Shown: positions 1-64,000 of the stretch, one piece after another | Numbering within the stretch: position 1 is the first letter of the stretch | How the letters are laid out: the number at the start of each line of letters is the position of its first letter | DNA from: Candidatus Dadabacteria bacterium | GTDB lineage: Bacteria > Desulfobacterota_D > UBA1144 > Nemesobacterales > CSP1-2 | Direction of reading: 5' to 3' | DNA length: 64,000 nt | Assembly: GCA_963805855.1 (NCBI GenBank) | Contig: CAWDVW010000007.1 | Location: 128,001 to 192,000, forward strand | The notes under the pieces: generated by a model | Databases searched by the model: none | Seen by the model: the letters and a program-made list of their open reading frames with translations, nothing else | Told to the model about the DNA's origin: nothing | Program-made: the position numbers and the translations under genes

Positions 1-916
1 TTAACACCACAATGGATCAGTCGAGACTCTATCCTCTATCGTGAGAATAAAGACGACCACTACCTTCTCAGAATCACACAATTAAACACAGGTGAAACAA
101 AGCATATTGGACCGCCTGAAGGAGTAGTATACGATCCTGAAATAACTCATTCAGGGTCACTTCTGGTTTTTCTACACAGTGATCTTACTACTCCTCTTTT
201 TCTAAATCGAATGGATTTTTGAAACGAACCATCAACAAACACAAAGGTTTGATTCACTCACTAAAGAGGAAATCGTGCTTCCGGAGCGAGATGTCCTGAT
301 ATCTCACGGACAATCTTTCCCAGTATACTTATTAAGTCCGTGGGCTTTGAGAATGATCTAAAGTATCCCTGTATTCTCTGGCTAAGATGGCTGAAAGTTC
401 TGAGTTTTCTCCGTTGGGGCAATTCTACTGCACAGTTTTTTGCTCAATCAGGATACTTTTTTGTTGCTGTTAACTACCGTGAAGCAGACTTCTTCGGCTT
501 ACGTAAGCAACCAAAATCAAAAGAGTTACATCTCGAATCAGAAGCGATTAAGACTACACTTTCCTATCTTCATTCACAAAAACAAATCGACGGAACACAA
601 ATCTTTTTGCTTGGTGTAAGTACAGGAACCGAACTCGCACGATACATGGTAGCAACCAATCGGCTTAGTGTTGCTGGAGTAATAGAATACTCCCCTGCTA
701 GCATGTCGAGTCGAATTGATGATCGAGCAATTCCTAGGCTTATTGTTTGGGGAGAAAATGAGTCCAAGACGGTTAAAATCCTTTTTAGCAGAAGAAAACT
801 TTTTTCTAACACCCAATAATAAAGTAGAGGTGTTAACAATCGCAAGTGAGGGACATGACCTACGTTTCTACAGTAGTATTGTCTTCTGGATTAAAACATT
901 CACTTCGTTTTCTTAA
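1..916 (+). pseudogene. Fragmented S9/alpha-beta hydrolase family peptidase (3' part; truncated by window start)
   Basis: Frame 1 open from 1 to TGA 220-222. Continuation ...EIVLPERDVLISHGQSFPVYLLSP shifts into ORF 340-819 (KYPCILWL..FFAQSGYFFVAVNYR..IFLLGVSTG nucleophile elbow), then into ORF 716-916 (SEGHDL). Typical prolyl-oligopeptidase C-terminal layout with several frameshifts. Confidence 0.6.
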
Positions 917-1311
917 TGATCAAAGGAATCATTAAGATATAAATGCATCGTACTTTCAATTGTAAACGCAGAATTTATGGGATACTTCAAGAATTTGCAG
1001 TTTATAAAATAGCAGGGGGCCATACTATATCCGAAGTACAACTCGCGTCGCTCGACATTTAGAGACGAGGTACTACATGCCTGCATTGTTACTCGGATTC
1101 AATTTGAGCTGACTGTTGTTGTAATGATCCTTTCGACCTATGCATCTGCATTCAAGATTACTCGATTAGTTACTTGTTTTGTCTAAACGGAAGTACCTTA
1201 CACCAACCTTGTGAAATTGACTATCCCCTGAAATACGTACCTAGACGTGATACATTGTAGCATTCTCATATTCAGGGCCAAAGTTTTACACCTATAAAAT
1301 GTGACTGCTTT

Positions 1312-2744
1312 TTATTTAGCAAAACGCCCTTTAAGCCATCTTCCAGGAGGATTTTCTTGTTTTACTTCATGACCATCCAAAATCAAAGGAGTACCATTCA
1401 CGAATAATGCGACAACGCCGCTAGTATTGGCAGGATGTCCGTAGCCGGCATTATCTTTTATTTCATCAATATTCCAAAGTACAAGGTCGGCATAGCCGCC
1501 GACCTGGATGCGCCCGCGTTCGCTGAGATCAGAGATGTACTGTGAGAACCATTTTGCCGGGGCAGTCGAAAAACGGTATACAGCCAATGCAAATGCTGGC
1601 TCGGACCCATTTGCGTATTCGTGGAGAAACTTACCGAAGCTGGCGATACCGCGTGGGTGATCGAAACCGCACGGTCGGTTCCAATAGGTGCAATGGTCTC
1701 ATTTGCAAAAAAGTCAATAGTCGAAGACGGTATGGAATCAACTATAATATTTGCATTTCGACCGGATTCCCAAAGCGTTTGAATTCTTCCCCGGACAACG
1801 GTTGCTCCAGCCACGGAAAACGAAGCCTCTCATATCCCACACGGTAGTGTGTTCTCCAGTCTCCGTCAAACCGACGGATACGCAACTTCGATATCCAAGC
1901 TGTGTAAGGATAAAAATCGTAGATGACCCTCACTCCTCTCTTTTGAACCTCCTCAAGTAGATACACCGCTTGCTGTGGTTGAAACATTCCCCCGGTTGAG
2001 TTTAAATGAAGGATATGGATGTCCACATCGTGTGATGCACACCTCAACGCCTCTTTTACCCCTTCAAGTTCTCGCTCGACATCCGAATAACGAAGATGAA
2101 ATGAGAACACAAGTGGTTGACCTTGAAATGATTTGCACACACGCTCGATGAGCTCAGGGGTCGCTTGGCGGGTATACTCCGGGGGGAGAAAGAGATGCCA
2201 TAAGCCCCGGCCTTCAATGCCTCTTCAAATGCATGAACGACATTGAAAATCCCTGCTTATCGAGTAGGTCTCGGAATCCTATAATGCCTATAGTGGTCGC
2301 GTAATTAAGATAGGTGTCTTCACCGTATGTCTGCATGGACTTGCCCGGCAACCCACCATGTGCGGAAAGATAGGTAGTAACTCCGTCATGTGCTTTAAAG
2401 TAAGCTGCTTTCGCTTTAACGAACCCAGCCGAATTAATGTCCAAGAAGCCGGGAGCCATAATAAGTCCTTTACCATCTATTACATTGTTAACCCTAGGAA
2501 AAGGTTTCCTGGTGCCTATATAGGCAATCCGGTCGCCCCGGATTCCTACCACATGTTCGCGAGTCGTTATTTCCTCGCCCTCAACATAACGGTAAATATT
2601 GACAATCAGATAGTCATAGCCTTGAAACAAACTCGATGAGACAAACAACATCAAAAGTCCGATGATCATAAGTAACCCAAGCAGGAGTAATGATCGGATG
2701 ATCGTGAGTCTAGGAACTATGAGATTGTCAAGGCTAAGTCTCAT
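1312..2744 (-). pseudogene. N-acyl-D-amino-acid deacylase-like amidohydrolase, frameshifted into four pieces
   Basis: Collinear fragments: 2214-2744 (IDGKGLIMAPGFLDINS, DGVTT), 1742-2140 (HLR, HILHLNS, DFYPYTAW), 1458-1814 (IGTD) and 1312-1587 (RGRIQVGGYADLVLW..GVVALFVNG..PGRWLK). Confidence 0.75.
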
Positions 2745-3316
2745 AACTAATTATCCGATGGCACCATCTATCAGCTTATGCATGGAAAGTAAGGATTACC
2801 GATTATTGCACTATATAAATTATCTATCTTAATGATAACACACACGTAAAGTTCTTGAGTCGCAAGGCTGTGCGCTCGAGACTCGAAGCAGGAAAACGAT
2901 GAGCACCGGGGTATCGCCATTTAGTAGACATGTTCGTGCGAATTTAAAAAATTTGGCTCCCGAGAGAAATTAGTTATTGCTAAGTTATATATAGACCAAA
3001 CTCACCTTGCGCGTTTTTATTGGGAATCCATCCGAATCGCAAGGATCTCTACAGAGTGTCCTATGGAATGATTATGAGACATCTTTTAGTAATAAATCTT
3101 CTTAAATACGTGATTCTGAATAAAAGGCTGTTGGGCAAAAATAAAAATTTTCTGATCAGTTGACTTATATTTATTTTTGCCATATATCATTAATGTGGGA
3201 CAATTTTAACGCCATACAAAGACCGAGGATTTTTATGTACTAGATCCCGATCTTCAGAGAAAATAGTTATTCCTTCGATATAATATTCACTGGATCTATA
3301 TTTATCGAGTAAAAGT

Positions 3317-3991
3317 ATGAGTGTCAAAATTGATAAACTTATAAGGTCTAGACGAAGAACAGTTGGACTGGAAGTTACGCCTGAAGCGCTCTTAATTGTA
3401 CGTGCTCCAAGGAATTTGTCACGACGGGAAATAAGTGAGATTGTCGATAAAGAAAGCCCTTGGATACTGAAAAAGCAACGGTTCTTTAGGGAGAACCATA
3501 ACAAGATCAGAGAGAAGGAATTTATAGAAGGTGAAGAATTTTTATATCTTGGAAGAGCTTACAGGCTAAGAGTAGTGCATAATACGGTTGATACACTTGT
3601 TGTAAGTGATGATTTCTTTTATCTATCAGAGGAATGCATTGATAATGCGAGGGAGATAATTGAACGTTGGTACCAGAAAAGGGCCTATGAAGTGGTATCT
3701 GAAAGAGCAGAATATTATTCATATATATTGGGAATGAAATTCAAACGAATCAATATTACGGGTGCCAAGAAAAGGTGGGGCTCGTGTGGTCCAAACGGAA
3801 ATTTAAACATCGCATGGCGCCTGGTGATGGCTCCTGTGACGGTGATTGATTATGTTATCGTACACGAGTTGTCTCATATTGATATAAGAAATCACTCAAA
3901 GGAGTTTTGGCGTAAGGTAGGAAGGATTATCCCTGATTATAAAAGTGATGAAAAATGGTTGAGAGATAACGGGCATTTTTTAGTTTTATAA
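3317..3991 (+). CDS. M48/SprT-like zinc metalloprotease (YgjP/DUF45 family)
   Basis: RSRRRTVGL N-terminus, RWGSC, DYVIVHELSH (HExxH) and NHSKEFW motifs. Confidence 0.9.
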   Translation: MSVKIDKLIRSRRRTVGLEVTPEALLIVRAPRNLSRREISEIVDKESPWILKKQRFFRENHNKIREKEFIEGEEFLYLGRAYRLRVVHNTVDTLVVSDDFFYLSEECIDNAREIIERWYQKRAYEVVSERAEYYSYILGMKFKRINITGAKKRWGSCGPNGNLNIAWRLVMAPVTVIDYVIVHELSHIDIRNHSKEFWRKVGRIIPDYKSDEKWLRDNGHFLVL

Positions 3992-4127
3992 AAAAGGTAG
4001 TGCGCTGTATGTAAGTATTCTTAGTTTGTTAATTCTCTAAGTATTTGTAATTTATACTGATAGGTTTAGTTGTTTATGGACTTCACAATAAGGTGTTTTA
4101 AGCAAGTGTTTATTTATTTTAAGTCTT

Positions 4128-4173
4128 TTAAAAAACTAATGGGAGCGCCCTAAGTTATTAGGGACACTCCCAC
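4128..4173 (-). terminator. Intrinsic terminator
   Basis: Minus strand UGGGAGUGUCCCUAA-UAAC-UUAGGGCGCUCCCA followed by UUAGUUUUUU. Confidence 0.65.
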
Positions 4174-4224
4174 TCTTAAAGGAGGATGGAGGATTGCAGC
4201 ATTTAAGTAATCAACTTAACCATG
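4128..4224 (-). ncRNA. Candidate ~95-nt small RNA with CCUCC anti-SD motifs
   Basis: Lies between a consensus sigma70 promoter (4231-4258, minus strand) and a hairpin plus U-tract. Contains CCUCCAUCCUCCUUU and no substantial ORF. Confidence 0.55.
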
Positions 4225-4230
4225 TTTATT

Positions 4231-4258
4231 ATTATAAAGTTATTTACTTAAATGTCAA
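4231..4258 (-). promoter_or_regulatory. Sigma70-type promoter TTGACA-N16-TATAAT
   Basis: Plus-strand tgtcaa at 4253-4258 and attata at 4231-4236 give perfect consensus hexamers on the minus strand. Confidence 0.7.
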
Positions 4259-4395
4259 GGCTTATTTTTATACTTTGAGAAAATAATTTTTCCTAAAAAG
4301 TTTTATGATTTTGACCACAGAGTCCGGGCTGTGCCATATGAGCCAAAGTCACGTGATGTCAGATAGTTATAGTAATAATATAAAGGAGATTATTA

Positions 4396-5223
4396 ATGAC
4401 TAAGCATTATCCGCTTAAGCTAATTAAATTATTTCACAGATGCTCTTTCATAATAATTATGGCTATTTTGATTTTGGTCACTGGTACGATCAATTTACTC
4501 GCTCAACTTGATAAAGCCATACAAGCCCATGGAGGCTTGGAGAAATTTCGAGAGTTTGGAACTGTGGAATATGATCTAAGAAATTGGCCATTCGGTAAAA
4601 ACGCCCCTTTAACTGATCACCAGGTAATTGATTTGCAATCCAGAAATGTTTTTATTAAAAGCGATGATTACACAATAGGGTTTGATGGCAATGATGTGTG
4701 GATCTCTCCCGATTCAAAAACATTAGGATTACCGGCGAGATTCTATGCTTTTACACCGTATTATTTTTTTGGTCTACCTTTTTTGTTTGCTGATCCGGGT
4801 GTTCGGCTTGAATCACTCGGCACAAAAAAATTAGACAGTAAGGAATACGATGTTGTTAAAATTAGTTTTGGTGCTGGGGTAGGTGATACGCCGGAAGATA
4901 ACTATGTAGCTTACTTTGATAAAGATTCGAAAAGGTTAAGGCTTGCACATTACATCGTTACATATCCCCTGTTTATGGAGGGAAAACAACCGGACCAATT
5001 AGAGCGACACGCGATCGTTTATGATGAGTGGCAAGAAATAGATGGATTGACGGTTCCGAAGAAAGTTAGTTTTTATGGATGGGAGGATGAAAAACTCGTT
5101 CCCTCTTCCACGGCTCCTTCATATAGCTATGATAACGTGAAATTTAAAAAAGAACGTCCAAGCCCCAAGCTATTTGCAAAACCCAAAGGGACCGAGGTTG
5201 ACTTGTCCCATAAGTTGAAATGA
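4396..5223 (+). CDS. Secreted hypothetical protein (DUF6503-like)
   Basis: AAAGGAG RBS, hydrophobic signal, AIQAHGGLE, YFFGLPFLFADPG and GVGDTPEDNY motifs. Confidence 0.65.
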   Translation: MTKHYPLKLIKLFHRCSFIIIMAILILVTGTINLLAQLDKAIQAHGGLEKFREFGTVEYDLRNWPFGKNAPLTDHQVIDLQSRNVFIKSDDYTIGFDGNDVWISPDSKTLGLPARFYAFTPYYFFGLPFLFADPGVRLESLGTKKLDSKEYDVVKISFGAGVGDTPEDNYVAYFDKDSKRLRLAHYIVTYPLFMEGKQPDQLERHAIVYDEWQEIDGLTVPKKVSFYGWEDEKLVPSSTAPSYSYDNVKFKKERPSPKLFAKPKGTEVDLSHKLK

Positions 5224-5431
5224 AAATGCCAGCTGAGGGTTACGGCGGGTTTTGTCCATTGATTTGTTTCCTTGTTTCACTAATTTTTTGTTCGCTTTTA
5301 AACGGGTTGAAGTTTAGGGAATTCCCAATCTAACTTAGCATCGGCGAGATATAAGTTTGCCGAATCCCTAGAATTGCAGTTATCGCAGCGAGTTAGGTAA
5401 TAGTTTGGATTCGCATATGCGTACAACCTCC

Positions 5432-5459
5432 TTGACAATCACTCTTGCACCATTATATT
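5432..5459 (+). promoter_or_regulatory. Putative sigma70 promoter TTGACA-N16-TATATT
   Basis: Hexamers read directly; about 450 nt upstream of the Pat-like gene. Confidence 0.35.
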
Positions 5460-5910
5460 ATTTTCATACTAATAAGTTCGGTTGTCATGTGATAAGAGTA
5501 AGACAAAAAAGTGTAGAGGAAGCTGAAGGAACTTCAGGATTTAAGAATTTTTCTAAGCGTATTAAAGAAGTTAAAGTGCATTAGAAAAGATCATGTTTTT
5601 TTTAGCTACTATTTTAATGAATTAAGAACGTAATTATGTTAAACGCAAGGCAGTTAAAAAGATATTTGTTTAAAGATGTTCTCAAAGAGCAAGTAAGAAC
5701 GAAGTTATTTTCTACTAATCCACTCACGCGTGGTGATTCTTTTCTAAAAGCACTATGATGGTTAATAACGTTGATATTAGAAGAGTTCACTAATGCACCG
5801 CCCGTCTATTTCAAGCTTATCACGCTTACTAATGATTGATGGCCTATTACTAATTATGAGTATTTAATTTTGACCCAGAATTAATTTATAGACATCGCTA
5901 ATTTGAAATT

Positions 5911-8607
5911 ATGAGCACTAAGAACTTCGAAAAGCTTTTCAATCCGAAATCAATCGCCTTAATTGGTGAGTGCGCGAATGAGGGGAGCATTGCATTTTCT
6001 ATGTTCAAAAACCTTAGAAATTGTGATTTCCAGGGGGAAATATATGTAGTGAATTCCAAAGACGAGAAAAGCTTCGAGGACAAAATTTACAGATCCATTA
6101 CAGATATTGACGATAATATTGATCTTGCAATAATAGGCGAGTCACTGGATCGAGTCCCAACCATAATAAAAGAAGGCGCAAAGAAGAATATTAAGGGTGC
6201 GATTGTCGTGACGGCAAATGGGGAGCGGGAAGAGTCAAATAATTCAAATAATTCTGAACTTGAGTACCAAATAATACGTGAGGCACGACAAAATGGAATA
6301 AGAGTAATGGGTCCTGAGTGCCTGTCGTTTGTGATACCTCGACTTGGTATAAATGCAAGTCCCATCCCTTCATTACCTCCGAAAGGAAATTTGGCTTTTA
6401 TTTCGCAAAGCGGGACAATTTGTACCGCTATTCTGGATTGGGCTATTAAGGAGAAGGTCGGGTTTAGTTATGTCGTTTCTCTTGGACAGATGGCAGATGT
6501 AGATTTTGGAGATGTAATCAATTACCTCGGGGATGACAACAGAGTAAAGAGCATCCTGCTATATTTGGAATCTCTTACAAATGTTAAAAAGTTTGTAGGA
6601 GCTGCCAGGAGTGTATCGCGAGTAAAGCCGATCATCGCACTTAAGGCCGGTAAAATCAATCTCGATTCAAAATACGGCAGTTTCTACAGCGCGGCCGATA
6701 CCGAAGACGACCTTGCCTACAGCACAATTTTCAAACGTGTTGGAATAGTAAGAGTGGATACTATTGAGGAAATTTTTAATGCGGCTTCGTCCCTTTCGAA
6801 ACAGCCTCGTCCATTAAAACCGAATATCGCTATTATAACTAATTCGCGAAGCACGTCTTTTATGTCAATTGACACCATAATCCAAAGGCGGGATCTTCAG
6901 CTGGCAGCTTTAAGTCAAAATACTATTTTGGAATTAAATCAGGTGCTACCGGAATCTTTGAAAAAACAAAATCCAATTGATTTAGGTGTTGAGGCAGGTG
7001 CATCGCTATACTCTAAAACTCTCGAAGTTTTACTCGGTGCGGATGAGACAGGTGGTGTAATAGTGATTTTTACCCCTCAGGTCTTAACCCATGCTTCCGA
7101 TGTAGCGAACGCCATCTGTGACGTAGCAAAAAAATCTAGTACAAAACCCATTTTTGCGGTTTGGATGGGGGGTAAATTGGTTGAAGATGCGATTAATATT
7201 TTACATGAATCGGGTATTCCAACCTATGGGACGCCCGAGGAGGCTGTAAAAGCCTTTTCCCATATGTATTCCTATACTAGCAATCTTCGACTCCTTCAAG
7301 AGACACCAAAACTCCTTAACAGTAGCTTTGACAAAAGGAGGGCGGAATCCGTCATAAGATCGTATCTCGAGCACAAAGAGATTGATACTCTTTCAGAGAT
7401 TGAATCAAAAGCTATAATCGCGAGTTATGAGATACCCGTTAACCATACTGAGATTGCGACGACCCCTTTGGAAGCGTCAAAGGCGTCAAAGGAGATAGGC
7501 TATCCCGTACTCGTGAAGATACATTCTCCCGACGTTGTTCATAAAAGTAGCGATGGTGGAGTTGCACACGACCTGAGGACTGAGTCGGAGGTAATCGATT
7601 CATTTAACAGAATTACTTCTACAGTAAAAAGATTGAAAGCCGATGCAAATATTCTAGGGGTTTCGGTCCAGAGAATGATCAAGGATAAGGGTTTTGAATG
7701 TATTCTAGGGGCTAAGAAGCACCCTACCTTCGGTCCATTGATATATTTTGGAACCGGTGGGATAATGGCGGGTTACATAGATGACATTGGGATGGCGATT
7801 CCTCCACTAAACTCAACGCTGGCGCTCAGATTAATGGAGAAGACCCGAATCTTTGACGTGCTGTCGAGAGGTTTCAATAATATACCCGCTGCAAAGATTG
7901 ATAATATTGTAAAGGTCATCGTAAACTTTTCTGAGCTGATAGCCGATTTCCCGGAGATCATTGAAATTGAAATAAATCCACTTTACGTGAGAAATGATCT
8001 TATACTTGCGCTGGATGCAAGAATTGAGATTCAGAGAACAAACCAAGGTTCCGCCGATCATCTACTTATCACGCCGTATCCCGGTAGCTATGAAAGTTAT
8101 CATACTCTAAAGGATGGAACAGTAGTCTTGCTGAGACCGATTAAACCTGAAGATGAGCCTCTTATGCTCGAGCTATTCAATACATTCTCGGAAAAAACTA
8201 TCGTCTCAAGGTTTTTTCATCTGATCAATGTTACAACACACGAGCAGCTCATACGTTTTACCCAAATCGATTACGACCGCGAAATCTCTATAATAGCAGT
8301 TTGTCAACCTCCCGGGCGTGAAAGAATTTTGGGTATCGGGCAGCTAATTTTTGATCCAAAGGGAGAAAAGGCCGAATTCGCTCTTGTCGTCGGCGATCCG
8401 TGGCAGGGTAGAGGACTTGGGACGAGGCTCTTGGATACTTGCATTGCGATATCTCAACAAAGGGGAGTTAAAGATCTCTGGGGAGAGATTATTGCTACAA
8501 ATCAGCCGATGGGGCACCTGTTTAAAAAGATGGGCTTCAACATAATTAAAAGGGATAATTCATACTACGCGGAACTGAATCTATCTGCGAGGGAGAAATA
8601 CGGTTAA
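5911..8607 (+). CDS. pat: Protein lysine acetyltransferase Pat/YfiQ-type (acyl-CoA synthetase (ADP-forming)-like domains + C-terminal GNAT)
   Basis: FNPKSIALIG, AFISQSG, ILLYLE, VKIHSPD..HKS..GGV, EINPL; GNAT part LRPIKPEDE..QIDYDRE..AEFAL..WQGRGLGT. Confidence 0.85.
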   Translation: MSTKNFEKLFNPKSIALIGECANEGSIAFSMFKNLRNCDFQGEIYVVNSKDEKSFEDKIYRSITDIDDNIDLAIIGESLDRVPTIIKEGAKKNIKGAIVVTANGEREESNNSNNSELEYQIIREARQNGIRVMGPECLSFVIPRLGINASPIPSLPPKGNLAFISQSGTICTAILDWAIKEKVGFSYVVSLGQMADVDFGDVINYLGDDNRVKSILLYLESLTNVKKFVGAARSVSRVKPIIALKAGKINLDSKYGSFYSAADTEDDLAYSTIFKRVGIVRVDTIEEIFNAASSLSKQPRPLKPNIAIITNSRSTSFMSIDTIIQRRDLQLAALSQNTILELNQVLPESLKKQNPIDLGVEAGASLYSKTLEVLLGADETGGVIVIFTPQVLTHASDVANAICDVAKKSSTKPIFAVWMGGKLVEDAINILHESGIPTYGTPEEAVKAFSHMYSYTSNLRLLQETPKLLNSSFDKRRAESVIRSYLEHKEIDTLSEIESKAIIASYEIPVNHTEIATTPLEASKASKEIGYPVLVKIHSPDVVHKSSDGGVAHDLRTESEVIDSFNRITSTVKRLKADANILGVSVQRMIKDKGFECILGAKKHPTFGPLIYFGTGGIMAGYIDDIGMAIPPLNSTLALRLMEKTRIFDVLSRGFNNIPAAKIDNIVKVIVNFSELIADFPEIIEIEINPLYVRNDLILALDARIEIQRTNQGSADHLLITPYPGSYESYHTLKDGTVVLLRPIKPEDEPLMLELFNTFSEKTIVSRFFHLINVTTHEQLIRFTQIDYDREISIIAVCQPPGRERILGIGQLIFDPKGEKAEFALVVGDPWQGRGLGTRLLDTCIAISQQRGVKDLWGEIIATNQPMGHLFKKMGFNIIKRDNSYYAELNLSAREKYG

Positions 8608-8662
8608 GAATTAGAATTTGTTGTTGATAATTTATAAGATGAAGAGATGTCTTCAATCCTAA

Positions 8663-9200
8663 CTTCTTTGTCTTGATACTGAAACGAGTTCAGCACAGGT
8701 ACAAAGAAGCAATCCTTCGACAGCACTCTCAGGACAGGCCTAGACAGGAACTGAGCATGTGATCACCCTTCGACGAGCTCAGGGTGATCGGGTAATTCTT
8801 ACATCGTGGAATTGGAGCCAAAACAAGCCCTTCCAACCTTCGATGAACTCAGGACAGGGCTGTCCCCCTTGGTGTCATTCCCGCGGATTGTAAGCGGGAA
8901 TCCATGTGTTTACCTCTGGATCCCCGACTACTGATTTCGGGGATAACATAACGACTGAAAAATTTAATTCAATCAGAACCCGCAAATCTTTTTAACGTCT
9001 TCGTTCCTGATTTTCCTAACGCAATTTTTGGAAGGTCGTTCAAGTCCTTTTCTTTCTGACATCGATCTACGAAAACAAATCCAATCGTGAAGTTATAAGA
9101 ATCTTTTACCCGAATTATCTAGCATCTACAATTGCGAGCACCTCGACTTGCCTGCGCTGAGTATGATCGAAGTGCTCAGTACGGGCTCAAGCGTGGCGGT
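8663..9200. repeat. Cluster of nested REP/REPIN-like palindromes
   Basis: CTTCGAC(N)CTCAG units at ~8714, ~8768, ~8838 and inverse at ~9157; GTCATTCCCGCG..GCGGGAATCCA / TGGATCCCCGA..TCGGGGATAAC pair at ~8874-8947; TTCTTTGTCTTGATAC..CAAAGAA element shared with ~21155. Confidence 0.75.
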
Positions 9201-9517
9201 CTCAGTTCTTGGTACTGGATTGCTTCTTCCCCAGGGGGGAAGCTTATTCTGAGTCCTGAGGTATTGCAATAGTTCGAGGTGCAAACTATCCTGTGGAAAG
9301 TGCACCGGAGATGGATGATATTGCAGAGAAGGTGTATCTAGTTTGACTATTCGCTTGGAGCAATGATAGGATTTCGTAGGATAAGATGGCGAAAACCAGA
9401 AATGTAGAAGCCCTTAAGTATCACATGGCTGTAGAAAGTCATGGAAAGGAAAAGATAAAGGGTTTAACGGTCAAGATTAAACAGGTTTGAACAGAAATCG
9501 GATTGAAGGAGTTTCTT

Positions 9518-11347
9518 ATGGCTTATCAACCAATCGAAAATTATGGCATTGTCGGTGATATGAATACAGTTGCTTTAGTGGGAATGAATGGCTCGGTAGA
9601 CTGGTTTTGCTATCCGCGCTTCGATTCTCCTAGTATATTTGCGGCTATACTTGATCATAAAAAAGGCGGCAATTTCAGGATTTGTCCAAAGAATGATGAC
9701 GTAAAACTCAAGCAATTTTACTGGCCTGAAACCAATATTCTCATAACTCGGTTTCTTTCACCAAGTGGGGTTGGAGAAATAGTCGATTTTATGGCCGTTC
9801 CTGTTCCAGAAAATGAAGGTGGTCAATTAGTTCGCTTGGTTAAAGTTTTGAGAGGAGGTATGAAGTTTCGCGTGGAATGTTTTCCCTCATTCAACTATGC
9901 ACGTGATAGACATGAGACACATATAAACTCTGAGGGTGCATGCTTTTACTCTAAGGATTTGAGTATGGGCTTGGCAACGCATGTTCCTTTGAAAAAGAGG
10001 AAAAACGGAGCTATTGCGGATTTCGGGCTTGAGGAAGGGCAGCGAGCTCTATTTATTTTCAAAAGAGTTGATCCAGGTAGTTCATGTCGCGTCTCATTTT
10101 CCGCTGATGAAGCCCATGAACTTTTTAAAGAAACAATCGACTACTGGCATAGTTGGATTTCAAAATGCACCTATAGAGGTAGATGGCGTGAAATGGTTAT
10201 AAGGTCTGCATTGGTGCTCAAGCTCATGACATATGAACCCAGCGGTGCAATTGTTGCGGCACCCACTTGTAGCCTTCCGGAAGGTATCGGGGGTGAACGG
10301 AACTGGGATTACCGTTTCACATGGATTAGAGATGCGGCCTTTACACTCTACGGTCTTATGCGGATTGGCTTGGTTGACGCTGCTTCGGGGTTTATGGATT
10401 GGATCCAGGCAAGATGCAACGAGCTAAATCCCGACGGCTCCCTGAACATAATGTATGGAATAAATGGTGAGCACGTTGAGTCGGAAGAAATATTGGATCA
10501 TCTGGATGGGTACAGGGAATCACGCCCTGTCCGAATAGGAAACGGGGCCGCAACTCAGCTTCAACTGGACATATATGGTGAATTAATGGATTCCGTGTAT
10601 CTCTTTAATAAGTATGGTACCCCGATATCCTATGATCTATGGGATTCTTTGAGAAAACTGGTCAACTGGGTTTGCAGTAACTGGGAAAGAAAGGATGACG
10701 GTATATGGGAAATAAGGGGCGGTAAACGTCATAATGTATATTCAAAACTGATGTGCTGGGTTGCCGTTGATAGAGGAATTAGGCTGGCAGACAAGCGGTC
10801 GTTTCCGGCCGATCGCGAAAAATGGCTCGATGTTCGAGATAAAATTTATGAGGATATAATTAAAAAGGGTTGGAGTAAGAAGCGACAGGCATTTACCCAA
10901 TACTATGGAAGCAATGCTCTTGATGCTTCAGTCTTGATGATGCCACTGGTGTTCTTTATGTCTCCTACCGATCCTAGGATGATGAAGACTTTAAATGCCA
11001 TCGACCAGCCACCCGAAAAAGGTGGGTTGGTTTCGAATAGCCTAGTTTACAGATACAACGTAGAAGAGGCAAAAGATGGTCTTACGGGTGACGAGGGAAC
11101 GTTTAATATCTGTACTTTTTGGCTTATCGAGGCCTTAACCAGGGCCGGAAGGCATGATAATAAAAGGCTTCGTGAGGCGGTATTCATGTTTGAGCAGATG
11201 CTGAGCTATGCGAATCACCTGGGTCTTTATGCCGAGGAGACGGGCCCGAGTGGAGAGGCTCTGGGTAATTTCCCACAGGCCTTTACACACCTTGCTTTAA
11301 TAAGCGCTGCTTTCAACCTCGATAGGGGACTGGGACCGAGCGGATAA
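9518..11347 (+). CDS. Glycoside hydrolase family 15 (trehalase/glucoamylase-like)
   Basis: AAGGAG RBS before ATG 9518; [41 protein letters not shown] and GNFPQAFTH motifs. Confidence 0.92.
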
Positions 11348-11530
11348 TATAAGTAAATTCTGATCTTACAGAGTAGTAGTTTTTTACTTCTATGGACTTG
11401 AACAGCTTCAGATTTTAACTGCCGAATTCCCTGCGGCTTCCTGCAAGTAATTTGATTATTTTGATACGACAAATAGCAGTGGTGAATGGCCGTTTATCCT
11501 CACTATCAATCAATAATCGCAGAACGGAAT

Positions 11531-12067
11531 TTATATTATTTCTCTACCTGTTTCTTTAATTTTTCGAGTCCTCGCTGGAACATAGGTTTCGTCATAGACT
11601 CCATAATAAGCGCGAAATAACCACCTATAATTGGTCTTATCCATATTGCCCTCCATACTCCAGGTTACTTTCGTTTGACCCTCTTCCACGGGCTCATAAA
11701 CCATTGCGCTTTTGCACTCATATTTACCACTACCGAATAACAGGTCATATTCAATACCCGTAGCAGGAGACGAAGACGTGAGAATGAGTCCGCCATCTCC
11801 ATCCTTGCCGACCCATGACTGGCTCGCTCCGATACCTAAGGTTTCATCGCCGTAGGTGATGATAATTGTTGGGTCTCGCTCTGTCCATGGTTCCCATTCG
11901 CGCCATTTCTTTAAATCGCCGACATATTCATGAATTGCCGCTGGTTTTGCGTCTATGATAATCGACCTATTCACACTATAATTGGTGGGTAAAAATATTC
12001 CTATGATTATGACGATCAAGATCAATAACAAAAATGCTATAGAGAGGACTTTGAAAAACTTACTCAT
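11531..12067 (-). CDS. SRPBCC (polyketide cyclase/START-like) family protein with a frameshift near the 3' end
   Basis: N-terminal TM helix, VNRSIIIDA, W..WEPW. After ...GNMDK (~11636) another frame reads PIIGGYFALIMESMTKPMFQRGLEKLKKQVEK*, the typical family C-terminal helix. Confidence 0.75.
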   Translation of the reverse strand: MSKFFKVLSIAFLLLILIVIIIGIFLPTNYSVNRSIIIDAKPAAIHEYVGDLKKWREWEPWTERDPTIIITYGDETLGIGASQSWVGKDGDGGLILTSSSPATGIEYDLLFGSGKYECKSAMVYEPVEEGQTKVTWSMEGNMDKTNYRWLFRAYYGVYDETYVPARTRKIKETGREII

Positions 12068-12209
12068 CGCGGCGGATCCTCCATGATTCTTATTCACAGG
12101 TCAATCAACATTTTCACTTAAAATTGTGCAGTCGTACGATCGGCTCTGAGTTTGAAAATATACTAACAAATTAACTTAATTATAAAACCGAAAAAATTAA
12201 TAATATAAC

Positions 12210-12743
12210 ATGCTATTTAAAAAGAAGAACATACTCGTCACGGGGCTTCCCGGTATAGGCAAGACAACGCTCATTAAGGCTTTATCTTCGGAACTAAAAC
12301 TGTATCGCCCAAGTGGATTTTACACTGAGGAATTGAGAGAAGGCGGAGTCAGAAAGGGATTTGAGCTTGTTAGCCTCGATGGTGGAGGGATGATTCTATC
12401 TCACCAGGATATAATAACGGGATACAGGGTTGGCAAATATAAAGTGGATGTAGCAGGCTTTGAAATATTTCTGGGAAAAGTAAGGTTCTTTGAACCTGGG
12501 ATCGAGCTGATTATCATAGATGAGATAGGGAAAATGGAATGTTTATCAAATAAATTTAAGGAGATGATGGAGCAAATTCTTGATTCAGAGAAAATAGTCG
12601 TAGCAACAATTGCTCTCAAGGCTGGAGGATTTATTGGAGACTTAAAGAAGCGAGAAGATGTGAAGCTTTTTGAAATGACAAAAGATAATCGGAATTCTCT
12701 ACTCCCGGAAATTCTAGATGAAGTGAAAACATTGTTACCTTAA
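12210..12743 (+). CDS. Nucleoside-triphosphatase (THEP1/NTPase_1 family)
   Basis: TGLPGIGKTT Walker A, GFYTEE, IIIDEIGKME. Confidence 0.9.
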   Translation: MLFKKKNILVTGLPGIGKTTLIKALSSELKLYRPSGFYTEELREGGVRKGFELVSLDGGGMILSHQDIITGYRVGKYKVDVAGFEIFLGKVRFFEPGIELIIIDEIGKMECLSNKFKEMMEQILDSEKIVVATIALKAGGFIGDLKKREDVKLFEMTKDNRNSLLPEILDEVKTLLP

Positions 12744-12933
12744 TTTCATTTAGGAATGGCGATTAGATATTTACTTCATGAAGTTCTTTCGACACTTGAT
12801 ACAAAAAGTTTCGTTTTTTTGTATCCGTATCTCTTAAACAATTTGAGAAGTGCATAACACAACTTGCGTTGAAGCAAGGTTAACGGCTTCAGCCTCTTCC
12901 TAACCACTCACCCGCGTCGTCGTCGACCAGTCT

Positions 12934-13023
12934 TGTCATTTCGAATGAATATGAGAAATCTTTCCTTTGTTTTTGCATTTACTGAGTTAACTACTAGATC
13001 TCTCACATTTGTTCGAGATGACA
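12934..13023. repeat. REPIN-like inverted pair TGTCATTTCGAA..GAGAAATCT / AGATCTCTC..TTCGAGATGACA
   Basis: Arms are near reverse complements; a related copy, including a similar spacer, lies in opposite orientation at 21219-21307. Confidence 0.75.
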
Positions 13024-13205
13024 GGAAAAAAGTTGTTGCGAGCGGGTCGAAGCGATTTCCAACCTAAGTTGAACAGATAACCCTATCGCAAGCTATAAGG
13101 GGAATTCGGTAATTAAACTTTAAGGTTATTATTAGAAAGAATATTTAGACAACAAGCTGTAAGGTTGTCTTTGTATAAAACTTGAGTATAAAATGAGTTC
13201 ATCTG

Positions 13206-15068
13206 ATGGTCAAAATCAAACCCGAGTTGCCTTTGCTTATATACGATGGGGATTGTGAAGTTTGTCGCCACTGGGTGGACTACTGGAAGTCGTTGACCGG
13301 AGATAGAGTAAGATACGCACCGTTTCAAAATGTTGCCTTTGATTTTCCTGAGATTCCTCTCGGGCATTTTAAAAAATTTGTCGTTCTCATAACTCCCGAT
13401 GGCGAGCTGTATAAAGGTGCTGAGGCTGTTTTCAGGGTTCTGACCTGCTGTTCGGGTAAGAGTTGGTATCTATGGCTATACATGAAAATTCCCGGATTTT
13501 CATCTATATCCGAAGCCGCTTATCGTTTATTCGCGTCACATCGGTCCTTTTTCTATAAAGTCACCATGGTTCTTTGGGGCAGGGATCTTGGTCCTCACAC
13601 ATTTAGGATCTCGCGCTGGGTGTTTCTAAGGCTTCTGGGAATAATTTATTTGATCGCTTTTTTTTCTTTTTTTACGCAGATTCTTGGTCTTATAGGCAGT
13701 AATGGGATTCTCCCGGCAGATATTTTTTTAGGCTCATTGAAGATTAGCCTAGGGTGGAAGGCTTATGTGGGGCTACCCACTCTGGCCTGGATAAACTATG
13801 GTGATGGATTTCTTAGATTTATCCCTCTTTGCGGAATGCTGTTGTCGTTGTTTCTCATCGCTGGGCTATTTACTTTCCCCGTATTACTAGGTCTATGGTT
13901 ACTATACCTTTCTCTGGCTAACATAGGCCAGGATTTTATGTCTTTTCAGTGGGATGTCCTGCTTTTAGAAGCGGGTTTTCTTGCGATCTTCTTGGCTCCT
14001 TTGGCTGTGTTTGAGAGGGCTTCAAGCGGATCATCACCCTCAAAAATTGTCCTGTGGCTTTTAAGATTCTTATTATTCCGTCTCATGTTTTCTTCGGGAA
14101 TAGGCAAGATCGTGAGCGGGGATCCTGCCTGGCGCGATTTCACCGCTCTCGCATTTCATTATTACACTCAGCCCCTACCTACGCCAATTGCGTGGTACAT
14201 GAATCAGCTCCCACTCTGGTTCCAAAAACTTTCTGTTGGCTTTATGTATCTTGTAGAAGTAGTGGTTCCTTTTTTTATTTTTGCTCCCAGCCGACTTCGG
14301 TATTTCGCAGGAGTCATGATCATACTTTTACAGGTGCTCATTTTGCTTACAGGAAACTATACATTCTTTAATTTGCTCAGCATCGCACTATGCGTATTGT
14401 TATTTGATGACTCATTTTTGAGAGCTATTTTGCCAAGTAAAACCAAGATTCATACCGTCTCTCAAGAAATTGATATTAAATCTGGCTTCGGATTTTCAAT
14501 GAAACGACTCGTTGCCGTCTTATTTTTCGTCGTTATGTTTGCTCTCGGGTGTATCCAGCTCGGTAAGGCTGTGGTCGGTTATAGGAGTATGCCAAGAGTT
14601 TTCCAAAATGTGATACGTTGGGTTTCACTATACAGGATTGTAAATAGCTATGGACTATTTACAGTAATGACCACTTCACGTCCTGAAATTATTATTGAAG
14701 GAAGCAATGACGGAAGGGATTGGCAAGAGTATAAGTTTAAATATAAGCCGGGTGATCTCAAGAAGCCGCTGCCATGGGTAGCTCCGCTCCAGCCCAGGCT
14801 CGATTGGCAGATGTGGTTCGCTGCATTGAGCAGCTATCAGGCTAATCCATGGTTTACTAATTTTATGTTGCAAATTCTTGAAGGCTCGCGCGAGGTCTTA
14901 GATCTCCTGGATCAGAATCCTTTCCCTGAAAGTCCGCCAAAGTATCTTCGCGCATCGGTTTATGAGTATAATTTTACAGATCCAGAAACCAGGAGGACTA
15001 CCGGGGATATTTGGAGCAGGGAACTTAAGGGGCTCTATCTCCCTATTCTGAGTCTGCAAGTTGATTAA
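13206..15068 (+). CDS. Lipase maturation factor family membrane protein with N-terminal DCC1/DUF393 thiol-disulfide domain
   Basis: N-terminal YDGDCEVC; LMF motifs FQWDVLLLEAGFL, HYYTQPLP, TGNYTFFN, NSYGLF, QPRLDWQMWFAAL. Confidence 0.9.
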   Translation: MVKIKPELPLLIYDGDCEVCRHWVDYWKSLTGDRVRYAPFQNVAFDFPEIPLGHFKKFVVLITPDGELYKGAEAVFRVLTCCSGKSWYLWLYMKIPGFSSISEAAYRLFASHRSFFYKVTMVLWGRDLGPHTFRISRWVFLRLLGIIYLIAFFSFFTQILGLIGSNGILPADIFLGSLKISLGWKAYVGLPTLAWINYGDGFLRFIPLCGMLLSLFLIAGLFTFPVLLGLWLLYLSLANIGQDFMSFQWDVLLLEAGFLAIFLAPLAVFERASSGSSPSKIVLWLLRFLLFRLMFSSGIGKIVSGDPAWRDFTALAFHYYTQPLPTPIAWYMNQLPLWFQKLSVGFMYLVEVVVPFFIFAPSRLRYFAGVMIILLQVLILLTGNYTFFNLLSIALCVLLFDDSFLRAILPSKTKIHTVSQEIDIKSGFGFSMKRLVAVLFFVVMFALGCIQLGKAVVGYRSMPRVFQNVIRWVSLYRIVNSYGLFTVMTTSRPEIIIEGSNDGRDWQEYKFKYKPGDLKKPLPWVAPLQPRLDWQMWFAALSSYQANPWFTNFMLQILEGSREVLDLLDQNPFPESPPKYLRASVYEYNFTDPETRRTTGDIWSRELKGLYLPILSLQVD

Positions 15069-15107
15069 AGATATATTTAGTCTTGAGTGTCTAACTTGAT
15101 AAAAAAA

Positions 15108-15129
15108 TTGACAAAAATATTTTTGTGAA
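15108..15129. promoter_or_regulatory. Palindrome overlapping a TTGACA hexamer upstream of the STAS gene
   Basis: ttgACAAAAATATTTTTGTgaa; perfect 16-bp core at 15111-15126. Confidence 0.35.
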
Positions 15130-15187
15130 GTGTTTCTATGGTAAAAATGTTATTATGTAATTGGCATTTCTAAAAAAGGAGGGGGTC

Positions 15188-15559
15188 ATGCCACTAAACG
15201 TTACTTCGAGAGAAAAGGAGCCTGGTGTTTTTACCTTGTCTTCGGAAGGTTCGCTTGACACCAACACATACTCAATCTTGGAGAAGCATGTAGATTCAAT
15301 TCTGGAGGGTTCTCCAAAAGTTATTATTTTTGATATGGAGTACTTGAACTATATAAGCAGCATGGGTGTCAGGGTCATACTGAAGGCCAGAAAAGCCCTT
15401 GAAAAGCGTGGCGGGAATGTTGTTCTTTTGAGTCTGAAGCCGCACATTAAGAAGGTGTTTGATATCATAAATGCCTTGCCGTCAGAACAGGTTTTTTCAA
15501 GCGTTGAGGAAATGGACCGGTATCTTGACCGGATGCAAAGAAAAATAACGGAAGATTGA
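15188..15559 (+). CDS. STAS domain anti-sigma-factor antagonist (RsbV/SpoIIAA-like)
   Basis: GSLDT, YISSMGVR phospho-serine motif; AAGGAGG RBS before ATG 15188. Confidence 0.9.
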   Translation: MPLNVTSREKEPGVFTLSSEGSLDTNTYSILEKHVDSILEGSPKVIIFDMEYLNYISSMGVRVILKARKALEKRGGNVVLLSLKPHIKKVFDIINALPSEQVFSSVEEMDRYLDRMQRKITED

Positions 15560-15619
15560 TGTCCTGAAATGCGTCTATCAGATAGTACTGCTAGCTCAAT
15601 CGTCCCACCTGTTTTAGAT

Positions 15620-16045
15620 CTAACTAGGCTTGGCCTTTTTCTTCATGATTAGCAGATTCCTTTCTTCCTTCCTCTTGTACTGTAAAGAATCCATATGATT
15701 CTTCACTAAATGGATTCCAAGTCCCCCGATGGGTCTTTCGTCAAGCGGTTTATGTATATTGGGCGGCTCAACCTCCAGTGGATTAAATGGCTTTCCGTCA
15801 TCCTCCACTTCGATGTAAACCTGATCTTGATGTAAATTCAGGCGCACATGTATTACATGATCATCATTATCGTCGTAGCCATATCTAATAATATTTGTAA
15901 GTATTTCTTCTAGCGAAAGATTTAGCGCAAAGGCTGTATCCGGTGGCAATTTGTTAGATGCACAAAATTCACCGATGATTTGGCTAATTCTGCCAATTTC
16001 GGTCAATTCGTTCTTGAGTTCAACTGATATTTTCTTGCTCATCAT
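15620..16045 (-). CDS. Anti-sigma factor / Ser kinase (RsbW-like HATPase)
   Basis: LEEILTNIIRYG, EDDGKPFNP, GGLGIHLV. Confidence 0.9.
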   Translation of the reverse strand: MMSKKISVELKNELTEIGRISQIIGEFCASNKLPPDTAFALNLSLEEILTNIIRYGYDDNDDHVIHVRLNLHQDQVYIEVEDDGKPFNPLEVEPPNIHKPLDERPIGGLGIHLVKNHMDSLQYKRKEERNLLIMKKKAKPS

Positions 16046-17967
16046 CCTGAAAATTTTATAGCCATTAGGGTTATGTCATCCGCTTGAGGACTGCCGGACG
16101 AGAAATTGATAATCTCAGCAAGAGTACCTCGTATAATATCCTCAGGATTGAAGTCTCTTTGATTTGCTAAAAAGTTTACTAATCTTTCTTCAGAATACAT
16201 TTTACCGGTGCTATCCATTGCTTCTGTAACCCCGTCCGTAAAGAGAAATATTTCATCTCCAGGTTTCAGGGTTACTCTTCCAGTTGAATAGATTGATCTT
16301 TCCGATATTCCCAAGGCCGTTCCTGAGTTATCTTCTAGGACTTTTAATCCTAGATTCTGTGATAATAGGTACGGAGGATTGTGTCCGCCATTGCTGTATA
16401 GAAATTCTCCGGTTCTTGTATTTAGTATTCCAGAGAAAATGGTCACAAACATCGCTGTGTCGTTATCGACACACAGTTCGTTGTTAACCAACGAAAGGGT
16501 TTCTCTGGGAGCCATGCCATATGTGGTTTTTGCTTTTATAAGCGTTTTGGTTACCGCCATGAAAAGAGAGGCCGGTACTCCCTTGCCGGAGACATCACCG
16601 ATGCAGAAAAACAAATGATCATCGTCTACGAAGAAAAAGTCGTAAAAATCACCTCCAACCTCTTTTGCCGGTTCAATTGATGCAAATATTTCAAATTCCT
16701 TTCTAGTGGGAAATGGAGGGAATATCTTTGGCAGGATACTCATTTGTATTTCACGCGCTACACTTAGCTCGCTCTCTATTCTTTCCTTAGCCGCGGTAGC
16801 CTCCGTAAGTTCTTTTATATAATTTTTTAGTGATCGTTCCATGTATATGAATGAATCAGTCAGCTTCCCCACCTCATCTCCTGATTTAGAAGCTGGTATT
16901 TCGGTGTCCAGATTTCCGATGGCGATATCTTTCGTCGCATTCGCAAGGAGCCTGAGAGGTTTTGTAATTGAACGTGATATCACTACGATCATAATCAAAA
17001 CGATAGATAGGCCGGCAACTCCGATGATGAGGACGTTTCTATTGAGTCTGGTTATGTCCGACATCAGTTCATCTTCTGGGAAAAGCACGCCCAGCGACCA
17101 TCCACTCGTGAATAAGGGGGCAAAGAACATCCAGTATTCTTCGTTTGAATTAAAGCCATTGAGTGGTACAAAGCCGGACTGGCCAGAGATCATTCTTCTA
17201 CCAATCTCTCGGAGTTCCTGATCTTTACGTTGCTCCGCCAGGCTGAATATAGTTTCATTCATAATCAAGCTGCTGTTTGGATGTGTTACTATCGTGCCAT
17301 TCTTGGAGATTAGGAATCCGTAGCCTGTCTTGGAGATCTCGATGGATGATATCATCTTTTCCAACCAGTCAAGCGAGATGTCGGCCGTTACGATGCCAAT
17401 GAATTGCTTTTTGCCGTTTGAGTTCTTGTAGAATGGTACTGAATAGGTGGACATTATTATGTTCCCACCGCCCTCATCGTAATACGGCTCGCTCCATTGT
17501 GGTTTATCGAGCTCTTTGGGAATTTGGTACCAGTCCCAGTAAAAATATCTGTATCGTTCACCGCCAAGGTAGGTGAATTCTATCTTTCCGTTGTCTTTGT
17601 AGAAGTAAGGAGCAAAGTAAAGTGAATCCTTATCGAAAGCATATGGCTCGAATGCTATAGTGGATCCAAAGATCTCGGAGTTATTCTCGACTATTGTGCG
17701 TAGGAGATTCAATATTTCACCCTTATTATATTTGGAATACTCCAAAAAATAGGCAAGATTCTCGGGTATTTTCTCAAAGGATTGCAAGATTGTCTCGATT
17801 CTACTCACTGCATTGAAGGTCAGGTTCTTAGCATTCTCCCTCACGTTGTTTAAGATTAGCTTTCGCGAGATTTGATAGCTGTATCCGAAGATGATGAGGA
17901 ATATTATTGCTGTGGTTGAAAGAATGAAAATACTGAGTTTGAATGCGATGCCTTTATTTCTAAGCAT
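16042..17967 (-). CDS. Membrane PP2C/SpoIIE phosphatase with dCache sensor and HAMP (RsbU-like)
   Basis: Two TM helices flanking a Cache region (WSEPYYDEG), HAMP, VGGDFYD, GDVSGKGVPA, FTDGVTEA, DDIT. Confidence 0.92.
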   Translation of the reverse strand: MLRNKGIAFKLSIFILSTTAIIFLIIFGYSYQISRKLILNNVRENAKNLTFNAVSRIETILQSFEKIPENLAYFLEYSKYNKGEILNLLRTIVENNSEIFGSTIAFEPYAFDKDSLYFAPYFYKDNGKIEFTYLGGERYRYFYWDWYQIPKELDKPQWSEPYYDEGGGNIIMSTYSVPFYKNSNGKKQFIGIVTADISLDWLEKMISSIEISKTGYGFLISKNGTIVTHPNSSLIMNETIFSLAEQRKDQELREIGRRMISGQSGFVPLNGFNSNEEYWMFFAPLFTSGWSLGVLFPEDELMSDITRLNRNVLIIGVAGLSIVLIMIVVISRSITKPLRLLANATKDIAIGNLDTEIPASKSGDEVGKLTDSFIYMERSLKNYIKELTEATAAKERIESELSVAREIQMSILPKIFPPFPTRKEFEIFASIEPAKEVGGDFYDFFFVDDDHLFFCIGDVSGKGVPASLFMAVTKTLIKAKTTYGMAPRETLSLVNNELCVDNDTAMFVTIFSGILNTRTGEFLYSNGGHNPPYLLSQNLGLKVLEDNSGTALGISERSIYSTGRVTLKPGDEIFLFTDGVTEAMDSTGKMYSEERLVNFLANQRDFNPEDIIRGTLAEIINFSSGSPQADDITLMAIKFSG

Positions 17968-17968
17968 A

Positions 17969-18946
17969 TCAGTTGCAAATTTCGTAGAATTCTCTAAATT
18001 GGGGGGGGGCTTTCGTTAAGCCAGTTTTTTTAAGTTCATCGGTCACTCTATTATAGTCCTCTTCCTTGAGCACTCCGATTGTTGTTAGATCTCCATCAGC
18101 TATAATGATATCCCTCATTTTGTCTAGCATCCACTTTTGGTGCGCTCGGTTTGCAGGCAGTTTTGAATTTCGCATGTACTTCAGGACAATCTCTATAGCC
18201 TCATCGGGATTTTCAAACGTATATTTCCATCCTTCGATTGAAGCTTTCACGAAAGCACAACTGAGTGAAGGGTCTTTCTCAAAATTTTCCTTTGATGTAT
18301 AGATGCCGTCCTCAGGAAAATTCAAGCCATATTCATAGAAGAAGAAGGTTCTTAGTTCGTCGGTATCAATCCCGTTGTTTAAGATAGTATGATATTCGTT
18401 ATACCACATAGCGGAAGCCACATCTACGCCATCACGGAGAAAGAGATTAATAGATTGAGATTGGGGTATTATTTTTGGCTCCACCTCGTATTTTTTGAAC
18501 AGGGCACGGGGTTGCACCTGAAATTCCGGACCCCAGAGCCCGATCTTTTTCCCATCCATATCCTTCGGACCATTGATCTTACTGGATTTTTTTGTCACGA
18601 GCATCAAGGCAGAACGTTGAACAATCTGTGCTATGTTGACGAGATTGACTCCGTCTGCCTTTTCTCTTATAGCGGTAGAAAGAAACATTGTAGCAAAATC
18701 GGACTTGCCATTCTTCAAGTACTCTGCAGATGGGCTTTCGGGTCCCCCATTCATAATTGTCAGGTCAATACCGTATTTTTTGTAGATTCCCTTTTCATAT
18801 GCGACGTAATAGCCAGCAAATTGAGCCTGATGAGACCACTGCGCGATAAACCTCGCTTTTTTCGAAGGAGAAGCGTACGCTTTTGTATCAACACCATTGA
18901 CTGAACTGCTTAAAAGGACTAAACAAAATATAATAAATGTTTTCAT
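17969..18946 (-). CDS. NMT1/THI5-like solute-binding protein
   Basis: Signal peptide; QWSHQAQFAGYYVAYEKG; AMWYNE; AFVKASIEGWKY. Confidence 0.85.
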   Translation of the reverse strand: MKTFIIFCLVLLSSSVNGVDTKAYASPSKKARFIAQWSHQAQFAGYYVAYEKGIYKKYGIDLTIMNGGPESPSAEYLKNGKSDFATMFLSTAIREKADGVNLVNIAQIVQRSALMLVTKKSSKINGPKDMDGKKIGLWGPEFQVQPRALFKKYEVEPKIIPQSQSINLFLRDGVDVASAMWYNEYHTILNNGIDTDELRTFFFYEYGLNFPEDGIYTSKENFEKDPSLSCAFVKASIEGWKYTFENPDEAIEIVLKYMRNSKLPANRAHQKWMLDKMRDIIIADGDLTTIGVLKEEDYNRVTDELKKTGLTKAPPQFREFYEICN

Positions 18947-19139
18947 TGATTCTTAAGATTGTATTATAATTTAATCAAGCAAGTTATTGTGGGGATTACG
19001 ATTTTCCTGGGATTTTTTCTGTCTTTTCAGCTTTGTTGGTTTCCTCTTCTTAATCTTTGAAGAGAGGTTAAATCATCATAGATGATTTTAAACTATTCTT
19101 TTTGATAAATATACTTGTTGAATGTAGCGATTTTGCTTT

Positions 19140-19237
19140 TTTGCCTGAGGAAAAATAGGGTAGGGCAGGAACCCCGGGCCCGGCCACCATAACCGAAAGG
19201 GCAATTTTAGGAAGGGATGACACAAACCCAGGGTTCG
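19140..19237 (-). ncRNA. Candidate structured RNA (long GU-containing hairpin) or 5' leader
   Basis: TATAAT at 19244-19249 (minus strand). The predicted transcript starts at a ~20-bp stem GAACCCUGGGUUUG(U)GUCAUC / GGUGGCCGGGCCCGGGGUUC (19169-19236) with a C/U-rich loop. Confidence 0.4.
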
Positions 19238-19441
19238 ATCAGTATTATAACTGAACTTTGTGCTTTTGAAATAAACAATTTCCATCAGAGGATTCTGTCT
19301 ATCGGGAAAACAGATTTTATGTTACTTTTGGGAGTAATACTTGGAATAATTATATTTAAAAAAGTTTTTACTTAAATAAAAGCTACCAACATTAAGTGCA
19401 CGGATTTATTTTTTGATTTAATAGATATTTGGGGGAACTAG

Positions 19442-21022
19442 ATGAAGAATAAGAAAGTGTATAGGTCTGAGTTGACACCTTTATCGTTTCTGCGCCGGAG
19501 CGCTTTTGTATATCCCAATAAAATTGCAGTTGTATACGGCAAGACACTCTATACCTATCGAGAATTAGAAGAAAGAGTAAATCGTTTTACTTCCAGTCTG
19601 CTGACTTCAGGACTAAAGAAGCATGAAAGGGTGGCCTTTCTCTCACCTAACACGCCTGCATTATTAGAAGCACATTTCGCAGTCCCATCCGCACGCGGCG
19701 TTATTGTCGGAATAAACACTCGCCTTAGCCCAGATGAGATTGAATACATACTCGATCATTCCGGGGCTCGTTTCCTCTTTGTTGATGAAGAGCTATATGA
19801 GCTTGTTGGAGACATTGATCATGATCGTATAAGAGTGGTACGGGTTGAGAATTCTGGAGAACCAGACGACCCTTATGAACAATTTATACAAGAAGGCTCT
19901 CCAGAGGCCGTTCAGGATATGATCGAGGATGAAGAAGAATCTATATCTATTAACTATACATCGGGAACAACCGGCAGACCCAAGGGAGTTATTTACACTC
20001 ACAGGGGTGCTTATCTAAACTCCCTCGGTTCTGTAATTGAAACGGGCATGAACGCGAACAGCGTATTTTTGTGGACGGTACCGATGTTTCATTGTAATGG
20101 CTGGTGTTTCACCTGGGCCGTTACGGCAGTGGGAGGCAAGCATGTTTGTTTGAGAAGGGTAGACCCAAGCCTTGTTTGGGATCTTATCAATGAGGAAGGT
20201 GTGACCCACATCAACGGAGCTCCTACCATTTTTACTATGTTGGTGAATGATCCCAAGTCTAAGAGGCTGGAAAGGCCTATAACTGCGACCATTGCAGCGG
20301 CTCCTCCCTCTCCGACCCTCTTTAAGCAGCTTAGGTCACTGAACTTTCGGCCTATCCATATGTATGGATTGACGGAAACCTACGGGCCGATTTCTGTTTG
20401 CGCGTGGCAGAAGGGCTGGGACGAACTTAGCATCGAAGAGCAAGCCAGTCTTCAGGCCCGACAGGGTCAGGGATATGTTACAGCCGACCTCTTGCGGATT
20501 GTAGACAGTGAAAATAATGATGTATTGAGAGATGGCGGCACCATTGGGGAGGCAGTTATGCGTGGTAATAATGTAATGAAGGGGTATTTTAATGACCCGG
20601 ATTCGACCGAGGAGGCGTTTCGGGGTGGCTATTTTCATTCTGGTGATCTTGGGGTTTGGCATCAAGACGGCTACATAGAACTTCGAGATCGCAAAAAGGA
20701 CATCATTATCTCCGGCGGGGAAAACATCTCGACGATCGAAGTTGAGCAGACTATACTGAAGCACCCCGCGGTTTTGGAGTGTGCGGTGATTGCGATACCG
20801 GATGAGAAATGGGGAGAACGGCCCAAAGCTTTTGTAAAACTGAAAGAATCTCAATCTGTCTCACAAGAAGAGCTAATAGCGTTCTGTCGCAGCAATCTTG
20901 CCCACTTTAAGTGCCCGGATAAGGTCGAGTTCTGCGACCTTCCTAAGACTTCTACGGGCAAAGTACAGAAATATCTGTTGCGAGAAAAGGAGTGGAAGGA
21001 AAAGGAAAAACGAATTAACTGA
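19442..21022 (+). CDS. Acyl-CoA synthetase (AMP-forming, medium/long-chain fatty acid-CoA ligase)
   Basis: YTSGTTGRPKG, YGLTE, SGDLG, DRKKDIIISGGEN, PKTSTGK motifs all intact. Confidence 0.93.
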   Translation: MKNKKVYRSELTPLSFLRRSAFVYPNKIAVVYGKTLYTYRELEERVNRFTSSLLTSGLKKHERVAFLSPNTPALLEAHFAVPSARGVIVGINTRLSPDEIEYILDHSGARFLFVDEELYELVGDIDHDRIRVVRVENSGEPDDPYEQFIQEGSPEAVQDMIEDEEESISINYTSGTTGRPKGVIYTHRGAYLNSLGSVIETGMNANSVFLWTVPMFHCNGWCFTWAVTAVGGKHVCLRRVDPSLVWDLINEEGVTHINGAPTIFTMLVNDPKSKRLERPITATIAAAPPSPTLFKQLRSLNFRPIHMYGLTETYGPISVCAWQKGWDELSIEEQASLQARQGQGYVTADLLRIVDSENNDVLRDGGTIGEAVMRGNNVMKGYFNDPDSTEEAFRGGYFHSGDLGVWHQDGYIELRDRKKDIIISGGENISTIEVEQTILKHPAVLECAVIAIPDEKWGERPKAFVKLKESQSVSQEELIAFCRSNLAHFKCPDKVEFCDLPKTSTGKVQKYLLREKEWKEKEKRIN

Positions 21023-21106
21023 AGTCAGATTTCTGTAGGATAGGTGTCAAGCAATTCGAGCGGAGAAGCCGAGAAAATAACAAATTTTCTTGTAATTTAT
21101 TCATCC

Positions 21107-21307
21107 GTCATCCTCGAATGTTTATATTAGCGATCCATTCTACACTTTCTTTTTTCTTTGTCTTGATACCAAGAAACAATCCTTCGACATTGCTCAGGAC
21201 AAGAGCTTACAAAAAAGGTGTCATCTCGAACGCATGTGAGAGATCTTGTAGTTAGGTTGGCAAACACAAACACAACGGAAAGATTTCTCGCTCCGCTCGA
21301 AATGACA
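21107..21307. repeat. REP/REPIN-like cluster
   Basis: GTCATCCTCGAA..GATCCA; TTCTTTGTCTTGATAC; CTTCGACATTGCTCAGGAC; REPIN 21219-21307 homologous to 12934-13023. Confidence 0.75.
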
Positions 21308-21555
21308 ATAGATGGTCTGGAGATTGAGTTTTCATGGAGGCCGTGCTGCGTCGAAGAATTCCTTCGAGATTGACAGTAATGACTGTCACTTTTCTTAACG
21401 CTTTTGGAATTGATTTTGGCAATTTTTTGAATGCCCATTTAAAATCTAAGAAACTGCCACTGAATTAAATGACATATACCGCAATGACATACGAGAGTCA
21501 TCGTTTGAGGTACTGATACCCTACTTGCTCTAGGGCTTATTCATTTAAAAGTTTT

Positions 21556-21765
21556 TTAACTCTCTTCTGTCATTATCTTGGTTTGATTGTTCATAATTAC
21601 TATGTGCAGTTCAGCAGTTCGTCCATCATCAAACCTTACTTCATATGCTTTGCCGACCATCTTCTTAACCCCGGTTACTATTGTACCCTTCAAGCCCGGT
21701 TCAAATTCCTGGTTACCTGATTTAATCTTGAGTTTAACTTCAAATCTTGTGCCTGGTTGATACAT
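21556..21765 (-). CDS. Small hypothetical protein (possible SH3-like beta barrel)
   Basis: GAGGG RBS, 69 aa, PGLKGTIV..YEVRFDDG pattern. Confidence 0.55.
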   Translation of the reverse strand: MYQPGTRFEVKLKIKSGNQEFEPGLKGTIVTGVKKMVGKAYEVRFDDGRTAELHIVIMNNQTKIMTEES

Positions 21766-21859
21766 TTTTTTATCCCTCGTTAATCTCTAAATGAACCGTG
21801 ATAACGATACTTTTAAACTTAAGCAATTTCAAAGCTTTGTTTCGGCCTAAATTCGCCCC

Positions 21860-21900
21860 GATCACCCTGAGCAAAGTCGAAGGGTGCGTCCTGAGCCTAG
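21860..21900. repeat. REP-like unit GATCACCCTGAGCAAAGTCGAAGGGTG
   Basis: Inverse copy of the unit at 8761-8788 (GATCACCCTTCGACGAGCTCAGGGTGATC). Confidence 0.7.
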
Positions 21901-22077
21901 TCTACGCATGAGACCGGATCACATGCGTGCTAATCGAAGTCACTCAACATAGGTTGTAGTTCGCGAGTATCGTATCTTTCGAATCCGGTTTTCACCGATC
22001 GAGATCCTAAGAACTCTGTCTCGAAATTTATTGGGGTAAAATACATCAATTGAAAATTTGAAAATCTGGAGGGTCTG

Positions 22078-22503
22078 ATGATGACAATTCCGGTGTGGGT
22101 ACTTCTCGGTTTTGCGGGTTGGACACTTGTTGTATTGCTAGGCACCGTGGGTGTTTACAGATGGAGTAGGATTCTCACGGGTAGGGCTGCCATATATGAG
22201 TTTCGAGCAGGCGTACCGCATGAAAAGGACTGGTACCGTCGTGCTATGCGCGCGCATGCTAACTGTGTCGAGAATCTGCCGGTGTACGGGGCGATAGTGC
22301 TGGCTTTAGTAGTCTGTAATCTGAATAGCTTCACCCTTGATGTTTTGGCGTTAGCTTTTTTGGCATCACGGGTCGTACAGACGGTAACTCATATTGGTTT
22401 TGAGGAGACCTCTACCGCAGTAAGCTTACGTTTTACCTTTTTCATTATTCAGCTGATTTGCATGATTTGGATGGGCATCTATGTCGCAGTAAATGTACTA
22501 TAG
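22078..22503 (+). CDS. MAPEG family membrane protein
   Basis: RAMRAHANCVENLP motif and four hydrophobic helices. Confidence 0.88.
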   Translation: MMTIPVWVLLGFAGWTLVVLLGTVGVYRWSRILTGRAAIYEFRAGVPHEKDWYRRAMRAHANCVENLPVYGAIVLALVVCNLNSFTLDVLALAFLASRVVQTVTHIGFEETSTAVSLRFTFFIIQLICMIWMGIYVAVNVL

Positions 22504-22762
22504 AATTCTGATATTAATTTTATATGGAAACATCTTATTGAATTGAATTCTGGAAGAATTTCTTAATCGAAGGTTCCTATGAGTCCTTTGATTTTAGGGA
22601 TTTTTCAAATACAGATAAAATTCTATATGGGTTAGCTCATAACTGTCGTCTGAATCAATTTTCTCCGCAATTATGAGGGGAGGATAAAATTAATCAACAA
22701 AGCACATTTTATTGACCCCAAATTGATTTAATGTGCGGGTCTGAAAAATATTATAACTTAAA

Positions 22763-23197
22763 GTGGGTAATTCAAATTCAAAATCCAGGAATCTTAGGCG
22801 TTGGTCAAAATGGACGTTGTTCGCAGCGTTTCTTATAACGATACCGGTGCCATTTTTCATGATTGTTGTAGGTGGTATGATCCCAACAATTTGCATCATC
22901 TATCTCGCAGTCTACGGGCTAATTGTTGCTTTGCCTAAATTCACTTTAGAGGGGTTCTGGATGCTCGGCATTCTTTGGGCACATGTCATTATCATCGGTG
23001 GAATACTATATATCGTCGCAGCTAGCATCAATTGGCTCCTCTTTCGCCTTTTACCTTCGTGGGCTGCATTATTCGGTGTGTTGGTGGTGATAGTAGTACT
23101 TTTTGTAGCATCTACCTTTGAAATATATCGGTTGCTTGGACACAACAGTGCTCCACCCGCGAACCTACTGCGGGTAATAAAAGATTTCGCCTACTGA
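22763..23197 (+). CDS. Hypothetical integral membrane protein
   Basis: 144-aa ORF with about four TM segments; no family recognised. Confidence 0.55.
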   Translation: MGNSNSKSRNLRRWSKWTLFAAFLITIPVPFFMIVVGGMIPTICIIYLAVYGLIVALPKFTLEGFWMLGILWAHVIIIGGILYIVAASINWLLFRLLPSWAALFGVLVVIVVLFVASTFEIYRLLGHNSAPPANLLRVIKDFAY

Positions 23198-23324
23198 ATA
23201 AATGGCTAGGGTGCTATAATTATTTTTCGGTAATATACTCGCCACAATTTAGTACATACTGATCGAAATGGTCTCCATAAAATTAATAATTCGAATTTAG
23301 GATTGGGCTCCCAATTGTGAGGAT

Positions 23325-23762
23325 GTGATGAATTTGATTCAGAAAGAAATTTACCTATCTCCTAAATCAAGAGGCTTTCACATCATAACGGGTGAAATAG
23401 CACGACAGCTTCCTGAAATTTCTCAATTTTCTGTAGGATTAGCACATATATTTATATGCCATACCTCGGCGTCACTCACAATAAATGAAAATGCTTCGCC
23501 GGATGTCAGAAAAGACTTTGAAAGGCATTTTAACGAAATGGTTCCTGAGAATGCGTCCTACTACAGGCACACTCTTGAAGGAGCAGATGATATGCCTGCG
23601 CATATTAAGTCTTCAATACTCGGTAGCAGCGTCACTGTGCCGATAACCAATGGGAGAATGAACGTAGGGACCTGGCAGGGAATTTATCTGTGTGAGCATC
23701 GAATCAACGGGGGATCAAGGAGGCTGATCGTTACCGTTTTTGGTGAGGTGTTTAACCAGTGA
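23325..23762 (+). CDS. yjbQ: YjbQ family (UPF0047, secondary thiamine-phosphate synthase-like)
   Basis: HTSASLTINENASPDV, EGADDMPAHIKSS, GTWQGIYLCEHR. Confidence 0.92.
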   Translation: MMNLIQKEIYLSPKSRGFHIITGEIARQLPEISQFSVGLAHIFICHTSASLTINENASPDVRKDFERHFNEMVPENASYYRHTLEGADDMPAHIKSSILGSSVTVPITNGRMNVGTWQGIYLCEHRINGGSRRLIVTVFGEVFNQ

Positions 23763-24127
23763 ACGATGGATATGCAGGATATTTAAAGAGCTATGCGGAA
23801 CTCAGGCGCTCTGTCATCCTCCCGGCCCTGGAGAAGATAAGGGGCGAATTAGAACAAGATGGTTGGTATTGCTTCATAGCCGACTTAAACCCCTTTGATA
23901 AGATCGAAGGTATTACCCCGCGAATACCTGATAGATATGGCTTTACTTCACTGTCAATAATGGATATCGAGAACGGGATAGTCCAATATGTTTTTGTGTT
24001 TTTAGAAAACCACAGGGTAAGGCTTACGTCCGACGTATTTGAAGAAGATAAAGGTGTTTTCTTAGATTTAACCGAGGTCTCCCTTAATTCGGTCGAAGAG
24101 ACAGTAAAAATGATAATAAATCGTTAA
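23759..24127 (+). CDS. Hypothetical protein
   Basis: Start overlaps the yjbQ stop (GTGA) with GAGG upstream; 122 aa. Confidence 0.55.
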   Translation: MNDGYAGYLKSYAELRRSVILPALEKIRGELEQDGWYCFIADLNPFDKIEGITPRIPDRYGFTSLSIMDIENGIVQYVFVFLENHRVRLTSDVFEEDKGVFLDLTEVSLNSVEETVKMIINR

Positions 24128-24332
24128 TGGACTTCACTGAATCTTTTTTCGAAATGACCGAAAGTTTTTACTTTTCGACGGCACGAATAATCAAGATCTT
24201 GCACCTATCCAGATCAAACTGAGCGTGTCGAAGTGTCTCCGCTGAGCCCGTCGAGGTATGAAAAATCATAAGCTATCTTATCCTTCGACGCGTCTGTACT
24301 GAGGAATTATGTTAAAAAGGGGTTAGGTACAG

Positions 24333-24380
24333 ACGGTTCCCTTCTTATAATTAAAAGGAAAAAAATAAGGAGGGAACCGT
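24333..24380 (+). promoter_or_regulatory. Hairpin sequestering the transposase RBS
   Basis: ACGGTTCCCTTCTTAT (24333-24348) pairs with ATAAGGAGGGAACCGT (24365-24380), which ends just before ATG 24382. Confidence 0.7.
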
Positions 24381-24381
24381 A

Positions 24382-25446
24382 ATGAATAGACAAAGTATAG
24401 ATTACACAAATCAAGATTTTTTTCTAGGCATAGATGTGCATAAGAAGAGCTGGAAAGTAACGGTGAGGACTAACGGCATGGAGTTAAAGACTTTCTCCAT
24501 GGATCCATCACCGGAGCAACTGTACGGATATATGCACAAGCGTTATCCGGGAGGAAACTATCACAGTGTGTATGAAGCAGGATTCTGTGGGTACTGGATT
24601 GATCGGGAGTTAAAGAGGTACGGGTTTAACAATATAGTAATCAATCCGGCAGATGTGCCTAGTACCCAGAAGGAGAAATCGACAAAGACCGACAAGGTGG
24701 ATAGCCGTAAGCTGGCACGAGAGCTAGAGAATGGGTCATTGAGAGGGATATATGTACCGGATGAATTTCACCAACAATTGCGATCATTGTGCAGGCTGAG
24801 ATTTAAGGTGGTACAGTCGCAAACTCGGCTTAAGAATCGGATCAAGGGGTATTTAGCATTCTATGGTTATGTCATACCGCGCCATGATGAGATTGGTCAC
24901 TGGTCTGGGGGATTTATAAGGTGGTTAAAGACATTAGAGTTTTCATACGGGATGGGTAGGGATTATCTTAGGCTATGTCTCGAGGAGCTAGAAAGTCATC
25001 GAAGGCGTTTAGCAGAGGTAGTGAAGTTGGTGCGGAAGTATTATCGGGAATACGGGTTTGGGGAAGAGGTAAAGAATCTGCGTAGTGTGCCAGGGGTTGG
25101 TTTTGTAACAGCGATGACATTATATGGGGAACTGATGGATATGAGTCGGTTCAGGAGTATAGACGATCTTGCTAGTTATGCGGGGTTAGTGCCATCGGTA
25201 AGTAGTTCTGGGGAGAGGGAGAGCACTCTGGGGCTCAGCTTTCGGCGTAACCGGTATTTACGGTACTTACTGATAGAGGCAGCGTGGGTAGCGATACGAG
25301 AAGATCCGGCTTTGGGGCATGTGTTTAGTCAATTGATCAGGCGGATGACCAAGCAGAAAGCGATAGTTCGGATCGCCAAGAAGTTATTGAACAGGATAAG
25401 ATACGTGTGGAAGAATAAGGAGAGTTATGCTTATGGATTGATTTGA
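24382..25446 (+). CDS. IS110 family transposase/recombinase (DEDD RuvC-like + Tnp20 domain)
   Basis: LGIDVHK, YEAG, KTDKVDS, SVPGVG, GLVPSVSSSGE and LLIEAAW motifs. Confidence 0.95.
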   Translation: MNRQSIDYTNQDFFLGIDVHKKSWKVTVRTNGMELKTFSMDPSPEQLYGYMHKRYPGGNYHSVYEAGFCGYWIDRELKRYGFNNIVINPADVPSTQKEKSTKTDKVDSRKLARELENGSLRGIYVPDEFHQQLRSLCRLRFKVVQSQTRLKNRIKGYLAFYGYVIPRHDEIGHWSGGFIRWLKTLEFSYGMGRDYLRLCLEELESHRRRLAEVVKLVRKYYREYGFGEEVKNLRSVPGVGFVTAMTLYGELMDMSRFRSIDDLASYAGLVPSVSSSGERESTLGLSFRRNRYLRYLLIEAAWVAIREDPALGHVFSQLIRRMTKQKAIVRIAKKLLNRIRYVWKNKESYAYGLI

Positions 25447-25724
25447 TAAGTAATAGGGACTGGATCTATGAAATCTCAAACAATAAAGTGTGGACCGCTA
25501 TCGACTGGCTGCAAAGAAAATGTTTTACTGAGAGTGCGGCCACAGGTTTGAGTGGTTTAATGAATTTAATGCAGCACTGCAAAGAGGCAGCTGACTGTTT
25601 ATAACAGATTGATTCAAGATAGGATTTATTTACACATGAGATACATTACATAAAAAAGCACGAAGGGATTCGTTTGTTCAAAGTTAAAGTTTTCCCTAAC
25701 ATAACCCTTGACTTTTTACATAAC
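25447..25724 (+). ncRNA. Putative bridge/seek guide RNA of the IS110 element
   Basis: Two modules CTGCAAAGA..TGTTT-[7 nt]-A with 7-mers TACTGAG (25526-25532, equals target flank plus core) and ATAACAG (25601-25607, equals element right end plus core). RNA ends not determined. Confidence 0.7.
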
Positions 25725-25842
25725 AGCCTGTCGAACTGCCTGTGATGAGTGAAATCAAACGCCTAGGACGCACGGTCTACGATAAAATCATGATATTTAA
25801 GTAGTGAAAATGCGTAAAAGACGTAAACGTCACGTATGCAGG

Positions 25843-26019
25843 TTATTCGTCCTCTATGTGGGCCTTTACCATTTCCAATAATTCAGGTGTCGGTTCCATA
25901 CCGTGGTCCTTTGCGTGGACTTTGGCCTGTTCCAGCACTTCTTCCTCGGTCTCTCCGCGGATAACGTGATTACATTCCGAACTCGGGTTTACCTTATTGC
26001 ATTGTATTATTTTGCCCAT
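25843..26019 (-). CDS. DUF1059 family small metal-binding protein
   Basis: GGAGG RBS; C..V.P..C.HVIRGETEEEVL..AKVHAKDHG pattern. Confidence 0.8.
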   Translation of the reverse strand: MGKIIQCNKVNPSSECNHVIRGETEEEVLEQAKVHAKDHGMEPTPELLEMVKAHIEDE

Positions 26020-26105
26020 TGTAAAAACCTCCAAAAGTTTTGTTTAGCTAACGGTACAATTCAGGCAACAATTGTAACACTAAATCCGAATATCTCAAAC
26101 AACCC

Positions 26106-27131
26106 TTATTTGTATGCAATTGCTGCACTGGCAGGTCCACCGAGCGGGAGTATCTCAGTTTTTTTGAACCCTGTTTCTTTACACCATTCTGCGAAGTCCG
26201 CGCCCGTAAAGTCAAAAGCATCGCCAAACTCTATTAACATGTTCAGCGACATCATGAGCCCGAAAACATTCTCACGCCTTGCGTCGTCAATGATATTCTC
26301 TATTGCGACGAGCGCACCCCCTTCGGGAAGAGCGTCATAAGCTGCTTTAATGAGTAACTTTTTGTTTTCGAGATTCCAGTCATGAAGTATCATGCCCATA
26401 GTAATTACATCGGCCTTCGGTAAGGGGACTTTGAAGAAATCGCCCGGTGCGGTTGAGATACGATCGGAAACCCCTGACTCCTCGATTGTCTTTTTAGCTA
26501 TCGGCTCGACACCTGGTAAATCCTAACTGACACATCTCATGTTCGGATGCACTTTTGCCACAAGAATTGATAATAGTCCCACTGCCCCACCAATGTCACA
26601 GAGTGTTTGGTATCGTGAGAAATCGAATTTCCCGCCAAACGACTCGAAGTTTCTTTTGGATAAGCCGGTCATTGCCTTCATGAACTCCTCGAGTTTATGT
26701 GGATCCTGGTACAGGACCTCAAAAATATTCTTTTCGTTATATTTGATTTCATTTTGAGGTTGCCCCGTCCTCAATGCTTCAGTCAGATCCCCCCAGTACC
26801 GATAGAGGCGAGTACCTGCCATCTCAAGGATCCCGCCTATGTAATCCGGGCTTTTTTTATCTAAAAACATTGAGGTTTGTGCGGTATTTAGATATTTCGC
26901 CTCATTGCCATTTCCTTCCCGTTCTAAGAACCCCATCGCGACCAGCCCATCAAGGAAGTCCCAAATCCCTCTGGGATGAAGACCTAGCAACTTCCCTATC
27001 TCTTTACCAGTCTTTGATCCCTTACCCAATACGGTAAACAGTTATAATTCTACTGCGCTAAGTAGGGTTCTGGCAGGCCAGAATCCCAAATCGACCTGTA
27101 GAATTTTCGAGTAATCTAATTTAGTCGACAT
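26106..27131 (-). pseudogene. O-methyltransferase (Methyltransf_2 family with dimerisation domain) with two in-frame stops
   Basis: AGGAG RBS and ATG 27131; MSTKLDYSKILQVDLGFWPARTLLSAVEL* (TAA 27042-27044); DIGGAVG; CVS* (TAG 26523-26525) DLPGVEPIA..GDFF..ILHDW, all in one frame. Confidence 0.85.
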
Positions 27132-27154
27132 AGGTTTCTCCTTTTTTTTAAATT

Positions 27155-28654
27155 CTATTGTGTTTGTATCGTTAACGAACAAGCGGAAGAGTTAAGCTGA
27201 TCCTTGAGTATCAGACCAGTCTGATCTTTCAGTTCAATATCTAAAGAGTCGCTGTCAGCCTCTACTAATGCGTAGCCGAAGGCATTGCCTTGCAAGCACC
27301 TTGGCTGGGTCAGCGAAACTAATGCACTTAATAAGTTGGACGCAGTGTCCTCCGAACCTACTTCTTCTGCTAATCTCGCGAAGAACGTCTCTTGTGCTAT
27401 TGGTCCAGCGATAATCTCTTTTACTATTGGCATCAGTGAAGTAAGTGAGTTTAATCTGACGTCACCTATGAAATTTACATGTAAATCCCCGGTAAGAAAC
27501 ACCACATTTTTAATGTCGTTTTCAGAAATAAAACTTAGAATATCCTCCCGCTCAGCGGGATAGCCCTCCCAACGATCATAGGGAAGGGCAAAAAACTCGC
27601 TCATCGGTACCTCATTAATAATCAGCTTCCATAATGCATTTGATTCTAGAAGTGATTTTTTTAAGGCTTGTTTTTGAATGCTACCCAAGATAGTCCTGTT
27701 TGGCTCATTTATTGCCTCCGTACAGCCTGGGGGAATTTCTTGAGTTATGCCAAATAGATTTCGAATCTCGCTGGGCACCGTTGGAAGCAGATCAGCTTCG
27801 CATGGTTCGACGGCCTCGGCACTACGGCAAGAACGTTCGTCAATAATTATAAGATCTAAAGTTTTTCCCCAGTGAAATACTCGGAAAAGCGGGTTGCCTA
27901 AACAGTCAGGATCATCTGGAAAACTCGATTCCCTGATTGGCATATATTCCATGAATGCCTTCCGGCCATTCTCATATAATATCGGGTCTACTGTCTCGCT
28001 GTCGTAATCATTCTCAACTTCGTGGTCGTCCCAGATTGCGTAGGTGGACGTATCCATAAGGAGATTGCGAAGTGCTTGAAAATCCCGGTTTTGCTTATAC
28101 TTGTCACGCATCTGTTCCAAGCTTTCGGCTTTAGGCCCAAAAGTGTCATTGTAGATGGTGTCGCCCAGATAAACCCAAAAATCTAATTGATCCTCACGGG
28201 CTCTATCAAATACTTCAAAGTTATTAAAGGGGGGTGTCCTGGATCCATCGGAGTCGCTTGAGTAGGCAAATCGTACTACTGGTTCCTGTTCGTTGCCTGG
28301 TGCTGTATGGAATTTCCCGACCTCACTTACTTCCTCGCCAGCTTTGAACCGGTAGCAGTAGGCATTATTCGGCTCGAGATCATTAACCTCTAGCTTCACT
28401 GTAAAATCATTCTCAGCCAGACCATCCGCATGAGCAATCTTATCGATTCGTTCGAAGCTACAATCGGTTGTAATCTCAGCCACGACTTCGCCCTGTTGGT
28501 TGATGCGTGTCCATAATATGACTCCTTTTTCGGAGACTTCACCACTGGCAATTCCGTGAGTGAAGATAGCCTGGTTTTCAGATCCATTACTTGAACAGGA
28601 GATGGCAAGGGTAAGAAGAATTAGTCGAAAAAACCAAGGCAGGTTTTCTTTCAT
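27155..28654 (-). CDS. phoD: Alkaline phosphatase D family lipoprotein
   Basis: LAISC lipobox, FTHGIASG..ILWTR, YLGDTIY, WDDHEV, DRWEGY, LTGDLH. Confidence 0.88.
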   Translation of the reverse strand: MKENLPWFFRLILLTLAISCSSNGSENQAIFTHGIASGEVSEKGVILWTRINQQGEVVAEITTDCSFERIDKIAHADGLAENDFTVKLEVNDLEPNNAYCYRFKAGEEVSEVGKFHTAPGNEQEPVVRFAYSSDSDGSRTPPFNNFEVFDRAREDQLDFWVYLGDTIYNDTFGPKAESLEQMRDKYKQNRDFQALRNLLMDTSTYAIWDDHEVENDYDSETVDPILYENGRKAFMEYMPIRESSFPDDPDCLGNPLFRVFHWGKTLDLIIIDERSCRSAEAVEPCEADLLPTVPSEIRNLFGITQEIPPGCTEAINEPNRTILGSIQKQALKKSLLESNALWKLIINEVPMSEFFALPYDRWEGYPAEREDILSFISENDIKNVVFLTGDLHVNFIGDVRLNSLTSLMPIVKEIIAGPIAQETFFARLAEEVGSEDTASNLLSALVSLTQPRCLQGNAFGYALVEADSDSLDIELKDQTGLILKDQLNSSACSLTIQTQ

Positions 28655-28771
28655 TTGTCTCTTTTTTTTCAGAGCGATATAGAACTAACGGATTATTCTT
28701 TCATTATTATAACACCTTGTCTATGTTGTTTCTCAAGAATCTTCAATAAGTTCGTTGATCAAACGTCTAAA

Positions 28772-29301
28772 TTGACGCATCGCGAGATAAACCGGGCATC
28801 CGAAACTGATTTAATGAATCAGATAGTGAGTAAAGGCAAATCCGCTTTTGGTAGGCTATGCGATCCCGATTCTCTAGTAGTGTTTAATTTAGCTATGAGG
28901 ATTATTAAGCATAGAGGTGAGGCCAAGGAGCTGGCTCAAGAGGTATTTATTCAGATTTGGAAAAGCGCTTATACGTATGATTCGAAGCGCGGGGCGATAG
29001 CGACATTGATTATTAATCGTGCTCTTAATCTGGGTATCGATTAGTCGCGCAAAAAAAGATCTGGATAACTATGTCAGATATAGAGGACTAGCAGATAAGC
29101 TCTAATTGCGATTCTTTAGGTATATTAGACGAGAAGGAGCAGACAATGGTTATTGTAGAAGCTATGGAAGGGCTGCCTATAGAATAGAGCACGGCCATTG
29201 ACATGGTTTATTAATCGCGTTTGACCCATGCAGGAGTAGTAGCACCGCTGAACGAACCAATTGGGACTGTAAAGACGAGGATTAAATTAGGGATTGCTTA
29301 G
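28772..29301 (+). pseudogene. Decayed ECF sigma factor (SigK/RpoE-like)
   Basis: Region 2 AKELAQEVFIQIWKSAYTYDSKRG; stops at 29042, 29185 and 29212; region 4 EPIGTVKTRIKLG. Confidence 0.75.
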
Positions 29302-29338
29302 GGATGAAATTCCTCACAAAGACGCAATGGGAGAAAGC

Positions 29339-29409
29339 CTGGATTCCCGGTTACAATCCGCAAATGACATCTAGCTTGTCATCCCCGAGGAATCTTGTCG
29401 GGGATCCAG
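29339..29409. repeat. REP pair GGATTCCCG..AATGACA / TGTCATCCCCGA..TCGGGGATCCAG
   Basis: Same family as 8874-8947, 39541-39571 and 54506-54537. Confidence 0.7.
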
Positions 29410-29540
29410 CCCTATGTCCAGGGATTATCTATTAACGCTATTCAAATGACGAGAATTAAGTAATGTGTTTATAAATGACAGAAAAAGCTTGTCATTATTA
29501 AACAACATGGATAAAGATCTATTTAGTATGAGTTAGATCC

Positions 29541-30062
29541 TTAACGAGTAAGCTTTTCAATGATTTTCTTATGCTGGGGAAATAGCTCAATTAGTTGCGC
29601 TCTACTAAGTAACTCAAAATCTTCGAAATCAAATCCTGGAGCCACTGTGGTTCCCACTAGAGAATAAGAATTTGAATCATCAACGTACGCTCCGAAAATC
29701 CAACCCGCTTTTACCGTTGCCTGTGGCACTTCACCAGTTTTCATATTTCTACCAAGCTTTATTTCGCAGTAATTTCCAGAATTATCAATGACATGAATCG
29801 TTAGGGACGAGCCATCGTAAAAGTGAAATAATTCGTCCTGCTTGATGCGGTGGAATGCCGAGAAATCATCGCCTTTCAATAAGAAGTATATTGCAGTGGA
29901 GAAGCTGCGGCTACCATTAAAGCGTTTAGGTAAGTGTTCCTTATCTATTGTTTCCTCGGACCGGTAGGTTTGTCTAAAGTATCCGCCCTCTGGATGCTTT
30001 TCGAGTCTTAGTAATTCAATCCACCTTTCAGCTTCATCCAATGAAGGGTTCTTTTCGATCAT
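29541..30062 (-). CDS. Cupin superfamily protein (DUF985/Cupin_5)
   Basis: LEKHPEGGYFRQTY, TAIYFLL, FHRIKQDE, VAPGFDFEDF. Confidence 0.92.
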   Translation of the reverse strand: MIEKNPSLDEAERWIELLRLEKHPEGGYFRQTYRSEETIDKEHLPKRFNGSRSFSTAIYFLLKGDDFSAFHRIKQDELFHFYDGSSLTIHVIDNSGNYCEIKLGRNMKTGEVPQATVKAGWIFGAYVDDSNSYSLVGTTVAPGFDFEDFELLSRAQLIELFPQHKKIIEKLTR

Positions 30063-30205
30063 AATATCATGCTGCCCATTCTGATTATATGGTTTTTCAC
30101 CGATTGATCAAACGAAGTAAATACAATATCTCCTCCAAATATGTTTTAGTCTGGTGGATGAGGGTTGGTAAAGATGATGCAGGGTCGTCATTGCCTTCAT
30201 ACCCA

Positions 30206-31243
30206 CTAAACCGAAAGCTCTTTACTTTCATATTGGAGAAGATTCTGTTTTATATCCTTGACTATCTCTTGCTTTAGCTCTGGCGGATGCAAAACCATCA
30301 CATTTGATCCGAATCCCCTTATCCAGCCGATTAGGATAAGATTGATTTCATTTTCAAAGTTTAAAATTACGCTTCCATCTTTAAGCAATTCTTCCTTCTG
30401 GTTGGGATACCATTCTCTTTCTAATATGTAGTCTTTGATTTCCGGCGAGAATTTTAGCTTAATTTTATGTTTCTCACCCTCGAAATTAAACAGGCTGCTC
30501 CTAAAAAAATTATTTACATCGAAATCTGACGGGTATTCAAAGAATTCATCAAGGATATGAACATCCTTTATCCTGTGCAGCGCCATCGTGATGATTTTAT
30601 TCTCATTGTTTGTTATGTTTTTGCATAGGATATACATTGCATCCCTATAATTAAAGAAATGAAGGGGAATAATTTTATAACCTTTTTCGATGTCGCCTTT
30701 TCCATAGTAAAATTCACATGCCTGATTGTTGATGGCTGCTTCGATAATCTTTTCAATCGATTTCAGCTGATCCTTTTCGCTATAGACCTTTCCCCCAAGT
30801 TCGCGTGGCAGTATGAAAAGGCTTGAAATCCTTTTGAAGAAATCATTTCCCGTTCGCTTCTGAGCCTCTTCAGCCGAAATATCTATCTTGTTGAATACCT
30901 CACCCAGGTGCTGATGCATAAATGGTATATCTTTGAAATGCGCAAAGCCACGGATAAAGTAAAGGGATAGGACTTCGTAGGGGCTGAGCAGCAGGGGTCT
31001 GAATTTGGTCGCGTGCTTTTCTATTCTGTATCTGTATTTTTTGTCATCTCCCCTCTGTTTGATTACGTCGATGTCAAAGATATTGCCCTCCATCGCTTTT
31101 AAATCACGCCTCACGGTTTTTTCGCTTTTCATCACGGCCGCCGCAATCTCCTCGACGGTTGCACCCGTCCTGTGATTTGAAAGGCATTCGATGAGGTAAT
31201 AAAAACGGTCATATTTGCCTATGGGCTCAGGAATCTCTATCAA
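30206..31243 (-). CDS. WYL-domain transcriptional regulator (wHTH-WYL-WCX)
   Basis: HTH TVEEIA..SEKTVRRDL; WYL region PLHFFNYRDAMYIL..MALHRI; WCX region EREWYPNQ..WIRGFGSNVMVLHPPELK; GAGGAG RBS. Confidence 0.9.
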   Translation of the reverse strand: MIEIPEPIGKYDRFYYLIECLSNHRTGATVEEIAAAVMKSEKTVRRDLKAMEGNIFDIDVIKQRGDDKKYRYRIEKHATKFRPLLLSPYEVLSLYFIRGFAHFKDIPFMHQHLGEVFNKIDISAEEAQKRTGNDFFKRISSLFILPRELGGKVYSEKDQLKSIEKIIEAAINNQACEFYYGKGDIEKGYKIIPLHFFNYRDAMYILCKNITNNENKIITMALHRIKDVHILDEFFEYPSDFDVNNFFRSSLFNFEGEKHKIKLKFSPEIKDYILEREWYPNQKEELLKDGSVILNFENEINLILIGWIRGFGSNVMVLHPPELKQEIVKDIKQNLLQYESKELSV

Positions 31244-31290
31244 TTAGGTCAACTCCTCATTCTTTTATGTTTTAGAAAATTATACTCAAT

Positions 31291-31311
31291 AATGGACAGA
31301 ATATGTCCATT
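31291..31311. promoter_or_regulatory. Palindromic operator AATGGACA-N5-TGTCCATT between the WYL gene and the divergent gene
   Basis: Perfect 8-bp arms; a minus-strand TATAAT at 31279-31284 lies just downstream towards the WYL gene. Confidence 0.7.
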
Positions 31312-31359
31312 CAATAATTCAAAGTTATTTACAAATCTAATCAAGTTTGGAGGTGCGAT

Positions 31360-31971
31360 ATGTATGAAATATCAAGATTGATAAATCAGGTCATCGGCGA
31401 GGACCGAAGCCGAAAAAGGGCTGTGGTAAGGGGACTTGGGTTTGAGGATGATCTTATTGAGGGTTACAACCGCCTTGAAAATCTATTTCGGACAGGGAGG
31501 TGTAATGAGAAGATAAGGAAGAAATTGCCAAAAACATTAAACCTGATGCCGAAGCGTGTGAAAGAGGCCTTAGAAGAAACGGCAAGAGAGGTAGAAAAAC
31601 AGAAGGAAATTTCATTAAGGCGACGTGAGGAATATGCAAGAAGGACGTTTCGGCCATATTTGTGGATAAATCATATATTTTCAAAGCCGAAAGATAAGGC
31701 ACTGGTTGATCATATAGGTCTTGAACACTGGAAGATGATAGATCTCCCCAAGGACATAAACGAAGCGGGATTGAATGATCAGGTGGAGAGAATCCATAGA
31801 ATCATCATTGACCACCAGCGCGAGAGCGGTGGATATGATGATATGTTTGGGAGAATAACAGATTATATATTTTGCAGGAGCTATGATGAAAGTTATCTAT
31901 TCACTGTGAAGGGAGAACTCGTGTCTTCGGATAATGAGCATGGTAATAGGGTGCCGTTAGATTGGACGTGA
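31360..31971 (+). CDS. Hypothetical protein (helical N-terminus, coiled linker, FRPY/FGRI..Y C-terminal domain)
   Basis: GGAGG RBS, 203 aa, divergent from the WYL regulator. Confidence 0.75.
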   Translation: MYEISRLINQVIGEDRSRKRAVVRGLGFEDDLIEGYNRLENLFRTGRCNEKIRKKLPKTLNLMPKRVKEALEETAREVEKQKEISLRRREEYARRTFRPYLWINHIFSKPKDKALVDHIGLEHWKMIDLPKDINEAGLNDQVERIHRIIIDHQRESGGYDDMFGRITDYIFCRSYDESYLFTVKGELVSSDNEHGNRVPLDWT

Positions 31972-32274
31972 TTATCGGTTTTAAATTGGGTTTCTAACCG
32001 GCGTATTCTCCTCGTAATTGTAGATGTTAGATATTTCGGGGACAAAATTTTTACAGTTTCATGAATAGGTTTGTTTTTGTTAACCCTTTTCAGGATTAAA
32101 AAAGGACTTAAACGGCCTTTCAAAAATTGTATTAAGAGGCTTAATGTCATAGGAAGTCATATGGACAAAATACATATTAAAGATTCTCTCCTCGAAATAT
32201 GTGGCTTTTACGGCACTGACTTCTTGGACTTTTTTGAATTAGGGATACCTGCATCCAAAGGGAGTTTCAATATA

Positions 32275-32943
32275 TTATGTTTCGAGCTCTTTTGATGCTA
32301 TCTCGTGTATCATGTTTAATTGCTTTTCTTTTTCGGTTAATTGTTCATCTAGTTCATATATTTCTTTGCACTTCGTATCAATTGTTTCTTCATTGAATCG
32401 TTGTCTATTTGTAACGTCTTCAATTATCGAGGGGACTCGTTTCTTATTAAAGGCATAAATGGTTTCAAGCTTTCCTTTTATTCTTTTTGTTATTTTATCG
32501 TCATGGAGGTTGAATCTTGTGAGAACTCTGCCCAGCCATTGTGAAGGCTGTAGCTTATCAATTTTGGGCAAGATTTCTTTAACCTTTTCAAGTATTGAAG
32601 AGGCAGAGATTCTAAAGTCTGAATTTGTTTCGTCGAGAAAATCAGTTTTTATATTCCCTTCACAGAGATTTTTTAACACTTCGAAGAGCGCGAATTCCCA
32701 TTCACCCAGTTCCATTTCGTGCAGACCACTTTGTGATGAAGTTCTAATTCCGTACCTCGTCTGTGTATGGTACCGTGAATATATGATCTCTCCAAGTTCC
32801 TCGAAAGCCTTTCTCTTCTTTTGTTCAATGCTGCTGATTTGCCCCTTAACTTTTTGGGTCTCAATCAACTCTTTTGACTTTACACCGACCGTGGTAATGC
32901 TTCTATCTAAGCCTTGCTTTAACTTATCCAAAAAATCAGCCAT
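32275..32943 (-). CDS. Hypothetical coiled-coil protein with an inserted winged-helix-like segment
   Basis: GAGGAGG RBS; N- and C-terminal heptad helices flanking ISASSILE..SQWLGRVLTRF..KRIKGK..Y. Confidence 0.7.
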   Translation of the reverse strand: MADFLDKLKQGLDRSITTVGVKSKELIETQKVKGQISSIEQKKRKAFEELGEIIYSRYHTQTRYGIRTSSQSGLHEMELGEWEFALFEVLKNLCEGNIKTDFLDETNSDFRISASSILEKVKEILPKIDKLQPSQWLGRVLTRFNLHDDKITKRIKGKLETIYAFNKKRVPSIIEDVTNRQRFNEETIDTKCKEIYELDEQLTEKEKQLNMIHEIASKELET

Positions 32944-33054
32944 GCTGCTTTCCTCCTCTTATAAATATACAGATATAATGAGTAAATTGAAAAACCTACT
33001 GGTTCAACTTTAAGCTTTGATGACCGATCATTTAAATTGAAGGTGTTCAAGCAA

Positions 33055-36000
33055 ATGAGAATCGTTCAAACAGAGAGCGGTGAAAGTTTTGAGGGCGTTG
33101 TTGAAAAAGAGAATATAAACCTAGATGATCAGACCACATATTTTTTACTTCCGGATATACCCGCTATAGTTCAGGCGGAGAACCTTTTTCTTAAAAGAAA
33201 TGGTCTTTGGGGAGATAGACTGCTCACTTTTGGGAAATTGTCATTTATTTCTAACTTGAATTCTACTGAACGTCGCAATGTAATCTCCAGGATGGGAAGG
33301 CTCTTTATCATGGAGGAGATTGTAGATGAGATGAATGCAGGATTCTCTTATTTTAAAGACAAGTTTCTTGTAAAGGGGTTTTCCGAATCTCTGTTAAAAA
33401 TTATCGCGGAGTTAAAGCATGCGAAGATTACTCCGCAGGATTTGGCGGATATTAGCGAAAAGGAGGCTGAAGGCGATCTAAAGGACAAGCTAAAGGACCT
33501 GGCGCTAATTTTTAAGAGTTATCAAGGCGGACTGGAACGGGAAATTTTTATAGATGATATAGACAAACTAAAGCTTCTTTCAGAATCCACTTTGAAGGGC
33601 AGATTGTCGCTTATTCTTCCGGGTGCGAAGAAAATCGTTGTTTTCGGGTTTTATGATTTCACTCCATCTCAGCTAGAGGTTTTAGTAGCCATAGACAAGG
33701 CTGGATTTGATCTAGCTATATATATTCCCTCTCTGGATGAGGTGCCGGAATTCAAATCGGCAGTGACCGGTAAAATCGAGAATTGGTTTGGCAGAATTGA
33801 AATTGAAAGAATGGTTAAGACAAACCGGAACGGATGTGAAACAGAAATTCATTCTTTTCCGTCACTTCGAGATGAGTTGGAATTTTGTGCAACCGAGATT
33901 AAGGGCTTACTTCTCAGTGGAGCATATCGACCCGATGAAATAGGGATAGTATCAAGAACGATGGTAAATAAGGAGAGCCTGTACGCTGGCGAATTAGATA
34001 GACTAGATATTCCCTATTCTATTTCGACTGCAGAGAGATTGGGTGCGTCGGGACTGGGTCAGTTTCTCCTGACGCTTCTTCGTGTGAAATCCTCCGGCTT
34101 TGAGAAAAAACATTTTTTGAACCTGCTCAGAAATCCCTTTTTAGAGGCTTATTTTAAGCATGAACAGATTTATGACTTCGTGTGTCAGATTGATTTCAAA
34201 TCAAGCAGGACAAAAACATTAAGAGGGGTAAAAGCGTGGGATGAGCTGTTAAGAGATTCCTTTGAATATGACAATTTTGGGATTGTGGAAAGAGTTATAG
34301 AGTTAATATCTATAATTGATGGCAAGCTTAATTCCCTAAATGTTGGAGTATTGACAGAGGATGTAGCAAATCTAATGGACGAGCTTCTTGTTTATGAATC
34401 GGTAAGGGAATCTTCCAGTAATACAGATGATCATAATAACTGGGCACGTTTTCATAGTTTTATTAAGGAGCTCCGCTATCTTTCAAAATTTAGATTTAAG
34501 GGCATGAAGGTCGGGGGGTTAAGCGAATTCATAGATCTTTTGCTGGAGCTTTGGATTGAGGAGAAATTTTCACATTCTAGTGCCGAAAGTGCAGAAAGAG
34601 TGCAAATACTGGATGCATTAAAAACAAGAGGGACTACATTTCGGGTGTTATTTGTTTTAGGTGTTGCAGAAAAGAGTTTCCCGTTGCCGTTTATCAGGGA
34701 CCCAATTTTAAAAAATGACGAAAGGGCATATATCAATGATTACATGGGGAGTTGTTCTCTTTATGAGGAGTTCTATCACTATGAATCAGAAGATTTGTTA
34801 TTCAATTTGATCAGATCATCGGCTGAGAAAAAGCTTTATATCTCTTATTCCTACAGTGATGAAAAGGATCGATCGAACCTTCCTTCTTATCTGGTGTATG
34901 GGCTTGAGACGAAACTGGGGACCAAGGCCGAAAAGCATTTCCTCGAAGATCGATTCAAATCGCACAAGAATGTCTATACTAAATCTAATTTAGCTGAACA
35001 TCTTTTTTACCTATATAGCAAGCAGAATTTTGAGCTCCAGAACTACCTTGAATATTTACCTGAAAGCATAAAATACGTTTTGAGAGGCATAAACGCCGAA
35101 ACTAGGAGGCTGGAGATCAATGGTGTTTATTCAGAATTTGAGGGGAAGATTGACAATGCGGAACTGCTTCCTGAATTAAATGAATTTTCCCCGACAAAAC
35201 TGGAAACGTATGGCCAATGTCCATTCAGATTTTTTGCCAGCCATATTCTTAATTTAAAAAAGGCAGATGAAATCGAAGATGATGTCAACGCTTTAGACTT
35301 AGGCCTTTTTTATCATAGGATCTTAAGGGAATTTTTTCTTGCGTTAAGTAAAGAAAATGAGGGCAGGGTCGACGTAAGGGAAAAAAGCTATGAAGAGATT
35401 AGTGAATCTTTAAAGGCGCTTTTAAAAGAGAGGGATTTTAATGAGGAGTTTAGTTGGCTTTCTGAAGGTAAAAGGGCGCTAACTATAAAAAGAATAACCG
35501 AACAGGTTTTGCCTCAATTTATTCGGCATGAACTGATCCGTATAGGAGAATGGAACGAGTTAGGTTTTTTTCCAGCGAGGTTCGAAAAAGGAATAGATTT
35601 CGAAATAGACGATATAAAATTATCAGGGATAGTAGACAGAATTGATGTAGGAAATCGGGGATTGCTTATTATAGACTACAAATTGAGACCGTCATCGGTG
35701 AGAAAATTTTTTGATTTTCGAAACCTCCAGCTTCCACTTTATCTGTATGCATTCAGCAAACTCGGGGAAAAACCGGTTGGAGGCTTTTTCAGATTTCTGG
35801 AAAGGCCGGATAGTGAGATAGGATTTCAAGAGAATGGAAAAAAGAGTGTGGAAGATCAAATATCCTATGCTCAAAGGCAGGTTCGGATTTACGTAAGCCT
35901 GATGAGAAAGGGGTTCTTCCCTCCGGTTATCGACGAAAAGGGGTTGGGCTTTGAGAAAATGGAGGTCGAATTGAGAAAGGACGTTAGGGGTCCATGCGGG

Positions 36001-36246
36001 TGGTGTGAGTACTCAGACCTCTGCAGAGCGCCGGGGGGACCTTCAGGCGATTGTAAACTTGCAATGAATGTGCGGCAAAGTATCTGTATAAATGTTAACA
36101 AGAGTCAAGAATCGGATGCAGGATGCAGGAAACACGATACAAGTTGCAGTCAAACTGCGATAGATATCATGCGTCATGCATCTTGCATCCTGGATCGTGT
36201 ATCGGGTACGCGAATCTCTTTGCTATTTATAATTACACTAAGATGA
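33055..36246 (+). CDS. addB: AddB/RexB-like subunit (PD-(D/E)XK nuclease, Fe-S staple)
   Basis: FSPTKLETYGQCPFRFF, SGIVDRID..IIDYK, CGWCEYSDLC. The true end may be TAA 36054-36056 if the G-run at 36033-36038 lacks one base. Confidence 0.8.
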   Translation: MRIVQTESGESFEGVVEKENINLDDQTTYFLLPDIPAIVQAENLFLKRNGLWGDRLLTFGKLSFISNLNSTERRNVISRMGRLFIMEEIVDEMNAGFSYFKDKFLVKGFSESLLKIIAELKHAKITPQDLADISEKEAEGDLKDKLKDLALIFKSYQGGLEREIFIDDIDKLKLLSESTLKGRLSLILPGAKKIVVFGFYDFTPSQLEVLVAIDKAGFDLAIYIPSLDEVPEFKSAVTGKIENWFGRIEIERMVKTNRNGCETEIHSFPSLRDELEFCATEIKGLLLSGAYRPDEIGIVSRTMVNKESLYAGELDRLDIPYSISTAERLGASGLGQFLLTLLRVKSSGFEKKHFLNLLRNPFLEAYFKHEQIYDFVCQIDFKSSRTKTLRGVKAWDELLRDSFEYDNFGIVERVIELISIIDGKLNSLNVGVLTEDVANLMDELLVYESVRESSSNTDDHNNWARFHSFIKELRYLSKFRFKGMKVGGLSEFIDLLLELWIEEKFSHSSAESAERVQILDALKTRGTTFRVLFVLGVAEKSFPLPFIRDPILKNDERAYINDYMGSCSLYEEFYHYESEDLLFNLIRSSAEKKLYISYSYSDEKDRSNLPSYLVYGLETKLGTKAEKHFLEDRFKSHKNVYTKSNLAEHLFYLYSKQNFELQNYLEYLPESIKYVLRGINAETRRLEINGVYSEFEGKIDNAELLPELNEFSPTKLETYGQCPFRFFASHILNLKKADEIEDDVNALDLGLFYHRILREFFLALSKENEGRVDVREKSYEEISESLKALLKERDFNEEFSWLSEGKRALTIKRITEQVLPQFIRHELIRIGEWNELGFFPARFEKGIDFEIDDIKLSGIVDRIDVGNRGLLIIDYKLRPSSVRKFFDFRNLQLPLYLYAFSKLGEKPVGGFFRFLERPDSEIGFQENGKKSVEDQISYAQRQVRIYVSLMRKGFFPPVIDEKGLGFEKMEVELRKDVRGPCGWCEYSDLCRAPGGPSGDCKLAMNVRQSICINVNKSQESDAGCRKHDTSCSQTAIDIMRHASCILDRVSGTRISLLFIITLR
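36115..36203. repeat. Inverted heptamer array (GATGCAG-like x5 / CTGCATC-like x5)
   Basis: GATGCAG GATGCAG GAAACAC GATACAA GTTGCAG ... ATGCGTC ATGCATC TTGCATC CTGGATC GTGTATC. Confidence 0.65.
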
Positions 36247-36280
36247 TTATACGTGACTAGAAGACCAAAGGGGAAAAGAG

Positions 36281-39200
36281 ATGAAAAGCAGAATCGAAGA
36301 GTTTATGAATTTGAACGATGAGCAGAGGGTGGCCCTAGACCTTAGCAGGGACATTGTTGTTGAAGCCGGAGCGGGCTCAGGAAAGACCAGAGCCCTTGTT
36401 GCTAGGTACCTTAAAATTCTTGAAGAGGGTAGGGCAAAAGTCGATGGAATTGTTGCTATCACTTTTACGGAAAATGCGGCATCGGAGATGAGGGAGAGAA
36501 TAAGAGACATAATTAATTCATATATTGAAAAATATGGTGAGACCAACAACATAAACGTGGAAGCCATAAAAAGACTTCCAAATGCACCCATAAGTACTAT
36601 TCATGGTTTCGCCGCAAGGATTCTAAAGGAAAATCCATTTGAGTCTCTGCTGCCACCCAGCTTTTCAATCATAGAAGGTATTGAACGGAGGTTGTTCATC
36701 GAAGAGGCTATTGATGAATTTATCATCAAGCTCTGGGAGTCTCGGGATGAACTTGTGTCTTGGGTACTGGCAGAGGAGGGCTATGACCGCAACAGGGTCA
36801 GGGAAAGGCTTTTTTCAATCATTTCTTTGTCTGGTAGGCTCCATATTGATCTTGAGCATCAATGTCAAGTCTTTTCAAAGGATAGAGAAGCTAGTCTTGA
36901 TGGCAGTCGTTTGGTAACTACCTTAATAGAAAGCGTGAAAACTGACTTGCCAGATTCATCCAACGGCTACGTGCAAAGTCGAATAGAATCAGTAAGGACT
37001 AATTCATCTTATCTCTTGAATCGGAAAAGCAACGCTGACAGGTCTACGCTTCTTTCTCATATTAAGAATAAGTTGGATATAAACAAAGGGATCTTAGGAC
37101 TTAAGGGTGCGAGTGGGATTGAAAAGGCAGTTGCCGCTTCCTTATTGGAAATGGTCAACAATATCTTGGATCTATATGATTCCGAATTGACTCGGAATTA
37201 TTTGAAATTGGCTTCACGAACATACTCATTTGTGACTAGTAAAAAAGCAAAGGCTTCTTACCTCGAATATGAGGATTTACTGAAAGTCTGTCGAAAATCA
37301 TTACTTAATAATCATAGCCTCCTGCGCCGCTACCGCCGTAAATTCAAGTTTATTATGGTGGATGAATTTCAGGACACGGATCCTACTCAGTTTGAGATCA
37401 TTAAACTTCTCTCCCAGGATTGCGGTGCCAATACGTTTATTGTAGGAGATCCCAAACAATCGATTTTTAGGTTCAGAGGAGGGGACCTGGGGGTTTTCAC
37501 CAATATAAAGAAAGATGCGGGCAGGATAGATAAATTCTTAAAAAATTACCGGTCTCGCCAATCTCTAATTGAATTCTACAACAGATTCTTCGAGAGGCTC
37601 TTTCATGAGGGCTATGAACATATGGAGGCTACGGTTGAAGCAAATAACGGCGAAAGAGTCATAGAGTTTATATTTAGTTTTGATGCTGACGCCTCGGTCT
37701 GGAGGAAGAAGGAGGCATCCAGTGTAATGAAAAGGATAATACAGTTACACGATCATGGCTATGACTACAAAGATATTTCAGTTCTTTGTCGATCGACAAG
37801 CAATATTTACTTGTTGGAAAATGAACTCCGCAAACACAATGTTCCCTACTACTCGTCCAGCGGCAGTGGATTCTTTGGTCGGCAAGAAATACGCGATGTT
37901 GCTGTCTTCATCAGGTATCTTCTAAACCCCAGCGATACGATTTCTGAGGCTTCTGTGCTGAGATCTCCCTTCCTTGGGGCCTCAGATGGTGAGTTGCTGG
38001 CGTACTATACAAATCGAAAGTCTGTTGAATATGTAAATGAGTATCTTTTGTTCTTATCAGAGCTGAGACAAGAAGCCCTATCTTTCACTCCGTCGGCTAT
38101 GCTGTTGTACATATTGGAAAAAACCTCCTATGCCGCTGCGTTACTGGCTCTCCCGGAAGGCTTAACGAGATATGCAAATATAAAAAAGCTGATGAACATT
38201 TTTGGCAGGTTAGAGGCGCTCGGCCATGGAATAGTTGAAATACTGGAATACATAGATAAGAGCATTTCAGAGGATAGCGAGCCCTTAGCACAGACAGAAC
38301 TGGAGGAGGAAGACTCGGTTAAGATCTTAACAGTTCACAAAGCAAAAGGGTTAGAATTCCCTATCGTGATTCTCATGGATTTGAACCATGGGCCAGGCGG
38401 CGGGAATGAAAGTGTTATTGCAAGGAGAGACAGTGGTTTCCTGGTTCGATATGAGGGCAGCTATTCTCAACTTTGGGAGACTATCAATGAACTTGAGCGC
38501 AGCGATAACCTGGAAGAAGAGAAGCGATCACTCTATGTCGCTAAGACAAGGGCAATGGATCTGCTCATTATTTCATTTGGTGGACAAATTAAAAAAGGCG
38601 GGAAAATTAAAATTAATGAGTCGTCGTTTGCAGGATTGTTCAATACCGTTTTTCAGATAGATTCGAATATAGATGATAAAAGCTTATGTACGCTGGGGTT
38701 GAATATACCGATATGGAAAACTGAGGATTCCCCTCCGTTAGTAGAAGAAAAAAGGATTAGCGGAGATGTTGAATTAGACACTTTCATTGAGAGATTTCCC
38801 GACGTCGATCGTGGTGGATCCTTGTCAGACGATGCAAAGGACGAAAGGATCATACAAAAGCTTGGAGGAAAACCTTCGCATTTGGAGATAGCGACGCTGA
38901 TGCACAGGTTTCTTCAGATATGGGACTTTAGTGGCGAAAGCATAAGAAATACAGCGAGCTATGTTCTAAATGAAAGTTACATTGTTAGCAATTCGGTCAT
39001 GAATAAACTAATTCAATTGGGCGAAGTCTTCTTAAGATCGGAGCTACTCGAACATATACGAAGGGCAGACTCGATTGAAAGGGAGGTTCCTTTTTATTTT
39101 GAAATTGCGGGTAAACCCGAAAGGAGGAAAATTGATCTATTGATAAGACAGAACAATAATATAAGGCTTTTTGATTACAAGTATACCGATCCGAAAAACA

Positions 39201-39334
39201 TCAAACCAAACGATATGGAGAAGTACAGGGGTCAGCTGGATCTCTACGGTAAAGCGATTGAAAAAAGGTTTGGAACGGCGCCAAGAGAGAAGTATCTGGT
39301 GTTTTTGCCAGAGATAGAGCTTATGAGCGTGTGA
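36281..39334 (+). CDS. addA: AddA/RexA-like UvrD helicase-nuclease
   Basis: EAGAGSGKT, ITFTENAA, STIHGF, VDEFQDT, VGDPKQSIFRFRG, TVHKAKGLEF, YVAKTRA; C-terminal IDLL..FDYK nuclease. Confidence 0.9.
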   Translation: MKSRIEEFMNLNDEQRVALDLSRDIVVEAGAGSGKTRALVARYLKILEEGRAKVDGIVAITFTENAASEMRERIRDIINSYIEKYGETNNINVEAIKRLPNAPISTIHGFAARILKENPFESLLPPSFSIIEGIERRLFIEEAIDEFIIKLWESRDELVSWVLAEEGYDRNRVRERLFSIISLSGRLHIDLEHQCQVFSKDREASLDGSRLVTTLIESVKTDLPDSSNGYVQSRIESVRTNSSYLLNRKSNADRSTLLSHIKNKLDINKGILGLKGASGIEKAVAASLLEMVNNILDLYDSELTRNYLKLASRTYSFVTSKKAKASYLEYEDLLKVCRKSLLNNHSLLRRYRRKFKFIMVDEFQDTDPTQFEIIKLLSQDCGANTFIVGDPKQSIFRFRGGDLGVFTNIKKDAGRIDKFLKNYRSRQSLIEFYNRFFERLFHEGYEHMEATVEANNGERVIEFIFSFDADASVWRKKEASSVMKRIIQLHDHGYDYKDISVLCRSTSNIYLLENELRKHNVPYYSSSGSGFFGRQEIRDVAVFIRYLLNPSDTISEASVLRSPFLGASDGELLAYYTNRKSVEYVNEYLLFLSELRQEALSFTPSAMLLYILEKTSYAAALLALPEGLTRYANIKKLMNIFGRLEALGHGIVEILEYIDKSISEDSEPLAQTELEEEDSVKILTVHKAKGLEFPIVILMDLNHGPGGGNESVIARRDSGFLVRYEGSYSQLWETINELERSDNLEEEKRSLYVAKTRAMDLLIISFGGQIKKGGKIKINESSFAGLFNTVFQIDSNIDDKSLCTLGLNIPIWKTEDSPPLVEEKRISGDVELDTFIERFPDVDRGGSLSDDAKDERIIQKLGGKPSHLEIATLMHRFLQIWDFSGESIRNTASYVLNESYIVSNSVMNKLIQLGEVFLRSELLEHIRRADSIEREVPFYFEIAGKPERRKIDLLIRQNNNIRLFDYKYTDPKNIKPNDMEKYRGQLDLYGKAIEKRFGTAPREKYLVFLPEIELMSV

Positions 39335-39630
39335 TAGACTATAATCAAACGCCGTCATGCCCGAGGACCCCTGCCGGGAACCTATCGGGACAGGGGTAAA
39401 GGGCTACACATTAAGAATGTAGGGGTCATCCCCCGGACGAGCCTGTACATTTGGGGCTTACGTGGGCATCAACCCTTACGATTAAGCCCAAGACCCATGA
39501 AAAAGCGATTTCTCACACTCGTTTCAACTGAGGGAGAATCGGATTCCCAGTAAAAGTATTTATGAATGACACAGTTGTATGGATTTCCGCTTTATCTTTG
39601 AGGAAGTATCTCGAAGTTATAAATAAATCC

Positions 39631-39664
39631 TTGACAACATTTTTCTTCCTGTGCCATAATGGCA
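39631..39664 (+). promoter_or_regulatory. Promoter TTGACA-N18-CATAAT (extended -10) overlapped by palindrome TGCCA-TAA-TGGCA
   Basis: Read directly, upstream of the FMN reductase gene. Confidence 0.5.
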
Positions 39665-39806
39665 TTTGACGGGGCTCCAACATTATAGAAACAGTCCGAT
39701 AACTTGATGCTGTGTTGGGTTCATGACTCTTTGATTGCTTAAATTTAGAAACTTGTTTCGATTAAGATTACTTGATCAGTAATGAAAAAGAACAGGAGGA
39801 CCAATT

Positions 39807-40376
39807 ATGGGTTCAGAAAGACCATTATTTATACCAGTGATTCTTGGAACTCCCAGGCAGGGGCGAATGAGTGAGAATGCGGCGAAGTTTATTCATGGCG
39901 AGGTGTCAAAGTGTGAAGGTGTTGAGACTGAGCTAATCGATGTCAGGGATGTTCCGCTTTCTTTAAACGATGCCGGAGAACAGATAAAGGATCCACATTT
40001 TTCAGAAACAGTCTCGAGGGCAGATGCTCTGATCCTTGTGGCCCCTGAATATAATCACGGTTATCCTGGCCCGATGAAGCATTTGCTGGATACCAATCTC
40101 AAGGAGTATATACATAAGGCCGTGGGAATCTGTGGGGTTTCGGCTGGTCCGTTTGGAGGCTCAAGGGTCATTGAAAACCTTCTACCAGTGATGAGAGAAT
40201 TGGGACTCGTTACCATTTTTTGGGATGTTAACTTCTCTCAAGTTCAAAATGTTTTCGACAGCAATGGGAAATTGCTAGATCAGGCCTTTGTAAGACGCGC
40301 AGAAAAATTTCTAAAGGAACTTATATGGATGGCCAAGGTCCTGAGATATGGTCGGGAGAACATATCCATTGATTGA
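39807..40376 (+). CDS. NAD(P)H-dependent FMN reductase
   Basis: GTPRQGRMS, PEYNHGYPG, SAGPFGGSR; AGGAGG RBS. Confidence 0.9.
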   Translation: MGSERPLFIPVILGTPRQGRMSENAAKFIHGEVSKCEGVETELIDVRDVPLSLNDAGEQIKDPHFSETVSRADALILVAPEYNHGYPGPMKHLLDTNLKEYIHKAVGICGVSAGPFGGSRVIENLLPVMRELGLVTIFWDVNFSQVQNVFDSNGKLLDQAFVRRAEKFLKELIWMAKVLRYGRENISID

Positions 40377-40449
40377 AAGCAGGGATTAAAAAATTAATGA
40401 AATGATAATCAAAAACAAATAAATTACATAAACCAAACGAGGAGGATAT

Positions 40450-40644
40450 ATGTCTGAATACATCAAGAGGCAATGTGATAAATGCGGCGTGGATATGAAC
40501 CATAATGCTGAGAAGATCGATTACACCGGCTGCCTGGATGATCCTGATTCTATGGACCTTGATCTTGGTGGCATACTTGAGGAGTTTTACACCTGTCCAG
40601 AGTGTGGAAAAACAGATATGTTTAAGGCACTGCCGGGTCAATAA
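40450..40644 (+). CDS. Small CxxC..CPxC zinc-ribbon-like protein
   Basis: CDKC and CPEC pairs; GAGGAGG RBS. Confidence 0.75.
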   Translation: MSEYIKRQCDKCGVDMNHNAEKIDYTGCLDDPDSMDLDLGGILEEFYTCPECGKTDMFKALPGQ

Positions 40645-40757
40645 TAATCGAAACTAATTTACGTCGCAATGTGTTTAAAAAATATTGGGTTTCTCACGGA
40701 GTCGTGCATTGAAGTTCCTTCGTGATAGGATGTGGAAAATCTGGAGGTGATTAACAA

Positions 40758-42095
40758 ATGTCTCTGAAAAAGAATGATCTAGCTACCCTGAACGAGCAGC
40801 TAAAACATCATATGGGAATCATAATGAAATGCACCTTGCCATCGGCTAAATATGGCAAATTGCTTCTAGCGTCTCCACCTGATTCGAGATACCCGTACAT
40901 CTATCCAAGGGATACGAGTTGTGCGGTTCAATTGTTCAGGCGTCTGGCTGGCTCTCACAATGGTTACGACGTAGCTGATCAGTCGTTTGAGATCATCAAG
41001 TCGATGGCAACTTTCATGAAGGATTGCCTATCAACCTATGGGTGCTGGGGCCAGCGTTACAGCATAGAGGGAGATGACAAGAGTATATATAGACAAGAGG
41101 ACAACGTTGCGCACGGAATATCAATCATTTGCAATTATTTGTTGACCGCCAACTACTTAAAAAAAGACATCGAGAATCTGGAAGATTATCTACAATGTGT
41201 GAATAGTGCACTGGATTATAGCATGAAAAATTCGTACACAAAGGAATTAAACCTATTCTATTCAACTACCTCAATTCATGAGTCTTCCATGGAAGAGGGG
41301 TATACCTGCTGGGTTAACTTTTCCTATCTCTATGCCTTTTCGCTGGCCTGTGAAGTGGCCTCACTCTTAGATGAAAAGCACATCATATCGAGGGATCACC
41401 TGAGTTTCAGAAAACAGTTTCTGTATTCTGTCAGTGAACTCTTCATGTCGGGGCACAGATATGTGAGGCGCATAGAACCCCAGGGGAATATGGATATGCG
41501 TCCAGATTTCACTCTCCTGAGTCCATTTTATTATGGTTTTCTGCACTATAAGCCCGAGATGGAAAACAGTATCCAGTACATCGAAAAGCAGCTCTGGGAT
41601 CCGGAACTCGGAATGATCATGAGATACCTGCCCTTCTATAGGGATTTTGCAACTCATATCCATGCGGGGAATGGCCCCTGGACGCAGTACACTGGCATTC
41701 TGGCACAATATCACTATTGGAAGGATGATATCGAGCGGGGAGACGAGTTGCTTGGTATGATTGATAGATTCAAGGATGAGAAAGGGGACATTCCTGAGCA
41801 TCTGTCCACGGTTCAGAGGTATGAAGAGTTTATGGAGAAAGAATGGAAGACCGGGACAGATTTTAATAAGGAATTCTACAAGCCGATTCTGCTTGAGGAT
41901 GTTGACTTCAATAAGATCCTGGAGGAGGCTAACAATATGTCGAGATCATACGAAGAGACAGGTAAAAGGTGCACATTCAGAGACGAATCCAGCAGCGAGG
42001 GTGGTTACATTCAATTCTCGAAACCGCTTATGTGGTCGCACGTGGAGTATGCCCGCGCACTTCTAGTCAGGGCTGGTGATTGGTGGAACTTGTAG
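40758..42095 (+). CDS. Glucoamylase/GH15-like (alpha/alpha)6 hydrolase
   Basis: YIYPRD, QEDNVAH, SIHES, GNGPW, IPEH and PLMWSHVEY motifs; GGAGGTGA RBS. Confidence 0.7.
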   Translation: MSLKKNDLATLNEQLKHHMGIIMKCTLPSAKYGKLLLASPPDSRYPYIYPRDTSCAVQLFRRLAGSHNGYDVADQSFEIIKSMATFMKDCLSTYGCWGQRYSIEGDDKSIYRQEDNVAHGISIICNYLLTANYLKKDIENLEDYLQCVNSALDYSMKNSYTKELNLFYSTTSIHESSMEEGYTCWVNFSYLYAFSLACEVASLLDEKHIISRDHLSFRKQFLYSVSELFMSGHRYVRRIEPQGNMDMRPDFTLLSPFYYGFLHYKPEMENSIQYIEKQLWDPELGMIMRYLPFYRDFATHIHAGNGPWTQYTGILAQYHYWKDDIERGDELLGMIDRFKDEKGDIPEHLSTVQRYEEFMEKEWKTGTDFNKEFYKPILLEDVDFNKILEEANNMSRSYEETGKRCTFRDESSSEGGYIQFSKPLMWSHVEYARALLVRAGDWWNL

Positions 42096-42761
42096 GGATA
42101 TCAGTAGGATATTAACCACACTTAATGTGACATATTAAGTAATTGATGTCCGGTTGACTTTATTAAATAATCTTATTGTCTTTCAAGATTTAGATTGGTT
42201 TATGTAGATTCGGATGTAAGATCCGACGTGAGGTGAAATTTAGACTAGAGCGGGCTTTTCCTGTTGGATGCAACGTTAATTAGGTATTAAATACAAAGAT
42301 TACTAAGGAGGGATTACAGGATTAACTATCTTTTTGTCATTGGCGGAATCTATCCAGAGCCTGTGTCACTTTGCTTCATGAGTTGCTTTAAAATATTTTG
42401 TACAAATTCTGATTGGTCTCCAAACGAGTTGTTTAAAGAAAATCAATTGGCAAGTGTTAATTCTAGATTTTCGAATTACATAAATATATTTATTTAATGT
42501 GATTAGTTAATAATGCAAGAGGATTGTGCTTCCTCTCTGTTTAAATAATTCAAAATTGTGTAATCTTTAAAAACAAATTTCCTGTAGTTTGCTACAGGCT
42601 GGTTATACACTGTCATTGCGAACGAAGTGAAGCAATCCCATTTTTGGGTTTGCTTCATCCCCTTCGAATTAACCCTGGGTTACTCGCAATGAAAATTAAT
42701 ATGGGGCTATAATAAGACCACCCTGTCGCTTTATAAAGGGTTGATGATTCGGTGATCATAA

Positions 42762-45700
42762 ATGAGAAAAGTTAAAAATAAGCAAAACCGGATAGAAAGT
42801 GAGCCAAATTCAACCAAGCGTATAAGCAGTAAGCCCTCTGAAAATTATTCAACGTCATCTAAAACTTTGATTAAGGGGAAGAGGAAAGTGAAAGATTCCA
42901 CAAATAAATTGATTGATATCGAAAAACGCCTTCGAAAACAGAATGAGGTCCTTGTGAAAATCGCTAAGAGCAGATTCATGGAGAAGGGGGATTTGACGAA
43001 TGCCCTGAGGGAAATAATAGAAGCATCTGCTAAGACGCTGGGAGTGGATAGAGTTAACGTATGGCTTTACAATTACGATCGCTCGAAGATATATTGCATT
43101 GACCATTATGAAATGAGTTCAAACCAACACTCAAAGGGACTTGAATTAGCTTCCGCGGATTATCCATCGTACTTTGAAGCATTGGAAAAAGAAAGAATCA
43201 TAGCTGCTCACGACGCACATACCGATCCCAAGACGAAAGAGTTTTCACAAACATATTTGCTACCAAACCGGATTGGTTCGCTCTTAGACGCTCCAGTATG
43301 GAAAGGCGGGAAAATGATTGGTCTGGTTTGTCACGAGCATGTAGGACCAGCGCGGACATGGACAAACGAGGATCAAGCCTTTGCGGCATCTATTGCTGAT
43401 TTTATATCGCTGGCTTTTGAATCTAGGGACCGCAAGCAAATAGAGGCGGAACTGGAGGAGTCCCATTCGCTTTTAATTGCGACCCTCGAATCTACCGCGG
43501 ACGGGATTCTAGTGGTTGATAGAGAAGGGAAAATAATAAGATTCAATAGAAAATTCGTCGATATGTGGAATATCCCTGATTCCATCATTGAGTCGAAAGA
43601 TGACAACAGGGCATTAGAATTCGTCTTGAAACAGCTAAAAGAACCGGAACGGTTTGTTTCAAAGGTAAAGGAATTATATGATCAACCGGAATCCGAAAGT
43701 TATGATCTGTTGGAGTTTAAGGATCGAAGGTACTTCGAGCGCTATTCTAAGCCACAGGTGATTGGCAATAATATACTCGGGAGGGTTTGGAGCTTTCGGG
43801 ATGTTACGAATCAAAAACGAGCGGAACAAGCTCTTCGTGAAAGCGAAGAGCGTTATCGTACGCTTGTTGAACATACCTATGATCTAATTAGCGAGGCTGG
43901 TATCGACGGACGCTTTTTGTATCTGAGCGCTAATCATAAAGAGATTCTTGGTTACGAACCAGAGGAGCTCGAGGGCAAAAATATTTTCGAAAATATTCAT
44001 CCAGATGATAGTGAAACCGTAAAGCGGGAATTTCAGAGAATAATGGAAACATTCTCCTCTGGTCATGTGGAATTCAGAATCAAACACAAAAACGGGCAGT
44101 GGAGATGGATTGAAAGCTCTGGCAAACCATTGAAGACTGCCAATGGAGAAGTCCGAGCTGTGATTGCCTCACGTGACATAACTGAGAAAAAGATTGCTGA
44201 AGAAGCACTCAAAGAGAGTCTTTCGCTGCTATCAAGAAAAAACCGATATGAGACTATTATAGGTTCTGTTACCCGGAGCGTTCACCAATCCATTGATTTT
44301 CAAGAAGTGCTAGAAAATGCAGTCGAATCCATGAGTAAAAACATAGCTGGAGCCGAAAATGTGGGGATCTGGCTTGTCGAGGGAAATGATGCCGGTTTGA
44401 AAGCCTATAGAGGGTTCCCCGATTGGTTTGTAGAGCGTTTAAGTAAAATTCCATACCCCAAAGGGGTAACCTGGAAGACTATCACGAATGACAAGCCATT
44501 ATATTCTGCGAATACAGAAAAAGATAAGGTGATGGGGCCCGCCGGGATTGAATTGGGTACAAAGAGTTATCTGTCCATGCCTATACACTTTGGGGGTAAA
44601 ACCGTAGGTGCGATAAACATAAATTCACTAAAGGAGAGTGCCTTTGACAAAGAAGAGTTAAATCTGCTTGCGATCATTTCACAGCAGATAGAAGTCGCGA
44701 TTAACAATGCTAAACAGGCTGAAGCATTGCTTGAATCGGACAGGGCGCTTAGGGAAAGCCTTGATCAATTATCTAAAAAGAACAGGTATGAGACTATAAT
44801 AAGCACCGTGACCAGGAGTGTTCACCAGTCAACGAATCTCGAGGACGTTATGGATAACGCCGTACAATCAATCAGCGAAAATATAGGTGGGGCAGACAGT
44901 GTAGCAATTTACATAGTGGAAGGTGAGGAGGCTGTGTTAAAAGCTCAACGGGGTTACAGTGATTGGTATATGCAGAGGGTTGGAAGAATTCCGTATCCAA
45001 AGGGATATGCCTGGAAGGTTATCATGGACGAGCGTTATAGATATTGTGCGGATGTGGATCAAGATACGGTTATTGGTCCCGCCGGTAGGGAGTTCGGCAT
45101 AAAGAGCTATTTATCCATGCCTATTCTATACGAAGGTAAGACGATCGGAGTGATAAATGTAAATTCGCTCCAGAAAGATGCCTTTGATGAGGATGAGTTG
45201 AAACTCCTGGAAATAGTGAGGGAGCAAATCACGGTAGCATTAAATAATGCCAGACAAAAAGGAGCGCTGGAAGAGGCGCTTTCAGAGGTCGAAAGATTAA
45301 AAGATCGGCTGGTGGACGAAAGTGAAAATATACATGGTGGTTTTGAAAGCAGCCACATTTTTAAAGATGTGAAAGGCAAAAGCATGTCACTTCAAAGGTC
45401 TCTTTTTAAGGTTTACCAATATGCATCATCTGATTCAGTACTATTGATTCAAGGTGAAGTTGGTACTGGAAAGGAACTGATAGCTAGATCTGTTCATGAG
45501 ATTAGCCCGAGGAGGCAGAGACCGTTTATTAGCGTAAACTGTGAAGAATTGTCTAAAGAAGCAATTGAGCTGGAGCTATTCGGACACGAGGCAAGGGGTT
45601 CGGCTACGGGCGCGCTCTCCATTAGGATTGGTCGATTTGAAATGGCAAATAATGGAACTATCTATCTGGAGGAGATTGGCGCAATACCACTGGAATTACA

Positions 45701-46118
45701 GTACAGCTTAGCTAGGATCTTTCAGGAAGGGGTTTTTAGTAGATCTTCAAATAACCGTCTGATTAAGGTTAATGTAAGGGTTATAGCTTCATCAAAAACC
45801 GATGTGGGTGAGCTCTTCCAGGAGGGCAAACTCGGTGAAGAGCTATACAATCAAATAAATAGTTTTCAGGTCACCATTCCGCCCCTCCGTGATCGCAAAG
45901 AGGATATTCCACTGCTTTCGAAACATTTCATTGATAAACATGGATATAAGCTGGAGAAAAAAATAGATTCAATACCCCATGAAGTTGTCGAATATCTCCA
46001 AGCCCATGATTGGCCTGGAAACGTCAGTGAACTGGACAGATTACTAGAGCAGGCAATATATCGTTCGAAGGGAACAACCCTGGAATTGCATGATTTGGCT
46101 GACCTTATTGTGAAATAA
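42762..46118 (+). CDS. GAF-PAS-PAS-GAF-GAF + sigma54-activator-like AAA+ protein with degenerate motifs and no HTH
   Basis: GAF (SLLDAPV..CHEH), PAS (ESTADGILVVD, IHPDD, SRDITE), duplicated GAF (KNRYETII..VTRSVHQS); AAA+ GEVGTGKE, ELFGHE..GSATGA, YLEEI, WPGNVSEL. Confidence 0.85.
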   Translation: MRKVKNKQNRIESEPNSTKRISSKPSENYSTSSKTLIKGKRKVKDSTNKLIDIEKRLRKQNEVLVKIAKSRFMEKGDLTNALREIIEASAKTLGVDRVNVWLYNYDRSKIYCIDHYEMSSNQHSKGLELASADYPSYFEALEKERIIAAHDAHTDPKTKEFSQTYLLPNRIGSLLDAPVWKGGKMIGLVCHEHVGPARTWTNEDQAFAASIADFISLAFESRDRKQIEAELEESHSLLIATLESTADGILVVDREGKIIRFNRKFVDMWNIPDSIIESKDDNRALEFVLKQLKEPERFVSKVKELYDQPESESYDLLEFKDRRYFERYSKPQVIGNNILGRVWSFRDVTNQKRAEQALRESEERYRTLVEHTYDLISEAGIDGRFLYLSANHKEILGYEPEELEGKNIFENIHPDDSETVKREFQRIMETFSSGHVEFRIKHKNGQWRWIESSGKPLKTANGEVRAVIASRDITEKKIAEEALKESLSLLSRKNRYETIIGSVTRSVHQSIDFQEVLENAVESMSKNIAGAENVGIWLVEGNDAGLKAYRGFPDWFVERLSKIPYPKGVTWKTITNDKPLYSANTEKDKVMGPAGIELGTKSYLSMPIHFGGKTVGAININSLKESAFDKEELNLLAIISQQIEVAINNAKQAEALLESDRALRESLDQLSKKNRYETIISTVTRSVHQSTNLEDVMDNAVQSISENIGGADSVAIYIVEGEEAVLKAQRGYSDWYMQRVGRIPYPKGYAWKVIMDERYRYCADVDQDTVIGPAGREFGIKSYLSMPILYEGKTIGVINVNSLQKDAFDEDELKLLEIVREQITVALNNARQKGALEEALSEVERLKDRLVDESENIHGGFESSHIFKDVKGKSMSLQRSLFKVYQYASSDSVLLIQGEVGTGKELIARSVHEISPRRQRPFISVNCEELSKEAIELELFGHEARGSATGALSIRIGRFEMANNGTIYLEEIGAIPLELQYSLARIFQEGVFSRSSNNRLIKVNVRVIASSKTDVGELFQEGKLGEELYNQINSFQVTIPPLRDRKEDIPLLSKHFIDKHGYKLEKKIDSIPHEVVEYLQAHDWPGNVSELDRLLEQAIYRSKGTTLELHDLADLIVK

Positions 46119-46141
46119 GACACATAGAGAGAACGGGACAA

Positions 46142-48988
46142 ATGAAGAGAAGTAAGGATAGTTTTAATCGGTCTTTGCTTGACGCTTTTGATAATTTTGC
46201 ATCGCGCAACTGCTTCAAGGTAAAAAGGGGCTTCGGGTATCGAGATTATAATTATATGCAAATTCAAGGGTTCGTTTTTCGAATTGCGCTATTTTTACAA
46301 TCTCTCCGACTCGGCAAGGGCGAGAGGATTGCGATTGTTGCTGAAAATTCCCCTGAGTGGCTGGCGGTATTTATTGCTACTATGTTTTCAGGTTGCGTCG
46401 CCGTACCTCTATCGACAAGCCTCCGCTCGGACATGTTTAGATTAATACTAAAAGACTCAGGAGCCAGGGTTGCCGTAATTCAAGATCAACGATATTACAA
46501 TGAAATTCGCAACCATGAAGGGGAACTGCCTGATTTGAAAACAATCATTCTTGTTAACGAGTCGGTTGAATCCATGTCCGAGGTTATCTTGCTTAATTCA
46601 ATTCTAGAACAGTCGATCGCTCATAAAGATACGGCCGAAATTCGTACATTGGCAGAAGGAATTGACCCAAATGATTTCGCCCTAATTTTGTATACCGCAA
46701 AGGAAACCGATAAGCCAATGGGGGCGGCATTTAACCATTTCCAGATGTATACATCATTAGAGAATATGTCAAAATGGTTAAATTTTGAAGAGGATGATAT
46801 GGGCTTTACACTTCTCAACTGGGGAAACCCCATAAGTCTAAAGGTATCACTTGATTACTTTCTATCTGGTGTCAACAATTCTTTGGCCGAGAGTATTGAC
46901 ACCGTGTTTGAGAATCTCCAGGAAACGAGTCCTACCTTTGTCCTGACAATTCCATTTGCACTCGAGAATATATACAACAAGGTCATAACTGAGTTTAGTA
47001 AGTTTCACGGTTCGCGTCAAAGCATTTTTCTCTGGGCTTTAGCCACTAGTAAGGAGTATCATTCTGCAGGTCTGACGGCATCAAATGAATTACGTGAACG
47101 TTACAGGCGTGCTGACATGACATTTTTTAGTCAGATCAGGGGGATGTTAGGGGGTAGACTTCGTCGGATTTATTTGGCGGGTGCAAGTATATCTGAAGAG
47201 TTGGTAGATTTCGCAGAGGCTATAGGATTGAAGGCCTTCAATTTATATCATGTCACCGAGTCTGGCGGATTTCCCGCTCTTTGTGCTTCTGATGCAAACC
47301 GTCCCGGAACCTGTGGACAGGTGGCACCTGGTTTCCAAATTCGTATTGCCGATGATAGCGAGGTTCTGGTCCGGGGTGAAACTGTAATGAAACAGTACTG
47401 GAAGAAGCCCGAAGAAACCTCTCAAACGATCGATTCTGATGGTTGGTTACATACAGGGGACCTAGGACGCTTCGATTCCGATGGTTTTCTATATTTAACT
47501 GGATATAAACAGTCAGTGATTAAGTTGTCAAAAGGGCTAAAGATAATGCCAGATACGGTTGAAAAGGTATTAACCTCAAATCCGTACATTTATCAGGCTG
47601 TGGTATTAGGAGAAGGGAGACCCTATGTCTCGGCCCTCATCGTGCCAAATTATGAAGCACTTGCGGCGCACCTGCGTGAACATGCAGAAGGAGAGGTTGG
47701 AACGCTTAACATGTATCACCCTGAAGTCCATTCCCTCTTAGACAAAGTGGTTGCCGAAATTAATAGCAAATTAGACCCTTGGGAGCGAATAGAGGCTTAT
47801 ACACTTCTAGATCAGCCCTTTTCCGGGGAGAAGGGTGAGCTAACACAGTCCATGAAGGTCAACCGTAATGTAATTGCAGAACGCTATTCTGTCCATACAG
47901 AGGCGATGTATCCGATGACAATTAGATTGGAAGAGAGTGCGGTAACTCAGGTGGAACTAGAGCCTGAGCATCTTCGTGAATTGTTAGAGAAGCAAGACAT
48001 TCTTGACGCATGGATAAAGGACGCCGGTATTGGCTTCTTGTTCGACCTTGCAAGGGCGAAGCAAATCGACATCACCTCAATGGTCCATATTTGTGATACT
48101 GTTTCAGCAATTGCACAGATGCAGAGCGAAGAAAAGCCACTGTCCACTGCATTAATAGTCGGGGATCCTTCCAGAGTTTCACATGTCTTACCGGAAAGCG
48201 AGATTCAACTTCAAAGGTATGATCATATTCGCCGGATGCGTCAGGTAGTGATTACGCTTGCTAAGGTGGTAGACGGCGTGTTGTTTGCCTACGGTGTGGA
48301 TAAACTTGGTTACGTGAGGAAGATACATAAGCTAGATAGAGAACTGGATCACCCTGCCAGTTTTCTTCTTGGACCACAGTTCAGTCATCACGCAGCCATC
48401 TCTGAAAAATGTGATGCGGTTGTGTTCTTTGTGCCTAAAGGCGGTAGACAGGTACGAGTATTTGCAAATGGCCAACTCGTAGGTCGATACACAGATGGAA
48501 ACTGGTATTCGGAGAGTACACCGTATTTGGAGGAATCTGTCGCTAGACTGGCTGAACAAAAACAGATCGATTTGAAATTGTTAACAAGGATACTACGCTG
48601 TGCATTCCAGATGTCGGAGGAGAATTTAGGTGCAATTATAGTCCTGGGAGACTCGGAGGTAATTTTAAAACGCTCCGACCCCCCGGGGATAGCCGCCTTT
48701 GCAAACCTCCTCAGCACTCCTATAGAAAAGATATCCGATCGCGAATTGATCAACTTTGCCAAGCAGGACGGAGCAACAATTATAGATACAAATCAGGGTC
48801 TATTCAGGGCATGTATGGTTCTACTTAGACCTGAAGCCAATACCAAGGCTGATGTTGGAATCGGTAAAGGTGCTCGTCACAGCAGTGCTGCTAAGATGAG
48901 CGCTGAAGCAAATTGCTTGGCGATCACGGTTTCACAGGATGGTCCTATTACTTTGTACGACGCCGGAAAGAGGATATTATCTTTATAG
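46142..48988 (+). CDS. Degenerate long-chain acyl-CoA ligase fused to diadenylate cyclase (DisA_N-like) domains
   Basis: AMP-binding fold (ENSPEW, WLHTGDLG, GEGRPYVSALIVP, GELTQSMK) with an altered P-loop; C-terminus FAKQDGATII, GARHSSA, ITVSQDG. Confidence 0.8.
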   Translation: MKRSKDSFNRSLLDAFDNFASRNCFKVKRGFGYRDYNYMQIQGFVFRIALFLQSLRLGKGERIAIVAENSPEWLAVFIATMFSGCVAVPLSTSLRSDMFRLILKDSGARVAVIQDQRYYNEIRNHEGELPDLKTIILVNESVESMSEVILLNSILEQSIAHKDTAEIRTLAEGIDPNDFALILYTAKETDKPMGAAFNHFQMYTSLENMSKWLNFEEDDMGFTLLNWGNPISLKVSLDYFLSGVNNSLAESIDTVFENLQETSPTFVLTIPFALENIYNKVITEFSKFHGSRQSIFLWALATSKEYHSAGLTASNELRERYRRADMTFFSQIRGMLGGRLRRIYLAGASISEELVDFAEAIGLKAFNLYHVTESGGFPALCASDANRPGTCGQVAPGFQIRIADDSEVLVRGETVMKQYWKKPEETSQTIDSDGWLHTGDLGRFDSDGFLYLTGYKQSVIKLSKGLKIMPDTVEKVLTSNPYIYQAVVLGEGRPYVSALIVPNYEALAAHLREHAEGEVGTLNMYHPEVHSLLDKVVAEINSKLDPWERIEAYTLLDQPFSGEKGELTQSMKVNRNVIAERYSVHTEAMYPMTIRLEESAVTQVELEPEHLRELLEKQDILDAWIKDAGIGFLFDLARAKQIDITSMVHICDTVSAIAQMQSEEKPLSTALIVGDPSRVSHVLPESEIQLQRYDHIRRMRQVVITLAKVVDGVLFAYGVDKLGYVRKIHKLDRELDHPASFLLGPQFSHHAAISEKCDAVVFFVPKGGRQVRVFANGQLVGRYTDGNWYSESTPYLEESVARLAEQKQIDLKLLTRILRCAFQMSEENLGAIIVLGDSEVILKRSDPPGIAAFANLLSTPIEKISDRELINFAKQDGATIIDTNQGLFRACMVLLRPEANTKADVGIGKGARHSSAAKMSAEANCLAITVSQDGPITLYDAGKRILSL

Positions 48989-49254
48989 ATGCGGTGCCGT
49001 TCGGAACTTTTCACGAGAAAACAGAGAATCTTTTGTATAAGGGTTAAGCGGACTATTGTCTAAGTCGCTAATGGCCTTTAGCTCGCCCAAGGGCTTCCAA
49101 TGTAATTTTGCACGGAACCCTACTTTCCTGTGCATCGTTAACGGAAAGACTTCTTGTTTAGGGACTGACATACCGCGGGAGGGTTATTTATTGTTTTTTT
49201 TAACCGATTATGTATAAACATACAGACTAAACTGTAAAAAAGTGTAAATACCTT

Positions 49255-51634
49255 TTGCTATCTGTAATAACTAAATATACAAAATGGCTCCATACCCGCT
49301 GGCCGGCGGGCGTTGTAGAAAAACTACCCCTTGTTAATGAGGATTATTCAACTAATATTCCTGGACTGTACGTTGTCGGTGATTTAACGGGAATCCCTCT
49401 TCTTAAGTTTTCTTCCGATAGTGGGGCCAAGGTTGTCAAGAATATTCTAGCAGGTGAGGATTTTAAACGACAGAAATCCGAAGAGAAAACGAAGGGGCTA
49501 GTGGATTTAGTAATCGTTGGAGCAGGGGTGTCGGGAATGGCATCGGCGTTAGAGGCAAGGAAAGCAGGATTGAGCTTTGAGATCCTTGAAGCAACCGAGC
49601 CCTTCTCGACTATAGTAAATTTCCCTAAGGGTAAACCTATTTATACCTACCCTAGAGATATGACCCCAGCCGGTGATCTCCAATTTTCCGCTACTGTAAA
49701 GGAACCTCTGGTAGATGAGCTTAAAGAACAGACACTTCGAAGGGGTATAGAGCCTCGAATTGCAAGGGTTGAAAGAGTCATACGAAGGGATGATTTTTTT
49801 GAGGTTGTTATACCTGACGGAGAAAACCTGCTTGCTAAAAGGGTAATCATTGGGATTGGGCGTTCGGGAAATTTCAGGAAGCTCGGTGTTCCGGGAGAGG
49901 ATCTGGATAAGGTTTTTAATCGTCTGCATGATCCAAAGGATTTTTGTGGCCAAAATGTGTTGGTGGTGGGAGGCGGCGATACTGCCTTAGAGACAGCAAT
50001 CGCATTAGCGCAGTGCGGTGGCTATGTATCGTTGTCTTACAGGAAGGATGAATTCTCAAGGCCCAAACCAGAAAACATAGAACGGCTTAACAAATTGATT
50101 TCAAATCCCATGGCTGCTGTTGGGGTCGAGACCCCAACGTCAGAGCGCGTAACGACGAGTACGGGTGCTTTTATCCCTTCGGATCATGCACCAGGAAAAA
50201 TCAAATTGCTGTTGAAGACTAAGGTAAAGAGCGTCACCGAAAATGAAGTGTCACTTGTAGATGCTGATGGAAAGGGAGTATCTATTCCAAATCAAGCGGT
50301 ATTTACAATGATAGGTCGTGAGGCTCCACTGGATTTTATTCGTCGCAGCGGCATTAAGATCAAAGGTGAGATTGGCGCAAAAGGTTGGGTTGGCTTAACT
50401 CTCTTTTTGCTTTTTGTCACGTTTGTCTACCATTGGAAATCGGGGGGCTATTTATCAAGGTTTTTTGAAACACATAATTGGTTTCCTTACAATGTGCCAG
50501 ATTTTATTTATGGCTTGGGTGCATTTGTCGCTGATAAGGCTGCCGATCCTTCTACCCTATTAGGTACTTTGACGATAAACCTTGAAGAACCCGGCTTTTA
50601 TTATAGTTTAATGTACACGTCACTCATTATTATTTTTGGTATACTCAGAATCAAGCGACGAAAAACCCCTTACGTGACGGTACAGACTGTGTCTCTAACG
50701 TTTTTCCAGGTACTTCCTCTATTTTTATTACCATACATAATTTTGCCGTACATGGGCCACAATGGATTGTTCGACTCTGGGGTATTGAAATCTGTGGCCG
50801 ACTCCCTCTTTCCCGAAGTCAACTATGAGCACGGACGAGAATATTGGAGGGCATTCGGTTTTATACTTGCCTGGCCACTATTCATCTGGAATGTCTTTAG
50901 CTATCAGCCCATGTGGGGTTGGTTGATCATTAGTCTGGTCCAGACTTTTGTAATCATCCCCCTATTGATTTATTTTTGGGGTAAGGGCGCATATTGTGGT
51001 TGGATCTGTTCCTGTGGAGCTATGGCAGAGACCTTGGGTGACACACAAAGGCAGAAGATGCCACACGGTGCATTTTGGAATAGGTTGAACATGGTTGGAC
51101 AGGTAATATTGGCGGTGGCCTTTCTCATCTTAATATTTCGAATTGTCAGCTGGATATTGCCCGATACCTCAATTGGGAATCTCTTTAATCGAATCTATGA
51201 GGGGCTTCTTTATAATTGGAGTTTTTTCGGGATCCAGATTAATTACAAGTGGTTTGTTGATCTTTTCCTGGCTGGAATAATAGGGTATGGGGTGTATTTC
51301 TGGTTTAGTGGACGTGTATGGTGTAGGTTTGCCTGCCCACTGGCGGCTTTGATGCACATCTACGCGAGATTTAGCCGGTTTCGTATCCTTTCTGATAAGA
51401 AGAAAGTGTATTTCGTGTAATGTCTGCACATCGGTTTGCCATCAGGGAATAGATGTAATGAACTTTGCGAACAAAGGTATTCCAATGGAAGATCCGGAGT
51501 GCGTTAGGTGCAGTGCGTGCGTGCAATCTTGCCCGACGGGTGTTCTACAATTTGGCCAGGTAAATAGAAGAACCGGCGAGGTAATTAAGATAGACAGCCT
51601 CGGCGCGTCTCCTGTGCTGATGCGCGAGCAGTGA
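49255..51634 (+). CDS. FAD/NAD(P)-dependent oxidoreductase fused to a membrane 4Fe-4S-binding (NapH/YccM-like) domain; one frameshift near 51405
   Basis: IVGAGVSG, VVGGGDTA, YCGWICSCG, WCRFACP. After ...SDKK a shifted frame gives CISCNVCTSVCHQG..CVRCSACVQSCPTG to TGA 51632-51634. Confidence 0.85.
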
Positions 51635-51730
51635 TTTATATAAATTAAATTTGAGATAACGTTGATTAATCAATTAAAGAACCCTTTCTACTAGATATAA
51701 TATAGATTTTCTGGCGTTTAGGGAGCTTCA

Positions 51731-52657
51731 GTGCAGCCGATTATTTCAGTCAAAACTTTGAGCAAAACCTATGCCTCGGGTTTTGAGGCGCTAAAGAACG
51801 TCGATCTGGAGATTCGCCGGGAAGAAATCTTTGCACTCCTGGGTCCGAACGGCGCCGGAAAGACAACTCTTATCAGTATCATTTGCGGGATAGTCAATCC
51901 GTGCGGGGGCACTGTACTAGCGGATGGTCATGATATCGTTTCAGATTACCGAGCGGCAAGATCCAAGATAGGTCTGGTACCCCAGGAACTTACTACAGAT
52001 GTTTTCGAAACCGTGTGGGATACGATGAATTTCAGCCGCGGTCTCTTCGGAAAACCCCCGAACCCAGTTTATATTGAGAAGGTACTTCGGGATCTGTCAC
52101 TTTGGGATAGGAAGGACTCGAAGATTATGTCACTCTCGGGTGGCATGAAGCGCCGCGTATTGATCGCCAAGGCACTATCACACGAACCGAAGATACTTTT
52201 TCTCGATGAACCCACTGCCGGTGTCGACGTAGAACTGCGCCGCGATATGTGGGACATGGTGAGGAGTCTGAGAGAAGACGGTATGACTATAATCCTGACG
52301 ACGCATTATATAGGAGAGGCCGAGGAAATGGCCGACCGGATCGGGGTAATCAACAAGGGCGAGATTATTTTAGTGGAGGACAAGGCTGTATTAATGCAAA
52401 AACTGGGTAAGAAGCAGTTAAAGCTACACCTGCAGAATCCTATAAAATCAATTCCTGATGAACTGGCCGGACAGTCGCTTGAGCTTTCAGCCGACGGGAA
52501 TGAACTAATATACACCTTCGACACTCATGGTGACCAGACGGGTATTGCCGGGTTGCTAAGATGTCTGAATCAACATGGAATTGATTTCAGAGATCTCCAT
52601 TCCAGCCAAAGCTCTCTTGAGGAAATCTTCGTCGATCTGGTGAGTGAAAAAAAATGA
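51731..52657 (+). CDS. ABC transporter ATP-binding protein (YadG-like)
   Basis: [30 protein letters not shown]. Confidence 0.93.
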
Positions 52658-53415
52658 ACATCTATGCAATACGCTCAATTTATTTTTTCGAGATGGCACG
52701 CACCTGGAGGACGCTTTTCCAGAGCATAGCATCTCCGATCATTTCGACCTCGCTATACTTCGTGGTGTTTGGAGCGGCGATCGGATCACGCATGGGAGAG
52801 GTCGAGGGGGTTAGCTACGGCGCCTTCATAATTCCCGGTCTGATAATGCTGTTGCTTATGAGCGAGAGCATCGCCAATGCATCCTTTGGTATCTATTTAC
52901 CGAGGTTCGTGGGCACTATTTACGAAGTCCTTTCAGCGCCCATTTCCTACATCGAGATTTTAATTGGTTATGTAGGTGCTGCGGCTACCAAATCAATCAT
53001 CCTGGGATTGCTCATACTGGCTACGGCGCGGTTATTTGTTCCCTATCAGATTGCACATCCATTATGGATGATTGGCTTCCTTGTTCTTACCTCACTGACA
53101 TTCAGCCTCTTCGGCTTCATAATCGGCATTTGGGCGGACAGTTTCGAGAGACTACAGATTGTACCACTGATGATAATTACTCCGCTTACCTTCCTGGGCG
53201 GTACTTTTTACTCAATCAACATGCTGCCGCCTATATGGCAGAAGATCACGCTGTTTAATCCCGTGGTCTACCTGATCAGCGGTTTTAGATGGAGCTTTTA
53301 TGGAGTTTCCGACGTCAACGTGGTTGTCAGTTTGGGTATGACACTGCTATTTCTTACTTTATGTGTTGCAACCGTGTGGTGGATCTTCAAGACGGGTTAC
53401 CGCCTCAAGGCCTGA
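52654..53415 (+). CDS. ABC-2 type permease (YadH-like)
   Basis: ATGA overlap with the ATPase gene; [29 protein letters not shown]. Confidence 0.92.
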
Positions 53416-53612
53416 GATATCGGATTTGAATTAGAGGGCAAATTAAAGGGGTGCATCCCCTTTCTCTAAGAGGGATTTACTGTCTTGACTATCGCGTGGC
53501 ACTGCGTGAGTCAATTTTAGCGGAAAACTTAATAACTAAGTTTATTGCGACTTTCCATCGAGGCTTTAAACAACGCCGTCACAGGGAGATACAAATAATC
53601 TAAGGTTTACCA

Positions 53613-54218
53613 CTATTGCGCTTCAAATTTAAAGTACCCCTGAATCGCGTTGCGACCTTTAATATCCACGTTTAGCCCGAGTTCAGGACTGTCCATCTTG
53701 AATGAGCTGGCCTTGGCGACATAAGCAGGTGATCCAGGAATGGTGGTAAAAATGCTCTCTACCAGACGGGTCGGTTTGCCACCAGGGCCGCGATATGGTT
53801 CCATTTCTGCATAAACGGAATCACCAATTGCATATTTTCCTTTACCCTCATGGACTTCGAAGGTTATTGGTGCCCGCTTCACGTCAACAAATTTACCCAC
53901 GAGCTTTACGACATCGGCTACCGGTCCGCCTTTCTCTCCTTTATATACGCTCAGCAGGGCCATCTTCCTGCTCTTTGCTCGCATTTTCGTCAATGAAGAG
54001 ACAAACTCGCCAGTTTCCGTCCATTACATTTCCTGGTATAAACGTCGCGAATCCAAGCGTGAGACCCGAAACATCCACACCATCTATCTCGCCTTTGTCG
54101 AAGTGGTACGCCACCGATGCCTCGCAAGTGCCGTAGTCTGGATCCTCGCCGATCCAGCAAGGACAAAGGACCTCACAATTGCAAACTTCTAGAGACGTCC
54201 TTCAAGTGTGTAAGCCAT
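53613..54218 (-). CDS. DUF1326 family protein carrying two single-base frameshifts
   Basis: AGGAGG RBS and ATG 54218. MAYTLEGRL / EVCNCEVLCPCWIGEDPDYGTC..PGNVMDGNWRVCLFIDENASKEQED / ALLSVYKGEKGGP; shifts at ~54192 and ~53962. Confidence 0.8.
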
Positions 54219-54630
54219 ATCCACCTCCTGTATTGTCGTCGAAATCCGTCAAAACCTGCTGGAGTTACAGGTAAAGGATATGGGGTCAGGCATGAATAAA
54301 TGAGTTGTTTTTCTCTTGTTCTTCCTCGCAGGTATATTTTAATTCTCCTTATTTATTCCATTATCATTAATTTGTGCTCTCTTCTTGACGTTGAGGAGTA
54401 TTGATTCTCGGTGGGATTCGTGAGATTCGTAAGTCCACGCAGATCCCTCGATTTTTCGCCTCGCTCATAACCCAGGATTTAAAATTCCTCCCAATCACTG
54501 GTTTGTGGATTCCCGACAAAAATCGTCTGGAATGACAGAGCGGGGTAGCATTCAGGAAAGACGATTAAAGGATCACGCTCGATCTTTTTGTATTCTAGGA
54601 CACTTCAATATAATCTTAAATTCGATCGTC

Positions 54631-55326
54631 ATGAATGAAAAAATCATGGTAATCATCCCGGCCTTCAATGAAGCGGATTCAATTGTGAGGGTGATAAATG
54701 ATATCCCAAAAGGCCTGGTTTATGAGATAGTGGTGGTCAACAATGGCTCAAGAGATGGTACTGAGAGAAAAGCAAGAGATGCCGGGGCTACCGTGCTCAG
54801 CGAAGATAGAAGAGGATATGGATTTGCGTGCCTAAGCGGTATTGATTATGCAAAGTCCAAGCCTGAGGCTGAGAAGCCTTATATCATCGTATTCCTGGAT
54901 GGAGATTATTCCGATTTTCCCCAGGAGATGGAATATTTGGTTAAACCAATTTTGGAATCAGATTATGATTTGGTGATAGGCTCAAGAAGATCAGGTAGGA
55001 GCGAAAGGGGATCTATGTTGCCCCAGGCAGTCTTTGGAAATGCTTTAGCTACTGCTTTGATGAGGTTAATTCATGGAGCGAAATTCACTGACTTGGGGCC
55101 ATTTAGAGCAATAAAATTTGATAAACTTCTCGAATTGAATATGGAAGACAAAACCTTCGGATGGACTGCTGAGATGCAAGTGAAGGGCGCGAAAATGGGA
55201 CTCAAATACTGTGAAGTGCCTGTGAGTTATAGAAAGAGGATAGGAATTTCAAAAGTGACCGGAACCTTTTCAGGAACAATTAAGGCCGGGTATAAGATTT
55301 TATGGACGATTTTTAAACATGTGTGA
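54631..55326 (+). CDS. Glycosyltransferase family 2 (DPM/ArnC-like)
   Basis: IIPAFNE, VVNNGSRD, FLDGDYSD, VIGSR, TDLGPFRAI. Confidence 0.92.
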   Translation: MNEKIMVIIPAFNEADSIVRVINDIPKGLVYEIVVVNNGSRDGTERKARDAGATVLSEDRRGYGFACLSGIDYAKSKPEAEKPYIIVFLDGDYSDFPQEMEYLVKPILESDYDLVIGSRRSGRSERGSMLPQAVFGNALATALMRLIHGAKFTDLGPFRAIKFDKLLELNMEDKTFGWTAEMQVKGAKMGLKYCEVPVSYRKRIGISKVTGTFSGTIKAGYKILWTIFKHV

Positions 55327-55518
55327 TTACTATTGATGTTAATTTCACGATGCTCATCTTAAGAAGAAAATCCCTTCCCCATTCTTAAGTGGGAGGAGAT
55401 CTTATGTCGTAAACAAAATGCTTAAGCTAGTTAGCAACTAAGAATCTAGTGCCCATTTGCCGAACAGGATTTGTCAGGTGCTTCATCATTAGGACTGACT
55501 GGGGAGCGGCCCCCACAT

Positions 55519-57057
55519 TTAATTTGCTTTCCGACTACGTACGGATTTTCCGAGGGCAATCAGAAACATGACGGCTTTCCCTTCGGCATGTGGCGAAAAA
55601 AATTCGGTAACTTCATCGTCAAAGAAGGTAAGTCCGCTTGCCCCTAGACCTAGCGAATATGCGGAGAGGTATAATTTACCCCCTAATATTCCAGCCTCGA
55701 GCTCGGCCGCTCTATATCCGCGATTTCCGTATTTTTCGAGTATTCGATCTAGGTCAGCAAGAAAGAACACATCTGCACTGGCATCTGCCGGTATGTCTTG
55801 ACCAAGCCCTAGATGACCGGCTTCTTTTCTGAAGTCACCTTCCTTCAACATTTCGAGTGATTGATCTCTTTGATTATAGAAATAAGATCCCTTACGTATG
55901 TATTCCACATCGTTTACTATGATGTATGCATCGTTAAGCGTAGCTCCGAACGGATTAAGGAAATCTGCCGAGATTCCAGTTGTCGCGCTGAACAGCATGT
56001 AAGAGAGCTGCTTAAATGTGATGGGTTCTCGGGAAAATTGCCGGGTAGAACCGCGGCTTAGGATCGTTTGTTCTATTGTCCTCGATTTATTGGCATCTCG
56101 GAGATAATCATTAACGTCGAGAGGAAAAAGCGGCGCCTTCGAATCTATTGACTCAGATTCGGTTGTGTTATTTCTCCAATCATGTACTTCCTGCTTTGAA
56201 GGAAGTGAAGAAGCCTCGTGCATTCTTCGTATAGATGGATAGTTGATCTCATTCCTGGATAGTGGAACTGTTTCATATGGTAAGTTTTCCAATTCGACTT
56301 GCTTGCTCTTGGCTTCCCGATTCGTTCTGCCCAGGGGAACAAGACTCACCGCCACTTCTCGATTGGTATCCAGATCAAGAAGTTTATTTACAGTTTCGTC
56401 TACAAATCCTGAAACGACCCGTGTGGGGATCTTGTAGGCATTTGCAGCCGTTATGAGATTGGCAACGATTGTGCCACCGTCCCAGAATGTGTGCCTGTAT
56501 GCTCGTGATTGATATTTCCAAGAATTTCTCCAAAATGTGCTTGTGCAAATAATTATTATAGGTGCTTCTAACGTCGAAGATTCATGAGAAGTCGCTTCAA
56601 TGAGTGTCCCTCTTAGATCTCCGTCCCGCAGTTTTCTGAGAGAAAACTCGTGCGGCCCGAAGTGATATACGCCCGCTTCGAGCCCGTGTATCTTCATTGT
56701 CACAACATACAGGTCAATATGGTATAGGGCACCTGTACAGGCGGCTGCTCTGAAATGAATTTCGCCACCGGGGTATCTCCTTTTCTTTGTTATTCCGGCT
56801 GAGAGGAAGAGAAGACGCCCTAAAGTCGAGAGGTCCGGAATTATTTCAATATCGTTATGGTCAGGCGCTGATAAAAGGGCTTCGAGTGTTGGTCTATCAG
56901 ACCATGGTAAATCGTTAGGGATCTTAATCGGATCAATGTCCTTATAGATTTTAAACGGAATTGGCTGGTTGTCCCAGTCCAGAAAATGAGGGGGCATTCC
57001 GGGGTGTTTTGTGATATTATGGAATCTCCAGGTCTCCTGAATTTTTCTATTATTCAT
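55519..57057 (-). CDS. SagB/ThcOx family tandem nitroreductase-like dehydrogenase
   Basis: FRAAACTGALY, WKYQSRAYRH..WDGG, RGSTRQF, YGNRGYR..LEAG. Confidence 0.85.
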   Translation of the reverse strand: MNNRKIQETWRFHNITKHPGMPPHFLDWDNQPIPFKIYKDIDPIKIPNDLPWSDRPTLEALLSAPDHNDIEIIPDLSTLGRLLFLSAGITKKRRYPGGEIHFRAAACTGALYHIDLYVVTMKIHGLEAGVYHFGPHEFSLRKLRDGDLRGTLIEATSHESSTLEAPIIIICTSTFWRNSWKYQSRAYRHTFWDGGTIVANLITAANAYKIPTRVVSGFVDETVNKLLDLDTNREVAVSLVPLGRTNREAKSKQVELENLPYETVPLSRNEINYPSIRRMHEASSLPSKQEVHDWRNNTTESESIDSKAPLFPLDVNDYLRDANKSRTIEQTILSRGSTRQFSREPITFKQLSYMLFSATTGISADFLNPFGATLNDAYIIVNDVEYIRKGSYFYNQRDQSLEMLKEGDFRKEAGHLGLGQDIPADASADVFFLADLDRILEKYGNRGYRAAELEAGILGGKLYLSAYSLGLGASGLTFFDDEVTEFFSPHAEGKAVMFLIALGKSVRSRKAN

Positions 57058-57085
57058 GGGTCATTCGAATGGTTTTATACTCTTA

Positions 57086-57454
57086 TCATAGACTAACCTT
57101 AAAGATCGCCATATATGCAGCAATAACCCCAAGAATAGGAATTATAACCCATAAGGATATTTTAAGCTCTGGCATTCTCCTGATGAGAATAACTATTACT
57201 GCGAGTATTATCCATACAGTGATTTTTACCCAAACCCAAAGAGGCCAGCTCTGAAAGGCACTGAATCCGAGGCGTGCTAAAAGACCAAACCCTGCGACCA
57301 GTATCACTATAACAGCAATTCCGTGTGTGAGTGCTATCAACTTTCTACTCACGGGGGTTTTCGTTGAAGATAATGTCAAATAGCCCCCCAAAGATAGGAA
57401 TAGAAGGATTACACCCAGTAGGTGTATCAATTTATAGGTTTCGTATGATAGCAT
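57086..57454 (-). CDS. Small 4-TM membrane protein (SirB-like)
   Basis: GGGAGG RBS; YKLIHLLG, HG....LVAGFGLL, WVWVKI. Confidence 0.7.
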   Translation of the reverse strand: MLSYETYKLIHLLGVILLFLSLGGYLTLSSTKTPVSRKLIALTHGIAVIVILVAGFGLLARLGFSAFQSWPLWVWVKITVWIILAVIVILIRRMPELKISLWVIIPILGVIAAYMAIFKVSL

Positions 57455-57558
57455 TTTTCCTCCCTTAATTGTAAGATTGGTTTAATCACATAGAATTATA
57501 TTCTACTTACTGTTTAATAAAAATAGCCATAAAGATTTTAGATCAATTGGAGAATGGG

Positions 57559-58632
57559 ATGGATAAGACAGAGAAACTACTTAGGGATTTGACAGATGCA
57601 TCAGGGGTCCCGGGGTATGAGGCAGAAGTGCGTAGAGTAATACGCAGTTATTTAGAGCCTCACGGAGAGATCACACAGGACAAGATGGGCAGTCTGATCT
57701 GCAAGAAGGATGGCAGAACACCGCGACCCAAGGTTATGCTTGCGGGGCATATGGATGAGGTTGGCTTCATGGTGAAGCACATAACTTCGGAGGGATTTAT
57801 TAAATTTGCCACATTGGGTGGATGGTGGGACCAGGTCCTACTCGCCCAAAGGGTCGTCATCAAGACAAACTCGGGCGATGTGGTAGGGGTTATTGGCGCA
57901 AAACCTCCACATCTGCTATCTCAGGAAGAGAGGAATAAGATTGTCGACAAAAAAAACATGTACATCGACATCGGTGCTAGTTCTGAAAAGGAGGTGGCAA
58001 GCGCAGGGGTTCGAGTTGGTGATCCGATCGTGCCCAAGAGTGATTTTGCTGTGCTATCAAATCCAAAGACCTACATGGCAAAGGCCTTTGACGATCGCAT
58101 CGGTTGTGCGCTTGTAGTATCGGCACTGCAGAGTTTTGATCGAAAAGGTCATCCAAATACAATATATGGCGTGACGACCGTACAAGAAGAGGTAGGTGTG
58201 CGTGGTGCGTCAACGAGCGTTGAAATGGTGGATCCCGATGTGGCAATAATATTGGAGTCTGATATTGCCGGAGATGTTCCGGGGATCAAGCCAGAGGAGT
58301 CATCGACAAAGCTTGGTGCAGGGCCAACAGTGCTCGTTTATGACGCTCGCATGATACCAAACCTGAAACTCAGAGATTTCGTCATAGATGTCGCGCGAAA
58401 ATCAAAGATTCCGCTTCAGTTCACGGCAATGGAGGGTGGGGCGACTGATGGTTCTGTGATTCACTTGCATAAAACCGGGATCCCAACAGTCGTTCTCGGT
58501 GTGCCTACGAGGCATATACACAGTCACAGCGCGATCATTAGAAGAAATGACTTCGACAATTCGGTGAAGTTGCTCACAAGGTTGATTGAAAAGTTGGATA
58601 AGAAGACGGTTCACAGTCTGACCGAATGGTGA
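57559..58632 (+). CDS. M42 family aminopeptidase
   Basis: AGHMDEVG, KAFDDRIG, QEEVGVRGA, GATDG, RHIHSH. Confidence 0.93.
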   Translation: MDKTEKLLRDLTDASGVPGYEAEVRRVIRSYLEPHGEITQDKMGSLICKKDGRTPRPKVMLAGHMDEVGFMVKHITSEGFIKFATLGGWWDQVLLAQRVVIKTNSGDVVGVIGAKPPHLLSQEERNKIVDKKNMYIDIGASSEKEVASAGVRVGDPIVPKSDFAVLSNPKTYMAKAFDDRIGCALVVSALQSFDRKGHPNTIYGVTTVQEEVGVRGASTSVEMVDPDVAIILESDIAGDVPGIKPEESSTKLGAGPTVLVYDARMIPNLKLRDFVIDVARKSKIPLQFTAMEGGATDGSVIHLHKTGIPTVVLGVPTRHIHSHSAIIRRNDFDNSVKLLTRLIEKLDKKTVHSLTEW

Positions 58633-58985
58633 AATAAACATCGAGTTCATTTATATTTTCATCTTAACTCTATTAGAACACCGTTGAATTACTGGGAGCG
58701 ACCCCGGAGGGTTATCTGCGCGTCATTACGAGCAATTGTAGCAATTCCACTTTTTAGATTTTCCCTATTATTATGCTCTTGGAGAATTGAGATGAAACAC
58801 AAATATAAATATCCCCCTCATTTCATACTCGAGTGGTTTTTTTGTGGGTTTATGATTTAAAGCATCGATAACACCTTGAGTATTCAATGATCACAAGTGT
58901 ATAATATAAAACAGTCTGACATTTAAAATTAGCTTACGTTATTTGAATTTTTTTAAAATGTCATTTTTAAAGGGGGCACAATGCT

Positions 58986-59297
58986 ATGAAAAGATTTAAC
59001 ATCTTATTAATTGTTTTATTTTTGGGTTTTTCCTTTAATTTGCTTTCTGGATGCGAAGAGGGTGTAAAGAAGGAAGACTACGAAATGCTCAAAATAGAAC
59101 TACAAAAGGTTCAATCTGAAAAGTCAAACCTTGAGAAAAAGAATCAAGAACTTGAAAACGAATTAAGCGCCCTGAAGGATGAAAACCAGAAGTTACTCGC
59201 TGAAAATGAAGAGCTCAAATCAATGCAGCCTGAAACAGAACCGATGGAATCTCCCACTCCAGAACCATCAGTAACCCCTGTCCCTGAAGATGAATGA
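58986..59297 (+). CDS. Coiled-coil lipoprotein
   Basis: LLSGC lipobox, heptad coiled coil, Pro/Glu-rich tail. Confidence 0.8.
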   Translation: MKRFNILLIVLFLGFSFNLLSGCEEGVKKEDYEMLKIELQKVQSEKSNLEKKNQELENELSALKDENQKLLAENEELKSMQPETEPMESPTPEPSVTPVPEDE

Positions 59298-59864
59298 CAT
59301 TGAGCCTCACGCAGAGCTTTTGTACTGGTTAAATGGGGTTTAGAACGGTATCTATTGTTCGCTTCGGAAAGCATTCGCGTTGATATGTAGGCAACATCAA
59401 AAGGAAAGACCGCCGAAAAATCATGATCTCCCGGATGTTTCAAAGTGTTTTTGTCTCTGCCGTATGAAGTATGTAGTTAATCTTTACAGCCTCAGCTACG
59501 AACTTCCTTGTCATCCAATTAAGCCAATTGATATCGATTCGTGTTTCTAATTCGATTACATGATCTTCTTTGAAACAATTCCATAATTCCACGGGAACCT
59601 TTCTTGGCTTCGAATTCTTATCGACGCGTGTAGATAAATACAATTTCTCATGTCATTTGTACTCGCATAAGAAATTTATTTGAGCTCATCTGATTATAAG
59701 AGGATTATTTAAATCGAAAGAAGTTTTGTTTTCTAAAAAATCGCGGAGCTATTTTGATTATGTTGGAAATTTATTTTTTTCAGAATTCAAAAAATTCCTA
59801 TTGCATTATTAAAATAATTGTATTATATATAGCTTGTAAATCGTTTAACGGGAGGTGAGAACGA

Positions 59865-59936
59865 ATGGCAAAGGCAAAAGCCAAGCCAAAGGCCAAAGCC
59901 AAGGCTAAGAAGAGTGCAGCCAAGAAGAAGAAGTAA
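59865..59936 (+). CDS. 23-aa Lys/Ala-rich micro-protein MAKAKAKPKAKAKAKKSAAKKKK
   Basis: Strong GGGAGGTGA RBS just upstream, varied synonymous codons, AT-rich promoter-like region upstream (TTGCAT 59801) and a hairpin downstream. Confidence 0.7.
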   Translation: MAKAKAKPKAKAKAKKSAAKKKK

Positions 59937-59981
59937 GTACTGATTGGTTGTTTACTCAGTTAGTTTAGATTGGAAGTAAAA

Positions 59982-60024
59982 AGAGTTTATGCGTGTCACG
60001 TAACATGGTGACACGCATAGCTCT
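59982..60024 (+). terminator. Stable hairpin after the micro-protein gene
   Basis: TATGCGTGTCAC (59988-59999) / GTGACACGCATA (60008-60019) perfect 12-bp stem, extendable with one bulge; weak U tract. Confidence 0.5.
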
Positions 60025-60246
60025 CTGATTCCGAGAGTATTCAAAAATAAATCGGATGACATATTAAGATCACGAATAGATAGTTTCTTCAATATCCTAC
60101 CTGAGACCTAACTCTAAAAAATCCCGAACGCAACATAGACAAAGGAGCTAAGCGTTAGCTTTTAGCTGAATTACCATTGCTATCGTAATGTTATTGTTCT
60201 GTTTGCACAATTATTTAATCGGAGGGTATCTTTAATAATATCGGAA

Positions 60247-62820
60247 ATGCGATATGAAACCCTGGTTGATTTCTTTAGCCAACTTGCCACTCAGCCGGGG
60301 GACTATATAACCTACGACAGCGGTTACCGTTCCAAAACATTCTCTTACTCGGACGTCGCGCGCGCCGCTAGAGAATTCGCCCTTCGACTAAGTGGTAACA
60401 ACATAAAAAAGGGTGATAATGTGGTTATATGGAGTGAGAACAGGCCCGAGTGGGTGATCGCATTTTGGGGGTGCCTGATTAGTGGTGCTGTACTGGTACC
60501 TGTAGATTACCAATCTTCCCCAGATTTTTTGAAAAGGGTCATAAGTATCGTCGAGGCTCCTCTGGTTCTCGTTGGAGAGGAGACTGCGATGCCTTTCCTA
60601 GATGGAGAGGTTGGAGTCTGGAGCCTGGCTGATATCGCGCGGCCAAACGGTTCGGCCGATTCGGAGTTTATTAAATATCATGACAACGCCGGGAGTCGTC
60701 GAGCGAATGATGGCGGGGACTATCAGGGCTCGTATCGCATTGCTCGAGACGATGTTGCAGAAATTATTTTCACTTCCGGTGCGACAGCCGAACCTAAAGG
60801 AGTAGTGCTTACTCATGCAAACATTATTGCAAACCTGACACCGATTGAGAACGAGGCTTCAAAATTCCGTAAATATCTGAGGCTGTTTTTACCAATACGG
60901 TTTCTCATTCTTCCTCCGCTTAGTCATCTCTTTGGCCAGGCGCTGGCGCTGTTTGTAGTACCGATGATCGGGGGAACTGTGATCTTTATGCATGGTTATA
61001 ACCCCTTTGATGTCGTGCGCCAGATTCGAAAGAGGAGAATATCGGTTTTGGTATGCGTTCCAAAGATGCTCGATGTCTTGCGGATGCATCTTGTCACCCA
61101 AAAGTTACGCGAATCAAAATTAGCTGACCGAAGCTTGCATATCGCAAGGCGCTGGCTTAAGCACTGGAGAGTTCATCGGTTATTCGGGCTTAAGTTTTGG
61201 AGCTTAATTGTTGGTGCGGCTCCACTTGATTCGGAGCTGGAAGAATTTTGGTCCCGTCTTGGATTCGTGGTTATTCAGGGTTATGGCCTTACGGAGAGCG
61301 CTCCGATAGTCACATTCAATAATCCCTTAAAGGTAAGCAGAGGATCGGTGGGAAAAGTGATTCCGGGTGTTGAGATAAAGATCGCGCCGGACGGTGAGAT
61401 ACTTATCCGAGGCGAGACGGTAACCCATGGGTATTTCAAGGCTCAAACTGAAACGGAAGAAGCCTTTGACGGAGGGTGGTTTCATACTGGTGACATCGGT
61501 TCTTTCGATGAGGAGGGTAATCTCTATATACATGGTCGTAAGAAGGAGATTATTGTCACTCCAGAGGGCATGAACGTGTTTCCAGAAGATGTTGAGCATG
61601 TGCTTAATGCTCTCCCCGGTGTTACCGAATCGGCGGTAATTGGAGTCAGGAGCGATGGAGAAGAGCGTGTACATGCCGTTGTGGTGCCAGACCGAAAGAG
61701 TCCCGATTATAAGGGCGTTATTGATATTGAAGGGCTTATGCGTACTGCAAACTCCCGTCTAGCGGATCATCAGAAGATACGGGGCATCACGGAGTGGCCT
61801 GGTGAAGGGCTCCCTCGCACCGAAGGAACACAAAAATTAAAAAGGCGGGAGGTCAAGCAATGGTATGAAAGCGGGAAGACGGGACATGAGATTTATGATG
61901 CCAGAGATTCGATTGATTCAATAATTGAGCGGGTCTATGGTGATAAAATTACGGGTCCTGCCGAGACAATTGAAGAGCTTGGTCTCAGCTCATTAGAGCG
62001 GGTAGAGCTATTGATGGAGATTGAGGATAAGTTTCAAACTCATTTGGATGAGGAGAGATTTACTCAAGCTCGAGATGTGGGAGAAATTCGCCGACTAATA
62101 GAGAATTCGCAAATCAGTCCTGCTGTCGAACCAGTAGAATTCCCAGCGTGGAACAGAAGCTGGATTGCTCGTGTGTTCAGACGTCTAAGCCTTGCGACAT
62201 GGGTCCTTCCGATATCCGGAATCTTCGCTTGGATTCGAGTCGACGGATTAGAAAATCTTAAATCGCTCGATGGGCCAGTAATTTTTGCATCCAATCACCA
62301 AAGCTCATTGGACGCTCCTGTGATTCTCCGCTCTCTACCTCCTCACCGACGTTATAAGGTAGCACCGGCAATGGGTAAGGAGTTTTTCAGGGCTCACTTC
62401 TACCCCAAGAAACACACACGATGGGAATGGTTTCTAAAAAGTATTGAGTATTATCTTGCCTCGTTACTATTTAATACCTTCCCTATTCCTCAGCGAGAGA
62501 CTGGAACCCGACAGACCCTCCGTTATATTGGTGAATTGGTAGACGAGGGAAACTCGATCCTTATTTTCCCCGAGGGCGAACGTACCGATAAAGGGGAGAT
62601 CAAGGAATTTCAGCCAGGGGTAGGTATGATTGCCTCGATGCTGAACATCCCTGTAGTGCCAGTTTACCTGGAAGGGGTTTTCAGGGTGTTGCATCGATCA
62701 TGGAGGTTTCCGAGGCCCGGTCGTGTGCGGGTGGTGTTTGGACCGCCCCTCCATCTCAGGGGTAAGGATTATCAATCGCTCGCAGGGGATGTTGAAAGCG
62801 CAGTAAGACAATTGCAATAA
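60247..62820 (+). CDS. Acyl-CoA/acyl-ACP ligase + carrier domain + PlsC acyltransferase (Aas-like)
   Basis: FTSGATAEPKG, GYGLTE, TGDIG; carrier LGLSSLERVEL; acyltransferase NHQSSLD and FPEGER. Confidence 0.9.
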   Translation: MRYETLVDFFSQLATQPGDYITYDSGYRSKTFSYSDVARAAREFALRLSGNNIKKGDNVVIWSENRPEWVIAFWGCLISGAVLVPVDYQSSPDFLKRVISIVEAPLVLVGEETAMPFLDGEVGVWSLADIARPNGSADSEFIKYHDNAGSRRANDGGDYQGSYRIARDDVAEIIFTSGATAEPKGVVLTHANIIANLTPIENEASKFRKYLRLFLPIRFLILPPLSHLFGQALALFVVPMIGGTVIFMHGYNPFDVVRQIRKRRISVLVCVPKMLDVLRMHLVTQKLRESKLADRSLHIARRWLKHWRVHRLFGLKFWSLIVGAAPLDSELEEFWSRLGFVVIQGYGLTESAPIVTFNNPLKVSRGSVGKVIPGVEIKIAPDGEILIRGETVTHGYFKAQTETEEAFDGGWFHTGDIGSFDEEGNLYIHGRKKEIIVTPEGMNVFPEDVEHVLNALPGVTESAVIGVRSDGEERVHAVVVPDRKSPDYKGVIDIEGLMRTANSRLADHQKIRGITEWPGEGLPRTEGTQKLKRREVKQWYESGKTGHEIYDARDSIDSIIERVYGDKITGPAETIEELGLSSLERVELLMEIEDKFQTHLDEERFTQARDVGEIRRLIENSQISPAVEPVEFPAWNRSWIARVFRRLSLATWVLPISGIFAWIRVDGLENLKSLDGPVIFASNHQSSLDAPVILRSLPPHRRYKVAPAMGKEFFRAHFYPKKHTRWEWFLKSIEYYLASLLFNTFPIPQRETGTRQTLRYIGELVDEGNSILIFPEGERTDKGEIKEFQPGVGMIASMLNIPVVPVYLEGVFRVLHRSWRFPRPGRVRVVFGPPLHLRGKDYQSLAGDVESAVRQLQ

Positions 62821-62892
62821 CTTTAAGAAAATGTTTTGAATTTGTGGGAATCAAGGTCTAACAATATAAATAATAACCGGGTAAAGCAGGCG

Positions 62893-63516
62893 CTATTTCT
62901 TTGTTGATTCAGTACAGAAGTTTTCTATATCTTCGTTAGCCTCAGCATATCCTAATTCACCGGCCTTGGATAAGTCCGAGCAACCACTGTCTTTCCGGTC
63001 TGAAAGAATTTTTGCCACACCTCTATTGTAATATGCTTCTTCACTTTTGGGATCAAGCTGGATCGCTTTGTCAAAATCCTCTATAGCGCCTTTATATTCG
63101 CTCATATTCCCCTTTGCCAACCCTCTACCCACGTATGCCAATGCATCATTGGGGTCGAGCCCTATGGCAGTACTATAGTCCTGAATAGCACTCTTATAGT
63201 CCTTTATTGCGCCTTTCGCTTTACCTCTTCCTATGTAGGCCGACGCAAGACTGGGATTAAGTTCAATGGCCTTGCTGTAGTCCAGTATCGCTTCTTTATA
63301 CTGTTTCAGTCCAACCCTTGCTCCAGCTCGTGCTTCATATGCTTCTGCATATTTAGGGTTTTGCTCGATAGCCTTGTTGAAATCCTGTATGGCTCCCTGA
63401 TAATCGCCATTCAGAAATTTATCCACGCCCATTTCGGAATAGGATTCCGAGGTCTGTGAAAAGCCTGGCGGGACTGAATAAAATCTGAGAAGCAGTATAA
63501 TAAATATTATCTTCAT
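62893..63516 (-). CDS. Tetratricopeptide repeat protein (secreted)
   Basis: Repeated AI.DF.KAI.L.P..AY..RG units and a signal-like N-terminus. Confidence 0.88.
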   Translation of the reverse strand: MKIIFIILLLRFYSVPPGFSQTSESYSEMGVDKFLNGDYQGAIQDFNKAIEQNPKYAEAYEARAGARVGLKQYKEAILDYSKAIELNPSLASAYIGRGKAKGAIKDYKSAIQDYSTAIGLDPNDALAYVGRGLAKGNMSEYKGAIEDFDKAIQLDPKSEEAYYNRGVAKILSDRKDSGCSDLSKAGELGYAEANEDIENFCTESTKK

Positions 63517-63720
63517 GGCGCTGGATTTTATCAGAAAAAGGAATTTACTCCAAGACGGACGGGATATCGAGTTCTATCCATTTTTTACCGGTTTGCTTCT
63601 CAACATCCAACCAATAATTCCGCAAATTCCAAATTACCAATCGTACCCAATTTTAGCTGGCCGTAAGTGATAGATAATGGTACGAATTGAAATTCTTCTG
63701 AATCCTCGTAATGAGGTCCA

Positions 63721-63999
63721 TCAAGTTTTTTCGGCGAGTTTGAGAGGCGGACTCCAATCAACAACACCCGGTACGCGCCGGCCCCAGGTATTTCCATGCT
63801 TATCTGGGCTGTCGGTAAGAAATCTTACAATCAATCTATGAATCATGTTCATATTGGGCAGAATTCCATGAAAACCCCCAATCTTATACAGGGCTTTATC
63901 TTCCAGCTCCCAGTATCCATAATCATCTGGCGATACGCAGACAAGATTCTCCTCATTTAAGAATTTGGGGATTGCACCTTCAAAGGGAACAGTCCCGTC
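63721..63999 (-). CDS. C-terminal part of an alpha/beta hydrolase (LCAT/lipase-like), truncated by the window end
   Basis: Open frame DGTVPFEGAIP..GGFHGILPNM..PPLKLAEKT* ending at TGA 63721-63723; DGTVP..H catalytic region. Confidence 0.6.
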   Translation of the reverse strand, partial: DGTVPFEGAIPKFLNEENLVCVSPDDYGYWELEDKALYKIGGFHGILPNMNMIHRLIVRFLTDSPDKHGNTWGRRVPGVVDWSPPLKLAEKT

Positions 64000-64000
64000 T

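Follow-up and report, generated by a model that had tools for sequence, protein, structure and literature searches.

The window analysed here is a stretch of 64,000 nucleotides from Candidatus Dadabacteria bacterium, and all features given below lie on its plus strand. Positions 24304-25726 are occupied by a 1423-bp insertion sequence of the IS110 family and the IS1111 type. The genome carries three near-identical copies of this element, each inside a REP-like repeat in which (T/C)ACTG-AG stands before and CC(T/A)GTCGAA after the insertion. Copies 1 and 2 are identical at 1423/1423 bp, and copy 3 differs at four positions. In the window, the element is preceded by the left target half TACTG and the core AG (24297-24303; CACTG-AG in copies 2 and 3) and followed by the right target half CCTGTCGAA (25727-25735; CCAGTCGAA in copy 2), a part of the REP-like repeat that is also present elsewhere in the genome. 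The flanks thus read ...TACTGAG and CCTGTCGAA... in copy 1, ...CACTGAG and CCAGTCGAA... in copy 2, and ...CACTGAG and CCTGTCGAA... in copy 3. On comparing the junctions of the three copies, which lie in related sites, it was found that only AG is common to both, as in site-specific insertion that duplicates none of the target except a short core. Because AG is present at both junctions, the core is AG, as had been proposed in an earlier note on this DNA, and for the same reason each boundary of the element is ambiguous by 2 nt. The core of IS621 is CT. Within these boundaries, a single gene leaves a 5' non-coding region of 78 nt (24304-24381) and a 3' non-coding region of 280 nt (25447-25726); such a long non-coding region downstream of tnp is found in the IS1111 group.

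The gene (24382-25446) encodes a transposase/recombinase of 354 amino acids with a DEDD domain and a Transposase_20 domain. The two Pfam models PF01548 (DEDD_Tnp_IS110) and PF02371 (Transposase_20) scored 61.4 bits (cutoff 29) and 80.5 bits (cutoff 21.3), respectively, and the NCBIfam model NF033542, named 'IS110 family RNA-guided transposase', scored 216.8 bits against a cutoff of 140. The residues D18, E65, D104, D107 and S276 were invariant in six homologs; they are putative equivalents of the catalytic residues of IS621. In a search of PDB sequences at E <= 0.001, the sole match was ISCro4 (9t56), in the C-terminal domain and with an E value of 3.9e-5; IS621 gave no match. The IS1111 motif GL-P----S(T)G is present as GLVPSVSSSG, with G268, L269, P271, S276 and G277 invariant in six homologs. 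This C-terminal motif is given, together with other features of the IS1111 group, in the report on seekRNAs (Siddiquee et al. 2024; PMC11187229).

Both ends of the element are conserved in homologs. The left subterminal inverted repeat, TTATGTTAAAAAG, lies at 24307-24319 and contains TATGTT (24308-24313), and the right end (25708-25726) consists of TTGACT (25708-25713), the right subterminal repeat (25712-25723) and the terminal AAC-AG. The two repeats form the inverted repeat I9, in which 24307-24317 and 25713-25723 are 91% complementary over 11 nt, beginning 3 nt inward of each end. With one indel allowed, I9 can be followed in the sequence over 12-13 nt, and it is within the IS1111-group range of 7-17 bp. 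By analogy with related elements, it is proposed that TTGACT and TATGTT may act as the -35 and -10 boxes, at 17-nt spacing, of a promoter formed at the circle junction. A scan of the plus strand inside the integrated element for sigma-70-like promoters found no site. Upstream of the gene, a hairpin in the 5' UTR (24333-24380; inverted repeat I1, 16 nt, 94% complementary) buries the ribosome-binding site AAGGAGG directly before the ATG, and equivalent hairpins are visible in homologs. A hairpin placed over the ribosome-binding site is the usual guard against expression by read-through.

The earlier note had read a guide RNA with two specificities in the 3' non-coding region. All strings on which that reading was based are present where it had placed them: CTGCAAAGA at 25509-25517 and 25577-25585, TGTTT at 25521-25525 and 25596-25600, TACTGAG at 25526-25532 and 24297-24303, ATAACAG at 25601-25607 and 25720-25726, GTGCGGCCAC at 25534-25543 and ACAGGTT at 25542-25548. 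In the window, 7 occurrences of TACTGAG compare with 5.5 expected, and for ATAACAG the count is 5 where 8.2 are expected. Since these 7-mers are not rare, the sequence by itself is suggestive only, and a comparison with homologs is needed. A scan of species genomes yielded 11 loci, and a scan of metagenomes the best 80 of 557 confirmed relatives; the homologs show 44-64% protein identity and come from MAGs labelled Bacteroidota, Ignavibacteria and Calditrichota. The 3'-end motif TGAC(T/C)G(T/C)TNATAACAG was found in 74 of 92 sources (the window and 91 loci), many of the other 18 being truncated contigs. The scaffold begins with a stem strand, GACCG(C/T)T, a variable segment of 9-10 nt, a (C)TGC hairpin, TT and a variable segment of 5 nt followed by AG. 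It continues with A(T/C)TGCGGC and its stem strand, an AT-rich spacer, a variable segment of 4-6 nt, TGCAGC, a variable hairpin, TGACTGTTN, ATAACAG and TGATT... The claim of the earlier note that an IS110-family element carries its guide RNA in the 3' non-coding end, the arrangement of IS1111, is supported.

RNA structure was studied on a MAFFT alignment of 44 sequences, to which all the pairing figures for P1, P2 and P3 refer. The target-binding arm (25489-25544) is closed by stem P1, in which 25489-25493 and 25495-25498 pair with 25536-25544 and A25494 is bulged; 98.0% of the cells are paired and both sides have changed in seven of the nine pairs. At the distal end of this arm lies the stem-loop P2 (25511-25523), which has just 3 bp in this element (GCA/TGT) and is longer in the majority of homologs; 86.1% of its cells are paired and four of its five pairs are compensatory. 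The donor-side arm P3 (25571-25598) is formed by GCAG(C) at 25571-25575 with (G)..CTGT at 25593-25598 and, further in, by CTGC at 25577-25580 with GCAG at 25587-25590. P3a is 100% paired with compensatory change in 3/4 pairs, and P3b is 77.7% paired with compensatory change in 4/4; the sequence of the P3 hairpin is different in each homolog. For the structure as a whole, 0/500 shuffles reached the observed value, and slid controls were 35-48% paired. RNAalifold, used unguided, recovered P1, P2 and P3a (19 pairs, 15 of them compensatory).

A further helix, P0 (25460-25479 with 25609-25622), is formed by the stretch upstream of P1 and the bases directly after the left donor guide. Its cognate duplex energy over 59 loci was -17.37 kcal/mol, against a permuted mean of -9.88 kcal/mol (sd 0.43), and this was reached in 0/5000 permutations. 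With the whole RNA closed by P0, the donor guides are placed in a three-way junction; judged from the ends of P0, the bridge or seek RNA would extend from 25460 to 25622, i.e. over about 163 nt. Folding of the single sequences 25447-25726 and 25490-25680 was no better than that of shuffles (z = 0.09 and -0.18, respectively), the comparative structure in the window has an energy of -25.1 kcal/mol vs an MFE of -38.4 kcal/mol, and a search of 24000-26000 with Rfam 15 returned 0 matches at E <= 1.

Two other pairings were considered and rejected. A pseudoknot between CTGCA (25509-25513) and TGCAG (25570-25574) was 90% paired, but both sides had changed in only one of its five pairs. Because each of the two strands has a better compensatory partner, in P2 and P3a, the TGCA pairing is explained as a motif shared by two homologous modules. 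What these modules truly have in common is the series guide-(CT)-(T)GCA...TGT-T(N)-guide; in module 2, GCAG 25571-25574 with CTGT 25595-25598 corresponds to CTGCA...TGT. A helix termed 'P4', in which the spacer behind P1 would pair with the bases behind the left donor guide, was 56.6% paired in a fixed register, with no diagonal above the shuffled maximum; its duplex energy was -2.91 against -2.56, 352/5000 permutations were as low, and it is superseded by P0. A 53-aa reading frame (25443-25604) runs across helices in which the variation consists of compensatory changes and of indels of various sizes.

Each target guide was compared with the DNA that flanks the element in the homologs. The left target guide, TACTGAG (25526-25532), consists of 5 nt and the core AG and has the same sequence as the left flank's top strand. 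For the test it was defined as the 7 nt that end 2 nt before TGCGGC, and 42 of 47 non-redundant loci were used, those having AG in both places; L012, L037, L041, L045 and L066, which were mis-anchored or had another dinucleotide, were left out. At the five positions before the core, 156/210 matches to the cognate left flank were counted, against a permuted mean of 59.9 (sd 6.6, max 89), and 0/10000 permutations reached the observed value. Identity per position (-7 to -3) was 0.50-0.90 for cognate and 0.23-0.31 for non-cognate pairs, and over all 47 loci the mean match was 4.00/7 vs 1.93. The assignment of TACTGAG as the left target guide, made in the earlier note from its identity to the flank, is thus upheld by the homologs.

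The right target guide is TCGACTGGCT (25501-25510), the reverse complement of the core and the right flank, on the 3' side of an adjoining GACCGYT. Over 49 loci, the longest exact run against the cognate flank averaged 7.31, vs 3.61 for non-cognate flanks, and runs of at least 6 were seen in 40/49 loci, compared with about 4% of the non-cognate pairs. The pattern TCGACWGGCT occurs 2 times in the window against 0.18 expected. The fit of TCGACTGGCT is 10/10 in copy 2 and 9/10 in copies 1 and 3, and in no copy is the pair of target guides perfect, the left guide matching at 7/7 in copy 1 (right 9/10) and at 6/7 in copy 2 (right 10/10). The segment 25501-25510, which is complementary to the top strand, lies 5' of 25526-25532, which is complementary to the bottom strand, and this order was constant across the aligned homologs. 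According to the seekRNA report, the same order holds in IS1111 seekRNAs and is reversed in IS110-type elements (PMC11187229).

Some of the homologs depart from the common pattern. In L010, the transposase gene is frameshifted (31 stops in the expected frame, longest ORF 207 aa); the RNA scaffold of its 3' end and the guide-flank matches are intact, with the right target guide at 10/10. In L059, L073, L077, L080 and L082, the sequence at the right junction is ...ATAAC-AA, and TT instead of CT stands at the end of the right target guide. The left junction and the left guides of these loci retain AG, and hence the two sides of the core disagree.

On the donor side, the left guide is ATAACAG (25601-25607), identical to the right end and core at 25720-25726. 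Both the guide and the right end are almost invariant among homologs and, for this reason, the assignment, already made in the earlier note, rests mainly on identity; the related loci L045 and L060 have ATAATAG in both places. In L050, L077 and L080, a variant left donor guide is not mirrored by the right end as delimited. The right donor guide, which had not been identified before, is AAUUU (25563-25567), adjoining TGCAG on the 5' side of the latter and pairing, with one G-U, with GAATT (24304-24308) at the left end. When its four variable positions, which are complementary to the first four bases of the left end, were compared with the complement of the cognate left end in 39 non-redundant loci, 135/156 agreed, against 77.2 in permutations (sd 5.1, max 98), and 0/10000 permutations reached the observed value; L020, L022 and L045 were left out of this test as they offered no anchor. 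In the present element, the right donor guide has a 5-nt pairing only, the core complement CT being replaced by AA; CT is found at this place in roughly half of the homologs. Covariation with the DNA partner is thus shown for three of the four guides.

The covariation between guides and flanks or ends that the earlier note had named as a check was found for the left target guide, the left donor guide being almost invariant, and was absent for (AC)AGGTT, the segment that had been taken for the right target guide. That segment had been set into an arrangement of two tandem copies of one scaffold (CTGCAAAGA...TGTTT, a 7-mer and an A), downstream of a GTG-CGGC-CAC hairpin. Although all of these strings are present and ACAGGTT can pair with AGCCTGT with one G-U, the arrangement is hardly credible: runs at the site downstream of GCGGCCAC average 3.04 for cognate vs 2.94 for non-cognate flanks and reach at least 6 in 1/49 loci, GCGGCCAC pairs with the upstream GTGG(A)CCGC (98% of cells paired, 7/9 pairs compensatory), and the second CTGCAAAGA lies in P3, which is different in each homolog. 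The alignment supports P1, P2 and P3a by compensatory change and gives no such support to the proposed hairpin, which is absent in homologs; GTG-CGGC-CAC is not a hairpin because it forms the 3' strand of the covarying P1 and pairs with 25489-25498. As to the duplication, the homology of TGTTT followed by a 7-mer is real in both modules, but the second CTGCAAAGA is coincidental and, lying in a variable hairpin, does not make a duplicated scaffold; nor is the A after the second 7-mer conserved in homologs. The reading of guides from a single sequence was thus right for the 'identity' guides (left target and left donor) and wrong for the 'complementary' ones, of which the right target guide had been misplaced and the right donor guide is AAUUU.

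RNA data were considered as well. A small share of the stretch is represented in four RNA runs, and in the three metatranscriptome runs that were examined (X17-X19) contigs cover only 24725-25325 of the open reading frame, along with one 31-nt piece beyond the right end. At depths of 2-3, no contig in X17-X19 covers the non-coding region, which is uninformative either way with regard to a small RNA. A 151-nt contig from the RNA library X17 links 24844 to 25730, skipping 885 nt, with 31 nt on its short side and three differences; it could represent a derivative with a deletion, a relative or a chimera of the assembly.

Taken together, these results make it very probable that this IS1111-type element carries, in its 3' non-coding end, the gene for a bispecific bridge (seek) RNA of about 160 nt, with helix P0, a three-way junction, four guides and the mechanism outlined below. 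Two further alternatives have to be weighed against it. The RNA gene could be a relic, with the element either immobile or moved by the RNA of another element; the reduction of P2 to 3 bp, the short right donor guide without core complement and the 0 unoccupied perfect targets in the genome would fit this. Yet two of the copies show no difference over 1423 bp and the third shows 4, the reading frame is intact and all helices and guides are retained. The absence of CT from the right donor guide is, moreover, shared by about half of the homologs, and a relic is considered quite improbable.

A role of the conserved 3' end as DNA, through subterminal protein-binding sites or as an internal copy of the right end, would make the matches to the flanks incidental. 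The flanks, however, lie outside the element and vary between homologs, and two internal segments nevertheless track them; four helices, furthermore, stay paired through changes on both sides, G-U pairs included, on the plus strand. The subterminal inverted repeats, the repetition of ATAACAG 113 nt inside the end and the lack of RNA contigs over the non-coding region agree with a DNA function, whereas the IS1111/IS110 family has been found experimentally to be RNA-guided (PMC11187229; PMC11208160). Such a function therefore has very little to commend it, and the bridge RNA is retained as the preferred explanation.

In the bridge RNA as proposed, P0 would enclose a three-way junction whose arms are the target-binding module and hairpin P3. 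The target module would consist of P1, an internal loop and the short P2, with TCGACTGGCT on the 5' side of the loop and TACTGAG on its 3' side. Of these, TCGACTGGCT is expected to pair with the top strand of AG+CC(A/T)GTCGA, and TACTGAG with the bottom strand of TACTG+AG. The donor guides would flank P3 in the junction: AAUUU, upstream, could pair with the first bases of the left end, and AUAACAG, downstream, with the right end and core on the bottom strand. Transcription, processing, protein binding, circle formation and strand exchange would then follow the published mechanism of the family. The element would be excised as a circle, in which the ends abut as ...ACATAAC-AG-GAATTATG..., and the abutted ends would create the promoter TTGACT-17 nt-TATGTT, from which the transposase gene and the RNA behind it may be transcribed. 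The DEDD/serine recombinase would bind the RNA, and the RNA would bridge the circle junction and the REP-like target, pairing with both strands of each. The strands would be exchanged at the AG core, and nothing of the target outside it would be duplicated. The element would represent a pair of the programmable recombinase-RNA kind, in line with what the earlier note had suggested.

The features of this element can be compared with those of known systems. The IS1111 seekRNAs of ISEc11, ISPa11, ISKpn4 and ISPst6 (Siddiquee et al. 2024; PMC11187229) are alike in the location of the RNA in a long non-coding region downstream of tnp, the guide order, the subterminal inverted repeats, the GL-P----SG motif, the REP-type targets (ISPa11) and a sole evident promoter formed at the circle junction, which is a prediction in the present case. 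Their long forms measure about 150-170 nt, compared with the approximately 163 nt proposed here. The sequence is unrelated as far as this can be tested (no Rfam match), and the core, the ends and the target differ. The host lineage differs too, the relatives of the present element being found in MAGs of Bacteroidota, Ignavibacteria and Calditrichota. The seekRNAs have been tested experimentally; the guide RNA of the present element is a prediction from sequence.

The bridge RNA of IS621, of the IS110 group, shares the two target and two donor guides and the 2-nt core (Durrant et al. 2024, PMC11208160; Hiraizumi et al. 2024, PMC11208158). IS621 is also alike in that left guides match and right guides complement the top strand, and in the DEDD and serine recombinase. 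In IS621, the RNA lies in the left end upstream of the gene, the left guides are placed 5' of the right guides and both pairs of guides lie in simple internal loops. In the present element, by contrast, the RNA lies in the right end, the right guides come first, the donor guides are in a three-way junction and the core is AG. Likeness is also seen to the predicted bridge RNAs of the IS1111 group (including ISCARN28, ISAzs32 and ISPa11, of six in Extended Data Fig. 10 of PMC11208160), which are located in the right end and have the nucleotides that may bind the donor placed within a multi-loop rather than in a simple internal loop. They were obtained as consensus predictions from ISfinder entries, with inspection by hand, and an RNA was predicted for 93% of IS1111 elements. 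By every feature testable here, the element is, as far as its sequence indicates, a member of the IS1111 seekRNAs or IS1111-group bridge RNAs. The RNA class is already known, having been described in 2024, and the NCBIfam annotation already names an RNA-guided transposase.

Outside the guide RNA proper, a distal stretch of the 3' non-coding region (25660-25706) is complementary to the arm of the 5' UTR (24319-24344) that covers the ribosome-binding site. The duplex of the two has an energy of -28.1 kcal/mol in the window, G-U pairs included. Over 49 loci, the cognate mean was -16.32 kcal/mol vs -13.96 kcal/mol in permutations (sd 0.44), 0/5000 being as low, and the complementarity persists in homologs despite their differing sequences. 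It could be an RNA switch acting on translation, or else a longer inverted repeat at the DNA level; were the former true, it would tie translation of the transposase to a full-length transcript that also carries the guide RNA. In a DNA run from salt marsh (X2), two contigs link 25615 to 25707 via 37 other letters and diverge from the window at 25724; they belong to a related element elsewhere with a much shorter spacer between guide RNA and right end, and the spacer 25616-25706 is hence variable.

What would set this element and its relatives apart is put forward with considerable reserve, as it is rather unlikely to amount to a novelty: they might constitute an uncharacterised clade of IS1111-like bridge recombinases (in MAGs of Bacteroidota, Ignavibacteria and Calditrichota), far from the solved structures. 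The distinguishing properties would be a compact layout, in which asymmetric target guides (8+2 and 5+2 nt) are combined with an AG core and the donor guides are placed in a three-way junction, as well as the complementarity, conserved and covarying, of the 5' UTR arm over the ribosome-binding site to the distal 3' non-coding region. No new question is opened by the finding. Its practical value is that all four guides, as well as the helices, are mapped for a clade in which dozens of relatives have been retargeted in nature; this clade can serve as a natural reprogramming table for a recombinase that is only remotely related to IS621 and ISCro4.

The target itself is a REP-like repeat. A search of the genome with the joined flanks gave 0 sites at 0 mismatches and 26 sites at up to 2 mismatches, vs 12 for a control pattern, and many of the sites at up to 2 mismatches are flanked by short inverted repeats. 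One of the 2-mismatch hits, L108, lies in what is presumably the 3' part of a 16S rRNA gene, and is probably a chance match. In a genome of the same genus (G002), an uninterrupted target, CACTGAGCCTGTCGAAG, was found in the orthologous intergenic region; the flanking genes are present and the repeat is intact, but the intergenic region is differently arranged and does not offer a strict empty site. In the window, the intergenic region around the element (24218-24232, 24249-24262 and the insertion site) contains several REP-like units ...CTGAGC(C/G)(T/C)GTCGA(A/G)... between short inverted repeats, and the same family of REP-like repeats is dispersed across the genome.

Follow-up and report, generated by a model that had tools for sequence, protein, structure and literature searches.

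The gene described here lies in the window, by which we mean the entire 64,000-nucleotide stretch of Candidatus Dadabacteria DNA that was analysed. It is a single open reading frame on the forward (+) strand (46142..48988, stop codon included), which encodes 948 amino acids, as the initial annotation had stated; the parts of the gene and the upstream neighbour described below lie on the same strand. The product consists of an acyl-CoA-ligase-like (ANL-like) domain, followed by a dead copy of the diadenylate cyclase (DAC) domain and then by an intact DAC copy. The initial annotation had placed the motifs correctly throughout, as judged against the printed translation, and the HMM search that it proposed matched AMP-binding, AMP-binding_C_3 and DAC in Pfam. 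The plain ANL-DAC layout that it described was incomplete, since residues ~640-795 form a second DAC fold, and the real order is ANL, pseudo-DAC and DAC.

The fusion is real and conserved. All of the 120 best homologs (51-99% identical) carry AMP-binding, AMP-binding_C_3 and DAC domains, and relatives are encoded at 69 loci in at least six phyla; the family is large, with members in Chloroflexota, Acidobacteriota, Thermodesulfobacteriota, Dadabacteria and Spirochaetia. Because the architecture recurs across these homologs and loci, an assembly chimera was rejected. Among the best 120 homologs, the C-terminal half is more tightly constrained than the ligase half, with mean pairwise identities of 0.69-0.70 and 0.48-0.49, respectively.

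The ligase-like part comprises an AMP-binding domain (46232..47401, residues 31-420; PF00501, E 3.6e-39, 135 bits) and an AMP-binding_C_3 domain (47513..47911, residues 458-590; PF23562, E 4.5e-11, 43.6 bits). It thus shares the full two-domain ANL scaffold, including the type of C-terminal domain, with FadD11-like long-chain fatty-acid--CoA ligases, but departs from their catalytic consensus at the P-loop and at the Gly of A5, as well as at the Lys of A10 in half of the family members. The A3 motif, or P-loop, reads YTAKETDKPMG (46691..46723, residues 184-194), so that the protein has TAKETDKPMG where the canonical consensus is [ST][ST]G[ST][ST]G.PKG; even a relaxed pattern ([ST][ST]G[STAE][ST]G.PKG) was found in none of the 120 best homologs. 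Position 193 within this loop is Met in the window protein and Lys in 45/120 homologs, T or S occupies position 189 in 105 and G194 is kept in 117. The A10 position (K572, 47855-47857) retains its Lys in the window protein and is Lys in 57, Arg in 19 and another residue in 44 of the best 120; both lysines occur together in 21/120. The A5 motif YHVTE (47246..47260, residues 369-373) keeps its Tyr and Glu and has lost its Gly: Y369 is present in 120/120, E373 in 111/120 and Gly at position 370 in 10/120 homologs, and D440 is invariant (120/120). Decay of the adenylation motifs, which the initial annotation had noticed in this one gene, is therefore common to the whole family. Its further claim that the hinge had changed from GR to GY describes this protein accurately (GYK, residues 454-456), but the substitution is clade-specific, with R in 63, H in 40 and Y in 13 of the 120 best homologs.

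The two other ligases encoded in the window retain the canonical motifs, as had been stated. The 526-aa ligase at 19442 contains YTSGTTGRPKG, YGLTE and RKKD (272 bits), and the ligase at 60247 contains FTSGATAEPKG, YGLTE and GRKKE (222 bits), so that the AMP-binding score of the fusion protein is about half of theirs. An insertion in the ANL part of the fusion is absent from the former and partly present in the latter. The best NCBIfam match was FadD11 (205.8 bits, cut-off 950), and no named ligase family was reached, as all 25 of the NCBIfam models listed scored below their own cut-offs.

The ligase-like part is followed by a short helical linker (47927..48061, residues ~596-640), which the AF2 model resolves into three short helices (model residues 13-44, pLDDT 62-85) and which has a mean pairwise identity of 0.66 among the best 120 homologs. 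The region behind it (48062..48526, residues ~641-795) is a second, degenerate DAC-fold domain, which we call pseudo-DAC. Pfam gave only a weak DAC match here (E 0.1) and listed no other domain, and hhalign aligned the region with the C-terminal DAC over 133 columns (probability 98.3%, E 1.7e-14). In an unbiased search of 48,161 chains with its AF2 model (pLDDT 94.1), the top six matches were all DAC domains (Z 9.9-12.9), and the next match had a Z of 4.6. The pseudo-DAC contains D711-G712 (48272-48277), which are present in 120/120 homologs, and lacks the G-x-R-H and S-x-D/E motifs. Among the best 120 homologs, it is conserved as strongly as the catalytic DAC.

The C-terminal domain (48542..48985, residues 801-948) is a genuine DAC in its HMM match, its fold and its catalytic residues, in agreement with the initial annotation. 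PF02457 matched residues 822-943 with 60.6 bits (cut-off 27, E 1.4e-16), and PDB profiles of CdaA and DisA matched with E-values down to 8.1e-12. The structure prediction that had been suggested recovered the fold: the AF2 model of the C-terminal module (pLDDT 89.1) matched 40 DAC entries (VIA Z 13.4-17.1, rmsd 2.4-3.2 Å, 123-138 residues aligned), and the next match had a Z of 4.0. A homodimer prediction with two copies of residues 596-948, run without controls, scored 0.26 against a mark of 0.42 and speaks neither for nor against pairing. Judging by the alignments, all the residues that never vary among active DACs are present in the domain. The DGA motif (48767-48775, residues 876-878) is almost fully conserved in the best 120 homologs (D876 in 119, G877 in 120, A878 in 119). 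In the G-A-R-H-S motif (48869-48883), G910, R912 and H913 are each found in 120/120 homologs, as are S931, D933 and G934 in the V-S-Q-D-G motif (48929-48943, residues 930-934). The initial annotation had singled out RHS (48875-48883, residues 912-914) in place of RHR; this carries no weight, as two other DACs encoded in the genome have A or M as the third residue, and the position varies widely across the wider family. The S-x-D-G of this domain aligns with S-E-E of the genome's own CdaA, which holds the metal ligand. The residue before R-H is Ala in 115/120 homologs, Thr in the two CdaA-type paralogs of the genome and Ser in its 200-aa DAC; a Thr at this position matters for CdaA activity. 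The ANL-fused family thus has an invariant signature of its own, G-A-R-H-S-S-A and S-Q-D-G-P, unlike that of the CdaA paralogs. Two 2026 preprints single out the corresponding positions. According to one, D, G, G and R are fully conserved across the DACs on its tree (10.64898/2026.08.10.743972). The other describes DGA and RHR residues as contacting the phosphate and ribose backbone, and PanS as losing its product when the conserved DGF and GGR sites are mutated (10.64898/2026.08.10.743927).

Several known proteins resemble parts of the fusion. CdaA and DisA, the accepted c-di-AMP synthases, which need two facing DAC domains, share the catalytic fold and motifs with the fusion DAC. Unlike CdaA, the fusion protein contains no CdaA_N membrane domain (Pfam) and has Ala instead of Thr before R-H, and unlike DisA, it contains neither a DisA linker nor an HhH domain (Pfam). 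The best-scoring NCBIfam DAC model for the module was that of DacZ/CdaZ, a soluble protein with a regulatory domain directly before its DAC; the match (NF041371, 38.8 bits, cut-off 430) covers the DAC part only (module residues 232-352). The N-terminal domain of DacZ is described as pyruvate-kinase C-terminal-like (PMC10249747), whereas the domain before the DAC in our protein has a DAC fold, with no pyruvate kinase among the listed fold matches. In CdaG, or DS-2C, proteins (DACNG, DACNH and DAC), a catalytic DAC likewise stands behind a degenerate DAC-like domain; the fusion differs from them in that DACNG and a CBASS context are lacking and the N-terminus is an ANL module. DS-2C proteins, with a DAC after a DACNH domain, are reported to make c-di-AMP in vitro (10.64898/2026.08.10.743927), and DACNH is described as very distantly DAC-related and devoid of catalytic residues (10.64898/2026.08.10.743972). 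Neither DACNH (PF21750) nor DACNK (PF21753) matched in the window's genome at E-values up to 10. When compared by hhalign with a CdaG-like protein from the same order, the DAC profile matched the DAC (probability 94.6%), while the pseudo-DAC profile did not match the DACNH region (0.3%). Assignment of the middle region to a DacZ-type PK_C-like domain, DACNH or DACNK was rejected, as none had HMM or profile support. Atlas look-alikes with DACNH or DACNK had scores of only 0.80-0.85 and serve as leads.

The unit formed by pseudo-DAC and DAC is a portable module that recurs after N-terminal domains of more than ten kinds. In relatives, it follows PAS-GAF-PAS, REC, CBS, HTH, Lon, CHAT and PRTase-CE domains. 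Its identity to the window's module is 72% in protein P0123, where it stands behind PAS-GAF-PAS, and 69-72% in two genomes from the same taxonomic family as the window; in distant relatives, it is fused to zf-HC2 with Lon_C, CHAT, PRTase-CE or HTH. Within the wider family, D, G, R and H are all kept in 78/127 representatives, and 23 more have Lys in place of Arg; D-G is lost in some relatives (P0160, P0157, P0215, P0252 and P0264). The initial annotation had not recognised the architecture as characterised. A survey of titles in the literature on DAC with AMP-binding or acyl-CoA found none on an ANL-DAC fusion, which is in line with that view; Galperin's 2023 catalogue reportedly lists 22 DAC families, and the ANL-DAC architecture may already be among them.

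The gene upstream (42762..46118) ends 23 nt before the fusion gene, with which it probably forms an operon. In its product, PAS-GAF-PAS-GAF is combined with a bEBP-type AAA+ domain (Pfam) whose GAFTGA loop is degenerate; a DNA-binding domain is lacking. The survey of neighbourhoods that had been proposed recovered the same kind of AAA+ gene upstream in six further loci (L001, L038, L039, L043, L045 and L046), where it shares the strand of the family gene and lies 19-59 nt away from it. Ser/Thr kinases neighbour family genes in 12 loci (3 scanned), and DHH or DHHA1 phosphoesterase-like genes adjoin in 6 loci (6 scanned, 2 above the Pfam cut-off). Usp, an SLC12-type permease and a class III cyclase each occur in 4 loci (one of each scanned). 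The conserved neighbours are, by their predicted products, signalling genes, and neither CRISPR nor CBASS genes were observed in the surroundings of ANL-fused genes. A scan of positions 42000-49400 for promoters and terminators gave counts close to those of shuffled sequence.

The window's genome encodes three other DAC proteins. Two of the genome's other proteins contain CdaA_N, and the gene for one of them is followed by a YbbR gene (a cdaA-cdaR pair). A high-scoring CdaA-type DAC was found in 6/6 genomes examined (the window's own and five others), so none of them depends on the fusion protein for c-di-AMP. A check for genomes that rely on the fusion gene as their sole DAC found none among the six and did not discriminate between readings. 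A c-di-AMP riboswitch was not found in the window's genome (93.8% complete), which means little, as the control was positive in only 2/14 reference genomes.

Taken together, we consider it fairly probable that the protein is a ligand-regulated c-di-AMP-type cyclase, in which the ligase-like domain acts as sensor. It would work in the cytoplasm as a signalling enzyme, with sensor, coupling and output as its functional parts. The A5 Tyr and Glu and the A7 Asp of adenylate-forming enzymes hold the adenosine of the adenylate; these residues are kept, while the P-loop for phosphate binding is lost and the A10 lysine is also lost in about half of the family. This pattern suggests that the long-chain-acyl-CoA-synthetase-like module is a candidate ligand-binding sensor rather than a working ligase, and a carboxylate, an acyl-adenylate or an adenine nucleotide are candidate ligands; the enzyme-dead module of the initial annotation, with a fatty acid, acyl-CoA or ATP/AMP as its ligand, is likewise a hypothesis. 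The linker and the pseudo-DAC would form the coupling part, in which the pseudo-DAC may hold or occlude the true DAC and so relay the state of the sensor. As output, the DACs of two molecules would meet head-to-head and convert two ATP to c-di-AMP or a closely related compound, which would add to the c-di-AMP pool of the genome's canonical CdaA. The classical sensors that precede the same module elsewhere (PAS-GAF-PAS, REC and CBS) fit a role of the N-terminus as input and of the DAC as output. The analysis shows the domains, the folds, the residue conservation, the portability of the module and the conserved neighbours; what we infer is the catalytic activity and its product, the loss of ligase function, the ligand and how the pseudo-DAC contributes. 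Certain observations run against this reading: the Ala before R-H in 115/120 homologs, as opposed to Thr in the CdaA paralogs; the CdaA-type DAC in all six genomes, together with the lack of a riboswitch match in the window's own; the D-G and G-x-R-H residues, which a domain that only bound a dinucleotide would keep equally well; the K572 of the window protein, with which some residual adenylation chemistry may persist; and Lon, CHAT and PRTase-CE in distant relatives, which are effector-type partners, as effectors are usually joined to sensors.

A broader alternative, to which we give a minor but appreciable chance, is that pseudo-DAC and DAC form a single-chain module whose function is unlike that of any studied DAC, either as an asymmetric one-chain active site whose product is a signal different from c-di-AMP, or as a receptor with a cyclase fold. 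The module may then couple that nucleotide to the ligase-derived metabolite sensor and the degenerate AAA+ protein at this locus, and to Lon, CHAT or PRTase-CE elsewhere. SAVED, which arose from a fused CARF pair, offers an analogy: fusions such as Lon-SAVED and SAVED-CHAT combine a single-chain pseudo-dimer of a nucleotide-handling fold with the same Lon and CHAT effectors as the distant relatives, but they have another fold, and the pseudo-DAC-DAC module retains catalytic residues.

Two more specific readings concern the same module. In a nucleotide receptor, c-di-AMP or a different (oligo)nucleotide would be gripped between the two DAC folds of one chain, which would relay the binding to the attached domain or the AAA+ neighbour. 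The tandem folds provide a built-in pseudo-dimer, the distant relatives carry effector-type fusions (zf-HC2 with Lon_C, CHAT, PRTase-CE and HTH), some relatives have lost D-G, and the canonical CdaA of all six genomes could supply the ligand. Moreover, because the DGA and RHR residues are described as contacting the product backbone in DAC structures (10.64898/2026.08.10.743927), their conservation is compatible with binding no less than with catalysis. We nevertheless regard a receptor as unlikely, as the ANL and PAS-GAF-PAS partners in the subfamily would leave proteins made of sensors only, the REC and CBS fusions argue for the module as an output, the catalytic D, G, R and H persist in most of the wider family (and with Lys for Arg in the 23 further representatives noted above), and S-x-D-G, kept in every ANL-fused homolog, would be unneeded for binding alone. 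An active DAC-type cyclase with a product other than 3'3'-c-di-AMP, such as a mixed or linear dinucleotide that signals apart from CdaA, seems distinctly unlikely to us. Such a product would be in keeping with the invariant signature of the family, the three further DAC proteins of the genome and the divergent DHH/DHHA1 genes that adjoin in six loci as candidate dedicated hydrolases, and DAC domains are reported to make 3'3'-cUA besides c-di-AMP (10.64898/2026.08.10.743927). Against it, every non-defence DAC characterised so far is stated to make c-di-AMP by default (same preprint), and B. subtilis is described as running three DACs on one shared pool (PMC10636490).

Finally, we think it very unlikely that the ANL domain still forms adenylates by means of its unusual P-loop, in which case the protein would be bifunctional or channel an acyl-adenylate or AMP: the ligase half is still conserved at the mean identity given above, Y369 and D440 are always kept and E373, T/S at position 189 and G194 mostly so, and the window protein has K572, but the canonical P-loop is found in none of the 120 homologs, Lys193 is replaced by Met here and is present in a minority of homologs, the A10 Lys is kept in fewer than half and both lysines in far fewer, the Pfam score is about half that of the two canonical ligases in the window, and every NCBIfam ligase model scores far below its cut-off.

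With the ligand-regulated cyclase as the favoured reading, the gene belongs to a widespread family of bacterial proteins that are most likely signal-controlled messenger synthases of undescribed design. Annotations label its members 'long-chain acyl-CoA synthetase' or 'AMP-binding protein', so metabolic reconstructions of metagenomes probably miscount them as fatty-acid enzymes. The pseudo-DAC-DAC unit is a candidate general signalling module, which deserves a name and a profile of its own. If the module had a novel single-chain function, the ANL-fused family would link acyl or adenylate metabolism to an undescribed signalling axis. Characterised diadenylate cyclases are controlled by partner proteins or DNA, and few of the signals that switch these enzymes on and off are known. 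In a cyclase that is hard-wired to a scaffold derived from an acyl-CoA ligase, finding the ligand would mean finding a primary signal for c-di-AMP synthesis.

The gene at 46142-48988 on the forward strand is one uninterrupted reading frame of 948 codons, whose product reads with fair probability as a ligand-regulated cyclase of the diadenylate cyclase (DAC) type with a ligase-like AMP-binding (ANL) module as its sensor. Pfam finds AMP-binding (PF00501) at residues 31-420 (E 3.6e-39, 135 bits), AMP-binding_C_3 (PF23562) at residues 458-590 (E 4.5e-11) and DAC (PF02457) at residues 822-943 (E 1.4e-16, 60.6 bits against a cut-off of 27). Translation reproduced every motif and coordinate of the initial annotation: the degenerate P-loop YTAKETDKPMG (46691-46723), YHVTE (residues 369-373), GYK (residues 454-456), DGA (48767-48775), RHS (48875-48883) and VSQDG (residues 930-934), all on the forward strand. 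That annotation described a ligase fused to a DAC domain; both parts are present, but it overlooked a degenerate DAC-fold domain, here termed pseudo-DAC, at residues ~640-795. The protein therefore consists of ANL-N, ANL-C, a short helical linker, pseudo-DAC and DAC.

The fusion is no assembly chimera, the caveat attached to it at first. A search of a clustered protein collection yielded 872 homologs at E <= 0.001 among 8000 candidates scored; the best 120 of these, all full-length and used for every residue count below, are ~930-1000 aa long and 51-99% identical to the window protein, and PF00501, PF23562 and PF02457 occur together in all of them. Relatives are encoded at 69 distinct loci on one-genome-per-species contigs. 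As labelled in the records, 46 loci are Chloroflexota-type (Anaerolineae, Caldilineaceae and others), nine Acidobacteriota/Thermoanaerobaculia, four Dadabacteria, three Thermodesulfobacteriota, one “Deltaproteobacteria”, two Spirochaetia, one Ignavibacteriales and three unclassified; the nearest (L001, 91% identical) is labelled Thermodesulfobacteriota. Some assemblies carry two or three paralogs (e.g., L019, L024 and L068). Distribution among the 40 searched relatives of the window's genome is patchy, with a match in 5 of 14 genomes of its taxonomic family and in none of the 26 from the order's other families. The source annotation is “long-chain acyl-CoA synthetase” or “AMP-binding protein”; the ANL-DAC family is real, conserved, mis-annotated and uncharacterised. 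The literature searched on DAC proteins did not contain this fusion, though it may be among the 22 DAC families that Galperin catalogued in 2023.

Pfam gives no above-threshold match in the ~200 residues separating ligase from DAC, and the pseudo-DAC was recognised from five results. The profile of residues 640-790 aligns with that of residues 800-948 (hhalign probability 98.3%, E 1.7e-14, 133 columns). On its own, this stretch matches Pfam DAC below threshold (E 0.1), but over nearly the whole profile (positions 8-118 of 119). In a confident AF2 model of residues 596-948 (pLDDT 89.1, pTM 0.81), helices and strands follow one another identically in the two halves, and residues 636-800 alone are also modelled well (pLDDT 94.1, pTM 0.90). 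Among 48,161 solved chains, searched with this second model and no Foldseek pre-filter, the top six matches were DAC domains only, with 130-138 residues aligned (DisA 7y0d, Z 12.9; 2fb5, Z 12.8; DisA 3c1y, Z 12.2; DacM 7dg0, Z 11.9; CdaM 8ofj, Z 11.7; CdaA 9g69, Z 9.9), and the seventh drops to Z 4.6. Roughly at the DGA position lies D711-G712, kept in 120/120 homologs; the domain has G-P-Q-F where the true DAC has G-A-R-H, and it lacks the S-x-D/E motif in the alignment of the two.

The true DAC matches CdaA and DisA in profile comparison (E down to 8.1e-12), in Foldseek (E down to 1.3e-8) and in fold (Z 13.4-17.1, rmsd 2.4-3.2 A, 123-138 residues aligned). G877, G910, R912, H913, S914, S915, A916, S931, D933, G934 and P935 are each invariant in the best 120 homologs, and D876 and A878 are each kept in 119. 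The core D, G, G and R, fully conserved across DACs on the tree of one preprint (10.64898/2026.08.10.743972), are all present. Another (10.64898/2026.08.10.743927) places the DGA and RHR residues in contact with the phosphate and ribose backbone, and records loss of product in PanS mutants at the conserved DGF and GGR sites. RHS in place of RHR, noted initially, is uninformative, as the third residue varies both within the window's own genome (GTRHR in the canonical CdaA, GTRHA in a second CdaA-type protein, GSRHM in a 200-aa DAC) and across 127 proteins of the wider tandem family (S 32, L 14, N 14, R 13, others). One real departure is Ala instead of Thr before R-H (115/120).

Among known systems, the closest described logic is that of CdaG/DS-2C, in which another domain precedes the DAC: a DACNH domain called distantly DAC-like in 10.64898/2026.08.10.743972, and members make c-di-AMP in vitro according to 10.64898/2026.08.10.743927. 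The window's pseudo-DAC is not recognisable as DACNH or DACNK by HMM and profile comparison. DacZ was rejected (38.8 bits on its own model, whose cut-off is 430), and Pfam domain content rules out CdaA and DisA. One of 120 phylum genomes searched encodes a 591-aa CdaG-like protein with DACNH (88.6 bits) and DAC (L074, G058:C1:441551-444862).

Pseudo-DAC and DAC form a portable unit. Residues 601-948 gave 332 matches at E <= 0.001 (148 at E <= 1e-10) among 1.84 billion representative proteins. Within the best 150 of these 332, 127 have a near-complete C-terminal DAC, preceded by a pseudo-DAC-type domain in 107; D, G, R and H are all kept in 78 of the 127, and Lys replaces Arg in 23. Pfam scans of 46 unit-bearing proteins revealed stand-alone units (313-390 aa), a unit 72% identical to the window's behind PAS-GAF-PAS (P0123), and units behind REC, CBS, HTH, LRR and TPR. 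Others lie C-terminal to zf-HC2+Lon_C (P0131, P0132, P0137, P0138, P0187), CHAT (P0240, P0252, P0264) or PRTase-CE (P0161, P0165, P0173, P0188, P0208, P0248), with D-G and G-x-R/K-H mostly kept. These protease- and PRTase-type effector fusions resemble Lon-SAVED and SAVED-CHAT immune effectors; they may represent a conflict system based on DAC that is still undescribed. Such fusions, in distant branches, leave some room for the DAC pair acting as a receptor, which we consider unlikely for the ANL-DAC subfamily. In the window's taxonomic family, three genomes carry the ANL form and two a 788-aa form of PAS-GAF-PAS type (G008, C130:8770-9723; G018, C259:2265-3218) that matches residues 631-948 only, at 69-72% identity. 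The C-terminal unit has thus hardly changed while the N-terminal modules in front of it were exchanged, probably in recent times. For this subfamily, such exchange speaks for the unit as output and the N-terminus as input.

The neighbours of this putative cyclase are partly conserved. An upstream ORF (42762-46118, forward strand, 1118 aa) ends 23 nt before it and contains PAS, GAF, PAS and GAF domains as well as a bEBP-type AAA+ domain with lid; Pfam finds no DNA-binding domain in it, and its GAFTGA loop reads GSATGA. A like gene lies 19-59 nt upstream at six loci (L001, L038, L039, L043, L045, L046) from Thermodesulfobacteriota, Dadabacteria, Spirochaetia and one unclassified genome, and the five more distant ones (all but L001) have changes in this loop as well, and in the Walker B acidic pair. 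The window's genome encodes sigma-54, and this conserved partner may be a degenerate ATPase with another target. A downstream ORF (49255-51420, forward strand, 721 aa), beginning 266 nt after the gene, combines an N-terminal pyridine-nucleotide-disulphide oxidoreductase with a C-terminal membrane part bearing Fer4_5 motifs; conserved in L001 only, it probably lies outside the system.

Chloroflexota and Acidobacteriota loci have other neighbours, which once more are genes for signalling or related to ions. Ser/Thr kinases occur at 12 loci (three scanned with Pfam), and Usp, SLC12-type permeases and class III cyclase-AAA-TPR proteins at four each (one of each scanned). Divergent DHH/DHHA1 proteins of 375-439 aa directly adjoin the gene at six Chloroflexota loci (L011 10853-11980, L024 6685-7911, L027 11175-12308, L029 1824-3143, L030 894-2111, L055 1552-2763; all scanned, DHH E 4e-8 to 8e-4, two above Pfam's cut-off, a weak DHHA1 match in two) and are candidate dedicated phosphodiesterases. 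Known phosphodiesterases for c-di-AMP and pApA have the DHH/DHHA1 fold, and known c-di-AMP targets include Usp and potassium/osmolyte transporters. PMC10249747 names some of these targets. The pairings are suggestive, not proof.

For the ANL-DAC protein, the proposed cyclase, the initial annotation stressed altered ligase motifs, and this decay proved family-wide. The window's two other ligases do keep canonical motifs (ORF 19442, YTSGTTGRPKG and YGLTE, 272 bits; ORF 60247, FTSGATAEPKG and YGLTE, 222 bits), with about twice the 135 bits of the studied gene on the Pfam AMP-binding model. The latter (60247-62820, forward strand) adds phosphopantetheine-binding and acyltransferase domains in an Aas-like acyl-ACP synthetase/acyltransferase architecture. 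None of the best 120 homologs has a P-loop fitting even a relaxed canonical pattern: the canonical Ser (position 186) is Ala in 64, the first Gly (187) is kept in 45, the first Thr (188) is Glu in 71 and Lys in 28, and the Lys (193), Met in the window, is Lys in 45 and Arg in 51. The A5 Gly (370) is kept in 10, and the A10 Lys (572) is Lys in 57, Arg in 19 and another residue in 44. The reported change of hinge GR to GY is present in the window protein, but with R in 63, H in 40 and Y in 13 homologs it is confined to its clade. Y369 and D440 persist in all 120, G194 in 117 and E373 in 111. ANL-N and ANL-C have mean pairwise identities of 0.49 and 0.48; the values are 0.66 in the linker, 0.69 in the pseudo-DAC and 0.70 in the DAC. 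Selection thus still acts on the ligase half, though not on its catalytic motifs. Judged from these alignments, it is worn out at the family level and has probably lost activity; a ligase still active, with both P-loop and A10 Lys in only 21/120, is very unlikely. The surviving residues, which we take to be those holding adenosine, are expected of an enzyme-derived binding module, a pattern that does not itself name the ligand.

The idea of an enzyme-dead ligand-binding module controlling cyclic dinucleotide synthesis was probably right in the main, if anatomically incomplete for want of the pseudo-DAC. ANL enzymes rotate their C-domain upon substrate binding. A small ligand (carboxylate, acyl-adenylate or adenine nucleotide) would bind the ANL module and cause a conformational change which, relayed via linker and pseudo-DAC, would govern, in either direction, the head-to-head meeting of the DAC with that of a second molecule, condensing two ATP. 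A cyclase with a different product is quite improbable. The window's genome encodes three further DAC proteins (L070, C7:461665; L071, C6:83265; L072, C7:511677): a canonical cdaA product (CdaA_N+DAC; YbbR/cdaR gene downstream, folP upstream), a second CdaA_N+DAC protein of 399 aa and the 200-aa DAC-only protein. A CdaA-type DAC is also present in five other fusion-carrying genomes examined, and the fusion would therefore have an accessory place in the c-di-AMP toolkit.
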